Assembly: GCA_030324005.1 (NCBI GenBank)
Contig: JARDVH010000132.1
Location: 69,050,040 to 69,114,039 of the forward strand
DNA: 64,000 nt
Direction of reading: 5' to 3'
Source: Negaprion brevirostris
Lineage: Eukaryota
Every line of letters begins with the position of its first letter. The first letter of the stretch is position 1. This document shows, piece by piece, positions 1-64,000 of the stretch. The notes beneath the pieces are model-generated. The model saw only the letters and a program-made list of their open reading frames with translations. It made no database searches and had not been told where the DNA came from. A program made the position numbers and the translations under genes.

Positions 1-390
1 AAATGTGGGTCCACTACTGGCATCTTAAACTTAAGGAAATTACAAGGGTATGAAAACAGAATTGGTAACACTGGATTTGGTAGCTGGGTTAAAAAATAAG
101 ATTGCCAAAAAGCAGTAGCAACATTTAAGGAGATATTCCATAACTTTCAATAAAGAAATATTCATTTGAGGAGGGAAGACTCTACCAGAAGGATGCCACC
201 ATCTGGAGCTAACTAAGGAAGTTAAGGGTGGTATCAAAATGAAAGAGCTATCAAAATGAAAGAAAATGCAGCTCAGCTTTCTGGTAGGCCAGAAAATTGA
301 GAGTTTTAGAAACCAGCAAAAGATAACTAAAAATAAAGAGAGAAAAATGGATTATAAAAGAAAATAGCAAGAAATATAAAAATATAGTAA
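1..390 (+). mobile_element. CR1/HER1-type LINE ORF2 fragment (decayed, between endonuclease and RT)
   Basis: A-rich, stop-riddled frame with PW(E)LTKEVK...IK and SGRPEN..SFRNQQKITK-like residues, homologous to the better CR1 copy at 31314-32051. Confidence 0.6.
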
Positions 391-734
391 AGAGGAGGGT
401 AATGCAATGCGAGTCCGGGAATAGGTTCTGGCACTGCTCATTTTTTAATCCTTTTCTTATCCTGATGCATGGTACATAATCATTTTATCCTGGGCGTTTT
501 ATCATATGCCCTTGGAACATTTTTGGGGGAGTATTGATAACAGAATGCTTGGGGGTATACCACTGGTGAGACCGCAGAATTCCAATGGCATGAACAGCCA
601 GAGAATTCTGGCCCAGTATCAGATGCAATGCATCAAACTCTGAGACTGTATCAAAGATTCTGTCAAGCTCTAAGAGCATTAAACCAATAAGCTTTAATCT
701 TAACACAGGGCCAAAAACAATGCAGGTAATCCCC

Positions 735-3130
735 CACGTCTTGATCTACTCAAGTAAGATCATTTCTCATTATTCTACTGATCTATATTAATAGAGCCAC
801 TCCACCTCCTTTTACTTTCCTTCTGCTCTTTCCAAAATGTTTAATACCCTTGAATGTTCAGGTGTCATCCATGGCTACTTTTCAACCATGTCTCTGTAAT
901 AGCTATTATACTCATTTTTTTCTGTTTGCTATACTTTCATCCATTTTGATTATTAATACTGCAAGGAATGCGATAAAGAGTCTTTCATTCTATCCTTTTA
1001 CCGTTTTTTTTCCTATTCTGACTTTTTGTTGGTACATTCTTCTATTTTTATAGCCCTGTCCTTTCCTGTCATACTGCCTATATCTTATGTAATTATCTTG
1101 TACTATTGCATTGCCCTTTCTCTTAACCTTTTTAAATATCTGTTCACATGAAACCCCCCCACCAAAATTTAATTTAAAGCCCTCTCAACAGCTTTGGTTA
1201 TCGAAATGTTGCTGACAATCCCACCATCTACATCCTGAATGTTATCATTGATAAGAAACTTGATAGACCAGGTGCATAAGTATTGTGGCTACAAGAGCAA
1301 GTCAAAGGCTAAGGGGACCAAAATTATGCACAGTACTCCAGGTTTGGTTTCACCAAAGCTCCACATAACTGTTGCAAGATTTCTTTATTGCACTCCTTGC
1401 GATAAAGACTAACATGTCATCAGCCTTTTTAATTATTTGGTGTACCTTATTGGTAACTTTGTTCCCATTAAAAAGGCTTCCAGTTCCCACTGAACACTTA
1501 AACGCTTCACCCACTCACTTAACCTGTTGAATTTCCTTTCCAATTTTTTATGTTTACCTCACAGCTTACTGTCACAGCCAGATTTGTAGCAAAGCTGGAT
1601 AAGTTATTCTCAGTACCTTCATCCAAATCATTAATAAAGACTATGGGCATGATCTTAATAGCCATTCACGCCATGCTCCTGCTGCTGTGAGGTTGGAGAA
1701 TTTGGCAACCAGCTTGACCTCCGTTCACTGCAGCAGGATGGAAAAATCCCACTGGCCAGTAATATTGCAGCCTATAAAGAGGTGAGTCCCCAACAGTGAT
1801 CCTTGAAGGCACCCAACCAGTAACAGCCTGAAAACTTGACAATGCCCCAATTATCCTTACACTCTGATTATATCAACTAATCCTTTGTCTGTGCTATTGT
1901 ATGTATTGCTATTATCTACTATCTGTAACCACACAAGCCCTATTTTGTGTAACAATTTTTTTATATGGCATCTTAACGAATGCCTTTTGAAAATCCAGGT
2001 ATACTATTGTTCCAGTTTAACTCCCCTCTTAGTTACATCCTGATCATTGGTGTCAGACTAACTACTCTATAGTTTCTTCCTTTCCCTTTCCCTTTCCATT
2101 TTTTGTTGAATATCAATTTTACATTTTACATACTGTCCAACCCTCTGGCTTTGTTGTAGAATCTAGGGAATTTTGGAAAATCATATCCAATGCATCCACT
2201 ATCTCTGCAGTCACCACATTTAAAGCCCAAGGATAGAAGCCTTCATGCCCAGGGGATTTGTTGGCTTTTTTAAAATGTGGTTTCTGCAGCATTTTTCCCC
2301 TATTGAAGTTCCTCATTGATTATCTCCTTGGTTCTACACTATTTGGTATGCCTTTTGTGTCTTCTATGAATACAGATTCAAAATGTTTGTTTGGTGTCGC
2401 TGCCATTTCTTCTTTCCCCTTCTGAGCTTCAAAGGGATCAATATTTACTTTTGCTGCTCTCTTCTTTTCTACATATTCATAGAAACCCTTATAATCTTTT
2501 TCTATATTTCTTGCTTGTTTACTGTCAATCTATTTTTTCCCTTTTCATCAATATTGGGTCATCTTTGCTGGTTTCTAATTCTCAACTCTCATTCTTACTG
2601 TTCTTTTCAACATTATAAACCTCTTTTATTAAAAATCTAATACTATTATTAACTTCTTTAGTCAGCTAGTGATGGATCACTTTTCCTGTGTAAGCTTTGT
2701 TTGTCAATGAAACATAGGATGAAAATTTTGAATTATTTATTTAAATTAAATGCTTGTCACTGCTTGTCTACCTACATACCTTCTCGTCTATTTTCAAATT
2801 GATCTTTTCTAATTCATCCCTCATACCTTTGTAATGGGCTTTATTTAAATTTGAAACACTGTTCCAGGTTTAAGTATCTCATACTCAAGTTTAATGGGAC
2901 TTTTAAAAAAAAGTCATATTTAATATCATTCTATCCCATAGGCTACCTCACAGTAAAGGATCCTATCTCATTAATCATCATCAATTAACCCTATCACATT
3001 GCACCGTGCAAGATCTAACAAAGCCGTACCCGTGTTGTTTGGTTCCATGATTTTATTGTTCTAAAGGAGTTCTTGAATTCATTCTACGACCTCCTGCTCC
3101 AAAATATTTTTGCCAATTTGGTTTGTCCAG
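735..3130 (-). mobile_element. Several decayed CR1 LINE fragments (endonuclease, RT and C-terminal parts)
   Basis: ORF 2119-2316 KANKSPGHEGFYPWALNVVTAEIVDALDMIFQNSLDS matches the CR1 KSPGPDG..P..LKEVA..I.DAL..I.Q..LDSG motif seen at 31314-32051; RT remnant 'gccttttgaaaatccagg' (reverse DFQKAF) near 1982. Confidence 0.75.
1644..1772. mobile_element. Short non-autonomous element (MITE-like) inside a CR1 remnant
   Basis: Begins gggcatgatctt, ends aatattgcagcc (imperfect inverted termini); interrupts CR1 sequence. Confidence 0.35.
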
Positions 3131-3195
3131 GAGGGGTGTGCACACTCTGCGCGCGGGTGAGGACGAGTTTGTGTGGGTGTGGCTTTGAGGATGAG

Positions 3196-3824
3196 TCTTC
3201 AGGAAACAGCTGAATAGTTGTATAGTTTGTACAAAAAATTGTTTTCCTCACTGAGCCCTGCATTATACCCAAATCCTGGTCACTTAAACTGTATTGTGTG
3301 GTAGTCACTGGCTAGATTTGACCAATAGGTTTAAGATTTTGTTTTGGGAAATGGTCTCAGCAGAGTATAGGTATGGGAAAACAGATACTTTTGGGTTTCA
3401 GTCTTTGAGCATTCTATTAAAATGATTGATTTTACTTGTGGTAAATAGAAACTGCTGTGTATTTTGTAAACCATGTCTGGACAGCAAGGGAAGAAGAAAG
3501 TGTGGAACAGGGTATTCTTTGTAATTGATACAGTTAGTAGTCTGAATGCTGAGTGATCGGAAGCAGTTTAGACATAGATGAGGCGTTGAAGAAGCAGCAG
3601 CAAGAGAGAAGCTGCCATCTTCAGGAAACAGCTTGGCTATAGTTTGTGCAAAAGTTTGTTTTCCTCACTGAACCATAGACTATATCCAAGTCCTGGTCGC
3701 TCAAGCTGTATGGTGTGGTAGTCACTGGCTATATTTGACCAATAGGTTTATGATGGTATTTTTGGGAAATGGTCTCAGCAGTGTGTAGATATGGGGAAAC
3801 AGATACTTTTGGGTTTTCTGTCTT
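3196..3824. repeat. Two diverged ~210-bp direct repeats (3196-3405, 3618-3824), probably inside a solo-LTR-like insertion
   Basis: Both copies run tcttcaggaaacagc...gtggtagtcactggcta.atttgaccaataggttta...gggaaatggtctcagca...acagatacttttgggttt. Confidence 0.85.
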
Positions 3825-4044
3825 CGAGGGACCAGGTGCTTACTGCTAATTTGCTGAAGTATGAGATTGTTCTTTGCAGTGTTTTATTATCTTTCTTCCA
3901 CTTTATTAAACACAAGTATTTCTTTGCTTAATGAAAGAGAGGTCCAAATGTTCCTTGCTAATATCCAACACAAATGCACCATACAAAACCAGTCTTTCAG
4001 GTTTGAATATTCTCGCATATATCAGTCCAAAAGACATGATTCTT

Positions 4045-4172
4045 AGGTGCATTGACCATGCTAAATCCTCCCTCCCTCCCTGTACCTGAACAGGCGCCAG
4101 AGTGTGGCAACTAGGGGATTTTCACAGTGACTTCGTTGCATTATTAATGTAAACCTACTTGTGACAGTAATA
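4045..4172 (+). mobile_element. 3' part of an HE1-related SINE variant
   Basis: aggtgcattgaccatgctaaat (HE1-like) followed by ...cctacttgtgacagtaataa, a tail similar to the Rex/Babar tail near 52785. Confidence 0.5.
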
Positions 4173-4394
4173 ACTAAACATTAAATCAGTGGGGTTTTGT
4201 ATCTGTGTGTGTGTGTTGGTGAAGGATGATACAATTTGCGTTGCAGAACGTTTTATGGAGGTAAATGTAGTAATAAGCGATGTTAGTGGAAAGATTAACG
4301 TAAAAAATGAACTTTCACATACAAAAGAGAAGTTTGATAATGAAAAAAGAGAATTGGTAAGAACGATAAGAATCAATTGTGGAAAGTAGAACAC

Positions 4395-4900
4395 TTAACT
4401 GAGGACTTCAACACCCCTGCCCTGGCTTACTGATCTAGCAGACATTCCACCATACATCTGCCAACCCATGAAAATCGACAATCTGCCTGAAATCGTTGGT
4501 GCTGCATTTCATTTACCACTCCATGATGTACTGTACAACCCATCTACTGTTTGTCTTCCAACTCAGCATCCCATTTGGAGCATGCTTCCCAAACAAAATC
4601 TAGCAGTAGACATCCTCAGGATTGGGGAACGTGGGAACAACAGGTTCTTTGTGACAAACCTCATCTGTCCAATGATAGGCTTTGAACTACTATGGTGAGA
4701 GTAGTCCTTGTTAAATTTGCAGACCATGGTTCTAGCATAGCTACCCTCTACCCCTAGGGCCTCAGCACTGGTGTATTTGTGGAGAGACAGGTGCTGCATG
4801 TTACCAAGGAGTGTCCCCCCAACAGAGTAAATGGAGGACTGATCACCTTAAACTCAGTAAATGAGGGGGCTATCACTTGGCTTTGGGGATTTGCATTCAG
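4395..4900 (+). mobile_element. Vingi/ingi-type (I-group) non-LTR retrotransposon, decayed C-terminal ORF
   Basis: Across frameshifts reads (S)TPLPWL..LADIPPYI...LPLHDVLYNP...LPTQHPIWSMLP...GFELLW*E*SLLN...CICG..QVLHVTKECP...GGLITLN...AITWL, typical of the Vingi C-terminus with CCHC-like knuckle. Confidence 0.65.
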
Positions 4901-6697
4901 TAAATAATAGGAAGTTTCAAAAAGGAATAAATCCTTAAAGGGAGAAAAATACAAGGCGCATGGGAAACTGGAAGGGAGTGGAATTGACTGGTTGACTCTA
5001 CCAAAGAATTGGCACAGGCATGATGGGCTAAATGGCCTACTTCAGTATTATTGTGGTTTTCTATTGTTCAGATTTTACTTGGAAACCTTTTCAAACTATT
5101 TCCCTTTCTCTACATATAGTTGAAACATTCAGCTCCCTGTATATAGCTTTTCAATCTGCCCTTTCAACAAGTCGATAAATAATGACAGAAACATTTGTAG
5201 TGTGGAATAGATGCATGAGGATCAAGAAGGGTCTTTTAGAGGCAGGATCTGAATAGACATTCATTAATAACTGCCTTCAATTCCTGTAACAGTGACTGAC
5301 TGCACTCCCGCTTTGTTACTGAAGGGTTTCAGATAATGAGCCTTGCTGTCTTTATACTTCATCTTCCAGAATTACAGCAGACACTGACTTAATTGGCTTT
5401 AGTCTGAGAAGAGAAGGTAGCAAAGTGTCATAGTAAAACAATGAAAGGAGTTTACTGTAGATTTTTTTAATGTATAAAAATCTCATCGAGCACACAATAC
5501 ATCTATGCACAGTTCTAAGAGAAATATATTCTGGTCATATTTTCTTTATCTTCTATAAATATTTTGGTGTAATGTGTGTTAAATGAAAAGCAGATAAAAT
5601 GGTGTTTGAGTGAAACTAAAAAGAATAACAAACATAACATGTGCATTATTGTAATTATCCAAACAACTGTGTGCTACTAAGAATAAGCCATTATTGCAAT
5701 GACAAATACATTTCATCAAATGACTTTTTATTAAATTTATGGCAGTTATTTGTAATTCTTTGAATGTAATATCTTAGTATAACGTTTTTTTTTTGTCTTA
5801 TCCATACATAATGACAAATGAAAGGATGATTGCATTTTTTTCAATCACTCCCCTAAAACCTTTAGGTTACCATCACTACCATGCACCAAGAGGACAAATT
5901 AGAGGACAATGTTGGTCTTTTCCAAATCAATGTCTCTAAAGTTATTGCTGAGAGATAGGGTTATAGGAACAACAGCATAGATGGATGCTATTCAACTCAT
6001 AATACTTATATTAAGTCTGCAGATGATTTATGATTGGATTTTACAGGGTGCTGTGTTTCCTTCTACCCCACCTCTCCAACTAAAAGGTTGGTTGAGAGCC
6101 CACCCAGAAAAGGCTGCTGTACATTTTACCCTTGGCGGGGCATTAGTTGGTTCAAAAGCTCCACCCCTGTTAAATGAGAAGCAGGTCAGTGCATGTGGGA
6201 AGACTGCAGACAATCAATGCGCTGTGTTTAATACACCCAACCCGCCTTTAAAACCATCACAAAGGATGCATAATAATCATCCCTAACTATTTTAATCCCA
6301 TTTCCCTGCCCTTTTCATATTCTTCTTTTTCAAATGAATNNNNNNNNNNNNNNNNNNNNNNNNNNNNNNNNNNNNNNNNNNNNNNNNNNNNNNNNNNNNN
6401 NNNNNGCCCTAATTATGTTAAGTTGTGGGCTTTAACAAAAAGAAAAGATGTGGTTTTCACATGTAGGCTCAAACTAATAACAGATTTGCTAAAGGACTGT
6501 TGCCTATACCAAGGACAAACTGAAAGTAAAACAGTAAACTTTGCAACACCCTAATGACATCACCATTTAAATCATGTGATCAGCTCCTAAAGCAGCCTGC
6601 AGACACTTAAATATATAACAGTAGTGGTGCTGGTGCTAGTCCTATGAAAGGCCATCCTCTGAGTGATGAAGTTTCTTAATTCCTTATGGGATTCCTC

Positions 6698-6824
6698 AGT
6701 GATGTAATAAGAGGCAATCAATTATAGTATATGTAATTGATAAGAGATAATATAATTGATATATACAATTATATTATGTATAATATAGGAGGCAATTATA
6801 TTGATTGCTTCTTATTACATCACT
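6698..6824. repeat. 25-bp inverted repeat (1 mismatch) around a ~77-bp AT-rich spacer
   Basis: agtgatgtaataagaggcaatcaat (6698-6722) vs attgattgcttcttattacatcact (6800-6824). Confidence 0.85.
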
Positions 6825-6949
6825 TCCCCACAAAAGGAAATATTTTCTCAGCCATCTTTTTTCAAAAGGAGACCCAGCCTGATTAGATGCATGTTCATCA
6901 GAATTTTACAAGAGCAGGTTGGAGGCTATGAATCCTGTGGTAGTAACTC

Positions 6950-7520
6950 ACACCTAACTCCGTAAAGCCTGTCCATTATCTACAAGGTACAAGTCAAGAG
7001 TATGATGGAATACTCTCCACTTGCCTGGTTGAGTGTAGCTTCAATAACATTCAAAAAGTTCAACACCATGCAGGGCAAAATAGCCTGCTTGATTGGCACG
7101 CCTTCCACAGTTCATAATACAATTGAGCAGAGTCAACATGGTTTTATCAAAGGGAAATTCTGATTAATTAGAATTCCTTGAGGATGTAGCAAGCATGTTG
7201 GATGAAAAGGAGATCAGTGGATGTTGTATATTTTGATTTCCAAGGGGTATTCATTGAGGTGTTAATAAAAGGATGCTGCACAAGATAAAATCTCACGTGT
7301 TGGGGTTAATATATTACTATTGGGGTAGACAATTGGGTTACTGACAGAAAACAGATGGGATAAATGAGTCACTTTCAGGTTGCCAAACTGTAACTTTTGG
7401 AGTGCCATAGCCATTGATCATGGAGCCTCAACTATTTACAATGTATATGAATGGCCGAGATCAAGGGATCAGGTCTATTATAGCCAAATTGGCTGATGAT
7501 ACAAAGATAGGAAAGCAACT
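6950..7520 (+). mobile_element. Two abutting LINE RT fragments (CR1 clade)
   Basis: 6950-7110 reads IYKVQVKSMMEYSPLAWLS (same family as 11150-13165); 7120-7520 reads QSQHGFIKGK, VDVVYFDF, QLFTMYMN, KLADDTK. Confidence 0.7.
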
Positions 7521-7687
7521 TAGGAGGCTCATTTATCCAGATCCCCAAGAGGTGGGGTGGAAGATAGGAGGGGATTGGTAAAATCATGGGTAGCCGTATT
7601 GGGATCTGTTTTCCAAGTCTGTCCTGCATCTGACCGTTTTGCTATCGCCAGGATGACCCCTTGTGCATGAAGAGATTGCCATCTAAA

Positions 7688-7882
7688 TCATGGAATCACT
7701 ACAGTGCCAAAAGATGTCATTTGGCCTATTGAGTCCTCACCGACTCTCCAAATCCTATCCCTGTAACCCCTATGTATTTACTAGGGCCAGTCCACTCAAC
7801 CTGCACATCTTTGGACTGGGAGAAATGGAGCACACAGAGGAAAGCCATGCAGACATGAGGAAAATGTGCAAATTCCACCCAG
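7688..7882 (-). mobile_element. HE1/V-SINE-type SINE fragment
   Basis: tcatggaatcactacagtgc tail and aacctgcacatctttggactg...tgcaaattccac core, shared with the copies at 22143 and 44918. Confidence 0.75.
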
Positions 7883-10419
7883 TTTATTAAAATAAAGGCA
7901 TTACATTGAGATGTCTGTCAGCATTTCAGTAGAAAATAAATGAAATCACCAAGAGAACAATGCCAGACTGACAGGATAAATATATGTCTAAGATGAACAA
8001 GCTCTGAAGAAAGAAGTATGCCGCTTAATGGATTAGCAGACAAAAGTAAAATAGAGGAAAATGTACCTCTACAGGTCCAGGACTGTGGGACCTAGAATCA
8101 TAAAATATAATGTCTCAATCTTGGCCCCTAATGCTGCTGGGTCTGCAGAGCTGCTGGCCAATCAGATTGGTCATGCTTACTGATTGCTAACAAAGAGCAG
8201 GAAACAATGAGAAGTGAAGGAGGGCATGAGCTGACAAAATTCTGTCTGCTCATCTTCTGTCTGGCAATAATAGTTTTTTGATTTGCTAAATAATCTCTGC
8301 AAACACTGAATTTGATGATGGGTTTCTGCATGAGTACACCTCTAACCCCTAAAACTCAACTGTAAGAAAATGTTAATTCTAATTATAAATGAGGTACATG
8401 CTAATTAGAGATCTTTGGTTCCTTTTCAAAAGTAGAGATGGTTTGGGGTGAAATTGCTCAACCCTCACATTGCAAATTGCCTGCCTAATTTTCTTTTCCA
8501 TTGTGGATTTTTTGATCATAATTCAATTGTACCTAAAATGTCACTTCATTATTTAAGCAGGGAGGAGGGGATAAATCTGGTAACTACACATCCAGCAGTT
8601 TAACATCAGCTGTAGGGAAATTATAGGAATCTATCATCGTGGAAGGAGTGACTGAGCAATTAAACAAGTATGAGCTGATTAAAGACTTAGTGGTAACCTC
8701 GTGTCGTGGGTTTGTAATTGGTTGGAACAGTTGAGCTTGAGAGATGCCAAGAAGGAATAAAGGAAATACCCTTTGATTATCAGGATATGATAAGTATTGT
8801 TATTATGCACCACACAATAAATGCACTCTGAAACATTTTGATTGGTAAATCTATTTAATTTTAACTGTGATAAAGGAATTTATAACTGCTTTGTAGAATA
8901 GATATTTTGTGAACAAGCAAATAGAGAAATTCATATTGGCCACAATATTCTCTGAAAAAATAGAATAAGCTTGATTGTGAAATCCAAAATGGTTCTGGCT
9001 TAAATTTAGTGCAGTGGTACATTCCTAAATGTTATAAGTGCCACAGTCTCCACCAATACAAAAATAACGCCGAGGTACCATATTTAGTGGTGTGTTTCTT
9101 TGGAAAGGACAGTGCCTTTTTACATTGTGGGTTGGTGCAACTGCTGTTCTATGGCCTCACCAAGGGAAAATAAATACTTTTTAAATCTGTTTTATGATGT
9201 AAGGACAGACAAATAGTTTTAGATCAACTAATTCTATATTGGCAGAGATATTTATTTTACTAAATAAAACACTATTGAATGATGCAATTACCCTTGGCAC
9301 TGAGATTAATAACACCTGCATTTTCACCTTTTGTTAAAAAAAAATTCTAGTGCTCTTTTCATCACTTCCCTCTGCAGTATTTCCACCTCAAATTCACTTC
9401 AGGATTCATTAGTGTCACAAGATATTGGGACAAGTCATCCGGGCTCCTGATTGTCAGAGATCGGAAGTACAACTGAAGATGCACATTGAGACTCGGTGGA
9501 AGTCCTGATGCACAGCCCTACAAGGGAATTACCTGGGAAGTTTAAACTTATGATGGGCAATTTTTCTACTCTGCAGGGTCAGAGGGGATGACTGTTTCTA
9601 ATTCTCGAGTGTGCCTAACTCTCAACTGGAGTCAGAGCCTTTTGACAAATCCACAGGATTTGCCTGGGTAATTACTCATAAGATGTTTATACAGACTGGA
9701 CATATGAACCTACGCTAACGCCTGAGTAAGTCCACAACTGCCCTCCATCCACCCCCACCCAAATCACCTTGCTGGCTCCCCAGCTACCTCTTTCAGCTGG
9801 ACCCCCACTACCCTTAACCAGACCTGATTACGTCTAGTGCAATGGCTACCCTCCTGACCCAATACAACTATCCCTCCAATCCCAAACATGCAACCAGACC
9901 TGACTATACCACCTCCTCCTACCCTGATCTGACTACTACTCTCGACCATGGTACGGTATCCCAGGACACCAGCTGAGCACAGGTATGATAAGGGGTACAA
10001 GTTCACCAAGGTAATTATTGAGCACCTTGTTTATATGTTGTGGTAGCACTTCAGGTTCGGGGATAGATTTTTTGATATCTGAGCAAAGGATTCACGTATT
10101 GTTGTATTATTTTATACTGCATTGTGCATAACTTTTCCCATCAAAGAGCACTATCGTGGAGAACACAGGAGAGAGCCATGGGTGCACCAAGAGGAACCTG
10201 AAGAGATTGCAAATCATAACCCCATTAGAGTCATAGTGAGAGCTTTTAAATTTGCAAATAGGGCCACTGCATTAGTCGTTCTGTGCTATCCACAAATAGA
10301 CTACTTACAGTGCATTAATTTTGCCAGGTAACCATAAATATCATATTCTCACCAACTGCCCACAGCACAAACCTACTAACTTATGCAGGAAGCCTATTTA
10401 AACCTTTAACATAGCTATA

Positions 10420-11110
10420 TTCTAAAGGCATGCCCCAAGAGCTATATCTACTCCTTCTTGGAAACACACACTGTTTTGGCCTCAACTGCTTTCTGTGGTA
10501 TCGAATTCCACAGGCTAATCACTCTGGTGAAGAAATTTCTCCTCATCTCACGCCTAAATGGTCCACTCTGTATCCTCAGACTGTGAGCCCTGGTTCTGGG
10601 CTCCCTGCCATTGGGAGCGTCCTTCCTGCGTCTACCCAGACTAGTCCTGTTAGAATTTCATAGGTTAAGAAATCCTCCCTAATTTTTCTAAACTCCAGCA
10701 AATATAATCCCAATTGATATTTCCTCATACATCAGTCCCAGTGTTCCAAGATTGTGTGGTAAACCTTGGCTGCAAGAACATCTTTCCTCAGATTAGGAAA
10801 CCAGAACTGCATCAGTATTCTAGGTGTGGTCTCACCAAGGCCCTGTATAACTGCATTAAGACATCTCTGTACATGTACTTGAATCCTCTCACAATGACGG
10901 CCAACATACCATTTGCTGCCTTCACCTCAAACTGCATCTACATGCTTACCTACAGTGTCTGGTGTACAAGGATTCCCAGGTCTTGTTACACATTCCCTTC
11001 TCAATTTATAGCCATTCAGATAATCTGCCTTCCTGCTTTTGCTATCAAATTGGATAACCTTACATTAGCCACATTATATTGCATCTGCTCCCTCACTCAT
11101 TTACTCAGAT
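10420..11110 (-). mobile_element. CR1 LINE 3' part (RT C-terminus)
   Basis: Reverse strand reads LYRALVRPHLEY; ORF 10714-11112 is the antisense shadow (SRCGLTKALYNC). Confidence 0.85.
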
Positions 11111-11149
11111 GAATCAGTACTGCTCCATGTTAACATCACTTGGAGGAAG

Positions 11150-13165
11150 CATTGTGTGCAAAGTGTGCTGGGGAAGTGGGACTTAAATATATATCAACAA
11201 GAGTGGCTTGGAAGCACTACCATTGAGCAAGTTGGTCAGGTGCTAAAGGACGTAGCCGGTGGTGAGGAAACCAAGAAGAGGGAAAAGCATGCTTGATCTA
11301 GGAGCAACACCAGGCGTACATTAAGATGATCAGTCAACCTGATGAATCTACAACACAAAGCCACTTGCATGCCAAGTAGCAAATAATACAGAGAGCAATT
11401 CTGCAACAAATGGATCAGATCTGAGGTCTGCAGTTCTGCCATATCCCAGTTGTGAATGGTGGTAGACAATTAAACAACTCACTAGAGGAAGAGGCTGCAC
11501 AAATATCAGCATCCTCAGTGATAGAGGAGCCTAACACACTAGTGCAAAGATAAGGCTAAAGCATTTGCAATAATCTTCAGCTAAAAGTGCTGAGTAGAGA
11601 ATCCATATTGGCCCCTCCTGACGTCCCCATCATCATAGATGCCAGACTTCAGCCAATTTGATTCAATAAATCAAGAAACGGTTGAAGGCACTGGATGCTG
11701 CAAAGGTTATGGGTCCTGACGACATTCCAATGATAGTGGTGAAGACTTGTCTCCAGAGCTTGCCATGCTCCTAGCTAAGCTGTTCCAGTGCAGATACAAC
11801 ACTAACATCTATCCAGCAATGTGGATCATTGCCCAGATATGCCCTATGCACAAAAACATGACAAATCCAACCTGGCCAATTACCACCCATCAGACTACTC
11901 TTGATCTTTGGTAAAATGATGGGAGGGGTCATCAGCTGTGCAATCAAGTGGCATTTGCTTAGCAGTTCTACTCACGTTTGCTCCGTTTTCGGTTCCACCT
12001 GGATCACTCAGTCCCTGAACTCATTACAGCCTTGGTTTAAACATGGACAAAAGAGCTGAACTCCAGATGTGAGAGTGATTACCCTTGACATCAAGGCAGC
12101 ATTTGAAAAAGTGTGGCATCAAGGAACCCTAGCAAAACTGGAGTCAGTAGGAATTGGGGAAAACTCTCTGCTGGATGGAATCATTCCTGGTACAAAGGAA
12201 GCTGGTTATACAGTGGTTGGAGGTCAATCATCTCCATCACTGCAGGAGTTCCTCAGGATAGTGCCCTAGCTCCAACCATCTTCAGCTGCTTCATCAAAAC
12301 CTTCCGTCCATCGTAAATGTGCAGTTATCAGTGAAGCCCAGTGTTCAGTACCAGCAGGTGCTTCTGTGATACTGAAGTGGTGCATGTCACTATACAGCAA
12401 AACCTGGATAATATCCAGGATCAGGCCAACAATTGGTGAGTAACATTCACACCATACAAGTGCCAGGCAACAACCATCTCCAACAAGAGAGAATCCAACC
12501 AATGCCCCTTGACATTCAGTGGCATCACCATTATTGAATCCCTCACAACATCCTGGGAAGTTACCACTGACCATAAACATAACTGGACCATAAATATTGT
12601 GGCCACAAGAGCACATCACAGACTAGGAATCCTCTGGTGAGTAACTCAACTCCTGATTCCCCAAAGATTGTTCACCCACAAGGCACAAGTCCAGAGTGTG
12701 GTGGAATACTCTTCATTTGCCTGAATGAGTGCAGCTCCAACAACACTCAAGAAACTTGACACCATACATAAGGCATCTGTTCCTCAACCATTCACTCCCA
12801 CCACCACCAGCTAACAGTATGTACCATCCACAAGATACACTGCACCAATCTTTTGACAACACTTTCCAAACCCATGACCACCACTGTTTAGAAGGACAAG
12901 GGCAGCAGACATATGGGAACGTCATCTCCTGGAACTTCCCTCCTAAGTAATTCACCTTTTTGACTTAGAATCATGTGTCACCATTTCTTATTGTCACTGA
13001 ATCAAAATTCTGGAACTCCTTCCTGAACAGAACCATACATGTAACTAATCCACAGGGATTTGAGCAATTCAAGTAGGCAGGGCACCATCACTTTCTCAAG
13101 GGCAATTAGGGGTGAGCAATGAATGCTTGCCCAGCCAGTGAAACCCACATCCTGTAAATGAATTT
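11150..13165 (+). mobile_element. CR1-clade LINE of a second family, ~2 kb decayed ORF2 plus 3' UTR
   Basis: LKALDAAKVMGPDDIP, NPANYHPI-like, ITLDIKAAFEKVWHQG, AGVPQDSALAPTIFSCFI; 3' tail gggcaattagggg...gcccagccagtgaaacccacatcctgtaaatgaa shared with the tRNA-SINE copies. Confidence 0.85.
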
Positions 13166-14512
13166 TTTTAAAAAATGCTGCTATTTAATCTTTGCTGTAT
13201 GTGTGATTATTATATGCAAACCTTCACATTTTTTACATGATCTTCAAGCTATATTCATCTTGTCAAATTTGTGCCAGTGGTGGAATATAACATTGGTTAC
13301 TTTTTATTCAAGCCTTGAACTACATGACACATTCTGTCATTGTGTGAATGGCAACTAATGGTAAATTAATGACTTATTNNNNNNNNNNGACATTTAAGTC
13401 CCACTTTGAAGGATATTTTCCTCGTTATTATCACAAAATGTAAGTTGCGGCTAATCAAGGAAGTCAGCTTTAAGAATTTTTTTTATACAGTTCTGTAAGC
13501 ATTCCCCTCTAATATATATACTACAAAATATATTAAGTTAAAGATTATTAAAGTTTATTAAGCTGGAAAAACCTTTGAACTGTCAAGTCTCTAAAGAATC
13601 TTAATCCTTTAGGAACCCTAATATATTATTGACATTTGATTTGGAGATGATTTGCCAACAATATTACATTTTGCTTATGTTCTATGCATCTTATTTCCTA
13701 ATTATACTAAATATTTCATACAATAGTTGATATTTTGTTACTTGGTATTAGGTACAGTTGTGGACATGCCTGTCTTCTAGAAATCTATTTGTGGTATAAA
13801 CCAGCATTAGTGGGTTAGGGCGATCAGATATTGTGAATAAACTATTGAACGGTGTACTTAGAAGTGATTTCAGTGTGATAAGGTGACCCAGGGCTTGATT
13901 TCATCTCCAATCATCAAGGGTTTGTCTAACATTTCATGGTCACATGATTTTATGATTCTATGCTAGTTTAAAAGAAATGATTCTCTCCAGTTAGTTCTAC
14001 AGTAAGTGTAAAACAACACTTGGCAATAATAATTTTTCTGCATGCTGTATTAAAAAAAATGATGCAGTGTATACTGCCAAGCTTATTGTGCAAATACTTG
14101 CCAACCCTGGAAAATACTACTAAAATTAATGTTGGTGATGCATAATTGTGTATGTCTATTTCAAATCTGTTGAGGTTTTTTACGGTTTTCAAATGTAATG
14201 GCAAGATACTTTAAGAGTCTGTTAATGTACTGTGTGTTACCAAAAGGAGGCAAAGTGTCAGGATTTGATTGAAAACCGGCATGATTCTCCCCAGAAAAGC
14301 AGGCTGGTTTTTGCTCTAAATCTTATGGCATTTTGTCAAGAAAGAGGGGGCATGTTTCACACTGTCCTGTTGAGGGGCGGGGCCTAAATGCCAGTGAAGC
14401 TGTCTGCACTGAGATTTGGATGTCCAATCAGAGGAACACATCCTGTGAAAGAATGAATAAAAAGAAATTATGGGCTTTATCACAAATATGTCATTACTTT
14501 TCTTTCCCTTAG

Positions 14513-14779
<267 letters not shown>

Positions 14780-15748
14780 TGCTACTGTTTGCATACAATT
14801 ACCAGCTGTTCTGAATATTGCAAAATTAACTTATTTAATTTTGATTTACTTGTGTTAACTTTCTATAAAAGTTGCATTGCTGATATTGTACCACGTGGTT
14901 CAGCTGTCAGCAGGAAGATTGTTTGAATAACAGTCCTAAAAGTCTCTTGCCTCAATTAAGTGAGACATGCCCCTTGTAGGGATCAGCTAGCCAAGAATCC
15001 CAGAGACTTTTGTAGTTTAGCAAGCTTGGGGGAAAATAGGGGAAGCAAATTTATTTTCTTTGTTTAAATAAATTCTTACCATGTGTTTACTTAGAAACGT
15101 AGCTAAGTGGGAAGCTATCTTGGCATATATGCTGGCTTTACACACACCATGTTAGGATCAAGTGCTGGCAGTGCTGACATTGCCGTCGTATGCCTGTCCT
15201 ATTTGCCAGAAACTTTGACGTCTAACTAGTGACATGATTCTTGCCTGTAACAAAGGAGGCTGACATTAAATATTTTCAAAATATAATCTTGGGTTCAGAT
15301 CAACACCCTAGTCTAAGCCACTCCCCCTTTACAATCCTATAGTAAGCTTTGCCTTACAGAAAATTATGTGATGGTATTGAGATAGAAAAGGACTAAACAG
15401 TAATAACTCTTTATATCCTTGTCACACGTACACATTCTAGTATGAAGATGCTCACATATGATTTTTGGTATCTATTCATTAGATTACTGAGTCTTTTGTA
15501 GTGATGGTTTTCAGAATCTATCTGGTTATAATAGACCAAAACAACTCAATCTTGTCATGTGGAAATATACAAAATATAGTATCTACCTGTAAAGACCTTT
15601 ATAGCAGTGATGATTCTGTTTTCTGATTATATTAATTTTTGTTTTGAATGTTGAAAGAATACAAATGGTGTCAAAACAATAGAATGTACATTATGACCGT
15701 TTGACATGGCAATGGATCTAAATATCTCAATTCAGACTTTGGTGTCGT

Positions 15749-15754
15749 AATAAA
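15749..15754 (+). promoter_or_regulatory. Candidate polyadenylation signal of UMAD1 (alternative AATAAA at 15067-15072)
   Basis: AATAAA followed ~15-35 nt later by GT/T-rich gtggattgtttttaccttttt; the ~1 kb between it and the stop codon appears repeat-free. Confidence 0.45.
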
Positions 15755-16046
15755 GTATCCCACTTACTATGTGGATTGTTTTTACCTTTTTGCACAACAC
15801 AGTTACTGTTTTACAGTGACATCACTCTCCAATATAAGAAACCACTGTTTGCATTTGGAAAGTAGCAGCTATTCATTTTATTACAATCATCAAATCAATT
15901 TAAGAATGAGAACTATTTCCACATTTGTCATATATTTCACTGAAAATACCCTATGTGATGTGATATTGTTAACGTTGTGCTGTGCCCTGCTGTTACTAAG
16001 ACTTGCCCTATATTGGCTGGGATTTTGTGGTAAGAATCACAAAAAT

Positions 16047-16562
16047 GGGTGGCATGGTGGCACAGTGGTTAGCACTGCTGCCTCAAAGTGCCAGGACCTG
16101 GGTTCAATTCCTGGCTTCGGTCACTGTCTGTGTGGAGTTTGCACATTCTCCCTGTGTCTGCGTGGACTTTCTCTGGGTGCTTCAGTTTCCTCTCATAGTC
16201 CAAAGATGTGCTGGTTAGGTTGACTGACCATGCTAAATTGACTTTCGTGTAAAGGGGATAAGAACATAAGAAATAGGAGCAGGAGTAGGCCATCCAGCCC
16301 TTCGAGCNNNNNNNNNNNNNNNNNNNNNNNNNNNNNNNNNNNNNNNNNNNNNNNNNNNNNNNNNNNNNNNNNNNNNNNNNNNNNNNNNNNNNNNNNNNNN
16401 NNNNNNNTATAATTCCCTGCCTTTTGCCTGCCACCCTTCTTAAACAAGGGCGTAGCAGGGTAAACATGTGGGGTTACGGGAATAAGGTTTGGGTGGAATT
16501 GTGGTCAGTGCAGACTCGATGGGCTGAATGGCCTCCTTCTGTACTGTGGGGATTTTATGATC
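16047..16562 (+). mobile_element. HE1/V-SINE-type tRNA-derived SINE interrupted by an antisense CR1 insertion (16259-16455, partly gap)
   Basis: A-box tggcacagtgg, B-box ggttcaattcc, core tgtctgtgtggagtttgcacattctccc, tail gggctgaatggcctccttctgtactgt; the insert starts with the CR1 tail taagaacataagaaataggagcagg. Confidence 0.9.
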
Positions 16563-16897
16563 CTAATAATGGTGGGGCTATCAGCAGTACTTAGCCACTA
16601 GATTCCTACTGCTGTTTACGTGCCGGAAAACATTAGGACTTGACCATTTGAGTGTAAGCAACAAACTCTGGCTCTGAAAGTTAATATTTACAAGTTCAGA
16701 GGCTCATTCCTTCAGATTTTAATTAGTGTTTGAGATTTGGAAAAGATTAAATTTAATCAATGTTTTCATTTTCTTTTACTTTGTCGCTCCCCTTTTCTCA
16801 ATCACACCTTTATTTCCCCCTCTTTATTTTGCTTTCTGAAGATGATTTTGCATTTGAGTTAAATATTGCAACTTGCAGTTCCTGCTTTGGAATCAGA

Positions 16898-17506
16898 GGG
16901 CTAAATCTCCCAAAAGCAGGTGTGTTGGAGTCAGGTGAGATGTTAAATCTTTTTTGAAAAATCTCAGATGCAATCTCAACCTGTCTGCAACCCATCAACT
17001 TTCAATTTTAATGCTGGTGTGACAAGGGACAGTAAATCTACCCTCTTGCTTCCCAGGAGGCGGTTGGTCCAACTAAATAATTTAATGGGGCTGGCAGCTT
17101 CTGATTTTCTTTGTTTTGAAGGTTTAACTGTAGCCATCAGGTTTCTCAAGCCTTCAGAAACCTGGCAGCTGATAGGAGGTGAGGACTGCTTCAGTTGTTG
17201 TCCCCCACTCACTCCAGCCTTGACGAATTCTCCCTTCCAAATAATCTTGAACCCCTCATCCCATCACCACCAACCCTGGGGTCTGGAATCTGATCCCTGT
17301 TGGTATTACCATGAACCAGGCAAACTTAGCTGGGAATATGCCTGCTCCAAAATGTGCACTCCCCCCTCCCCACCATGGTGACACATGAACGTCAAGGAAG
17401 CCAAACCTATGAATCTGGTGAACTTCAAGGCAGGAACCTGTCAAATGAACACTAACTTCTGGATTTCCTGACAAAAATCCCTCTCTGTCACTTCAAAATT
17501 CAGCCC
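16898..17506. mobile_element. Non-autonomous DNA transposon (MITE-like, possibly PIF/Harbinger group)
   Basis: Termini gggctaaatct ... aaattcagccc are inverted; no clean TSD. Confidence 0.45.
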
Positions 17507-18418
17507 TTTAAATGGCAGAATGGATTATTCAATCTATTTGGTTGAAATGGCAAAATATTGCTGGCCGTATTCTCTCACATCACAGAGCTATGCTGTTTTG
17601 GATGCTCAATGACCGTAAATTATTGCTTAAAAGCCCACCAGTGTTTGGGTTGCTCTCAGCATTATGAAAGCAGCATTGTTCATTTGCAAAATCAGTAATT
17701 TGCATTATTAGTATAAGAGGGAGAAATGTGTGGTAGATGAAAGCTGTTTGAAACCACCAGTGCTTTCCATTAAACTGTCAGCTAGTATGCAGGTACTCCA
17801 ACTTTAGGAGGGATTTCTAGCCAAAAGAAATTGAGAGGTATGGAAGTTGAAATCAAAACATTCCACTTGTCACTCTTTTTTTTCCCCCACAGTGAAGCCA
17901 TGTGACTGAGATATCCACTGGACTCCAGCTGGAGCTTAATTATTTTGTGCTAATTTACATACTATAATGTAGATAGGATGCTGAACCCATTCTTACTGCC
18001 TACTGAGTGGAGATTGCGCCATAGACAATCTGCTCAGTCGAAGCTGTCAGAGCAGCAGCAGAAGCATTGCATTTGGGGAAGGAATATATCTCCAGACCCC
18101 ACAAAAATAGTATGGGCAAAGTGTGAATGAACGTCATTTGTGGGAGCATCATTGCTAAGTTAAATTAGCTTTCAGCTTTGTTGAACAGGGATGTTTGTGA
18201 AGCAGGTCTAAGGCAACAATGAAAAGCTGAAGGAATGTGTGGAGGTTATTTATCCATGTCCTGATGGTCTGGGATAAGGTTGTCGTGTTACTGTGTTTAT
18301 AGTATTAAAGTGGTTGAAGAGCTTAAGTGGACCGTGTAATTACGGTAACGGTGATTAGAAGAGATTGATCTTGGCTAATGTATCTTCCTATTCCATGTTG
18401 ATATATTCACTGTCACAC

Positions 18419-18630
18419 GGGGGGGATTTTCTGGCCTCCCTGTGTTGTGTTTCTTCTAGTGGGTGGCAACGTGCTACGCCATTCACTGATGGCGGGATCA
18501 TCTGGTCCCACGGCTGTCAATGGGATTTCACGTAGGCAGCACAGCAGGCTGCTGGGAAATCCATGGTGGGGGTTTGCCATTGACGGGACCAGAATATTCT
18601 ACCAGTGTGAACAGCTAGAAAATTCCAGCC
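18419..18630. mobile_element. MITE-like palindromic element
   Basis: Termini ggggggattttctggc ... gctagaaaattccagcc and internal inverted motif tctggtcccacggctgtcaatgg / gccattgacgggaccaga. Confidence 0.55.
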
Positions 18631-18663
18631 ATTGTGTTTCATTTGATGGAGTTTGGTTTAGTA

Positions 18664-18919
18664 GGGAGGCGGTGGTGTAGTGGTATTTTCACTGGATTAG
18701 TAATCCAGAGACCCTCGGTAAGATCTGTGGACCCGGGTTCAAATCCCACCATGGCACATGGTGATATTTGAATTTGATTTAAAATTTGGGATTAAAAAAT
18801 TCTAATGATGACCATGAAACCATTGTCGATTGTCAGAAAAACCCATCTGGTTCATTAATGTCCTTTAGGGAAGGAAGTCTGCTGTCCTTACCCAGTCTGG
18901 CGTATATGTGACTCTAGAT
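18664..18919 (+). mobile_element. tRNA-headed SINE (family sharing its 3' tail with the 11150-13165 LINE), cut by gap
   Basis: A-box ggtgtagtgg, B-box ggttcaaatcc, core ctggttcattaatgtcctttagggaaggaa; other copies at 20861, 36228 and 57475. Confidence 0.85.
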
Positions 18920-19414
18920 NNNNNNNNNNNNNNNNNNNNNNNNNNNNNNNNNNNNNNNNNNNNNNNNNNNNNNNNNNNNNNNNNNNNNNNNNNNNNNNNN
19001 NNNNNNNNNNNNNNNNNNNNNNNNNNNNNNNNNNNNNNNNNNNNNNNNNNNNNNNNNNNNNNNNNNNNNNNNNNNNNNNNNNNNNNNNNNNNNNNNNGAA
19101 ATTAGAGCTTGAATAGTAGTGGCAAAGAGTGCATTGCCCAAACATAGAGAGTTGCTCAACAAAACTGTGATTTGGAATCCTGATGTAAGGTCATCAGCCT
19201 GAAAATTTAACTCTGTCTCTCCACAGATACTGTCTGATGTGCTGAGTATTTCCACCATTTTCTGTGATTTAGTGTACCTTGTAAGGGGCTGAGAAGTGGA
19301 CTTTGAGAAAAGCGAACATCCAAAGATAAAATTGCGAAATGTGATTCTGGAGATGGATGGGGTGAGTCAGTTGGAGAGAATACAAGATCAATGAAGAAGT
19401 TGTCAGAATACTGC

Positions 19415-19635
19415 AAGAGGTCATTAGATCATTAATGAATATCATTAAGAAAAGTTAGATGGCCATATTCCAGAGCATGAGAACTTGCTGAAGGAGATGA
19501 TTGAAGGAAGATTAAAGGGGTGCAGATGAAATGGAAGGAAGAGAATGATGGTTTAAGACAATTTGAAATTGAAAATGGGAGACTCTAACAAGCAATTAAA
19601 GAGGAAAGCAAAAGACTGTGAGGCTTGCAGAAATG
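19415..19635 (+). mobile_element. RTE-clade LINE C-terminal remnant
   Basis: GHIPEHENLLKEMIEGRLKGCR*NGRKRMMV*DNLK...KQLKRKAKDCEACR resembles the RTE GH..R...LLK..IEG...G.R.RGR.R...D......LKR.A.DR..WR end. Confidence 0.7.
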
Positions 19636-20084
19636 AGCAGAGGAAAAGTTCTGAGGCAAATCATTTTGGGCTGATAGGCTAATAAAATGGTCTATGATGT
19701 ATACATATCATTTGTAATACATACCTCAGTATTGGGAATTTTTAGTATTTATTAAGGGAACACAAAGCAGCTGACTGATCAGATTGAAATGGGTTTAAAA
19801 GTTGTAGATTTTCAGTTTCATGGTGTTTGGAAATAGGTAGTAGCTGGTTGGCTGCTGTTACGCACTCTGACCGATTTTCCCTTTCACTGACTTCAATGAG
19901 ATGAAATATAATGTAAAGCACAGAGACAATTGTGGTCTCTGTTGTTGAGTGAAAGCTGATGTGGATTTAAGAGCTCCTGATTGCTGAAAATAGAGCGGTA
20001 AATGTCAGAGGATAGTTACTATCGTACGAGGACTAGCCCCTCTAGGTATTGGTCATGATGTTTCCCCATAACCTGAGCATATCT

Positions 20085-20280
20085 ACAGAGTTGAGATGCA
20101 GTTAAAACACGATCCACCAAGACAATCAACAAGCCCACCATTAGGCCTTTTAAGCAATGCTTTTGGTGTTTGGAAAGGTTGAAAGTTTGCTGTAGCCCAT
20201 AGTGAGACTTGTGGATGAGTTGTATGTTGCATCTTGTAGAATCTCATTGCGCAAAGAGAAATGACATGGAAGAAGCACAG
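20085..20280 (+). mobile_element. PIF/Harbinger (HARBI1-like) transposase C-terminal remnant
   Basis: TRSTKTINKPTIRPFKQCFWCLER then VCCIL*NLIAQR, resembling TR..IE.TIG.LK.RFRCLD...CC.LHN. Confidence 0.55.
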
Positions 20281-20860
20281 CCAGAGGATTTCCTGTCTAC
20301 TGGTTGGGAAGACATCAATGACAGCAAGGAAGGAGCAGTATTGGAAGGGTGAGGACACCCACTTTCAGCTTGAGATTCTCAGTTCTTTCGACTGCCCAAC
20401 TCTTTATTTGATCTGTTCATTCCTCTCAAACATATTTTGATAGTGTTTCTTCTAGAGTATTCCCTCCTTCCTAATCTATTTTAACCAGGTCCACCTGAAC
20501 TTGGTAGTAACAATTATGCTTTCGTTTGCTGGAATTCAAAAAACATTATTTGCTTATAAAATGAACAATGTAGATGGTTTGTCTTGTAATGTGCTCAATA
20601 CTGTGAATGAGAGATTATGAATACCTTCAAAAATTTGGGAGCAGTTATCAATTTCTGGATGCACTTCAAGTTTACAAACAGTTGAGCAATTGTGGGGCAG
20701 CTGTGGTGCAATGTAGGAAATAAAGCTCCTTTAAAGCCAGCTGATATCAACAAGATGTTTGGTACCATTGAGACTAGAGGAGATGGTGACCTTAAAGCAC
20801 TTGGATGAAGAAAGATTTAAGTTGGAAATCGTCAGTGGTTAAGAGATGGTGGCTGATGGT

Positions 20861-21370
20861 ATTTTTTCATTCATGGAACGTGGGCATTGCTGCTGGCCAG
20901 CATTTATTGCCCATCCCTAGTTGTGCAAAGACAGTTGAGTGTCAACCATATTGCTGTGGTTCTGGAGTCACATGTAGGCCAGATCAGGTAAGGATGGCAG
21001 ATTTCCTTCCCTAAAGGNNNNNNNNNNNNNNNNNNNNNNNNNNNNNNNNNNNNNNNNNNNNNNNNNNNNNNNNNNNNNNNNNNNNNNNNNNNNNNNNNNN
21101 NNNNNNNNNNNNNNNNNAGTCACATGTAGGCCAGATCAGGTAAGGATGGCAGATTTCCTTCCCTAAAGGACATTAGTGAACCAGATGGGTTTTTCCGACG
21201 ATCGACAATGGTTTCATGGTCATCAGTAGATACTTAATTTGCAGATATTTTTTATTGACTTCAAATTCCACCATCTGCAGTGGTGGGATTTGAACCCAGG
21301 TCTCCAGCACATCAGCTGAATTTCTGGATTAATAGTCAGGTAGTAATATCATTAAGCCATCGTCTCTCCA
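20861..21370 (-). mobile_element. tRNA-headed SINE (same family as 18664), spans a gap
   Basis: attcatggaacgtgggcattgctgctggccagcatttattgcccatccc tail; ggatttgaaccc B-box at the far end. Confidence 0.85.
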
Positions 21371-22142
21371 TAATACACTTGAGAAAAAAGAATCTGAAAT
21401 AAAACTTCATGAACCTATTGAAGAGTGTGATGATGTAGTGATTTGGCTATTGACTCAGCAGTGTGGGAATGTGACCTGAAATAAGTCGATTAACGTTCAG
21501 CACAGTCATCAGCAAATGAACAGATGCCATTGCGAGATCAGTCATTTTAAAAAGGAACAATGTTAGAAAGTACAGAATCCTGGGAAATCCCTAAGTTAAT
21601 TGAAAAGCCTTACATGATGAGCCATCAATCATAGCACATCATGATTTGAGAGAAAACTAGATAACCATGAGCTTATCTCCAATAATTTGCTTCCAAATGT
21701 ATATTTGAAAGTTTTGGCAAATTTTCTGTCATTGCCTTGATCATCTCCAAGAGTTCAAGCTTAGAATTCCAGATCAACATAGTATTTACAACAAGATCAC
21801 CAATGGAATAGTCACTGCCAAAAATGATATTGTAGATTGTTCAGTTGGACCAGAGCATTCAAAGTGGTGGATAATTTGAGAGCTAACTGATGCTTCCATA
21901 CCCTTCGATACTGATGTAGAGGAAATAGATTAGTCATTAGAAAAATGAGGAGTGATAATTTTTCCTTTTGTCAGTGTAACATGGGCTGAATTAAAATAGT
22001 TGGAGAAAGTATACGGTGTGAGGATCAAAGTGCATATTTTAAGAGCTATGATGAATTTTCAGGACTCTGCTTTATGCCCTTGTCCAGAGCTTAGGGCATA
22101 GGCAACTGAAAGCATAGCCACTAATGGACAATTGGTCATTGA

Positions 22143-22475
22143 AATCATAGAATCCCTACAGTGCAGAAAGAAGCCATTCAACCCATCAGGTCTGCGTTGA
22201 CTCACTGAAAGAGCATCCTATCCAGCTGTTCCTCTCTGCCCCATCCCTGTAACCCTACACGTTTGTCATGGTTAATCCACCTACTTTTATACATCTTTGG
22301 AAACTAAGGGGCAAATTAGCTTGGCCAATCCACCTAACCTGCACATTTTTTGGACTGTCGGAGGAAATCTATGCAGATGTGGGGAGAATATGCAAATTCC
22401 ACACGGGCAGTCACCCAAGGCCAGAATGAAACCCAGGTCCCTGGTCCTGTGAAGCAGCAGTGCTAACCACTGTGC
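22143..22475 (-). mobile_element. HE1/V-SINE-type SINE
   Basis: aatcatagaatccctacagtgc tail to gcagcagtgctaaccactgtgc head. Confidence 0.9.
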
Positions 22476-22787
22476 AAGAAAAGAAATGGAATATATGGGA
22501 TTTGGAAGAGAGGTACAGATATGATGTAACAAATGGAAATTCTATGATTTTGATGTAGTTTGCAAGTTACAATTGGAGTAACTTAATCCAATTTTACTCT
22601 TTGTGACTTTGTCATGAAGCCAATATTTACAGTGCAACTATTTTCCCTCAGGTAATTGAATAATGTTTTTCATAACTGTTAAGGAAGCATAACTCCAGTA
22701 GCATTATCAGCAAAAATCTAATGTACATTTCACTGCATTTAATTTATGAAGTGAAATCTCATCCTATTATGTCACAAACGTGCACAT

Positions 22788-22982
22788 GAAAACAAAATTG
22801 CTGGAAAATCTCACCAGGTTTGATAGCGTAGTGGCGAGAGAATGGAGCGGAGCTAATGTTTAAAGTCTGGATGATTCTTCTTCAGAGCTGACAAAGGGTC
22901 ATCCACACTTGAAAAGTTCACTCTGTTCTCTCTTTGCAGATGCTGTCAGACTGCTGAGATTTTCCAACATTTTCAGTTTTTG
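22788..22982. mobile_element. Palindromic (fold-back) element, Penelope-terminus/MER6-like; half copy at 19178-19268
   Basis: aaaattgctggaaaatctcaccaggtttgatagc...ctggatgattcttcttcag is the inverted counterpart of ctgacaaagggtcatccac...gctgtcagactgctgagattttccaacatttt. Confidence 0.7.
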
Positions 22983-25084
22983 TTTCAGGTTCTAGCATCT
23001 GCAGTAATTTGCTTTTGTGTAATATGATAGATTTTGCAAAAAAGCTCCTGTTTCTTTGAAATGGACACCAAGAGCTCAAAAATGGCTGCCAAATGTCATC
23101 TGCCCTTTCACAACTGCAAATTTGTTAAGCTCCTGGAAGACTAGAAGTGTTTTGCAAGTAGCTGCATCCTGACCTGTGAAGACATTTGAAATCCTATATG
23201 CAGTTCCAAAAGGCTAAACAGAAGCTCAAAATTCATTATGACTTCCATGGAGGTATGAGTAGCTCTTTTCTATCTCACCAAAGCCTGGAGAATGAGAGCA
23301 TTCAAGTTAATGGCTGGGACATTGAAAAGTTAATTTACCTTAACTAAAAGGTAATGCTTGGGACTATGCCACCCCAGACCTTGGCTAACCCAACACTTCA
23401 TGTGGAAGCATGATTCAACAGTTTGGGATAGCAATCATTTTTGTGTCTTTAAATTGTATAAAGGAGGCTGTAAGAAGCTATTTTGTGTGACAGTGTGAGG
23501 GATAATACCAACACACAGCTCTCAGCCAAACCAGTCATGAGCCACATTTGAGAGTTGGGTTTCCCTGCCATCCAAAGTTGCAGAGGAAGGTATCCAGGAA
23601 ATAATCCCTAGTCTGCTGGGAAGAAACCAAACAATTTTGCCAAGTGTTAGTCCATGCAGTTTGCAGTAAAGAAAGGAGCCTTTACTCTCTGCCAGCATCT
23701 GCCCTACATATCGAGGCCACCTACAAAGGAAGGACTTCACAAGCCATCGCAACAGCTAAACCTAACATCAAGTTTCAACCCCACTCAATTCAGAAAGAAG
23801 GCATTCAAGCAACAATATCCACAAAGATTGGTTTGAAATCTCATCTTTTCCTTACCTAAATTTTAATCTTTGTATCCATATTTCAGTTAATAACTTTTTC
23901 ACTTTTACTTAAGTACCTTTGTTTAAGACTAAAACTTTGACTGCTGGGCTATTTTTAAATTAAACCACTCAAGCACATAATTCTTAGCTCTCGGACCATT
24001 GCAAGGAAATGCCTTTTATGTGGTCTTGAAGATAATGTTGATTCAATATGCAGTGCAAAATGCAACATTGTTTAATAAGTTCTGCTCATCAAGAGTTGAG
24101 AAATTTGCCATTTTATTGAAATCCTTAAATTACAGTAAAATGAAAACATTAATTAAACCTGTGTAATCCTATTTACAGAAAACCAAAGATAAAATTAATG
24201 ACATGAAAGAGTCAGATAACAGATTAGCTTGGTAGGATACCGGTTCATTGCTGTGGCACGTTCAAGGGCTAACGTTAACTGATATAAATATTTACTGCTT
24301 CTATTCAGTTTTATTTTTTATCAGCCAGGATGCAAAGGTTACAGCGTTGTAATATTCTGCTTCAGAAACATACCAATGTCCTTCCCCTCTTTCATCTATT
24401 CCTTTTAATATTTCAAGCTAGTTAATATTTNNNNNNNNNNNNNNNNNNNNNNNNNNNNNNNNNNNNNNNNNNNNNNNNNNNNNNNNNNNNNNNNNNNNNN
24501 NNNNNNNNNNNNNNNNNNNNNNNNNNNNNNCAAGCTAGTTAATATTTCCCCACATCGTTTCACCAGTACATCCAGTGCAAACTGTTTCGACGCCACTACA
24601 AATATTAGTCTGTAAATGCCAGTCAGGAAGTGCAAAAATACATGTCAAAGACTCGATCATTGGTCTCCCTCAATAATATTAAATATCGTAATTAGACCAG
24701 CAGCAATGGCCCTGTTAGCACTTGAGTTTGTTATCTGGAGACCTGAGAGTGACAGCCCTTTCATGAATTATTGTCTAAATGTTTGTTAACATCTGCATGG
24801 CTTTTGCCAATGCACTCAGGTTATAAAGCAATATATTTATCAATGTATACATATTTGTCTTCCATTCATTTAAATAGATTATTTTCAAATTTCTCCTAAT
24901 GGACCAGGCTTTGGAAATACTAAAATTGAGATATTAATGAAATAAAACAGTTGGAACAGATATAAACATAGTGATTAAAATAACATTTCTTTTTCATTTA
25001 GTATATACCACTAAAGTTGAACCAGGTTAGATTCAGTGTTCTGCTGAAATCACATGGTTGAAAGTACCCACTGGTATTTTGGTT

Positions 25085-26120
25085 GGTTGGTTGGCAGACA
25101 GGAAGCAGAAAATGAAATTAAATGGGTCCTTTTCAGAGTGGCAGACAGTGACTAGTGAGGTACCGCAGGACTCAGTGCTAGGAATCCAGCTATTCACAAT
25201 ATACATTAATGATTTGGACAAAGGAATTGAATGCAATGTCTCTAAATTTGCAAACGACACTAAGCTAGGTGGCGGTGTGTGCTGTGAGGAAGATGCCAAG
25301 TGGCTGCAGAGTGACTTGGACAAGCTGGCTGAGTGGGGAAATGCAATATAATGTGGATAAATGTGAGGTTATTCACTTTGGTGACAAAAACAGGAAGAAA
25401 GACTATTATTTGAATGGTGGCAGTTTAGGAAAAGGGGAAACGCAACATGACCTGAGTGTCATGGTGGTACAGTCACAGAAGATTGGCATACAGGTACAGC
25501 AAATGGTGAGGAAAGCTAATAGCATGCTGGCCTTCATTGCAAGAGGATTTGAGTATCGGAGTAAAGATGCATTGCTGCAGTTATACAGGGCCTTGGTGAG
25601 GCCACACCTTGAGTTTTGTGTGCAGTTTTGGTCTCCTTGTCTGAGGAAGGGCATTCTTGCTATTGAGAGAATCTGGCAAAGGTTTACCAGACTGATTTCT
25701 AGAATGGCAGGATTGACATATGAGGAGAGATTTGGATCAGCTGGGTTTGTACTCAATGGAATTTAGAAGAATGAGGGGAGATTTCATAGAAACATACAAA
25801 ATCCGGACTAGACAGGCTAGATGCGGGAAGGATGGTCCTGATGTTGGGGAAGTGCAGAACTAGGGGTCACAGTCTAAGAATAACGGGTAAGCCATTCAGG
25901 ACTGAGATGAGGAAGACCTTGTTCAGTCAGAGTTGTGAACCTGTGGAATTCTCTACCACGGAAAGCTGTTGGGGCCGTTTTGTTAGATATGCTCAAGAGG
26001 GAGTTGGATGTGACCCTTGTGGCTAAAGGGATCAAGGGGTATGGAGAGAAAATGGGAGTGGGACACTGAAAGTGCGTGATCAGCCATATTGAATGGTTAT
26101 GCAGGCTTGAAGGGCCGAAT
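25085..26120 (+). mobile_element. CR1/HER1 LINE, 5'-truncated (RT C-half to tail)
   Basis: WLADRKQ, VPQDSVLGIQLFTIYINDLD, SKFANDTKLGG, LYRALVRPHLEFCVQFWSP. Confidence 0.95.
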
Positions 26121-39441: not shown

Positions 39442-42400
39442 TGTTGTACGTGTCTGCATGCCATTGTAATGCAAAGGCGCTCAGCCAAGCAATGTGGGAC
39501 TGCAGAATAGCACCATCCACAGTCACATGGCAATATACGCAGAGAATATTTTAAAAGGAACCTACCTGCATGACAGCAGCACCAAGCATGGCAGTAACTG
39601 GGATTTATACATTGTTAAGGATTATCAATAAATGGCTCATGTTTAAATATGCAAATCTGAAAGCTTCATCAGTGAGATACAAAATTATCCCACAACACAT
39701 CATGGTGACTAATGATGGTATGAAAGGTGACATTTGAATGATGTACCAAGAACGGAATCCCAAGATATGAAAAACTAAAAGCAGCTGACTAGAGAAACAT
39801 GCACGTAGAAAGAAAAATTGAACAAATAATTGATGAGCTTCAGTGCAGACTTGGAAGTTGAGAAATCCACCAAAGTGGAGGTCCATTGCAGGATCCTGAA
39901 TGATGCAGATGAAAGAACCTGGTTAGATCACAAGACAGGTGAGTAAAAGTACAAAAAAAAGATTATGGGATAGATTGCAATCTCATGGTCCAATTTATCA
40001 TAAGACACCTGGGAGTAAACTACAATGTCATCCAGCACCATATAACAAAAGATGCTTATACTAAAGTGAAAAAGGAGAAATGATGAACAAAAGAATGGCA
40101 CTGTAGAAAGAAACATGCAGAGTTAAAACAAAACTTTTCAAAACTATTTTAGATAAGACCCTTGATTAGAGGGATCATGCCAAACAGAAAAATATGTGGA
40201 AAATTTAGAGAAAACTGACAGCTGCAGACAACTGGAGTAAAAAATATAGTTACTGCACAGGTGGCCTGAAAGGGCAATGACATTTAAAGCAGTAATTACA
40301 AGAAAAAAAAGCCACGTACTGAAAATTAGAAATGCCAGTTCCATATCAAATAAGGAAATGGCTAAGCCATATCCAAGTGTGGGAATCTTAAAGACAATTT
40401 TCAGTTTACAGAGAATTTTGGGATTAAATAAGGAATCAGAAGAAGTGCAAGTTGGCAAGTTTTTATTCATGTTTGGTTCTTTTATGGGTGAAGTACTCCA
40501 CAGCCAACATATTGATCAATACTCATAACATTTTGTAAGGTGTTAAAAGACTTTGACAGATACTTTAAACTCCAACTAAGTTGTGGAGAACACAGATCCT
40601 CAAAGAAGGTCTAGAACATCCCTGATTAAGTGCCATATTCAACAGATGATTCTAGAAAGAATGGTAGAGAAGCCCAGCGAGAGACAAACAGAAGATCCCA
40701 GAATGAGGGAGACAATATTCAAGTAAACCACAAGATGGTTGTCAACCATGTCAGTGCAATGTAATACATGAGCTAAAGAATTTGATGTAGAAGAGAGAAT
40801 GGCTGAGAAGCAGTTGGCTTAAAAGTAGAGCTTTTTGATAATGTTGACACTGCTGATATTGCGACAGCAGATGACAGAGCAGAGTAAGCAGATGGCTGTG
40901 AATGAAGGGAAGCCACGTAAGGTAACTCTGAAGAAGAAAAATGTGCCAAAGTAAAATTTAGCTGTTATACAAGGAAATATTCACATCAGCGCTAAACTGG
41001 AAACTTTGAAGATTCAACCTGAGCATTTATCTTTGAAAAAGCACAATAAACTGAAGTCTTCAATGAACTAAGATGTGTAAGGTTGGAATAAATAAATTAG
41101 AGATGACAAAAAGCTATCCCAGAAAATAATGACTCTCGGTTCTACAGCTGACAAATCAAAGCGAGAGCAAAGTAAACTCAACCAGAATTCAGTAAGACAA
41201 AATAGCAGGTAGAAAAGGCATGCAAAGAAGTTGTGACCTTGAAAGATTCCTTGCAATATCAATATGTAGCTATAGAAAAACAGAAGCTAAAAAGACATTG
41301 TTCCAACACAACTTTTGCTGAAGTGATGTTCAATCAGTAGCAACAAAGTGATGCATTGAAGGCCAGAGCTAGTTGGCAAGAGTTCAACAAGAAAATAAGC
41401 AGTTAATAGGACTCCTGATTGTCCTTCAAGATCAAATGTAAAAGGAATGAGTAACCATTCAGTAATATAAAAAATGAAGATTACTTTAATAGCAGTATGG
41501 AAAAACAGCAGAAGAAACTCAAGGAGATATTGCTGAATTACAGGAAAACTTAAGATGAAGCCAGTGAGTGTCACACAGAAAGGGAAAACATGTTGAAAAA
41601 CCTTCACAAGCCAGAAAGATCTCACAAGTCAAAGTTTGTTCCTCTGGAAAATTATGAAGAGAAGCAAAGTGAATTTAATGTCACTCTGAACAAACTGAAG
41701 AACCAGATGGAAGAGCAGACACAGCAATATTCCAAGAGGAAGCTGAAAGCTATAAGAAAAAGACCGAAGAACCAGCTGAATTATCAACAATGAGGCATTG
41801 AAAGGAAAAGCCACAGATCTTTCCAAGCTTTGAGTGGATAAAGAAGCCAGGACTAGCACAATTACAGAACTGAAAGAAGTTGAGACTTCATCAGAGACAG
41901 ACCTAGCCAACAGTGAAACCAAAATAAAAGACAAGAACAATGTTCTGTTGCTGACAGGGAAAGAAAAGACAGAAATAAGATTGGAAAATGTGAATCTCAA
42001 GTTGAAGTGCAAGCTGCAAGAGGGAGAAAAGGTACGGGATGTTTCAGACATGCTGAGAAACACAGAGCCGAATGAAAAGACGCACGTGCTTGCAAACCAA
42101 ATTGAAAATAAAACAGCAAACAAAAGCTTGGCTGAAATTATGAAACAGGTGGAAATGCAGACTCCTTTTGTGAAATATCAACATCCAGCAAGAACATGGC
42201 GGATGCCACAGAAAAAGAAAATTCAAGTCCTGACCAGGAGTGAACAGAATACATATCCCCTTTGGGAGGAATGGGACAAACTCATAATGTTGGAAAAAAG
42301 CAGAGAGATTGTTAGTAAACAGAAATGCAACAGTAAAGAGTGCAAAAAGCGAATGAAATGGAAATAATCTAGTACCATTACCAACCCTCCAAACATGACA

Positions 42401-42688
42401 TTCCAAGAAATAGAATAAGGGTAAAACCTCAAGAACATCTGAAAAAAGTAGCAAGTCAAGATTATATCATAAATGGCTATATTCCATTTTTCTTTTGAAA
42501 AGAAAGGTGATGTTGTATGATCTTGTATGTCCCTGCATGCCATTGTAATGGAAAAGTGCTTAGCAGAGTAATGGTTAATGTGGGACTGGGGAATAGCACT
42601 GCCCATGGTATGACGTATACAGTCACATGAAATAGACTCAAAACAGTCTGAAAGGAACCCATCTGCATGGAGCAGCACCATGCATGGC
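39442..42688 (+). mobile_element. Non-autonomous LTR retroelement: 5' LTR 39442-39697, PBS ~39703-39721, PPT 42497-42510, truncated 3' LTR 42511-~42688
   Basis: 5' LTR starts TGTTG, ends CAACA and contains AATAAA; it is followed by TGGTGACTAATGATGGTAT (cf. tRNA-Ser PBS TGGCGACGAGGATGGGAT). gaaaagaaaggtga precedes a second TGTTGTA that aligns with the first (ctgcatgccattgtaatg, aatgtgggactg, cagtcacatg, aaaggaacc, gcagcacca.gcatggca). Confidence 0.7.
41000..41793 (+). pseudogene. Decayed UACA-like (UACA/RAI14/ANKRD24/ANKRD35 family) coiled-coil coding fragment inside the LTR element
   Basis: 41497-41733 reads MEKQQKKLKEILLNYRKT*DEASECHTE...KSKFVPLENYEEKQSEFNVTLNKLKNQMEEQTQQYS vs recalled human UACA MRKVQDSNAEILANYRKGQEEIVTLHAE...KVKYAPIVSFEECERKFKATEKELKDQLSEQTQKYS; collinear upstream hits QYVAIEK (QYVPVKT) and QEF. 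Confidence 0.7.
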
Positions 42689-43871
42689 AAACCTATAGAA
42701 CAATAGCACCCACCAACCTAAGGAAGAAAACAGCAGCCTTAGCATTACATACACCCTCCTCTGATTGAGGAATTGTTCCTTTAATCATTGCTTCATTCAA
42801 GCCCAATATCATAAGGCCTAATGTGCAGTGTACATGTAATGCATAGCAGACAAACAGTAGTGTCAACCCTACCTCAGTTAGATTGGCATTGGTTTATAAA
42901 CTTCATTAGTAGTTTAACAAATCCTGGACTTCAGGGTTGTGACCAAGTTCACTTTGCTCCTTAGACCCAGATTCACTCTACTTTATAGTCTATGATTGAA
43001 CCCAGGACAATTTCTAACTATCTGACCTGAGGAGTACACCGCACATCATCGGTGTACCTTGGATGATCAGGGCTGGTAAGAAATAAAATTGCAGAAAGGA
43101 AACCAGATGGATTAAAGTAATCACTGAATTTGGTTGGGTGTCCCCCACTGGCGTGACCTGGATCTCCTGCCAGTTATCCTGACAGTGCAGGAACACTATA
43201 TGCAGCCTGATCTTTCTGAAGGTTCTATTTGGTGCTTTCCCATTCAAAAAATGATTTTGTTTCCCATCATTTAGCATGGGCTTGTGACCTGTAACATTTA
43301 CAAGAATCATTTCCCCAGCAGAAAATGAATTCTGCTTGCCAGCATTTTAGCACAGCTAGATTATATATGGACTAGCACATGAGCTGAACTGCTTTGTAAT
43401 GGGCATTTTGAAGTATCCAAGTAACCTCAAATTTCAAAAACCAAGTTAGAATAGCTCATACATAACATACCATATTCTTCAAACATGATTCTAGACACTT
43501 CATTTTTTTTTTAAACTACATCACTTGAGTTACAGATACTTTACAAATAAATACTTCAAAATAGAGAAGTTAAAAATTTAGAACAGTTTGTTTTTGTCCA
43601 GTCTGTCATCTTTATCCCCCTGGTTTCTCTACTTATTTTCTTTTTTTGTTTACATTTTACTTTTTGTTGGAGAATCTACTTTTCTAATAATGTTTGTATT
43701 ATATTAAATATTGCTTTGCTATATTTATTTTCTTTATTTTCTACATTTCTAGGAGTCCCAAGAAATAATATCCAAGATGGTACTTACAACAAAAACGTTT
43801 GCTGTGATTAATCAATTAAAGATTGACCTGCAACTAGACTGGACTGGGTAATGTTTGATATGTGTTAAAAG

Positions 43872-43977
43872 ATACGGTCACATAAAATAGACTCAGAACA
43901 GTCTGAAAGGAACCGACCTGCATGGAGCAGCACCATGCATGGCGAACCTACAGAACAATAGCACCCACCAACCTAAG
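43872..43977 (+). repeat. 106-bp direct duplicate of 42617-42722 (part of the 3' LTR plus the sequence after it)
   Basis: About 7 mismatches counted by eye over 106 bp. Confidence 0.9.
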
Positions 43978-43997
43978 ACCCAGAATGCAAGATACAA

Positions 43998-44166
43998 CTT
44001 CTTGCCATTGCTGTGTGTGGGAGCCTGCTGTGCAAAAATTGGCTGCTGTGTTTCTGAAACTATTACAATAACTACACTTCAAAAAAGTACTTTCTTGCTG
44101 GAAAAGTACTTTGACACATTTTGTAGTCATGAAAGATAGTATATAACAGCAATTTTTTTCTTTTTG
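43998..44166 (+). mobile_element. DeuSINE (SacSINE1/AmnSINE1-like) 3' part
   Basis: cattgctgtgtgtgggagcctgctgtgcaaaaattggctgctgtgtttc...actacacttcaaaaaagtactt matches the recalled Deu-domain and tail consensus. Confidence 0.75.
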
Positions 44167-44917
44167 TAAGCAGCAGTTGCATTTTGATCACAATGTAGAT
44201 AAGGTTGATATCATTGTTGTGCATTTTGTTTATTAGGGATGAGTAACATTAATACAGTAAAGTGTCAAATATTGAAACCTGCAAGATATATCTATAGCTG
44301 ATCTAAACTTGAAAATTAATTGTAGTCAGCGTGTATCATATTTCACACAGCGATATAGAATATCTTGTATGCATATATTATAATTGTTCCTTGCTCTTCT
44401 CCACTGCTCATCCAAACCATGTGATATGATGATCATATTTTTCCAATGTTCACCTAAGAAACTTGGTTCACCTCATATCAGCACTTTTTTCTCAATGATA
44501 GATGGGCCAAGAGAATGCTGATCAAGAAAGTTCTGAATACAAAGCAGAAATTTCTCCTCCACTTACCCTTTATTCTAACATAGAGTTTCCCAAATATTTT
44601 GAGCCATGGAACCCCTACTGACCCCTAAAAGCATCGAGGTACCCCAAGCTTTCTCATAGTGTCGACACTCATTTTGTTGCTGTGAAATAGATGTAAACAC
44701 AGAAATCAAATGTAAACAAGCCCTTTCGAGCTACATCTAGGCTTATATTAGGAATTTGGAAGAGACACACATCTGCCAGCCACATGGCCCTCATACATTA
44801 ACCTCTTGTCAAGCCATCCTGCCATGTCCCCTAACATTAACCCCTGACTTAGTAAACATTTTAGGCATTGATTATCTAGTAATAACTTAAAATTTCTATT
44901 ATTTAAAAAAAAAAATT

Positions 44918-45256
44918 TCATAGAATCCCTACAGTGCAAGAGGAGGCCATTTGGCTCATTGTGTCTACACTGACTCTCTAACAAAGCATTCCTTCTAGGG
45001 CCCTATCCCTGTAACCTCACATATTTACCCAACTAATCCCCCTAGCCTACACGTCTTGGGACACTAAGGGACAATTTAGCATGTCAATCCACCAAAACTG
45101 CACATCTTTGGACCATGCAAGAAAACTGGAGCACTTGGAGAAAACCCATGCAAACACGGAGAGAATCTGCAAACTCCACACAGTAAATCACTCAAGGCCC
45201 AAGTTGAACCCAGGTCGCTGGTGCTGTGAGGCAGCAGTGCTAACCACTGTGCCACT
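44918..45256 (-). mobile_element. HE1/V-SINE-type SINE
   Basis: tcatagaatccctacagtgca tail to gtgaggcagcagtgctaaccactgtgccac head. Confidence 0.9.
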
Positions 45257-45304
45257 GTGCTGCCCTGCTGGGCAGGGAATGATGCTGAAAAATGGATCCT
45301 CATG

Positions 45305-45750
45305 TCTGATACACACATTTCTCTGTCCCTTATACACATACACTCACCTTGCTCCCTTACACACACACATTCATGTCTCTATTTTGCATTCACACAAACA
45401 CACACACCTCTCATGCATCTCCCCCCCACCTCTCTCTCTCTCACATGCACACGTGCACACACACCTGTCTCTCTGTCACACACTCGCTCCTCTCTCTTAC
45501 ACACTCTCATCCTTCTTTCTGTCTCACACACACTCATCCTCTCCCCCTCTCTCTCTCACATACACTCACCCTCTCCCTCTCTCTCACACATACAGACACA
45601 CACACACACTCTTACCACTCTCTCACACACACTCACCCCTTTCTCACTCATTTGCCCCTTTCTTTCTCTCACCCCACTCTCACTCACTGCGCACTCGGCT
45701 GCCCCTCTCTCTCACAAATACACAAACTTATCCTCATACACACACACAGG
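45305..45750. repeat. Compound (CA)n/(CT)n low-complexity tract
   Basis: Interspersed cacaca and ctctct runs; produces spurious His/Thr/Leu/Ser ORFs. Confidence 0.9.
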
Positions 45751-46259
45751 CTTACCTCTCTGTACCTGCTCCCCAGCACCTTAAACCTGCGTCCTCTCGT
45801 AGCGACCATTTCAACCCGGGGAAATAGCCTCTGAGAATCCACCCTATCTATTCCTCTCAACATTTTANNNNNNNNNNNNNNNNNNNNNNNNNNNNNNNNN
45901 NNNNNNNNNNNNNNNNNNNNNNNNNNNNNNNNNNNNNNNNNNNNNNNNNNNNNNNNNNNNNNNNNNNTACACAAACTTATCCTCATACACACACACAGGC
46001 TTACCTCTCTGAGATCCAAACCCCCTGCGCCTTTCCTGTAGTCCTGCCGCAGCCTCTTCTCTCTTCTCTCTGCCACTGCTGCCATCTCTCCGGCCACCTC
46101 TGCCAATTCCAACTCTTTTCCGCTTTTTGTCTCTTGCTGGATCACCTTCAATCTTTGCTGTTGTCCGTGGGCTTTTCTGTCCAGCAACAGCTAGATTGAA
46201 TTAATTAGATGGATCCATCAGAATAAGGCCTTTCAGATCAGTGGTTGCTGATATCCATA

Positions 46260-47270
46260 GAAGCATAGAAAATAAAAGCAGGAATAGGCCATTTGGCCCT
46301 TTGAGCCTGTTCCACCATTCATTATGATCATCAAATTCAATATCCTGATTCCCCCTTCCTCCTGTATCCCTTGATTCCTATAACCCCAAGAGCTCTATCT
46401 AATCACATTATGTTTTAGCCTCAACACCACTGTCTTGGTGAAGAAATTTCTCTTCACCTCAGTTCTAAAAGGTTTACCTCTTATCCTCAAACTATGATCC
46501 CCAGTTCTGGACTCCTCCACCATCGGGAACATTCTTTCTGAATCTAACCTGTCTAACTCTCTTAGAATCTTATAATTTTCTCTGAGATCCCCCATCATTC
46601 TCCTAAACTCCGATGAATACAGTAATATCCGGCTTAGTCTTTCCTCACATGCAGACCTGCCATCCCAGGAATCAGCCTGGTAAAACTTTGCTGTACTCCC
46701 TCTATGGCAAGGACATCCTTCCTCAGATAAGGATACCAAACCTGCATGCAGTAGTCCAGGTGTGGCCTCACCAGCACCCTATTCAGCACTCCAAGAGGTC
46801 TTGCCTTGAATGGTCTTTTTGTTTTTTTAATTATTTTTAAAATTTGTGTGTTGGAACCAGTGTTTGCTGGTCGTGTGGATGCCAGCATCATATCTCCTGG
46901 AGATCCTTTGCGTACCTCTGAGAGTTGGTGGACCACAGTTTAAGAATTCTTGCTCCAACATGTTGCCAGCTGATATTTATGTAATTAAAGATTCCCAGTA
47001 CTATCACTTTATAATTCTTGAACATCTCTGTGATTTCCCTGCTGATTTGTTTCTCTGTCTGTCTAACTATTTGGAGGTCTGTAGAATACCACAAGTAATG
47101 CAACCTTACATTTTTGCTTGTAGCAATATTGATTCAGTCTTTGCCTCCTCAAAGAATTTTCTTCTGAATACCTTAATCATTGCTGCTATCTGATCTCCCT
47201 TATTTTCTTCTCTATATCTTTTCTGAACACTTGATATTCTTGTATATTAAGTGCCCAGTCTTGACTTTCA
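46260..47270 (-). mobile_element. CR1 fragments (3' end 46260-46790; endonuclease remnant ~46920-47270)
   Basis: LVRPHLDYCMQVWYPYLRKDVLAIEGVQ, RTGDHSLRIRGKPFRTEVKRNFFT; VIVLGIFNYINISW. Confidence 0.85.
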
Positions 47271-47589
47271 AGCCACATTTCCATTATTGCCACAAATCAT
47301 TTTCATTGCAGCATATAAGACAGCCTTTGAAGTCTCCAAAAATCCTTCCAAGAATGGGGATTGACTTACATTCTTGAGTATAAAATGTAAACCGCCAGTG
47401 TGGCTGGTTGCTGTTTTGAAATGAAAATAGAACACTGATAATTCATATCAAAATAATGTAGCATAGTTTACTGAAGGAATTTGTTGTTTAAAGGTACTGT
47501 TACATCGAATCAAAGTGTTTAAAACCCTCAAATTCATTGTCTCCAGCAATGCAAAGAATTAATTGATTTAATTCTGAGTCATTTTGACT

Positions 47590-48345
47590 ATGCCATCATC
47601 ATAAGAATCCAACTCTGGACCAGATATGGTGCTTTCACTTCAAAATTCACTCATTCACAACAAACATCTTCCTCTCCATCAATTGAACTAGATATTCCAC
47701 AGGTTATGAATGATCTGATGATATTTTGTGGGCTAATAGCATCCTATGATTTGATAACGAAATAACACAAAACATCAATTACGGCAGCAAGCATGTTTCC
47801 ACTCTTCGTGAAGGATTTTTTCTTTGTCAACCATCCATTTGGTGCAGACATGATCATTGAATGGCTGTAGAGACACTCATTTCAAAAGTTGGACAATTGA
47901 TGATAGACCCTCTTCATCTCATTGGTTAGATGGGATCTGAAAATTTCCCACAACAATAGGCCACCTATTCCATATATTATCAATCCATAAATTCATTCTA
48001 TTCTCAGCCATCCAGCTAAATGTCAAGCTGACAATCACTCAGACTTAATAAACACACACCTATGCGGTTAGCTATCTGATTCTGGTGACAAAAGCTCCTG
48101 CAGGTAACCTGATGCTCAGCTTAGTTTTATGTTTCAAAATTACGATTGGCTTTAATTTCATTTTGATGGCCATGCAGGCTAATGCCACCCCGAATGTTAT
48201 CTTCTCATGTCCTGTCATTTTTCAGTAGAACTGTTTTTGAACCTTTGCCAATTTGCTGGGAATATCAAAATTCTTGTGCGTTTCATCTATGTTGCTGATG
48301 TAACTTGATGGGTACTCAGGCTTTTGCTGCTGTCTCACAATGAAT
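47590..48345 (-). mobile_element. pogo/Tigger (POGK-like, DDE_1) transposase remnant
   Basis: NIDETHKNFDIPS..KGSKTVLLKMTGHEKITFGVALACMA..KLKPIVI..K, then LWIDNIW, and KSFTKSGNMLAA...VIKS*DAISPQNIIRSFITCGISSSIDGEEDV. Confidence 0.85.
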
Positions 48346-49188
48346 TGCTGAGAATTGCAGATTGAATACTAGCAATTTGGTTAGCTGGACTGAAAAGCAG
48401 ATTGACAATTAAGTGGAGACAGTTCAGTTTGAGGATTAGTGATTAGTGGAGTTCTGTAGGGAATCTGTAGTGGTTTACTCCAGTTCATACAACTGAAATG
48501 ATTAATAATAGAGGGAAGTATTCTAATAAATAGGAGTTTACTCATAATTTAAATATTTGTGACCAGGTGGCTGGTCACCTTTAATTAATAAAAATGAAGT
48601 CCCTTTATTGAGCAGTACGCAGAATCAGAGGTTTGGCTAGGAATTGGTTACATGAAGAAACAGGTCTAGCACGCCATATTGCTACCATGACACTTTTACC
48701 TGTTAAATGTGAAGTCATCAATGCTGCTTTGACCAGATCAGATAGCTAACTGTGTAGATGTTTGTTTATTCAGTCTGAGTAACTGTCAGCTTGACATTTA
48801 GTTTGGTTAGAAATTTTGTTAAACTATCGTAAGTGACTGCTGTATTTGTGCAAACACCACTTGGATTCATTTTGTCCAAATGACAGAAAAAATCATGGAG
48901 AGTAACCTTCAGTGATCCCAGTAGAAAGAGATCCCAAAGAATATTTCTGATGATTAACCTCTTCATGCACTGAGAAGTATTTTTTGGGATATTCTCTCAA
49001 TGCTGATGCTGATGCAACAATATCTGATACAATTATGGTACAACATGCATGGAGTTGGACCATTGACATTCCTTAAATCATATGAATCCTCCCATAGTCA
49101 TAAATAAAAATAAAGCTAGGTACACTCAGAGTGTTGACTGGCTGCAGGCAGAACTTCTGTCTGCCCTTGGACAGACGTCCTGCCTTGA

Positions 49189-49938
49189 AGATGGAGGGAT
49201 ACAAAAGAATGTTCTCATTGAGGATCAAGAGCCTCAGGATGTTCCTGGGAATTAATAGATTCCTATCAGCCATCCAACAAATTTTAAGGCTCACCTGTCA
49301 CTTACGTTGGAGCTATTGGGGATCTTCCATTACTGCCTGTAGAGCCTGTTGTATGTCTATTTATGTTTATTGATGTCTCCTTTTACATTCACAGGTGATT
49401 CAGTCCGCCTTGTTGGCCAACAAGGGGCTTACACGCAGTGGGTCGTGCGAGGGTTGCTCTTGGATTTTGCTTCCAGAGTTGCCTAGTGCTTCACGTCGTT
49501 AGTGCACGCTTAATCTGGACCAACTGACGGGCAACACGTCAGCTCAGTGACTATCACTGTTTGCTGTGCAGTTACAGGGACCCGGGTCGGATCTCCGGCT
49601 TGGATCAATGTCTGTGGGAGTTTGCACATTCTCCCCGTGCCTGTGTGGGTTTTCTCCAGGTGCTCCGGTTTCCTCCCACATCCCAAAAACGTGCTTTTTA
49701 GGCTGATTGGTGTCAATAAATTGTCCCTAAATTGGATCTCCCTTAATCTGGCGTACATATAATTCCCGAAATTTGCACCCCCTTTATTGTGGAGTTCCAC
49801 TAGAGGTAGACAAAAACGTCGATGATCGATGAAAGACTTGAATAAGGCACTCACTGAGTGTTAAAATGGGCGATGCGGGCTTGTAGGGCCGAAGGGCCTG
49901 TTTCCTGCACTGTCTTGTTCTTTGTTCTTTCTTTGTTC
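49189..49938 (+). mobile_element. 3' end of a CR1 subfamily whose 3' region carries an embedded HE1-like SINE (copy 1)
   Basis: Collinear with 50863-51596; HE1-like core ~49528-49725; (ttctttg)n tail. Confidence 0.85.
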
Positions 49939-50126
49939 AAAGAATCAATATCATCAGCAAACTGCTGCAAAATGTTGAGACAACTTTATTGAATGATGCA
50001 CAATTGTGGGCCTCTGCTAAAAGTTTTGTCATGGATGTTTGAAATTACTATCGGTTGGTGAAGCAGAGACACTAACATTAATAAAAAATATTGGTTCCTC
50101 TGATGATGAGAAAAGTACAAGACACA

Positions 50127-50539
50127 AGGGGCCCGATTTTACCAAAAAAAGGGTGTGAAGTCGCAGTAAATTCGGGCGTCAGACCTTTAACACGATCTGC
50201 ACCCGAATCCGAGCAGATTGCGACTTTACCGACACCCGATTTGGGTGCAGATCTGGTCAGTGCCCGAATCAGGTGGCCCGACAATATAAATGTATTAGCA
50301 TGTATTTAAATCGATTTAATGAACTGCGCACCCAACTCGACTGCCAAACCCCCACTTTACTGCCTTTGGGTCTGATCCGGATCCACGCTGTAAACGATGT
50401 GCAAAATAAAAATATGAAACCGATTTTTATTCTGCAGGGGAACCTCCAAAGCCCATCCTCCTCAACCATCCTTCGCAGACCACCAGCTAACCACTCCGGC
50501 AGAACCGCTCCCCCACCACCTCCCCCCCGCCCGGGACTG
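50127..50539 (+). mobile_element. CpG-rich young MITE-like DNA element, cut by gap
   Basis: ggggcccgattttacc start, internal inverted gatctgcacccgaatc / gatttgggtgcagatc; high CpG retention. Confidence 0.55.
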
Positions 50540-50639
50540 NNNNNNNNNNNNNNNNNNNNNNNNNNNNNNNNNNNNNNNNNNNNNNNNNNNNNNNNNNNNN
50601 NNNNNNNNNNNNNNNNNNNNNNNNNNNNNNNNNNNNNNN

Positions 50640-51596
50640 ATAGATAGAGTGAACAGTGGGAAGCTTTTTCCCAGGTTGGATGCGAAAATCACGAGGGGTC
50701 ACGGGCTCAAGGTGAGAGGGGCGAGGTATAACTCAGATGTTAGAGGGATGTTTTTCACACAGAGGGTTGTGGGGGCTGGGAATGCACTGCCAAGTAGGGT
50801 GGTGGAGGCAGACACGCTAGGGTTGTTTAAGATGTATCTAGATAGGCACATGAGCAGACTGGAGATGGAGGGATACAAAAGAATGTTCCAGTTGAAGATC
50901 AAGAGCCTCAGCACGTTCCTGGGAATTAACAGATTCCTATGGGCTGTCCAACAAACTTTATGGTTCACCTTGTCACTTACGTTGGAGCTATTGGGGATCT
51001 TCCATCACTGTCTGTATAAGCTGTTGTATGTTTATTGATGTCTCCTTTTTACATCCACAGGCGATTCGGTCCGCCTTATTGGCCAACAAGGGGCATACAT
51101 GCGGTGGGTCATGCGAGGGCTGCTCTTGGATGTTGCTTCGAGAGTTGCCTACTGCTTCACGCCGTTAGTGTACGCTTAAACTGGACCAACTGACGGGCAA
51201 CACGACAGCTCAGTGACTATCACTGTTTGCCGTGCAGTTACAGGGACCCGGGTTGGATCTCCGGCTTGGGTCAATGTCTGTGGGAGTTTGCACATTCTCA
51301 CCGCGCTTGCGTGGGTTTTCTCCGGGTGCTCCGGTTTCCTCCCACACCCCAAAAACATGCTTTTTAGGCTGATTGGTGTTAATAAATTGTCCCTAAATTA
51401 GACCTCTCTTAATCTGGCGCACATATAATTCTCTAAATTTGCACCCCTTTATTGTGGAGTCCACTAGATGTAGACAAAAGTCGTAGGTAGAAGGACTTGA
51501 ATAAGGCACTCACTGAGTGTTAAAATGGGCAGCACAGGCTTGTGGGGCCAAAGGGCCTGCTTCCCGTGCTGTGCTGTTCTGTGTTCTTTGTTCTTT
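50640..51596 (+). mobile_element. CR1 ORF2 C-terminus, long 3' region and embedded HE1-like SINE (copy 2)
   Basis: LFPRLDAKITRGHGLKVRG...FFTQRVVGAGNALP..VVEADTL..FK.YLDRHM continues ~55 codons to a stop at 51038, then HE1-like core ~51194-51390 and tail. Confidence 0.88.
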
Positions 51597-52269
51597 GAAG
51601 AGCTTGGCTGACAGCTTTCCAGATCCTCTAGACACAGCAGTGCAGTGATGGGAGGAGGTACTGCAGTGCTATGCCTGAGGCTGTCCCAAGACCACACTGC
51701 AGCCAAGTATCAGGGGTCCCAAGCGTGGGGGTGTAGTGATTAGGGAATGTCCTGGGGTCAGGTGAGAGTGATCACAGGGGGTGGCGGAGCTCCCAGTTCC
51801 CTGAAGGGAGGGCATCCCAAATCTCAAAGGGCCTTCAGATTGAAGTACCCCCAACAGAGATCAATGAAGACTTTTTGTTTGGCACCCTAACCTAACCAGT
51901 GCCTACCAACCTAAAAATTGAGGTTGGATAGGAAAAGGCCCTCAAGTGGCCACTTAATTCCAGGCAGAGTACTGCAGTATTGCTTCTGGCCACTGCAGTG
52001 CGGTGCCAGCTCACAAGGGTGGTACTTCCTTCCAAGGGTGGACAAAAGTTCCACCCACTGCCAATCTACACTCAATTCAGCATTAAATGGCAGTGAGGGT
52101 TCAAGAGTTATCGACTCTCAGAATGTTGAGTGCTGCTTGCTCACCATCTTTAAAATCTTACCGTATGTGTAAGTCAAAGTCACCCATTATTACTGTATTA
52201 CTCATGTTACATGCATCCCTAATTTCCTAATTTTTATTATGCCCAACATTACTATGACAGTTTTGGGAC

Positions 52270-52808
52270 TCTCAGCAACTTTTACACATGCACCATAGAA
52301 AGTATTCTTTCTGGTTGTATCACAGCTTGATATGGCTCCTGCTCTGTCCAAGACAGCAAAAAACTACAAAGAGTTGTGAACAAAGCCCAGTCCATCACTC
52401 AAACCAGCCTCCTACCCATTGACTCCGTCTACACTTGCTGATGCCTTGGAAAAGCAGCCAGCATAATTAAGGATCCTACGCACCCTGGACATACTCTCTT
52501 CCGCCTTCTTCCATTGGGAAAAAGATATAAAAGTCTGAAGACATGAAGCTGTTCTCGAGTTGGTTGGTATATGTCTTCAGACTTTTGTATCTGAGAACAA
52601 GCTTCTTCCGTGCTGCCATCAAACTTTTGATTGACCCTACCTCACATTAAGTTGATCTTTCTCTACACCCTTGCTATGACTGTAATATTACATTCTGCAC
52701 TCTCTCCTTTCCTTCTCTATGTCCAGTATGTTTTGTCTGTATAGCATGCAAGGAACAATATTTTTCATTATATACTAATACATGTGACAATAATAAATCT
52801 AGTCAAAT
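52270..52808 (+). mobile_element. Rex/Babar-type LINE 3' end
   Basis: LSNFYTCTIESILSGCITA*YGSCS..D.KKLQRVV, IIKDPTHPGHTLF.LLP.GKRY; tail catgtgacaataataaatc. Confidence 0.8.
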
Positions 52809-52839
52809 TATATTTATCAATGTTTGCTAGCTCTTGCTG

Positions 52840-53395
52840 ATTCTTAACTCCACCCTAATCGATTCTACATCTTGATCCTTCAGTCTAAGATCCTTTGTTA
52901 CTAGTTTACTGACCTTGTCCCTTATTAAGAATGCTATCCCACCTCCTTTTGTTTTTGCCCAGCCCTCCTAAATGTCAAATATACTTGGATATTCAGTTCC
53001 CAATCTTGGCTACCCTGTAGCCACATCTCTGTAATGGTAATCATACCTATTTACTTTGATTTGTGCATTCAAATTATTAACCTTTTTTGTGAATGCTATA
53101 TGCATTTAAATAGAATGCCTTCCATTCTATGTTTTAACATTATTTTCTATTCTGATCCTACTTGATGCTTGCTTGTGCTTCAGCTGTCTTCTTTATTTGT
53201 TTTCTACTTTCTTACTTCCTTTTTCTGGTTTTGCTTCCTTCAAATCTGAGCTCCTTCACAAATCTCTATCCCCCTACCAATCTAATTTAAATCCTCCCCA
53301 GCAGCACTACCAAATCTCTCTGCAAGGGTGTTAGTCCCAGTCCTGCAAAAAGTAGTTCTTCCATCTTGTTCAGGGCTCACCTGCCCCAGAACCGT
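52840..53395 (-). mobile_element. CR1 endonuclease-region remnant
   Basis: Reverse of ggatattcagttcccaatcttgg (QDWELNIQ), as at 32634-32660. Confidence 0.7.
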
Positions 53396-53399
53396 TGTT

Positions 53400-55720
53400 G
53401 TTTTTGTCTCTCTTTCTCCTGATCATTTGGTAGCTGTATCTTACCTGTCTTGTACATTTTGCCATTCAATAGCTCTGCAAGCAATTTAATCTCAGCCTTG
53501 AGAAGTGTAGCTTGGAATGACAATAAGTCAAGGTTTGGGTTGTCCATTGTCTCTTGGCACTTTGAGGGTTCTAGTGATCATTTGGATGTGTTTTTCCACG
53601 AAACTATGTCCCCTTGGATATTGTGATGATGAGATTATGATGTTGACTCGTACATGTCAGCAAATTCCTTAAACTCTCTGGAGGTGAATTGAGTTCCCTT
53701 ATCACAGGTTACTTTTTGTGGAATCCCTTGTTTAGCAAACAGAACTTGTACTGCTGTGATGATTGTTGTAGCTCTCAAATCTTTCATCTTTCTGCTAAAA
53801 AGCATCTTTGAGTAATAATTTGCTGGTATAAGATAAAATTTCTTGTACATGAGCAAACTGGCTCCCACACAATGCTATGATTTCTATGGTACTTCACTAA
53901 CTATCACTTTTTCTGCTGTCTTTCCATACTTCTGGCATACACTGTGCGTATACATCACCTTTCTGTCTATCTAGTACACAGCTAATTTAGTGAAGAGTTT
54001 ACACTCCTACATGTCCATGTGGCCTTTGTGTACCTTCTGGAGAAGGTCTCTTTGCATCATCTTGGATTATTCTGCATCCTGCCAGCAGAACACCATCTCC
54101 TAGTAAAAAGTCATCTCTGATTGACCAGTGCTGCTATATCACAGGTTGTCTTTGTTATATCAGGCCATCAGATCATCAGGCTCACTTTAAGGCCAAAAGA
54201 CAGATGCAGGAATTTTTACAATCCAAACAGTGTATTGAATATTGTCAATAGCCAAAATTATTTTGTCAAGCTTCATGTTCCAGTAGCCATTACATGCACC
54301 AGAATTTTCTGGCTGAAAATCTTTGCTGCATGGTCTCTTCCAGTGATGCAGCAGGGTAATAATTCCTTTTCTGGCATGATTGAGATCTTCAGGATCCAGC
54401 CAAACTTTGTAGCTATCCATTTGACTTCTGTCTCATAAAGATGGAATTCACCCAATCTGTAAACTCTGTGACTCTGGCATTCACTTTCTTATCTCTCTCT
54501 CTCTCTTGGAGTTCACTTTCAAACTTGCTTTTAGTTCTGTACTACTTTACAGTAGTATCATATGGTGATATGATACTCAATTTTTCAAAACATTCAATCA
54601 TCTGATCAAAATACTGTGGATTCATTTGGACCAAATCTTTCTTGCTCCTGAGCAGCGGGTGCTTTTCAGTGGGTGTACAACCTTCAACCCTCAGCGACGC
54701 CTTCTTCATCTCATGGTTTACTGAGATCAGTTGCAGCTCTTTGCAACTGCCCAACCCCAGGATAGCAGGACCATCTGTTACAGGGATGTAGAACATACAG
54801 TTAACATCTTTTCCTTTGTGTGTCCATCTGATTTGGTCATTTCTAACTGTCAAATCTTAGGTGCACCATATGCTGTCAGCATGATACTACTCGATTTCAG
54901 AGCATCTTTCTTTGGCTCACTGTTTTCTTTCAAATTTTCAGGAAAGATCTTCTGTCTGAGTGGGTTGATACTCTGTGCTCCGGTATCAAACTTCATCTTC
55001 AAATTTATAGTGGTGGGCTTATTTCTCAGCTTTTTCCTGATCTGAATGGTTGTGTGAATTTATTTTCTTTGGGGACATTCAGACATCTATTGCAGTTGTA
55101 GGTTTCCTATGTTTATTGTATCCTTGAATTCATTATCATCATCCAGGGCATAAATGTTTTGTTTTCCTTTCTCATTCCTCTGTTGCCCATCCTCTGGAAG
55201 AGCAATTTGTGCAATTTTGCACAACTTTTCTCCGTGCTTGGGGTTTCCAGAAGTCCTGCAATTTGATCTGTATTTGGGACAATTATTTCTGTCAGTGAAT
55301 TTGTGGTTGTTCACAGCTCTTCTACATCTTTCTCTCTGTCTCATGTGCATCCCTTTAATTTTGCTTCATTGTATCAATGCTGCTGTTTTTCCTTTGACTT
55401 GCCTGAAGTTTGGGCAGTCTGCATCTTGATCTGTTCACTAATGGCTTTGTGTGCTTCGGCAGTGTCAGTAGTCTACTATTTTGTGAGCCTGTATTTTTCA
55501 TTCAGAGTTTTTTGTACATCTGAAAGTTCAGAGCCCCAGATGAAACAATCTACCAGCCTTTTATTTGTTCCTTTGAATTTACACTTGGTCTCAATAAAAA
55601 AAATCAACAGGCTCACCTGCCTCAGGCTCTGAAACTCATGGTGGAGGACCTGATGCTTTGACTTAGGCTGGGGGATAGGTGTTGAATATCTTGAAAGTTT
55701 TGTGTGTTTTGTTTTTACTG
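53400..55720 (-). mobile_element. Ty3/Gypsy LTR retrotransposon gag-pol remnant (no LTRs recognised)
   Basis: gag knuckle CPKYRSNCRTSGNPKH..KLC; protease region GPAILGLGSCKELQLI; RT WLDPEDLN; integrase LFAKQGIPQKVTCDKGTQFTSREFKEFA, in gag-PR-RT-IN order with deletions. Confidence 0.85.
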
Positions 55721-56404
55721 TCACCCTCTTTCATTTGCCACTATTGAATATAACTAATCCTATTTCTCCTATCCTATTTAGCTGACACTTTCGTCTTCAC
55801 TTGTACCTGTTTGAAAACTACTGAATGCCAATTTACGCTTTAGCTTAGACTTCTTAAATGCCTCTACTAACTTGTCAGTTTCTCAATTCATTATGGGTTG
55901 AAACTGTGTTTACATCACTGTAGTGATGGCATATTGTTTTCACACAACTGGTTCTGTTTTTTCTCTCTCTTGTGGCACTAACTCAGGCTTATTTTTCTAA
56001 TTCAGCATTCATTTTGCTTCTAATACTTTGGTTTGCTCACAAACACTTATTGCCACCATGTTATGTCTTGTAGTTCCCAGAAGTTTGAATTAATCACACT
56101 TTTAGACAAAAATACCGCAGCTTGCATTAAATATATTTTCCAGCTCTCATCATGCACTGCAGAATGATGTAATGTTGCATTGGTGCAAAGACCAATGTAG
56201 TGAGTGATCTGGAATCCTGACAATACCTGTATACATATGCACAAACAATATAGTTCTTAAATCATTTTGGAATAACGTAGCACCATTCTAAACATTGCAT
56301 ATTAATGTATGAGGCAGCATCTTTATCAAACAATGTTTAGAATGAGTTGTTTCATGCATAGGTAACAAAAATGTTATTTTAGAACAGATGATGAGAGCTG
56401 GAAT

Positions 56405-57230
56405 ATTGAATCTTAGAATGGTCACTGAATAGGAAGCCATTTGGCCTACTGTGTCTGCTGCTGACTCTCTAAAGCAACAATTCACCTACTGCCATTCCCT
56501 TGCCTTCTCCCAATAACCCTGCAAATTTTTCCTCTCATCAATTGAATCTGATTTCAGTAATTCACAGGCCGTGCATTCCAGGCCCCAATCACTTGCTGTG
56601 ATGTTAAAAATCATGTTGCTGTTGCTTCTTTTGCCAGATACCTTAAAACTGTGCCTTTTGCTTCTTGATACTTTCACCCATAGGAACACCTTTTTTCCCT
56701 ATCTACTCTGTCCAGACCCTTTATAATTTTGAATACCTCTATCAAATTACTTCTCAATCTTCTCTTCTCCAAGGAAAACAGTCCTAACTTCTCCAAGCTA
56801 TCCACATAATCACTAGAGCCATTCCCATGAATCTCTTTTTCACCCTCCTTAATGCCTTCATATCTTTCTTAAGTGTGGTGCCCAGAACTATATTCCTGTC
56901 GAGGGTGAACCAATACTTTACACAGGTTTAACATAATTTCCCTGCTTTTGTACTTTAAAAAAAAATTCATGGGACACAGTGTCACTGGCTAGGCCAGTAT
57001 TTTTATTGCCCACCCCTAATTGTGCTGCCTTCTTGAACTGCTGCAGTCCATGCAGTGCAGATACACCCACAGTCTGTTGGGAAGGGAGTTCCAGGATTTT
57101 GACCCAGTGATAATGAAAGAATTACCATATATTTCTAAGTATGGCTGGTGTGTGGCCTGGACATGAACTTTCAAGTTGTGATGTTCTCTTGAATTTATTG
57201 CCTTTGTTCTTGGCTACAGGTTTGGAAGGT
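56405..57230 (-). mobile_element. CR1 3' end (56405-56955) and a 3' tail of the second LINE family (56960-57230)
   Basis: KVSRSKRHSFKVSG; ggctaggccagtatttttattgcccacccctaattg. Confidence 0.7.
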
Positions 57231-57474
57231 GTCCCTACTGAAAAACCCTAGGATGCAGTATGNNNNNNNNNNAATTTGTGCACATTTCCAACTACGTCTC
57301 TCTACTTCAGCACCCCTTTTGTATTGTACCCTTTTTTCACTGCCTCTCTGCATTCTTCCTACCAAAGTTAATCACTCCTCTGCAACTGGTGGCAGTTGAG
57401 CTTTTACCCCTGCTGCGAAGTAGCTCTATGATTAGACTGGTTACAAACAACAATCTGGCTAATTTTTCCTCGTT

Positions 57475-57852
57475 ATTCTTTTATGGAATGTTGGTGTTGC
57501 TGGAAAGACCAGCATTTGTTGCCCATCTCTAATGGACTTTCAAGGTGCATGATTCTCTAGGCCATTGCAGAGTTAAGATATTGCTGTGAGTCAGGAACAA
57601 TATATAGGCCAGACCAGATAAGGATGGCAGTTTTCCTTCCCTAAAGGATATCAGCGGACCAGATGTGTTTTACAACAAGTGGTGATAGTTGTCATGGTCA
57701 CCATTACTGCAGCTAACTTTATATAACTGGTTTATTAATTGAATTTAAATTCCACCAGCTGCCTTGGTAGGACTTTGAACCCATATCCTTAGAATGTTAG
57801 CCTGGGCCTCTGGACTCGTCTGGTGATATTACCACTATGCTACTGCTTCCCA
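57475..57852 (-). mobile_element. tRNA-headed SINE, older copy
   Basis: aggccagaccagataaggatggcagttttccttccctaaagga core; accactatgctactgcttccc head. Confidence 0.8.
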
Positions 57853-58078
57853 CTATTTGGTGTTAATATCAGTTTTCCTCAAGTAATTTTTGCCTGCTTC
57901 CAATACAAGAAGATAGTTTTGGGAGCATATGCAATCATATTAGTAATTATCATCGCAAAGTATAGACCTTCCTTTCTGGTTTTTTTTTGTTGCATGAATT
58001 GTGCCCCTTCCTTTCCAAGCTCTGTGACACCCTCATTCTTTGCATGTTTTTGTGTGCAATTCTGTGTACAATGAGATG

Positions 58079-58192
58079 AGAGACATGTTGTTAAAGCTTT
58101 TTGTTTTGCAGTCATTAAGACAAATGCAAAATGTTCCTTTCTTGTGTTTGTCCTGATGAGTACAAGATGAAAGTCTTCAGCAAAATGTCTCC
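58079..58192. ncRNA. Inverted pair of decayed Penelope-type minimal hammerhead ribozyme motifs
   Basis: Right arm tttgtc-CTGATGA-gtacaagat-GAAA-gtcttc-agcaaa; the left arm is its degenerate reverse complement. Confidence 0.5.
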
Positions 58193-58504
58193 CTTTTTAG
58201 CAAGTCCTGTACAATCAAATGGCATCGAGATCATCTAATGTCAAAGTGAAATGAGCATTTTTGCAATTGTGCCACTCACTATTTGAAAGGTAAACATTTA
58301 TGTGAACTTCACTTCTGATTATAAAGGGCTAGCATGAAATCTGAAAAAAAGAATTGAAGTTGGACAATATAATACAATATATAGTCCTGCAGACTGGGAT
58401 TATCGTTACTTGTGCACATAGGAGTTCAGTTTAAACTTCAATAGTAACAATTGACAAGTCTGCTGAGCCCAATACTTCAAATACTTTCCAGGAACATGGA
58501 CTTC

Positions 58505-59870
58505 TGAAAGGTATTTGACAAAGTTGCACATCAGACTTGTGTAAAGTTAGAGTTCGTGGAATAAAACATCATCATGGCTACTAAATTGACTGAGTGACAG
58601 GAAACAGAATAATAGAAAGGCAGATTATTACTTGAATGGGTGTAAATTGAGAGTGATGGACACTTAGTGAGACCTTGGTGTCCTATTGTGTCAGTTACTT
58701 AACATAAGCGTGCAGGGGCATCAGGCAGTAAAGTTGGCAAATGGTATGTTGGCCTGCATAGTGAGAAGGTTTGAGTACAGGGAGAGGGATGTTTTGCTGC
58801 AATTACATAGGGTGTTGATGAGGCCACATCTGGAGTATTGTGTGCAGTTTTGTTGTCGTTATCAGAGGAAGGATGTCCTTGTTATTGAGGGAGTACAGTG
58901 AAGGTTTACCAGTTATGGCAGGTCTTTTATTCATTCGTGGGACATGGGCATCACTGGCTGGCCAGCATTTATTGCCCATCCCTGGTTCCCTTGAGAAGGT
59001 AGTGGTGAAGAGGATGCAGAGATGCTTCAGCATGATTTGGATAGGCTGAGGGTGTGGGCACATGTATGGCAGATGAGGTATAACGTGAATAAATGTGAAG
59101 TTATCCACATCATATGAGAGACTAAGTCAGATTGAATCATATTAACTGGAGTTTAAACAATTGAGAACGGATCTCATAGAAACATAAAATTCTAACAGGA
59201 TAGATTCAGAAAGAATGTTCCCAATGGTGGGGTAGTCCAGACCTAGGGGTCACAGTTTGAAGGTAAATGGTGTAAATCTTTTAGAACTGAGGTCAGGAGA
59301 AATTTCTTCACCCAGAGGGTGGTGAATATGTGGAATTCACTACCACAAAGTAGTTGAGCCAGACCATTGTCTGATTTCAAGAAGAAATTAGATATACCTC
59401 AAGGGGCTAAAGGGATCAAAGGATATGTGGGGAAGGGGGATCGGCATATTGAATTTGTTGATGAAACATGATCAAAGTAAAGTGGGGAGGAAGCTTGAAG
59501 GGCCAATGGCCTACCTGCTTCTAGTTTCTAAGGTTAAACCTCAACTGGATTATTCTGTCCAGTTGTGGCATTTTGTGAAGAATGTGAAGGTATTAGAGTG
59601 GGTGCAGAAAAGATTCATGAGAGTGGTTCCAAGGATGGGGAACTTCAGCTACATAAATAGAAAGAAGTTAAGATGTTCTCCTACGGGCAAAAAGGTAAAG
59701 GCGATAGAGGTATTTGGCAGCGGTATTCAAGATCATGAGGGATCTGGACAGGGTAGATAGGAAGAATCTGATCTTCTGGATTGAAGGAGCAAAAATCAGA
59801 GAGCATTACTTTTTGTCAATTTTTAAAAATCTATGGAGACATGAAGAGAAACCTTTCTGTGCCTCTGAGT
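58505..59870 (+). mobile_element. CR1 fragments, internally rearranged, plus a second older CR1 3' piece (59530-59870)
   Basis: LMRPHLEYCVQFC, EEDAEMLQHDL...NVNKCEVIH, RNFFTQRVVNMWNSLP; VKPQLDYSVQLW. Confidence 0.8.
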
Positions 59871-60240
59871 CTCAGCAGTTCCTGGTCCCTCCAAGGACAC
59901 AAACCTGATGAGTTGTGCTTCCCACTCCAGGGGCTGCACTTGCACCTCCCTCCATAGCCAGAGCAGAGCTNNNNNNNNNNNNNNNNNNNNNNNNNNNNNG
60001 GGCGAGTAGCTCAACGTGAATTGCTCCCTTTCGAGAGACAGCACAGACACAATCGGCCGAATGGCCTCTTCTGCTGTAACCATTCTGTGATTGCAAGAAC
60101 CTTTGGTGAAAAAGGTAAACTCTTGCAAAAAAAAAACCGTGCATTTCAAGCTCGCGTACCAGGCACTTGAACAACTAAAGTGACAATGCAAGGCAAACGG
60201 GTAAGAGATCGATATCTTCCTGTAATCAGCAGCACTGCAG

Positions 60241-60654
60241 CCAATGAAGAAGAAACCGAGACCCTGAACGAACCTCTCACTGAGGGTACAGGTTGAGTGT
60301 AAATGTCAATCACAGTGATGTCACAATCGCCGGAGCTGGTCACCCAGCCCTGATTGGATGGGGACGTTAATCAGGCTGTGATATGCTGTTCGAACAGCCA
60401 ATAGCAGCGGAAAGCCGGGAGAGCGATCCACCTATCCCGTTTATCTATTGGTCAGTAGGGCTGCCCATCAGAACGACACCAAAGGCTATTGTCCAATGGA
60501 ATGGGGGTTTTAGGGGGTCTCGTCATACCCCCATGTTCCTGATTTCTAATTGGACGGGAGCAGTATCAATCAGGGTTCCATTGGCGCAACCTCTCCTCTG
60601 ATTGGACGAGGATGTTGTCACTCAGCTGCCTGCTTGCAGCTGGCCTGTCATTTC
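60241..60654 (+). promoter_or_regulatory. GLCCI1 promoter: eight CCAAT/ATTGG boxes and an Inr-like TCATTTC (60648-60654)
   Basis: CCAAT at 60241, 60398, 60493; ATTGG at 60353, 60447, 60549, 60580, 60601; CpG-retaining, TATA-less, directly upstream of exon 1. Confidence 0.75.
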
Positions 60655-60935
60655 TGTGAGGCTAGGCTGAGGAAAGCAAGGCGAATGAGTGAGACACAGA
60701 GCCTGGGATTAACTAGAGTCACTTTGCAACCGCACCGCTTCAAGCAGAAGGAAAGGGGAAGAAGGAGCAAAATAACACCATTTAGGAGAATAATCAATAA
60801 CCAACCTAAACAAAAAATATCGTTGAGCGACCTGAGCTCCCCAGTGTGTCCGGAGTGAAGACCTTTCTGCAGTTTGTTCAGACAATACATTTGAAATTAA
60901 TTTGGAGAACGCGCCTATATTAAAGCGATTTCACT

Positions 60936-61347
60936 ATGTCCTCCTCCTCACAACAAGCGTCTCAAAGAGTGCGGCGCAATGGGTCGCCGACTTCGAACCG
61001 CCTGCAGCCCATCAGGGCCACCGTGCCCTTCCAGCTGAGACAAGGCAATAACAGCCCGACCCGCTCCTCCTCCTCCTGCAGCGGCAGCACCAGCTCCCCG
61101 GCAGTGGCAGTAGCAACAGCGGCTTACTCTGCATTTACAGCAACAGCAACAGCAACCACCTCGACCTCAACAGCAGCCACGTCCACCACCTCCAACGGAC
61201 AGAAACTTTCCCCGACCTCGTCGCCCACCTCCTCGCTTTGGGCTCCGGCTGCGATTGTCACCGCCGACGGACGCACGAGACACAGACGGTCTCCTGACAG
61301 TAGGAGCTCACCTGAGAGAAGAAGCCCCAGCTCTCCTGTTTATAAAG
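60936..61347 (+). CDS. GLCCI1: Coding exon 1 of glucocorticoid-induced transcript 1 (FAM117 family)
   Basis: RLQPIRATVPFQL and RSSPERRSPSSPVYK match FAM117-family N-termini; donor AAAG|GTACAG gives 412 nt (phase 1, as recalled for human exon 1). Assigned to GLCCI1 rather than FAM117B because UMAD1 lies upstream. Confidence 0.88.
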
Positions 61348-64000
61348 GTACAGAAGAAAGCCAGAAAGGCAGTCTATTGTTATCACAATTAAATTAAAGG
61401 AACGATACCATTATGTGAAACGTGTTGCCACGGTATTTACCACTTTTTGCCTTCAAATCTGTTTACAAAGGTTAGTATTTTTCTCGTCTGTTGCCGTACA
61501 AATGTATGAAGCCTAGACTTTTCAAAAAAAATTAATTGGGATGTTTTTACACCTAATTAATAAAGGTTAAGAAATACCCATACAGCAGTTTGTAAAGCTA
61601 CACAAAAGCATTGCAACTATAGGGCTTGGTATTGTTTAAAGGGGTAAGAAATTGCAACTATTTATTTTCTGTGATGGTGCAAAAAAATGACTGCAGGGTT
61701 GGTGATGTTTTTGTTGATGCAGAAGGGGGTTTAAATGACATAATGTGGGTTTGTGTGTATGCAGGCGAGACAGAGACCTAGAAGGATTTTTTTTCTGGGG
61801 CTTGATCCTCATGATGTCAGCTTTTCAGCGTGTATGGAGCAGATTATTTTAATGACGATAAAGGACATTGGAACGGTTTTTTAATTAACTCTCAAACAGC
61901 TCTTGGTTTTGTAAACAGTTGGGTTACCTACATGTTAGTTTAAGCAATCCATTTCGCACATTACAACCAGGGCATTTTACATTCACAGCAAATACAACCG
62001 ACGGCTCAAAATGTACTAATGTAAATTCAATGCCAATTTGCAGCATTTCAATATTTTTCCAATTGTTTTGTGTCCATCATTTCAGATTCCACTTTCACCC
62101 TCCATATAAATCAAAAACTCAATTTGAAGACCAAAGCCGTTTGTGAAAAGCTGCAAGGGGGCGGGGAGGGGGGGGGGCGCTGGTCTGGATGGAGAGAGGC
62201 TTTGCTTTTCTAGCCAGTGTTATGATGAAGGCTTTTCACTTTGTACAGGCGCCAGGGTTTTGCTCCGTACTTCAAAGCGGCAGGAACACTAGATAGAAGA
62301 TATTTAATGAGGCTAAATAAAGCAATACATTGAAATTAAATTAGGTACATTCTGAAATGGTGAAATGTTGACATGTGCATCAATGCAACGTGACTGACAA
62401 GCTTATATTTGTAAAAATGAAATGTCTTACAACCATAGATGGCTGGGATATCTCGCATTTGTATGTGGTTGAACTTGAAGCTGGATAGTGTTAGTAGGAT
62501 AAAATGTCCTCGTGGAGCAATTCACCTAGAATCTGATTTTTATATGCATGGCTGGTCAGTTCAAGACTTGATTAATGTCAGACTTCATTGTATTAGGTAT
62601 TTACTTTGGATTAAAATATTACATTTTCCCACTGGCTTTCAGGCTGTTTATGAGCCAGCTGCAGCAATGAAGTCAAGGTACGATTACTGGGGTTCTGGCA
62701 AAGTATTTTTCCTCCCCCTCCAGGTTCACGCCCGCTGATGCAGAAACTTAAGATCATTTTAGAAAGTGGGAGGCGAAGGAAAATATGAATGAAATTAAAA
62801 CGCTAGTTTTAAATGTCTCTGCCCGGGACAGATAAAATGCGATTCTAAATCCGATCCTAATCACTTACAGCCTTGCCAATGNNNNNNNNNNNNNNNNNNN
62901 GAGAATATATTTTAAAGAGCGATAATGATATTCAGTGCCAGAGAATGGGCTGCTTTATTGCAGAGCTGCCGAATGCACTTGGCATTCAGACAGTAACACA
63001 TGGACCCAGGGCTTGTGGCATTTTAATTCATTCGGGGGCCGTAGCAAAGGACAATACGCAAACTCCACTAAAGCGCAGCAACATCGAGCTTGCATGAAAT
63101 ACCACACACTTGTGGAATTTACACACAAGCCTAACTGTCGATTTACATTTTAATAAAAATTGAATTCGGTAAGTTTTTGTATTAATTGGTGCCGACTCAG
63201 GTCATTTAACTGGAGTCTCTTCCTCCTCTCGATATTGTGATTTAAGGAGAAATCGGTGGTTTATTCGCATTCACTGTTTACATAACATGTTTGCTGCCTG
63301 ACCTGGTTTCCATGAATCGGACATTAGTTTCGTCTGATCTCCTGATGCCTTTCTGATCTGTGCGGGGAGACCTCATTCAGTAATCCCACTGCTTCCAGAA
63401 AAGCTCTCCGTCATACATCTTCAAACACATCAGCCACCCTGTGCAACCTCGATTACACATTTGGTGTTTTTTTTTCCTTAAACTTACAAATCCGTGCGTT
63501 TAAAGTCAAAACACATTAAACCGGTGCGAAAGTTGCACGGATGTCCAGCTCGACCCGTCGTTCTCCGTTTGCAAATTTCCCCATTGATGACAAAACATTT
63601 TTAACAAAGGCAAATGTTGTTTTCTGTCTGAAGCCGCAGCTAGCTGTCACTCTCGGGCTGTGGGCTTGTTGACGGGCCGGGAGCCAGTGAATGAAGGCGG
63701 GGCTGAAGATGGGTTTCCTTGTGTGGGAACTGGAGGCGAATGTCATTCTACCAGCACTTTTTTATTGTTTTAAAATACACTTTTAACCTTTTAAAACAGC
63801 GTTTGAAGGAGCTCGGTGTAACCCCACGGGTTCAGATTTGATTGCAAGCAGGAAACCAAGATTTTGATATTGGGTTTCGAGGTGGTTGCTGCTTTACGAG
63901 GGATGGCAAAACTCCCCCACTTCATTCCTGTTTGTTTTGTATGGGAATACTGCTCTTCTTTCAGCTCCCTTCAATTTATGTGGAATGGGATGCGAGTCCT

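Follow-up and report, generated by a model that had tools for sequence, protein, structure and literature searches.

A dead LTR element from an old family of sharks that carries a piece of the host UACA gene

Positions 39442-42689 of the window (the whole stretch of DNA analysed here, 64,000 nucleotides of Negaprion brevirostris contig JARDVH010000132.1) hold an LTR retroelement with part of a host gene inside it. The locus raises the questions of what this element is, how the host piece came to lie between its LTRs, and whether that piece was ever of use to it. A preliminary description, made from the sequence alone, viewed the locus as a dead, non-autonomous, Gypsy-derived shark element with a UACA cargo, and all of these attributes hold in the present analysis. 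The window element is dead and belongs to an old LTR family of sharks. Taken as a whole, the following account is highly probable: the family is Gypsy-derived and pol-less; a gag start, linker, 1.55-kb UACA piece and tail likely made up one frame; UACA was likely captured once by a template switch; and the family was likely copied by a helper.

The outline of the element is that of an LTR retrotransposon (Table 1). The 5' LTR had been described as 256 bp long with a CAACA end. The LTR itself is real and contains the expected AATAAA motif, but the LTR/primer-site boundary, set by alignment of the family copies, lies 5 nt further, and the LTR ends in ...ACACATCA. The diverged and truncated 3' LTR was also correctly recognised; it aligns to positions 3-152 of the 5' LTR (E=3.5e-16), and the purine tract ahead of it is present. 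The primer-binding site is degenerate in the window copy, as had been noted, and scores 8/15 to both tRNA-Leu and tRNA-Ser, which is too decayed for typing. Across the first 15 nt of this site in 14 copies, Leu is the better match in ten and Ser in one, with three ties; the best two copies (L032 and L090) match the 3' end of the genome's own tRNA-Leu at 14 of 15 positions. The tRNA-Ser primer proposed earlier is thus replaced by tRNA-Leu(AAG/UAG), the type to which the family's primer site belongs by sequence match. Only one locus, L032, has both LTRs complete (276 and 263 bp, 78% identical), and no target-site duplication was evident there. In four other copies (L018, L016, L026 and L103), a primer-site-like motif follows the LTR mapped as 3', which suggests tandem or nested elements. 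A 106-bp local duplication (42617-42722 and 43872-43977, 93% identical) takes in the final stretch of the truncated 3' LTR plus the adjoining 33 bp. Elsewhere in the window, open frames at 31314-32051 (-) and 50418-51038 (+) are, by motif, presumably LINE (CR1/L2-type) ORF2 fragments, and ARAGORN calls a tRNA-Thr(AGT) at 18669-18757, which may be a tRNA-derived SINE.

Table 1. Parts of the UACA-carrying element, with positions counted from the first nucleotide of the window
Feature	Position	Strand	Remarks
5' LTR	39442..39702	+	261 bp, TG...CA ends, AATAAA at 39627-39632
Primer-binding site	39703..39720	+	decayed here; tRNA-Leu(AAG/UAG) type, by sequence match, in better-kept copies
Leader	39721..40320	+	39721-39960 common to family; shared stops in all three frames; no assigned source
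Gypsy gag N-terminal remnant	about 40325..40580	+	~85 codons, decayed; remainder of gag absent
Linker	40581..40906	+	variable 24-nt tandem repeat at about 40630-40706; one frame nearly without shared stops
Captured UACA big-exon piece	40907..41875	+ (sense)	exon nt 853-2403 minus 102-nt and 450-nt internal deletions
Family tail	41876..42367	+	in frame with UACA piece; ends at stop common to 76% of aligned copies
Polypurine tract	42497..42510	+	directly before 3' LTR
3' LTR, truncated	42511..42689	+	70% identical to 5' LTR

The origin of the middle of the element was established by comparison with the host gene. The host UACA exon (contig C164) is a stop-free coiled-coil exon of 905 codons (2,715 nt) with splice signals; it shows 92% identity to Mustelus UACA and 75-83% to that of other sharks, values by which the genome falls among the carcharhiniforms, and it belongs to a multi-exon gene whose upstream exons match the ankyrin part of Mustelus UACA. 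The window element is collinear with this exon at 72% DNA identity over 641 nt (E=4e-90). The by-eye assignment of 41497-41733 to the UACA coiled coil, with collinear matches back to about 41000, was therefore sound, and the UACA-derived part extends over the whole interval listed in Table 1. An open reading frame at 41834-42367 had been left unassigned; its first 14 codons are in fact UACA, and the remainder is the family tail, which indeed has no assigned source. The suggestion that the fragment came from a cytoskeletal and apoptosis regulator stands as to its UACA origin, and nothing ties the piece to either function. In the window copy, the piece has many private stops and frameshifts. A search of 1.84 billion proteins with this decayed frame returned four matches only: one ray UACA, two basking-shark proteins annotated as 'uncharacterized', and one unnamed protein. 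The last three look like family copies, so all four are either UACA, which had been predicted as the best match, or proteins resembling the family.

The ends of the captured piece are common to the family. Exon nt 229-848 match the host only (1/1 candidate), and matches to the 3' part of the exon end at about 2403. Among 87 projected loci, 33 start at exon nt 850-869 and 44 end at 2400-2419, the others being truncated or rearranged; both junctions are sharp in the copies aligned (10 and 12 copies). The capture junctions are thus fixed at exon nt 853 and 2403 in the family copies.

The interior had been described as a UACA segment in place of recognisable pol, and a gag remnant had been overlooked: a truncated gag is present ahead of the linker. 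Only its N-terminal ~85 residues are kept, and a complete gag (capsid and nucleocapsid) is absent. In profile comparison, the family gag part aligns to gag residues 4-88 only, and it scores 95.5 against a 30-row profile of related gags, with 21.3 as the best of 20 column shuffles. Its profile also matches the N-terminus of a gag-protease ORF of the same genome, L169 (hhalign 97.6%, E=3.9e-12, an E-value inflated by the fact that L169 was first chosen by similarity to the family, with a fragment from one copy as query). This ORF (L169:6039-7397 (-), G000:C73) is a stop-free frame of 452 codons with two visible CCHC knuckles and a DTG protease motif; we take it and its relatives to be 'Mag-type' Gypsy elements. 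It gave a sub-threshold PNMA match (E=6e-4) and only weak zinc-knuckle matches among PDB sequences (E 0.07-0.8); its single-sequence fold (pLDDT 47.5) had no Foldseek match and is uninformative. RT/RH lies downstream in 3 of 20 L169-related gag loci, and none of nine short ORFs behind related gags had a Pfam match. Pfam likewise gave nothing significant for four window ORFs, the gag-part alignment or the tail alignment; nor did PDB sequence searches with the UACA piece or the gag-part profile. The gag-part alignment had no match among the longer proteins of a large protein database, which is weak evidence. Two observations concern other Gypsy-like frames of the genome. The L169 frame stands among heavily decayed relatives, with decayed sequence downstream, and could be a young or kept gag gene. 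At locus L167 (3348-7946 (-), G000:C7762), an open Gypsy frame of 1,533 codons has SCAN, a zinc knuckle, and integrase ahead of RT/RNase H, a domain order that we take to be Gmr1-like.

The leader, linker and tail showed no match to gag when compared with the 30-row profile, and none to UACA or to the other sequences searched. A by-eye idea that the linker and tail are a degenerate gag C-terminus was rejected, the scores being within those of shuffles, and so was the tail as the UACA C-terminus (E=0.21). Searches for a host source of the linker or tail found only family-like matches in the genome (150 scored each), and the tail ORF had no match in the large protein database, again weak evidence.

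The family is large and decayed. When the genome was searched at the DNA level with the interior, 686 candidates came up; 40 of them were scored, and all of these match at 68-78% (the window itself excepted). A protein search with the UACA-like stretch gave 713 first-look candidates; 143 were scored and all 143 match. Subtracting the host exon and, by eye, four double hits leaves about 138 loci as a lower bound. The family LTR was found within the 10 kb fetched around 39 of 77 UACA-bearing loci. A multi-copy, LTR-flanked family had been predicted, and with at least about 138 loci the interior is clearly not single-copy. Many copies are split by later insertions. Near the UACA piece, no stop-free frame in 77 loci is longer than 198 codons, and the window insertion also occurs in two other organisms, 2-3% divergent and with frameshifts; the family copies seen are therefore dead. 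Fetched matches with apparent long open frames contained no N-free frame of 200-250 codons, the host exon excepted, and no intact copy of the family was found. In one family copy, a 227-codon frame (L088:6037-6717 (+)) lies on the opposite strand between two LTR matches; we take it to resemble a G-protein-coupled receptor.

A single frame of about 690 codons likely ran through the gag piece, the linker, the UACA piece and the tail. In each of the intervals 40240-40640, 40660-40960 and 41800-42365, one frame is without a stop common to half of the copies, the other frames having 5-16. Of 12 copies, 8 have an in-frame spacing between linker and UACA piece (mode 78 nt); between UACA piece and tail, 8 of 17 do (mode 81 nt). 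Between gag and linker, only 6 of 20 copies are in frame by raw spacing; the commonly held alignment columns there consist of 84 nt and additional 24-nt repeats, and the indels appear to be private, so the in-frame reading of this junction is taken from the alignment columns. When the copies were divided into groups, one shared stop emerged within the linker in lineage A, and another within the tail in the remaining lineages.

Whether this frame was kept by selection was judged from substitutions and deletions. The preliminary description had proposed a search for one long ORF and a dN/dS test; the former yielded the likely chimeric frame, and the latter gave no sign of amino-acid constraint. 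Within subfamilies of 35, 13 and 8 copies, at a divergence of about 0.35 and with 31 unassigned loci left out, the nonsynonymous/synonymous ratio comes to 0.85-0.97 once CpG-prone sites are removed, with intervals that include no difference; with CpG-prone sites kept, some intervals exclude zero. Selection on the chimeric frame is suggested by other features. The frame was open over about 690 codons drawn from at least three sources, the five modal deletions common to copies (102, 282, 450, 126 and 210 nt) are all multiples of 3, the modes at the linker/UACA and UACA/tail junctions are in frame, and no nonsense change occurs among the 13-19 lineage-shared amino-acid changes of each grouping. 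Thus, the gag-UACA frame may have been translated and selected, either because its RNA was stabilised or marked for packaging, or because the capsid fragment and coiled coil co-assembled with helper particles. We regard this as a tentative possibility, on the unlikely side. Microhomology-matched pairs in the host exon give an in-frame deletion 51-82% of the time, so that microhomology alone would produce the five deletions with a joint probability of about 0.1; each of the no-nonsense tests reaches only P=0.2-0.4; the substitution ratios are those given above; and comparisons both within and between lineages gave no third-position excess for gag, linker or tail. Slightly more doubtful still is the idea that a vertebrate Gypsy lineage gave up most of gag and the whole of pol in exchange for a host coiled coil and, through one deletion and rearrangement after another, preserved a translatable frame of capsid fragment and UACA since the fusion helped its packaging or transport. 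No amino-acid constraint was seen on the chimeric frame, and no purifying selection on the captured protein. Most likely, the UACA cargo rode along as a passenger, with the frame open in the replicating lineages and its residues drifting near-neutrally. Had selection kept the frame open, the family would show that a non-autonomous element can need a chimeric frame fit for translation.

Three subfamilies are distinguished by deletion and rearrangement. Subfamily A, which includes the window element, is without 102 and 450 nt of the UACA piece; subfamily B is without 126 nt, and some of its members are also without 282 nt; in subfamily C, the last ~80 nt of the UACA piece and part of the tail lie ahead of nt 930-2266. 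The 282-nt deletion pairs with both the 450-nt deletion (L027, L041, L042) and the 126-nt deletion (L110, L116), which indicates that the subfamilies recombined or that the same deletion recurred. Only three non-CpG changed residues are common to all three subfamilies. Two relatives, L171 and L182 (and L168 by translation), carry only a short 3' UACA piece right after the linker, and their gag is, by eye, closer to intact Gypsy gags. These relatives, and the position of the short piece in subfamily C, would fit a stepwise capture in which a short piece (exon nt ~2326-2403) came first and homologous switches then added the long pieces of A/B and C. This course is unlikely, however: nt 853 and 2326 share a TGAA(A)GGAA-type match, so one deletion would give the short form, and the three subfamilies have changed residues in common and fall into one clade. 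A single capture is likelier. No UACA-free pre-capture element was found; one candidate, L188, is also without the linker and was set aside as a deletion derivative.

We infer that the single capture was from mRNA. The loss of introns cannot show this, because the captured piece lies wholly within one exon. With both junctions inside that exon, no splice junction is spanned, and across 130 kb of the host gene the window element has no match in any other UACA exon or in an intron or UTR; the piece could thus have entered as DNA or from unspliced RNA. This is improbable, since the sense orientation, the position between LTRs and the partial copying fit the template-switch model in the relevant part of Tan et al. 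(2016; PMC5131818), and the family LTRs have no match in the host UACA gene region. That the interior is merely an ordinary gag or low-complexity coiled coil can be dismissed: it is A-rich and K/E/Q-rich and four window ORFs drew nothing from Pfam, but its collinear, fixed-ended similarity to a single-copy host exon is far above noise.

The capture is old. Galeomorph-derived residues occur in the copies (e.g. 7, 11 and 6 informative columns against 1, 0 and 1). At lamniform-derived columns the copies are mostly ancestral (derived 1, 0 and 0 against 18, 15 and 20), as they are at carcharhiniform-derived columns (derived 1, 1 and 2 against 6, 6 and 4). FastTree, with the 24 best-covered of 56 copies, placed the copies as one clade at the lamniform/carcharhiniform/orectolobiform base, a clustering to which long-branch attraction could add. 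The basking-shark protein P0122 (Cetorhinus maximus XP_078395215.1) has the same 150-codon deletion relative to that species' own UACA, and the same tail start. The capture is accordingly placed on the galeomorph stem, before the lamniform/carcharhiniform split, which is Jurassic; the copies are about 0.35 substitutions per site apart. P0122 and P0123 (XP_078401457.1) are the two basking-shark proteins annotated as 'uncharacterized'; both look like stop-free pieces of family copies, and the family thus misleads annotation.

Propagation of the family would have depended on other elements. As the preliminary description had noted, the window element contains no protease, RT or integrase: tblastn with the genome's own IN, RT/RH and capsid-CTD/NC/PR queries found none. 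Among 116 loci examined, five family loci have capsid-CTD or pol matches within 10 kb, and in none of them was the match shown to lie between family LTRs. L015 has IN and RT fragments on the strand of its linker, 400-1,250 nt upstream of it; no 5' LTR was seen there, and the order, with IN ahead of RT, suggests that the fragments may belong to a different element. An autonomous Gypsy sharing the family's LTR and primer site had been anticipated. None of 20 related gag loci has the family LTR or leader, and a single one, L251, was noted to have the same Leu-type primer site. In the proposed mechanism, UACA RNA was co-packaged in a virus-like particle in an ancestral galeomorph that predates the lamniform/carcharhiniform split. 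Reverse transcription, presumably primed by tRNA-Leu, would have switched template twice, into and out of UACA, likely in a single event, and the resulting family was then likely copied in trans by the enzymes of an intact Gypsy helper.

In sum, the family is a dated, high-copy case of a Gypsy-derived element that captured and multiplied vertebrate host coding sequence, likely as a gag fusion, and its fixed junctions and nested deletions can be used as markers for galeomorph shark relationships. The family may already bear a repeat-library name. A literature search found no publication on UACA captured by a retrotransposon, by Gypsy, or as a shark retrocopy. Within the genome, the nearest comparison is with the gag-protease Gypsy elements (L169 and relatives), which have a homologous gag N-terminus; unlike the family, these have retained the C-terminal part of the capsid as well as zinc knuckles and protease, and 0/20 share the family LTR. 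In acutely transforming retroviruses, gag-onc fusions join a truncated gag in frame to a host fragment, with pol lost and replication dependent on a helper. The shark family similarly has a truncated gag joined (likely in frame) to a host coding fragment without pol, but it is not a retrovirus, and the host part gave no sign of a selected activity.

The kind of event is already known. LTR-mediated retrocopies in animals, as treated in the relevant sections of Tan et al. (2016; PMC5131818), are partial, often in-frame copies of host sequence that can re-transpose. The shark family agrees with them in having partial host sequence between LTR-element parts, on the sense strand and likely in frame, and in acting as a non-autonomous element whose secondary copies have common switch points. 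The retrocopies described there are young and low-copy, whereas the shark family is old, exceeds 130 copies, falls into several subfamilies whose deletions and rearrangements keep the frame, and has a likely gag fusion. Maize Bs1, as presented in the same sections, is likewise a non-autonomous LTR element with host exon pieces, common switch points and a chimeric frame. Bs1 has 1-5 copies, three parental genes and a reported hybrid protein, whereas the shark family has one identified parent (UACA), two unassigned stretches and a chimeric product that is at most putative. The crocodilian ERVs that captured KIT-ligand and nectin3, in the corresponding part of Chong et al. (2014; PMC4299795), are also ancient vertebrate LTR elements with host coding cargo, found across species and with lineage-specific deletions. 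They are, however, retroviruses that took up whole ORFs, occur in 6-9 copies and show purifying selection. The shark family, by contrast, is Gypsy-derived, has an internal exon piece where most of gag and the whole of pol would stand, and gave no sign of purifying selection. Measured against these portions of the two papers, the shark family stands apart in its Gypsy origin, its likely gag fusion, its copy number, its age and its frame-keeping rearrangements.
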